DNA of 12,919 nt from Promethearchaeota archaeon (GCA_011364975.1 RDOE01000088.1:1-12919); one strand, 5' to 3'. Shown: positions 1-12,919, counted from the stretch's first letter. Numbers and translations are program-made. The notes: generated from the sequence alone by a model not told the origin.

Positions 1-2
1 TC

Positions 3-1202
3 CCTACCTCAATTAAAGATTTAATGCAAACAAAAGGAATAAGAACTACATTTGGCTCAAGATTGTATGAAAATTTTATTCCAGAGGAAGATGATATCGC
101 TGTTCACCGACTTTTAAAGGCGGGATGTGTAATGCTTGGTAAAACTAATACCCCTGCTTTTGGCCATATTGCACTCACAAATAACAAAATTTTTGGAGAA
201 ACAAAAAATCCCTGGGATATCGAAAGAAATTCTGGGGGTTCGAGTGGAGGTGCTGCTTCATCTGTTGCTAGTGGTTTAGGGCCATTAGCTTTAGGATCTG
301 ATGGAGGTGGTTCAATCAGGGTCCCTAGTAGTTGTTGTGGAGTTTATGGTTTAAAGCCCACCTATGGACGTATTCCTAGCTATCCTCGGATAGGTATAGC
401 ATTTAAATCAATGGATCATTATGGTCCTATTGTGCGATATGTGAAAGATGCTGCCTTAATGTTAAATGTTATGAAAGGAAATCACCCTGCAGACAACAAT
501 TCTTTTCCTGATGATAATATTGATTACATTAAGGCTTTAGAAGATATTCCTCCGAAATTAAAAATTGGGTACTCGACAAGTTTGGGTTTTGGAAAAGCCC
601 TTGAAGAAGAAGTTAAGGAGAATCTACTCGATAATGTGCAGAAATTTAAACAATATAATTGGGACGTTGAAGAAGCAAACATAAAAATTAGAAATCCCGA
701 AAGTGCATTTAAGACAATTGTTACGGTTGGTTATGCATATGACTTACATAAAGAATTTGATAAAAACCCAGAATATTTTGACCCAGATCTGATTGCTTCA
801 ATAAGGCTAGGATTAGATAACAACTCCATGAACATTGGAAAAGCGATAGAATTGAGAAAACAAGTTTATGAAGCTATGTATCACTATTTTAAAAATTATG
901 ATATACTTATCACTCCCACCTTACCATGTACCGCATTTAAACCTGGTTGGTTAGAAACTGGAACCGTTTTTCCTACAGTAGGTAAAAAATCACTAAGTAT
1001 TATGACTTGGATGACATTTACTTATCCATTTAATTTGACTGGTCTTCCTGCGGCTTCAATCCCATCAGGTTGGGGCAAATCTGGATTACCGATTGGAATG
1101 CAACTTGTAGGAAAGCGTTATGATGAAAAAACAGTTCTTCAGGTTTCAAAAGCATTTGAAGACATAGCACCGTGGCAAGATAAAAAACCAACATTTAATT
1201 AA
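3..1202 (+). CDS. Amidase-signature family amidase, 5'-truncated by the window edge
   Basis: The frame is open upstream of the ATG at 24 and reads PTSIKDL from position 3, which contains the catalytic Lys motif. GGSSGG and GSDGGGSIR complete the Ser-cisSer-Lys triad. GLKPTYGR and the C-terminal GLPIGMQLVG are also typical. The true start lies before base 1. Confidence 0.93.
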   Translation, partial: PTSIKDLMQTKGIRTTFGSRLYENFIPEEDDIAVHRLLKAGCVMLGKTNTPAFGHIALTNNKIFGETKNPWDIERNSGGSSGGAASSVASGLGPLALGSDGGGSIRVPSSCCGVYGLKPTYGRIPSYPRIGIAFKSMDHYGPIVRYVKDAALMLNVMKGNHPADNNSFPDDNIDYIKALEDIPPKLKIGYSTSLGFGKALEEEVKENLLDNVQKFKQYNWDVEEANIKIRNPESAFKTIVTVGYAYDLHKEFDKNPEYFDPDLIASIRLGLDNNSMNIGKAIELRKQVYEAMYHYFKNYDILITPTLPCTAFKPGWLETGTVFPTVGKKSLSIMTWMTFTYPFNLTGLPAASIPSGWGKSGLPIGMQLVGKRYDEKTVLQVSKAFEDIAPWQDKKPTFN

Positions 1203-1204
1203 TA

Positions 1205-1226
1205 ATTCCTTTTTATTTTTTCAGTT
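1205..1226 (+). terminator. Oligo-T tract between convergent genes, possible archaeal terminator
   Basis: CCTTTTTATTTTTTC directly follows the amidase stop in a 24-bp convergent gap. T-runs are common in AT-rich DNA, so support is weak. Confidence 0.3.
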
Positions 1227-2315
1227 TTAAAAGCTTTTAGCATTAGACGTTGTAATATATGAGGAATCTCCAATAGTAATGTTTGGCTTTATAAGATCTT
1301 CTAATGTGGAATAATCTCCGATAATACTGTTTTGGGTAATAATTTTTTTTAAATAAACCCCATCCCCTATTACAGACTCAGAAATTATACATTTTTCAAT
1401 TTCTAAATCGTCACCGATTGAAACATTTGGACCGATTACAGAGCTACTTACTTTCACATTTTTACCTATAAAAACAGGAGGAATTATTTTAGAATCCCGA
1501 ATGTTGTCTGTTTGAATTAAATGCTCATAAATTGGATCTTTTAATTTTAGTTCTGATAATAAATGTCGATTCCCCTCAAGTAAAGTTTCCGGTCTGCCAA
1601 AATCAAGAATTTCACTAGTCATTTCATTTCCTTTTAATTGAAAATCTAATTCTATTAATTCTTGTATTACTGGTGTTAATTGATGTTCTTTTCCATTTTC
1701 AAGTGGAATTTTACTCTGCTTTTCTAAAAGTTCGAATAATTTTTCTAGTATTTTTTTTCCAAATAAATAAGCTCCAGATACGGCATAATTGGAAATTAGT
1801 TCTTGTGGTTTTTCTATAATATTAGTGATAAATTTCTTATTATTTATGACAGTAACGCCATAGAATTGAGGATTATCAACTTTTTTGATATTGATTACCC
1901 CATCACATTTACTTTGATGAAATGTTAAAAGGATTGAATGGTAATCCTCAAGAGGTAATCGATCACTTAAAAAAATAAAACAATCGTCCTCTTTTACTAA
2001 ATCTTTAGCAAGAAGAACTGCATCGCCAAGACCACTAAAAAATGGAGCATCAGCTGTGTATCCTAGTGGTCTTTGCTCGATAAAATAAAGATTAAAATAA
2101 TCGGAGTAATTTTTTTTTAAATATTCTGTTATTTGTCTCTTTTTATAGCCCACGATAAAACATAAATTTGTGCCCTCAGGAAAAGAATTCTTTAACTTTA
2201 TTAAAATATGGTCAATTAATCTTTTCCCAGCTATCTTTAAAAACGCTTTGGGTTTTGAATATGTGAAGGGCTGAAGTCGTTTACCCACCCCAGCAATAGG
2301 ACAAACAAGCCACAT
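1227..2315 (-). CDS. Sugar-phosphate nucleotidyltransferase (long-form RmlA/GCD1-like) with C-terminal left-handed beta-helix
   Basis: N-terminal AGVGKRLQPFTYSKPK matches the GxGxRL..PK signature. YGV, IEKP and DFGRPETLL are present, followed by hexapeptide repeats (PPVFIGKNVKV, SVIGPNVSIG, SVIGDG, SIIGDY). Substrate cannot be determined. Confidence 0.9.
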   Translation of the reverse strand: MWLVCPIAGVGKRLQPFTYSKPKAFLKIAGKRLIDHILIKLKNSFPEGTNLCFIVGYKKRQITEYLKKNYSDYFNLYFIEQRPLGYTADAPFFSGLGDAVLLAKDLVKEDDCFIFLSDRLPLEDYHSILLTFHQSKCDGVINIKKVDNPQFYGVTVINNKKFITNIIEKPQELISNYAVSGAYLFGKKILEKLFELLEKQSKIPLENGKEHQLTPVIQELIELDFQLKGNEMTSEILDFGRPETLLEGNRHLLSELKLKDPIYEHLIQTDNIRDSKIIPPVFIGKNVKVSSSVIGPNVSIGDDLEIEKCIISESVIGDGVYLKKIITQNSIIGDYSTLEDLIKPNITIGDSSYITTSNAKSF

Positions 2316-2361
2316 TGTATGAATTTTAGTATTTTTGAATTTAATAACGTAAGAATCTATT

Positions 2362-2886
2362 TTAACTTTCTAATATTTGCCTTAAAATTTCGTAATATTC
2401 AGCATCTTTCAATTTTTCATTAATAAGATTTTTCAATTTTTTCAGATAATAATTATCTGAACTGGTTCTTTTCATCCCTTTTATCTTTTTATTTAAGGAG
2501 ATTCTAATTTTTTCCTCTAAAAAGGTTGGAGGTATTTCTTTATATTTAATAAGTAAATCATTGCAATGTTGTTCATTGGAAATCTGATTACTATCTTCTG
2601 AAGTTAACTTATTGTATAGATTTTTGACCCAAACTTCTATTTTATCGATATCTCCAGCAATATAAGTTCTATTGTTCAACCATTTATTAAATTCCATAAC
2701 ATCACTTAAAAGGTCACTAGAAATGAGCGTATTTTTTTGGTTTTCCTGCTTTTCAGTTGCTATCTCTCTAATTTTCTGTTTCTTTAAACCTTTTTTCTCT
2801 TCTTTGGATAAATTATTGTAAATCTCTTCACGAATTTGTTTTTCTTTATCAGAAACAAAATTATTAATCCATTTATCCATAGACAT
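2362..2886 (-). CDS. Hypothetical protein, Lys/Glu-rich, probably helical
   Basis: 174-aa ORF with ATG start filling the gap between genes. It lies 46 bp upstream of the nucleotidyltransferase on the same strand. No motif recognised. Confidence 0.75.
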   Translation of the reverse strand: MSMDKWINNFVSDKEKQIREEIYNNLSKEEKKGLKKQKIREIATEKQENQKNTLISSDLLSDVMEFNKWLNNRTYIAGDIDKIEVWVKNLYNKLTSEDSNQISNEQHCNDLLIKYKEIPPTFLEEKIRISLNKKIKGMKRTSSDNYYLKKLKNLINEKLKDAEYYEILRQILES

Positions 2887-3018
2887 TATCTATCAAGTAT
2901 ATTAAGTTTTTAAACTAAAATTAGCTATCTATTAAATTATTAATATCATTATTTAATTTTCTACTTATAACATAAGAGAGATAGCTTAATAACTAAAAAT
3001 CTTGTTATTATATCTAGG

Positions 3019-3798
3019 ATGAAGATAAAAGGAATTATTTTTGATTTTGGCTTCACTCTATTCTCTTTTGAAAATCCTTCTGTCGAGAAATATTATGAGT
3101 GTTTTAAAAAGGGACTACTGAAATCTATTGAGAGCTTAAAACAAGAAAACATTATTTTAGAACAAGAGGAAATAATCAAAGAGTTTATAAGCATCTTTAA
3201 TAAAAAAAAGTCATCTTATTTTCGTGAATCAATAAAAACTAAAGATGAATTTCCAACTTCTCAGATTTTTAAAGAGGTAATAGAAATATTAAAAGAAAAA
3301 GGGCTTATTTTAGAGCAATCAGTTTTAAAGCAAGAATTTTTAGAAGAATTATCCGAACTCTACCACTCCTGCGAAGAAGAGGAGTGGAAACCTTATAAAG
3401 AAACAAAAAAGACCCTTGAATCGCTCTCATCACACAAAACGTTAAAAATAGGGTTAATCTCGAATCATCCAAACCATAAAACTGTCAAGAATATGCTTAA
3501 AAACAACGATATGAAAAAATATTTCAATGCTATTGTAACCTCAGCAAAATTCGGAAAAAGGAAGCCTAATCGTGATATCTTTTTCCATACTTTGAAAAAA
3601 ATGGGATTAAATGAAGAAGATGCGAAAGATTGCTTAATGGTTGGAGATGAAGCTGCAGATGCTGTTGGTGCGTACAAGATAGGTATGAAAGTTCTTCTTA
3701 AAAAGCGAGAATATGAGTTTCCATTCGAAACAAAGATTGATATTCCTAACTTAGTTAAAATAACATCAGTCAGTGAAGTATTAGATTATATATACTGA
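3019..3798 (+). CDS. HAD-superfamily hydrolase, subfamily IA
   Basis: Motif I IIFDFGFTL, motif II LISN, motif III KRKP and motif IV MVGDEAADAVGA, with a large helical cap region. Confidence 0.9.
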   Translation: MKIKGIIFDFGFTLFSFENPSVEKYYECFKKGLLKSIESLKQENIILEQEEIIKEFISIFNKKKSSYFRESIKTKDEFPTSQIFKEVIEILKEKGLILEQSVLKQEFLEELSELYHSCEEEEWKPYKETKKTLESLSSHKTLKIGLISNHPNHKTVKNMLKNNDMKKYFNAIVTSAKFGKRKPNRDIFFHTLKKMGLNEEDAKDCLMVGDEAADAVGAYKIGMKVLLKKREYEFPFETKIDIPNLVKITSVSEVLDYIY

Positions 3799-3852
3799 AC
3801 TTAATGTAAAGATACTAAGTCCCTTAGATAAACTAAATAGCCCAAGGGGGAT

Positions 3853-3882
3853 TTGTTCAATTTTGAAGATATTTCAAAGGTT
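3853..3882 (-). other. 30-nt non-canonical tRNA intron in the T-loop, best fit position 58/59
   Basis: 37 nt separate GGGGG from CCCCC, and removing 30 nt restores TTCAAAT. A BHB-like fold has central helix GTTC/GAAC, bulges AA|A and AA|A, and intron hairpin TTTGAA/TTCAAA. The exact junction is ambiguous by 1-2 nt because of A-runs. Confidence 0.85.
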
Positions 3883-3903
3883 TTGAACCCCCGATATCTG
3901 GCT

Positions 3904-3930
3904 GTTTACTTTAGTTTTAATTAACTAAAT
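3904..3930 (-). other. 27-nt tRNA intron at canonical position 37/38 with strict bulge-helix-bulge
   Basis: The intron is ATTTAGTTAATTAAAACTAAAGTAAAC. Central helix TTGC/GTAA (4 bp, one G-U), 3-nt bulges GG|A and AC|A, intron hairpin TTTAGTT/AACTAAA (7 bp), outer helix CTGGC/GCCAG. Confidence 0.93.
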
Positions 3931-3968
3931 CCGCAAGCCAGCGCCCTATCCAGCTGGACCATTGGGCT

Positions 3969-4058
3969 TTATGGTTGATATTATTCTATCGTGAACAATA
4001 CTTAAAATATTTTATTTCTCTTATTAGTATTAAAATTCTTTATTTAATATTTTTGATT
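3969..4058. promoter_or_regulatory. Divergent promoter region between tRNA-Arg and the second HAD gene
   Basis: 90-bp very AT-rich gap between head-to-head genes. A minus-strand TTTTAAGTA at 4006-3998, preceded by A-rich sequence, is TATA/BRE-like and lies 30-38 nt upstream of the tRNA. Confidence 0.4.
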
Positions 4059-4730
4059 ATGTTTGAAAATTACGGTGTAATTTTTGATCTAGATGGTGTA
4101 ATAGTAGATACAGGTCCAATTCACTATGAAAGTTGGGTAAAGTTAGCAGAAGAAATAGGAGTTAAGTTTACAACACAATTCTTTGAAAAAACCTTTGGAC
4201 AACAATCCACAGCAATAACTCGTAAATTGGTTGGTACTAACGTTGATCAAGAACTTGTGGAAAAATGGGCTGATCTTAAAGAGCTTTATTATAGAGAGAT
4301 GGTAAAGGATAAATTACATCCTTTACCGGGTGTTATAAAATTATTAAATGAGCTTTATGATAAAGAATTTAAACTGGCGGTTGCGTCGAGCGGTCCTCTT
4401 GAAAATGTTGAATTATCATTAAATACTCTTAATATTCATGATTATTTTAACGTAATAACAACCGCAGCGGATGTTGTTAGGGGTAAACCTGAACCGGATG
4501 TATTTTTAATAACTGCACAAAAACTTAATGTGGAACCAAAGAATTGTATTGTTATAGAAGATGCTCCTGTAGGAGTTACTGCTGCTAAAAAAGCAAATAT
4601 GAAAGTTATAGCTTTACGCACTACACATTGCAATGCAGACCTATTAAATGCAGATATTACTGCTCCAGACTTAAGTTTCATTACACTGAGAACGATTATT
4701 AAATTACTGAACATAAAACATAACCTATAA
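4059..4730 (+). CDS. HAD-superfamily phosphatase, subfamily IA (beta-phosphoglucomutase/CbbY-like)
   Basis: VIFDLDGVIVDT, AVASSG, RGKPEPDVF and VIEDAPVGVTAA. I moved the start from the TTG at 3975 to the ATG at 4059 (MFENYGVIFD), which puts motif I at the N-terminus and leaves room for the tRNA promoter. Confidence 0.92.
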   Translation: MFENYGVIFDLDGVIVDTGPIHYESWVKLAEEIGVKFTTQFFEKTFGQQSTAITRKLVGTNVDQELVEKWADLKELYYREMVKDKLHPLPGVIKLLNELYDKEFKLAVASSGPLENVELSLNTLNIHDYFNVITTAADVVRGKPEPDVFLITAQKLNVEPKNCIVIEDAPVGVTAAKKANMKVIALRTTHCNADLLNADITAPDLSFITLRTIIKLLNIKHNL

Positions 4731-4817
4731 TTCCCTTCCATTAAGATTTTAAATTTACATACATTGAAGAGTTATGATAATAATACAATCGATTATAATT
4801 AACTTACAAATTGGATA

Positions 4818-5276
4818 ATGTTAGAAAAAGACGAAAAACGATGTTATATTATAGTATGCATATTTGTATTATTAGTCCTTACTGCAGCGTATTATACACC
4901 ATTTTTAGTTAGTTTTGTTGCATTTCTTACCTTTTATTGGTATATTAGTGTACCCGTTTTTATTACAGGGTTATTCTTTTATAAAGTTTTTTATAACAAG
5001 AGAAGATTGAATCATTTGGCTATAACATTTAATAATGTTGATACCCAAGAGGATTTTGAACGAAAATCAGGACAAAAAGCTATTGTTGACCATAAATTAT
5101 CCAAAGAATATAAAGCCTGGTTGATTAGAGATGTTCCTAAGAAGGAACCAAAAATTAGTCCTATTACACGTAAAACTACGCTGTTGATTCTTGGCATAAT
5201 ATTAGCTTTAGCCTTTTTTTCATATATTTTAATACGAATTTACAATCTCCTCTTAGGATTAGTTCCCTTCTATTAA
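4818..5276 (+). CDS. Hypothetical membrane protein, about 3 TM helices
   Basis: Two N-terminal hydrophobic stretches, a charged loop and a C-terminal hydrophobic stretch (LLILGIILALAFFSYILI). No family recognised. Confidence 0.75.
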   Translation: MLEKDEKRCYIIVCIFVLLVLTAAYYTPFLVSFVAFLTFYWYISVPVFITGLFFYKVFYNKRRLNHLAITFNNVDTQEDFERKSGQKAIVDHKLSKEYKAWLIRDVPKKEPKISPITRKTTLLILGIILALAFFSYILIRIYNLLLGLVPFY

Positions 5277-5364
5277 GTATGAAATTCCTTATTTATTCCA
5301 ATAATTATCTTTAAAAATCTTGTGTATCAGTTACTATTAATTAAGCAGATTTATAGAGTTTATA

Positions 5365-6645
5365 ATGAATGAATTTAATAACGGGATAAATAAATTTATA
5401 GGTAATTTTCCACCCCAAACATTTGGTGATGGAATATGCCATATGATTGGAGCTTTCGGAAATGTGGGGATAGTAGAAACAGAGGATGGTTTAATAATTT
5501 TTGACATTGCTACCAGACAATTTGGTAATCGCGTATTTAATACATTACGTACAATAACAGATAAACCTATAAAATACATAATTTATAGCCATGGTCATTT
5601 TGATCATTGCTACGGATTCTCCCCAATTATACAAGAGATTGAAAATAAAAAGTGGGAAATGCCAAAAATCATAGCGCACGAAAATGTATTAAACAGATTT
5701 GAAAAGTATAAAATGTTAGATGAATATCATAATTGGATTAATTCCCAGCAATTTGCGTCGATTGGAGGTAGAGAGGGAAGGGCTACATCAGCTCAAAAAA
5801 CTTTAAATCCCACTATTATAATAAAGGGTAACAATGAGTTTTCATTTGAATTTGGGGGTTATAAGTTCCACTTATATCACGACATGGGTGAGACTGATGA
5901 CTCAATATGGATGCATTTTCCTGAAAAAGATGTAATCTTTACTGGTGATTTAATGATCTCGAGTTTTCCAAATGTGGGCAATCCATACAAGGTTCAAAGA
6001 TATCCTAAGCATTGGGCTATGGCTATGGAAAAAATGATGGAAAAGGATGCTAAATTTTTAGTTCCTGGTCATGGTGCTTTAATTGAAGGTCGCGATGAGG
6101 TAAAAGAAGTATTATCCGTAACAGCAGAAGTAATGCATTTTGTTCATGACGAAGTGGTAAAACGTCTTAATGAAGGTAAATGGTTTGAACAAATTTATCA
6201 TGAAATGCTTGAAATATTTCCAAGAAGATTGAAAGAGCATAAGATATTAAAACCCACTTATGGATGTTATCAATTTGCAATTCATGCTGCATATCGATTA
6301 TATCATGGGTGGTATAATACAGGCAATCCCACAGATTTATTTCCTGCTAAATCTAATGATATCGCTAAAGAATTACTCAAACTTAATAACGTTAAAGAAT
6401 ATCTAAATCATGCAAAGACGCTGTACCAAGATGGAGAGTTACAACTTTCTCTTCATATAGTAGATATTGTTATAAAGGGTTTAGAGAATATACAATCTAA
6501 AGATTTGTTGGACGCCTATAAGCTTAAATATAAGGTCTTAAAAGAGAAAGCTAAAAAAGAAACATCCTTTATTGCATATAATATCATAAATAACGCTGCA
6601 AATTCAATTAAAAATGATATAGATCTATTTGAAAACTTGAAGTAA
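5365..6645 (+). CDS. MBL-fold hydrolase, alkyl sulfatase (SdsA1/BDS1-like) with dimerisation domain
   Basis: YSHGHFDH (HxHxDH), GETDD, FTGD, FPNVGNP, LVPGHG and YHGWYNTGNPTDLFP are characteristic of this family. At 426 aa it appears to lack the C-terminal SCP-2 domain. Confidence 0.85.
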   Translation: MNEFNNGINKFIGNFPPQTFGDGICHMIGAFGNVGIVETEDGLIIFDIATRQFGNRVFNTLRTITDKPIKYIIYSHGHFDHCYGFSPIIQEIENKKWEMPKIIAHENVLNRFEKYKMLDEYHNWINSQQFASIGGREGRATSAQKTLNPTIIIKGNNEFSFEFGGYKFHLYHDMGETDDSIWMHFPEKDVIFTGDLMISSFPNVGNPYKVQRYPKHWAMAMEKMMEKDAKFLVPGHGALIEGRDEVKEVLSVTAEVMHFVHDEVVKRLNEGKWFEQIYHEMLEIFPRRLKEHKILKPTYGCYQFAIHAAYRLYHGWYNTGNPTDLFPAKSNDIAKELLKLNNVKEYLNHAKTLYQDGELQLSLHIVDIVIKGLENIQSKDLLDAYKLKYKVLKEKAKKETSFIAYNIINNAANSIKNDIDLFENLK

Positions 6646-6688
6646 TTCTATAATTCTAAAAACAAGTTTTTTCCACAATTCTAAATAT

Positions 6689-6976
6689 TCAAAATTCAGG
6701 ATAATCTGCTTTAGTAGATACTAAAGTCGTTGTTTCTTCAATCCAACTAGATAATTCTTCATCAATGCGAATATAAGAAACTATTTTATCCAATTCAAGG
6801 AGCTTATTGAAAGAACATTCTACTACAATATCCCAACCACCATACACAGGTGTTACATAAGTCACCTCCCATTTCTCCTCAGAAATGTTAGACTTTAATC
6901 CAGTTAATTTATTAACGACCTTCCATTCAGTTCCTATTGCTTTTAACCGTATTAAAATGTAACCTCGGTAATACAT
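6689..6976 (-). CDS. Stand-alone Lrp/AsnC ligand-binding (RAM) domain protein
   Basis: GYILI, VYGGWDIVV, ELDKIVSYIR and TTTLV follow the RAM-domain pattern, and there is no HTH. I prefer the ATG at 6976 (95 aa) to the GTG at 6991. Confidence 0.75.
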   Translation of the reverse strand: MYYRGYILIRLKAIGTEWKVVNKLTGLKSNISEEKWEVTYVTPVYGGWDIVVECSFNKLLELDKIVSYIRIDEELSSWIEETTTLVSTKADYPEF

Positions 6977-7141
6977 ATTAAAAATCCACAACTATATCTG
7001 TTTTTATATTGTTAACTAATACAATTTAATATAAATATTCTAAGAATGATTTAATTTTTTTGATATTCTGTATTTATAATAATTATAATTGAATCATTAA
7101 AATACTGTTTTGCTTACATGATTTAAAAGTGAACATTATAT

Positions 7142-8902
7142 ATGGAGAACACAGAAATTAATAAATTAATTTGGATATATGGCTTAAAAAATGCTGTGGA
7201 ATTTAATGGGAAGGCAAATAGTAAGGCTATAATGGGAAAATTAATGATGGAACGCCCAGAGCTTAGGTCTAAAGCAAAAATATATTCAAATGTTATTGAC
7301 AAAATTATTATGGAGATAAATGTAATCGGAATTGAGGAGCAAAGGAAAAGATTGCTAGAATTAGATCCTAGTGCATTTGATCAAGAAAAAAAGCAAGAAG
7401 AATTAAAAGAATTACCCCAATTACCAAAACTAAACCAATATGAAGAAATCATAATGAGATTAGCCCCCTATCCTAGTGGAGCTTTACATATAGGTAATGC
7501 TCGAATGGTAATTCTAAATCATGAATATATTAAACGCCACAATGGAAAATTAATCTTATTTTTTGATGATACAATAGGGAGTCCCAAAAGCCTTAGAGAC
7601 AGTCCTAAAGCAAAATATGTCTTACCAGAAGCATATAATTTGATCGAAGATGGTCTTAAATGGTTAGGAGTTAATTATAATGAAGTTTATTATAAAAGTG
7701 ATAGATTAGAAATATATTATGAGTATTGTGAGAAACTAATTAAGGATAATATGGCATACGTATGCTTTTGTGAAGCAGATATATTTCGAAATAAATACAA
7801 AAATCTAAAAAAAGATTGTCCTCATAGAAACCAATCTATTGAGCACAATCTCCATGAATGGGAAAATATGCTAAATGGAAAATATCATGAGACTGAAGTT
7901 GTTATAAGATTAAAAACAGGTATGAATCAGAAGGATCCTGCTCTGCGAGATCAAATAATTATGAGAATATCTGAAGCAATACATCCACGTGTAAGTGATA
8001 AGTATCGAGTTTGGCCTATGCTGGAATTCTCTTGGGCGATAGATGACCATCTTATAGGAATTTCTCATATCTTAAGAGGAATGGACCTTATTAAAGAAGA
8101 TTTTATTGAAGATTATATATGGGAGCACTTTAAATGGAATAAAGCGCAATTTTTACACTATGGACGTATAAATTTTCCTAACTTAAAGTTAAGTAAAACT
8201 GAATCTAGAAATAACATAATAAAAGGGATATATGAAGGGTGGGAAGATCCTAGAACATGGAGTCTACAATCCTTAAAAATGAGAGGTATAAAGCCAGAGG
8301 CCTTAAAAGAAACATTGTTAGATTTAGGCATGTCTACTACGGGAATTAATTTTGATGAATCATGGCTTTATTCAAAAAATAAGGATTTAATAGATAAAAT
8401 CTCAGATAGATATTTTTACGTAGAAAATCCCATCAGAGTTGAAATTAGTGATGTACCTTTTTCAGAATACAAAGCAGAACCTCTTTTACTTCCTTCTGAC
8501 CCAACGAAAGGAAGGAGAACAATAAAAGTTAAAGCTAAAAATGGAGTTTTAATAATTTTCATTGCTAAGAGTGATACAGTAAAGCTCAAGTCTAATCGAG
8601 TACTACGTTTGAAGGATCTAGCTAATATAAAAATTAAAACTATAAACTTAAAACAGAAAATAATTCATGCCCAATTTCATAGTTTTAAGCTTAACAGGGA
8701 TTATTCAATAATTCAATGGGTACCCGAAGAAAATAAAATAGAAGTAAGTATATTAAAACCTGATGGTTCATTTTCAGAAGGTTATGGAGAGAATAACTTG
8801 ACAAACGTTCCTCTGAAAAAACCTATTCAATTCGAAAGATATGGTTTTGTAAACCCAATTCGATGGAATAATAATAAATTAGAATGTTATTTTACACATT
8901 AA
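7142..8902 (+). CDS. gltX: Glutamate--tRNA ligase, archaeal type, probably non-discriminating
   Basis: MRLAPYPSGALHIGN (HIGH motif), LKWLG, YKSDRL, AYVCFC...CPHR zinc site, DPALRD, WAIDDHLIGISHILRG, KLSKT (KMSKS motif), GWEDPR and QFERYGFV. It also has the archaeal N-terminal helical extension and a beta-rich anticodon-binding region. Confidence 0.97.
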   Translation: MENTEINKLIWIYGLKNAVEFNGKANSKAIMGKLMMERPELRSKAKIYSNVIDKIIMEINVIGIEEQRKRLLELDPSAFDQEKKQEELKELPQLPKLNQYEEIIMRLAPYPSGALHIGNARMVILNHEYIKRHNGKLILFFDDTIGSPKSLRDSPKAKYVLPEAYNLIEDGLKWLGVNYNEVYYKSDRLEIYYEYCEKLIKDNMAYVCFCEADIFRNKYKNLKKDCPHRNQSIEHNLHEWENMLNGKYHETEVVIRLKTGMNQKDPALRDQIIMRISEAIHPRVSDKYRVWPMLEFSWAIDDHLIGISHILRGMDLIKEDFIEDYIWEHFKWNKAQFLHYGRINFPNLKLSKTESRNNIIKGIYEGWEDPRTWSLQSLKMRGIKPEALKETLLDLGMSTTGINFDESWLYSKNKDLIDKISDRYFYVENPIRVEISDVPFSEYKAEPLLLPSDPTKGRRTIKVKAKNGVLIIFIAKSDTVKLKSNRVLRLKDLANIKIKTINLKQKIIHAQFHSFKLNRDYSIIQWVPEENKIEVSILKPDGSFSEGYGENNLTNVPLKKPIQFERYGFVNPIRWNNNKLECYFTH

Positions 8903-9003
8903 TTTTGAATCATAAGTTTTAATTTGAATCTATATTTAAATGATACCTCTTTTATAACAAAAAAAATAAGTATATTTAGATTAATTTTTAATATTGATCC
9001 TAG

Positions 9004-10095
9004 ATGACTGAAAAAGAGCCCTCTAATGAAATTAAAATTAATTGGGTATATTGTCCACTTTGTGGCAGTAAAATACCAAAAGCTGACAATATTAGGTATT
9101 GTATTAAATGCGGTGTAGACCTTCATTATATTAAAACACATATGAGATTACCTCATAAAAGTGAAAATGAACATTCAATTAACACTATTGCGGCATTCGA
9201 ACAACAACAATATCCAAAGTATTTTCCAATAAGTTTAAAGTACAGTGACGAAGATCTTCTTAATTTACAAGATAAAAAATTATGGAGTACTACCGCTTCA
9301 CTAGGGATGACTCTTGCCGCATTTATTTTGATGAATGTAATAGCTGTTTTTATAGCTATTCTCTTTGTTATTTTCACATTTAATTTAGAAAATGCTATCG
9401 AGATATTTCTTAGTCCCTATTTTATTATAATTAGTTCCTTTATTGAAATTGTATTAATAATTGTTCCGGTTATGTATGTTGGTAAATATCTTCAACGACC
9501 AAATATAAAAAATAGATTACAGATTCTCGGTTTTACTGCAGTAGGATTTTCTAAAAATAAAATTCTAAAGGAAATTTTAATCGGGATTGCATTTGCGATA
9601 ATAGGAATCATCCTAGTATATTCAGTATCATTTATAATGGAATTTTTTATGTATTCTATATTCGGAGCCGAAACTATTCAAAACGCAGTGGGAAGTACTA
9701 GTGATGTTGATCTCATTATCACATCTTCTGATTATCTTAGTCTAACTTTATTAGTATTAATCATGATTTTCATAATTGGGACCTCCGAAGAAATACTTTT
9801 TAGAGGATTTCTTCAAAAGGGGTTAGTAAGAAATTTAGGAAAGAAATGGGGAATCTTTATTACTGCATTCATTTTTTCGATTATTCATCTAATTGGTATA
9901 TTTTTAGTACCTCTACCCCCCATTGCCTTTTTAGTATCATTTATATTGAACTTTTTCCCCTTTTTCGCAATTTCCTTACTTTTAGGGTTATTATACGATT
10001 GGAGGAAAGAAAATTTGATAGCTGTAATGATAACTCATGGAGTATATGACGCTCTAACTTTAATAATAGTATTTATCCTTTATACGATGTTTTAA
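9004..10095 (+). CDS. CPBP (CAAX protease/Abi) intramembrane glutamic endopeptidase with N-terminal zinc ribbon
   Basis: CPLCG...CIKCG at the N-terminus, multiple TM segments, and CPBP motifs EEILFRG, FSIIH and HGVYD. Confidence 0.9.
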   Translation: MTEKEPSNEIKINWVYCPLCGSKIPKADNIRYCIKCGVDLHYIKTHMRLPHKSENEHSINTIAAFEQQQYPKYFPISLKYSDEDLLNLQDKKLWSTTASLGMTLAAFILMNVIAVFIAILFVIFTFNLENAIEIFLSPYFIIISSFIEIVLIIVPVMYVGKYLQRPNIKNRLQILGFTAVGFSKNKILKEILIGIAFAIIGIILVYSVSFIMEFFMYSIFGAETIQNAVGSTSDVDLIITSSDYLSLTLLVLIMIFIIGTSEEILFRGFLQKGLVRNLGKKWGIFITAFIFSIIHLIGIFLVPLPPIAFLVSFILNFFPFFAISLLLGLLYDWRKENLIAVMITHGVYDALTLIIVFILYTMF

Positions 10096-10114
10096 AATAA
10101 ATTTAAGATGCTAA

Positions 10115-10972
10115 ATGAACATTCTTGAGAAATTTATTCTTAAAGGGAAGAATAAAAAGGGAAAAATAGGCGTTGGCTTAGCAGATTCGCAGGAACAAAA
10201 TAAAAAAATATTTTCAGCACTAACTAGATTTATTAATGAAAGTTCAATAGATCTATTTCTTTTTGGAAAAAGAGATTCAATTAGGCAAGTGTTAAATCAA
10301 ATAAATTACCCAGATTATAAAGCTCACATTAATTTAATAACATCCACTAATCCTGAACTAGAAATAATTTCTTACCTCAAATTCAATAATATCGATGTTG
10401 CTATAAGGGGAAGTCTTGACTCAAATCTTTTTATTAAGAACATTAAAGAACAATTAGGAATTTCAAGCATAAAAAGACTGGCTCTATTAGAATCATTTAA
10501 GCAATTTCAATTCTTTTTTGGCCCAGTTGGTATTGATGAATGTAATACGTCGGAAAGTAAGATAACTTTTATAAAGAGTGCATTAAAAGAATTAGATTCT
10601 CTAAAAATTAAACCTAAAATAAGTATTTTAAGTGGAGGGAGGTTATCTGATAGAGGAAGGGACTCCATAGTGGATGAGTCGATTGAGAATGCTCTTGAAG
10701 TAGTCCACCATTTTAAGCAAAAATATTCCGATATAACTATTAATCATGATGAGATTCTGATTGAAAATGCGATTAATCATGATTCTAATTTAATAATTGC
10801 CCCAAATGGAATTTCAGGAAACTTAATCTATAGAACATTAGTTCATTTAGGAGGTGGCAAAGCTTATGGTGCTATTTATATGAACAAAATCAAAAATTTA
10901 ATAGATACCTCACGAGTTGCAGATTCTTCAGAAATCTTTGGAGCTTTGCTCCTAGCACAGGCACTAATATAA
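10115..10972 (+). CDS. mtxX: MtxX / methanogen marker protein 4-like protein (phosphate acetyl/butyryltransferase-related)
   Basis: AIRGSL, RLALLE, GPVGIDEC, ILSGGRLSDRGRD, EILIE, IAPNGISGNLIYRTLVHLGGGKAYGA and DTSR match the MtxX family as I recall it. Function is not established. Confidence 0.82.
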   Translation: MNILEKFILKGKNKKGKIGVGLADSQEQNKKIFSALTRFINESSIDLFLFGKRDSIRQVLNQINYPDYKAHINLITSTNPELEIISYLKFNNIDVAIRGSLDSNLFIKNIKEQLGISSIKRLALLESFKQFQFFFGPVGIDECNTSESKITFIKSALKELDSLKIKPKISILSGGRLSDRGRDSIVDESIENALEVVHHFKQKYSDITINHDEILIENAINHDSNLIIAPNGISGNLIYRTLVHLGGGKAYGAIYMNKIKNLIDTSRVADSSEIFGALLLAQALI

Positions 10973-11033
10973 AAAGAATAATTTATACATTTATGTAGTT
11001 TTTTATGTTGAATACAATCCAACAACAATAAGC

Positions 11034-11041
11034 TTTATAAA
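11034..11041 (+). promoter_or_regulatory. Probable TATA box of the Lrp/AsnC regulator gene
   Basis: TTTATAAA matches the archaeal TATA consensus and ends 47 bp before the ATG at 11089. Confidence 0.45.
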
Positions 11042-11088
11042 TTGACATGTCCTCTTTTTAACAAAAAATTAGTAGATCTGGTCAATGA

Positions 11089-12009
11089 ATGGATGAGATA
11101 GATTTCAAAATCCTAAAAATTATAGACAATAACTGTAGAATATCTTATTCTACAATCGCAGAAGAGCTAGATCTTTCTCTCAGAAAAGTTTCTCAAAGAT
11201 TAGATTCTATGATTAAAGATGATGTTATTAAACGGTTTTCTGTACAAATTAATTATAATTGGTTAGGTTTACATCATTATATTGGCTCATTAAATCTCTC
11301 GGAAGAGATAAATATTGACAATTATTATAAAAACCTTCAACTAATCCCAGAAATAAATAAAATCTGGCATCTTTTAGATGGAACACTAATTATCTCTTTT
11401 TTTATAAAAACTGACTTGCATTTAGAGCAATTGATAAATTCAATTTCTAAATCTGGTGCTTCATTCAACAATTATAATGAAATTGTCTATAATGATTCAC
11501 TACAAGATTTATACACATCAACAGATTGGCGTATTATACAATTTTTAATGAAGAATAGTCGAGCTTCAAATAAAGAAATTGCACATAGCATAGGGATAAG
11601 TGCAAAAACAGTTAAACGTAGAATTAATAGAATGATCAATAAAAATTTAATACGATTTACTCCTGAAATAAACTTTGAAGCTATAAAAGGGATGTTCACT
11701 GCTTTAGCCTCTGTAAAAATTGTTAACTCGTCGAAAGAGGCAAATAATAGAATAAAAAATGAGAATACGATAAAGTTTTGGAGAATATCTGAGATACTTA
11801 CACCATTTACAAATGTTTTCCTATATGGAAATAATCTAAAAGAAATCTATGAAATGTTTACAGAAATGAAAAATAGAACCTATATCAACGATATAAAATT
11901 ATCCTTTATTATAAAAAACTGGGAAAATTCTATTATTATCAATAATGCTATTTCAGAGAAATTACAATATGCTGTTGGGTTTAACTATAATAAGAATTTA
12001 ATCAATTAA
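11089..12009 (+). CDS. Lrp/AsnC-family transcriptional regulator with two tandem wHTH-RAM modules
   Basis: HTH 1 is MDEIDFKILKII...RISYSTIAEELDLSLRKVSQRL. HTH 2 is TDWRIIQFLMKNSRASNKEIAHSIGISAKTVKRRINRM. Each is followed by a degenerate RAM-sized region. Confidence 0.85.
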   Translation: MDEIDFKILKIIDNNCRISYSTIAEELDLSLRKVSQRLDSMIKDDVIKRFSVQINYNWLGLHHYIGSLNLSEEINIDNYYKNLQLIPEINKIWHLLDGTLIISFFIKTDLHLEQLINSISKSGASFNNYNEIVYNDSLQDLYTSTDWRIIQFLMKNSRASNKEIAHSIGISAKTVKRRINRMINKNLIRFTPEINFEAIKGMFTALASVKIVNSSKEANNRIKNENTIKFWRISEILTPFTNVFLYGNNLKEIYEMFTEMKNRTYINDIKLSFIIKNWENSIIINNAISEKLQYAVGFNYNKNLIN

Positions 12010-12834
12010 GTGTGGGTCCTCACCCAATCTATATTCTTCATTTATTCTATCAAGAAAAGTAATATCATCTTGGTTAATAGAAAAATCAAAAATATTAGCA
12101 TTTTCTTTAAGATGGTCTAAACTTCCTGATTTAGGAATCTCAACGATGTTATGTTGAATTCCCCACCGAAGTAAAATTTGTGCAGGGGTTTTTCCATACT
12201 TTCTACTTATTTTTTGGAATTTATCGTAATCTAATCTTCGTCCTCTTGTTAATGGACTATATGCTTCAACAACAATACCTTTGTCTTGACAATATTTAAT
12301 TAAATCTCTCTGATAAAGAAAGGGTGATATTTCAAATTGATTAACAGCAGGCATGGTCGAAGATGTATCTAATAACTCATTTATATGCCTAATAGTAAAA
12401 TTACTCACCCCTATTGACCGAGTTTTTCCTTCATTATATAGTTTTTCTAAAGCTTTCCAAGATTCATTTCTTAATGGTGTAGCAGGCCAATGTATCAAAT
12501 AAAGATCAATAAAGTTTAATGTCAAGCGTTTTAAACTTTTTTCAAATGCCTTTAAAGTATTATCATAGCCTTGGTCATAATTCCAAACTTTTGTGGTAAC
12601 AAATATTTCATCTCGAGGCACCTTTGCATCTTTTAATGCGTTTCCAATTTCTCGCTCATTTCCATAAATCATAGCAGTATCTATCAAACGATATCCGATA
12701 TTAAAAGCCCATAAAATTGCCTGATAAGCTTGTTTCCCGCTTAAAGCCCATGTACCGAGTCCAAATATCGGCATTTCAATTCCATTGTTTAATTCAATTT
12801 TAGAATCAATTTTTAAATCCAAATTTAACACCAT
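11998..12834 (-). CDS. Aldo/keto reductase (2,5-DKG reductase/YvgN-like)
   Basis: GLGTW, IDTAMIYGNE (catalytic Asp and Tyr), TTKVW (Lys), LYLIHWP (His), IGVSNF, AYSPL and IPKS. Confidence 0.95.
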   Translation of the reverse strand: MVLNLDLKIDSKIELNNGIEMPIFGLGTWALSGKQAYQAILWAFNIGYRLIDTAMIYGNEREIGNALKDAKVPRDEIFVTTKVWNYDQGYDNTLKAFEKSLKRLTLNFIDLYLIHWPATPLRNESWKALEKLYNEGKTRSIGVSNFTIRHINELLDTSSTMPAVNQFEISPFLYQRDLIKYCQDKGIVVEAYSPLTRGRRLDYDKFQKISRKYGKTPAQILLRWGIQHNIVEIPKSGSLDHLKENANIFDFSINQDDITFLDRINEEYRLGEDPHLID

Positions 12835-12919
12835 AAATAATATAAAATAAATCTGAAAAAGAAATATAAAAATTCTTTTTATAAAACATTAAATTTTCCT
12901 AAGTTTTTGATTGATAGAA

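Follow-up and report, generated by a model that had tools for sequence, protein, structure and literature searches.

Between two HAD-family hydrolase genes of a Promethearchaeota archaeon lies an apparent intergenic gap. The question that it raises is whether this gap holds a working tRNA gene and, if it does, how the transcript could be spliced. The gap belongs to a stretch of DNA of 12,919 nucleotides (GCA_011364975.1, RDOE01000088.1:1-12919), the whole of which is referred to here as the window; all coordinates are counted from its first letter. An initial annotation had proposed that the minus strand of the gap hides a tRNA-Arg(GCG) gene, which would fold into a complete 74-nt cloverleaf once a 27-nt intron and a 30-nt intron are removed. 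Its coordinates and lengths proved exact, both by ARAGORN and by a check of the pairs. We describe below the anatomy of the gene, its orthologues in related genomes and the splicing enzymes of the genome, and weigh the readings that these observations allow.

Anatomy of the gene and its flanks

The whole tRNA-Arg(GCG) gene occupies 3838..3968 on the minus strand and measures 131 nt from acceptor position 1, the 5' end at 3968, to discriminator A73, the 3' end at 3838; the CCA is not encoded. It is made up of three exons and two introns, all on the minus strand. Exon 1 (3931..3968, 38 nt) carries the 5' strand of the acceptor stem, the D arm, the 5' strand of the anticodon stem and the anticodon loop to position 37, including the anticodon GCG. 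Intron 1 (3904..3930, 27 nt) follows at the canonical 37/38 site and has a strict hBHBh' motif. Exon 2 (3883..3903, 21 nt) contains position 38, the 3' strand of the anticodon stem, the variable region, the 5' strand of the T stem and T-loop positions 54-58. Intron 2 (3853..3882, 30 nt) interrupts the T-loop, at 58/59 by BHB geometry, and exon 3 (3838..3852, 15 nt) supplies T-loop positions 59-60, the 3' strands of the T stem and acceptor stem, and the discriminator A.

In the spliced 74-nt form all 21 cloverleaf pairs are formed (20 Watson-Crick and one G-U), and each of the 13 conserved positions checked is present, namely U8, A14, G18, G19, A20, A21, U33, G53, U54, U55, C56, A58 and C61. 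The features expected of an arginine tRNA, the anticodon GCG together with A20 and A73, are also in place; A20 and C35 are what we take to be Arg identity elements. The first pair of the acceptor stem is A1-U72, as it is in the closest orthologues, a pair that is unusual for archaeal elongator tRNAs.

Upstream of the gene, a block of 33 nt (3988..4020, minus strand) can be read directly from the sequence. It includes an A/T-rich TATA-like box, TATTTTAA, at 4002-4009, which lies downstream of a purine-rich stretch and has its end 33 nt ahead of tRNA position 1. The block recurs before the orthologues L002, L003, L004 and L006 and is a putative archaeal promoter. Just 3' of the discriminator, the sequence of the minus strand has a T-rich tract (3828..3837), a possible archaeal terminator.

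Both flanking genes lie on the plus strand. The HAD-family hydrolase gene at 3019..3798 matches Pfam HAD_2 with an E value of 7.3e-23, and the second HAD-family gene (4059..4730) is recognised by a Pfam match and by its orthologues. In a mechanical listing this second gene appears as an ORF at 3975-4730 that opens at a TTG (3975), with the Pfam match beginning at its residue 35, while the ATG at 4059 gives a HAD protein that begins MFENYGVIFDLDG, which is HAD motif I. The true start is probably ATG 4059 rather than TTG 3975, because the latter would overlap the tRNA promoter region and the Pfam match starts from residue 35.

Recognition by tRNA finders

It had been suggested that standard finders may miss genes of this kind, and the unspliced gene is indeed missed both by ARAGORN, which called no tRNA with intron search either off or on, and by Rfam, which gave no match in the window at gathering scores. 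Under a permissive threshold, the Rfam tRNA model aligned to the unspliced gene over positions 8-63 only and scored 17.5 bits, where the cut-off is 29. This partial alignment treats the anticodon-loop insert as an insertion of 30 nt and then meets the T-loop insert.

Removing the introns in a script changes the outcome. When gene positions 39-65 and 30 nt of the T-loop were removed, the T-loop block being cut in six equivalent ways, ARAGORN called tRNA-Arg(gcg) of 74 nt in 6/6 of the double-spliced constructs. With the T-loop insert alone removed, it called tRNA-Arg(gcg) with i(39,27) in all six, and only with intron search; with the anticodon intron alone removed, nothing was called. For the whole genome, which is 99% complete, ARAGORN with intron search listed 22 tRNA genes, and the Rfam tRNA model gave 21 matches that pass its cut-off and 33 when E values up to 10 were allowed. 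One of the ARAGORN calls is a tRNA-His on contig C129 with an "intron" of 622 nt; this could reflect a large insert or two pieces wrongly joined.

Splice motifs

The window gene was scanned for BHB motifs with a 4-bp central helix between two 3-nt bulges. At intron 1 the scan found the central helix TTGC/GTAA, paired at 4/4 positions with one G-U, between the bulges GGA and ACA. The outer helix consists of the 5 bp of the anticodon stem, and the inner helix has 7 bp. The 27-nt intron at 37/38 is thereby bounded by a strict BHB, just as first proposed.

At intron 2 the central helix is formed by G53-T54-T55-C56 and the intron tetramer GAAC, with 4/4 pairs and the bulges AAA and AAA. Cuts at all positions from 55/56 to 59/60 would yield an identical mature sequence, and a cut after 58 is the sole register in the scan with 4/4 central pairs. 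In this register the outer helix has 4 bp and derives from a T stem whose strands are shifted by one base (G52-U60 and three G-C pairs), and the inner helix is interrupted, one pair being followed by a small internal loop and a 6-bp hairpin, TTTGAA/TTCAAA. Two other placements were considered. A strict BHB at 59/60 on the native T stem fails, with 1/4 central pairs by hand check, and is absent from the scan; at 60/61 the 3' cut would fall at the edge of a helix.

When the T-arm was folded alone, the minimum-energy structure contained the pairing of G53 with a C of the intron. With the entire precursor folded, the BHB register reached -33.4 as against -39.7 for the fold with the native stem, and is thus about 6 kcal/mol less stable. 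Judged by these modelled folds, the T-loop motif is near-canonical rather than strict or "relaxed", but would not be the ground state. The initial annotation had placed a relaxed BHB at about 58/59; the site stands, and the word "relaxed" has to be given up for a motif with a 4/4 central helix, two 3-nt bulges and a slipped T stem.

The number of motifs is by itself unremarkable. Five BHB-like motifs were observed in the 131 nt, not above the count in shuffled sequences (mean 1.3, maximum 5, n=200). Two of the five coincide exactly with the intron boundaries given by the cloverleaf. Since the count is within the range of the shuffles, the case rests on this coincidence and on the agreement of the orthologues.

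Orthologous tRNA-Arg(GCG) genes

A DNA search of 61 related genomes returned tRNA-Arg(GCG) genes of other species. The orthologue of the upstream HAD gene (3019..3798) adjoins tRNA-Arg(GCG) in 11 of the 14 related loci, and orthologues of the downstream HAD gene (4059..4730), at 59-68% identity, are present in 6 of the 14. Fifteen Arg-GCG genes, the window's included, were aligned without the use of splice motifs to an intron-less reference, L009. Relative to this syntenic reference the window gene has exactly two inserts, one of 27 nt after reference position 39 and one of 30 nt in the T-loop, and it is identical at 64 of 75 exon positions.

Against these conserved exons the inserts form a mosaic. 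The T-loop insert, 30 nt long and in the same place, is found in 9 of the 15 genes and absent from 6. An insert in the anticodon loop occurs in 3/15, with a length of 27 nt in the window's gene, and is absent from 12/15; L004 and L006 have an unrelated 18-nt insert in place of intron 1, and L002, L003 and L020 have none there. Five genes have an insert in the D arm, three have one in the variable region, and three are without any intron. The intron-less orthologues align over their full length to the Rfam tRNA model, at 58 (L009), 53.9 and 52.4 bits. An orthologue with the T-loop insert alone gave a partial alignment of 33 bits, and three other insert-bearing orthologues gave no Rfam tRNA match at the gathering score.

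The syntenic Arg-GCG genes L002-L030 thus show inserts in the D-loop, anticodon loop, variable region and T-loop in various combinations, or none. With five insert positions, the 15 syntenic genes make up a compact natural series for the study of intron turnover and for dating gain and loss. The series L002-L030 also has two types of acceptor stem, A1-U72 and G1-C72.

T-loop introns in other tRNA genes

A scan of the window's genome for further tRNAs of this kind, as the initial annotation had advised, found at least 8 genes with T-loop inserts of 30-33 nt. They came from 214 candidates that combine a T-arm with an acceptor stem, 29 of which were called as tRNA after T-loop inserts had been removed in the script; 8 of these 29 have such an insert. 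They are Arg-GCG, Arg-CCT, Lys-TTT, Asp-GTC, Leu-GAG, Trp-CCA and two genes with unreliable anticodon calls. One round of BHB-bounded removal solved another 6 out of 182 candidates, with ambiguous anticodons.

From the window's genome and related genomes, 23 distinct T-loop inserts were compared, each read in a register, chosen by eye, that gives an acceptor strand of 7 nt. A 4/4 central helix is formed in 19 of the 23 (17 at 58/59 and 2 at 59/60), and a 3/4 helix in the other four. In 17/23 the intron presents a tetramer GRRY, complementary to G53-C56, at 4 nt from C61, within an insert that is otherwise variable. Genomes were also searched with a pattern that marks the 58/59 architecture and accepts only T stems with GGG/CCC at their end. 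It was matched in 27/27 congeners and in 65 of 68 genomes of the window genome's family, whose genomes gave 0 matches to a reversed-pattern control. Of seven genomes in the neighbouring family, which holds the closed genomes, one has the marker, as do 135/301 across the phylum sample. Its occurrence in other Asgard families is patchy (28/76, 5/5, 4/4 and 8/11, and 0/28 in another).

Splicing enzymes and lineage

The genome encodes two proteins that match PF01974 (EndA), on contigs C126 (102.9 bits) and C191 (66 bits); the ORFs are of 200 aa (alpha) and 205 aa (beta-like). RtcB is also encoded (553.7 bits). Two or more PF01974 matches are present in 36 of 41 related genomes, and the other five, with one match each, are 71-92% complete.

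In the alpha protein Y141, H149 and K180 are invariant among 18 alpha sequences. The beta-like protein, for which the EndA of M. jannaschii is closest, has Phe and Ser at the positions of the M. jannaschii catalytic Tyr and His and keeps the Lys. Tyr, His and Lys are presumably the catalytic residues of EndA. The alpha protein also aligns to chain B of the Aeropyrum pernix structure 3p1z with an E value of 1.6e-35. K44 and R46 of A. pernix, in a loop specific to Crenarchaea, have K58 and R60 as their aligned counterparts, and K58 and P59 are invariant in the 18 sequences.

In A. pernix EndA, K44 is needed for cleavage, the loop gives broad specificity and the loop-bearing enzyme cuts non-canonical sites, according to the available text of PMC3241643. 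As far as the accessible record of the A. pernix enzyme goes (PDB 3p1z, 3ajv; PMC3241643), alpha keeps the catalytic His, which is changed in 3ajv, and the His-to-Ala difference between 3p1z and 3ajv supports the assignment of this residue. By alignment, then, the EndA of this genome is of the two-paralogue (alpha-beta)2 pattern with a specificity loop. A broad-specificity splicing system had been predicted for the genome, and the enzyme type found, a putatively catalytic alpha with the K44 equivalent and a beta without the Tyr and His, agrees with that prediction.

The lineage was placed through EndA alpha. Most of its 51 nearest named relatives, at 66-83% identity, are metagenome-assembled genomes that bear the names Promethearchaeota or Promethearchaeia archaeon, and a few are filed under other Asgard names or as "uncultured archaeon". 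These relatives bear out the earlier description of the genome as Asgard-like. Identity to EndA alpha of Candidatus Harpocratesius repetitus is 51%. Promethearchaeota, an NCBI phylum of the kingdom Promethearchaeati, is what we take to be the former Lokiarchaeota. The GluRS encoded in the window is archaeal according to the protein atlas, which gives no lineage for it, and no confirmed relative of it was found in the genome contigs searched.

Copy number, codon usage and independent DNA

An anticodon stem-loop pattern for GCG gave by itself 391 matches in the genome, most of them random, and these were intersected with the 214 T-arm-plus-acceptor candidates. Only at the window locus is the GCG anticodon stem-loop credible; the six other candidate regions that contain a GCG match extend over 290-405 nt. 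A second Arg-GCG copy was not found by BLAST of the genome either. Another intact Arg-GCG gene, which together with a missing spliced product would have refuted the initial annotation, was thus found neither among the 214 candidates nor by BLAST. The search called for an intact TTCRA start of the T-loop, a perfect 7-bp acceptor stem and U8, and tRNA-Arg(GCG) is apparently single in the assembly under these criteria, which a more disrupted or unassembled copy would escape. In 951 long ORFs, 3,153 of 18,217 Arg codons (17%) are CGT or CGC. For annotation, this means that the sole decoder of CGU and CGC found in the genome stays invisible unless introns in the T-loop and at other non-canonical sites are modelled.

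The gene is also covered by contigs of two other studies. They match it throughout 3838-3968, without an indel or joint, and one of these independent contigs spans all 601 bases compared. Two further sequencing runs yielded nothing that aligned, which is not to be taken as a sign of absence. Among the listed runs that contain this DNA, none is registered as RNA.

A probable functional gene and the alternatives

We consider it very probable that 3838..3968 is a functional two-intron tRNA-Arg(GCG) gene of a Lokiarchaeial (Asgard) genome, whose introns would be cut by EndA and whose exons would be joined by RtcB. Transcription of the minus strand would give a precursor of some 131 nt, extended by a leader and a trailer. 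Both introns would then be cut out by the (alpha-beta)2 EndA with its specificity loop. Intron 1 would offer the enzyme a strict BHB at 37/38, and intron 2 a BHB at 58/59 in which G53-T54-Psi55-C56 is the exon half, GAAC the intron half and the slipped T stem the outer helix; RtcB would join the exons. That the gene is transcribed, and its transcript cut at just these bonds and ligated, is what we infer from the sequences of the gene and of the enzymes.

The gene could instead be a decaying pseudogene, a former tRNA-Arg(GCG) that was disabled by insertions and yields no working tRNA, and this we regard as quite improbable. Such a relic might be expected to go unrecognised by standard tools in its unspliced form, as this gene does, and to lack a textbook motif in the T-loop. 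It would hardly be expected to retain 21/21 stem pairs and 13/13 checked positions, to have BHB motifs bounding both inserts, or to share the same class of insert with positional orthologues of many species and with at least 8 tRNA genes of the genome. Conservation of the exons, with inserts coming and going at motif-bounded sites, gives these inserts the look of introns and not of decay. Moreover, the block upstream is shared with orthologous loci, the DNA of the two other studies shows the gene unaltered, and no other Arg-GCG gene was found, yet CGU and CGC account for 17% of the Arg codons.

Less probable still is that the gene works and that the 30 nt in its T-loop are something other than an EndA intron, being either kept as an expansion or removed without BHB cleavage. 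It is true that the T-loop BHB forms only with the T stem slipped and that its inner helix is weak. An insert of 30 nt between 58 and 59, if kept, would destroy the fold of the T-loop and its contact with the D-loop, and retention is in this respect incompatible with the T-loop structure of tRNA. An insert of some other nature would not explain why GRRY stands at a fixed 4 nt from C61 in 17 of 23 inserts, or why 6 of the 15 orthologues do without the T-loop insert. The genome furthermore has the loop-bearing type of EndA, which in A. pernix cuts non-canonical sites (PMC3241643, as available).

A chance cloverleaf in AT-rich intergenic DNA, or an artefact of assembly, is refuted as far as sequence evidence can refute it, for although the count of BHB-like motifs taken alone is within the shuffle range, 64/75 exon positions match a syntenic intron-less tRNA scoring 58 bits, Rfam aligns positions 8-63 even of the unspliced gene at 17.5 bits, and the contigs of two other studies agree without an indel.

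Comparison with known systems

Several introns per tRNA gene, many of them non-canonical, have been described in Atabeyarchaeia and Freyarchaeia (PMC11291895, accessible text), and 90 Asgard genomes have been catalogued for tRNA introns (bioRxiv 10.64898/2026.10.13.758758). An Asgard (alpha-beta)2 EndA with an L1 loop, together with suspected hidden disrupted tRNAs, was reported in 2018 (PMC5829648, in the sections available). As in the window's gene, the Asgard multi-intron tRNAs of PMC11291895 and bioRxiv 10.64898/2026.10.13.758758 have BHB introns at 37/38 and in the T-arm, and the same studies, in their available text, describe genes missed by software, inserts that vary between close relatives and two EndA paralogues. 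The initial annotation had referred such tRNAs mainly to other archaea, and any claim to novelty on that ground falls: multi-intron and T-arm-intron Asgard tRNAs, the failure of software to find them and the (alpha-beta)2 EndA with its L1 loop can all be found in the accessible parts of PMC11291895, PMC5829648 and bioRxiv 10.64898/2026.10.13.758758. A two-intron tRNA is ordinary for Asgard archaea, and the gene will not surprise a specialist.

The differences are of lineage and of detail. To judge from their available text, the published Asgard studies centre on Jordiarchaeia and Atabeyarchaeia, whereas the window genome is Lokiarchaeial. Neither "Lokiarch" nor "Prometh" appears in the main text of bioRxiv 10.64898/2026.10.13.758758, whose supplementary tables may include the lineage, and our full-text searches returned no paper on this gene or on T-loop introns in Lokiarchaeia specifically. 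That preprint reports, in its available text, almost no intron families common to different tRNA types in its focal lineages, whereas the window lineage has some similarity across isotypes. The present results extend the published Asgard picture of many BHB introns, rapid gain and loss, and a loop-bearing EndA to a large Lokiarchaeial family.

ARMAN-2 likewise has T-loop introns that use T-arm nucleotides in the BHB, at 59/60 in pre-tRNA-Cys (hBH) and at 53/54 and 59/60 in pre-tRNA-Pro (PMC3239211, accessible text). Its EndA is of the epsilon2 type and its sites are 53/54 and 59/60, in contrast to the (alpha-beta)2 type and mostly 58/59 sites of the window lineage. The T-loop BHB of the window, unlike that of ARMAN-2 as far as the available text describes it, has a G53-C56 central helix and a slipped T stem.

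For Thermoproteales, tRNAs with several introns and the transposition of introns were reportedly described by Sugahara in 2008 and Fujishima in 2010. In the accounts available, Thermoproteales share with the window lineage non-canonical BHB introns at many positions and an (alpha-beta)2 EndA with a specificity loop. They belong to a different phylum, and the window genome is that of a mesophilic sediment organism. The same accounts give related introns in different tRNA genes of Thermoproteales, whereas similarity across isotypes in the window lineage is limited and only suggestive.

Likeness of introns between tRNA types

The core of the window's T-loop intron is 0.75 identical to that of a Val-CAC T-loop intron in another species, a likeness at least as close as that to its own orthologue in genome G014. 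Within each of two other genomes, G030 and G134, the T-loop intron cores of a Thr-like tRNA and of a tRNA with the anticodon TAT are 0.75-0.79 identical. The paired loci are G030:C25 (L142) and G030:C34 (L025) in the one, and G134:C36 (L144) and G134:C45 (L145) in the other, and they differ in acceptor stems and anticodons. Overall, 9 of 913 cross-isotype pairs reach 0.75, against 0 among shuffles (n=30, maximum 0.71). The likeness is only suggestive, since the pairs are not independent of one another and many of the loci were fetched by their likeness to the window. Within the window's genome the best cross-isotype alignment of introns has a low score, and a transposing family of the Thermoproteales type would call for about 80% likeness or more across tRNA types. 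The cores shared within G030 and within G134 are suggestive of an intron, or a T-arm, having been copied between tRNA genes.

Tentatively, and with rather more doubt than confidence, these cores might be read as traces of a portable class of T-loop introns that has moved between tRNA types (Arg-GCG and Val-CAC; Thr-like and TAT) in the Lokiarchaeial family. An element of about 30 nt ending in GAAY and three further bases would have been moved by gene conversion of the T-arm or by transposition. Because its exon half would be the universal G53-T54-Psi55-C56, the same element could be spliced from any tRNA. If this were true, it would amount to spread in the style of Thermoproteales, of a kind that the 90-genome Asgard catalogue did not find in its focal lineages, and intron gain might be observed in this lineage while it is under way.

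Some further observations concern the Val-CAC and TAT genes. In the Val-CAC genes L005, L008 and L012, of other species, CCA directly follows the discriminator; in the Val-CAC gene of the window's own genome it is not encoded. L146 (G134:C108) and L147 (G134:C149) are near-identical Val-CAC genes, each with inserts in the variable region and the T-loop; they stem either from a duplication of recent date or from two strains that were binned together. Reading of AUA by UAU is rare in archaea. In L018, L025, L028 and L145 the anticodon loop reads CTTATAA, with the anticodon TAT, and is followed by a long insert; if the introns are rightly placed, these genes would encode a tRNA that reads AUA with UAU.
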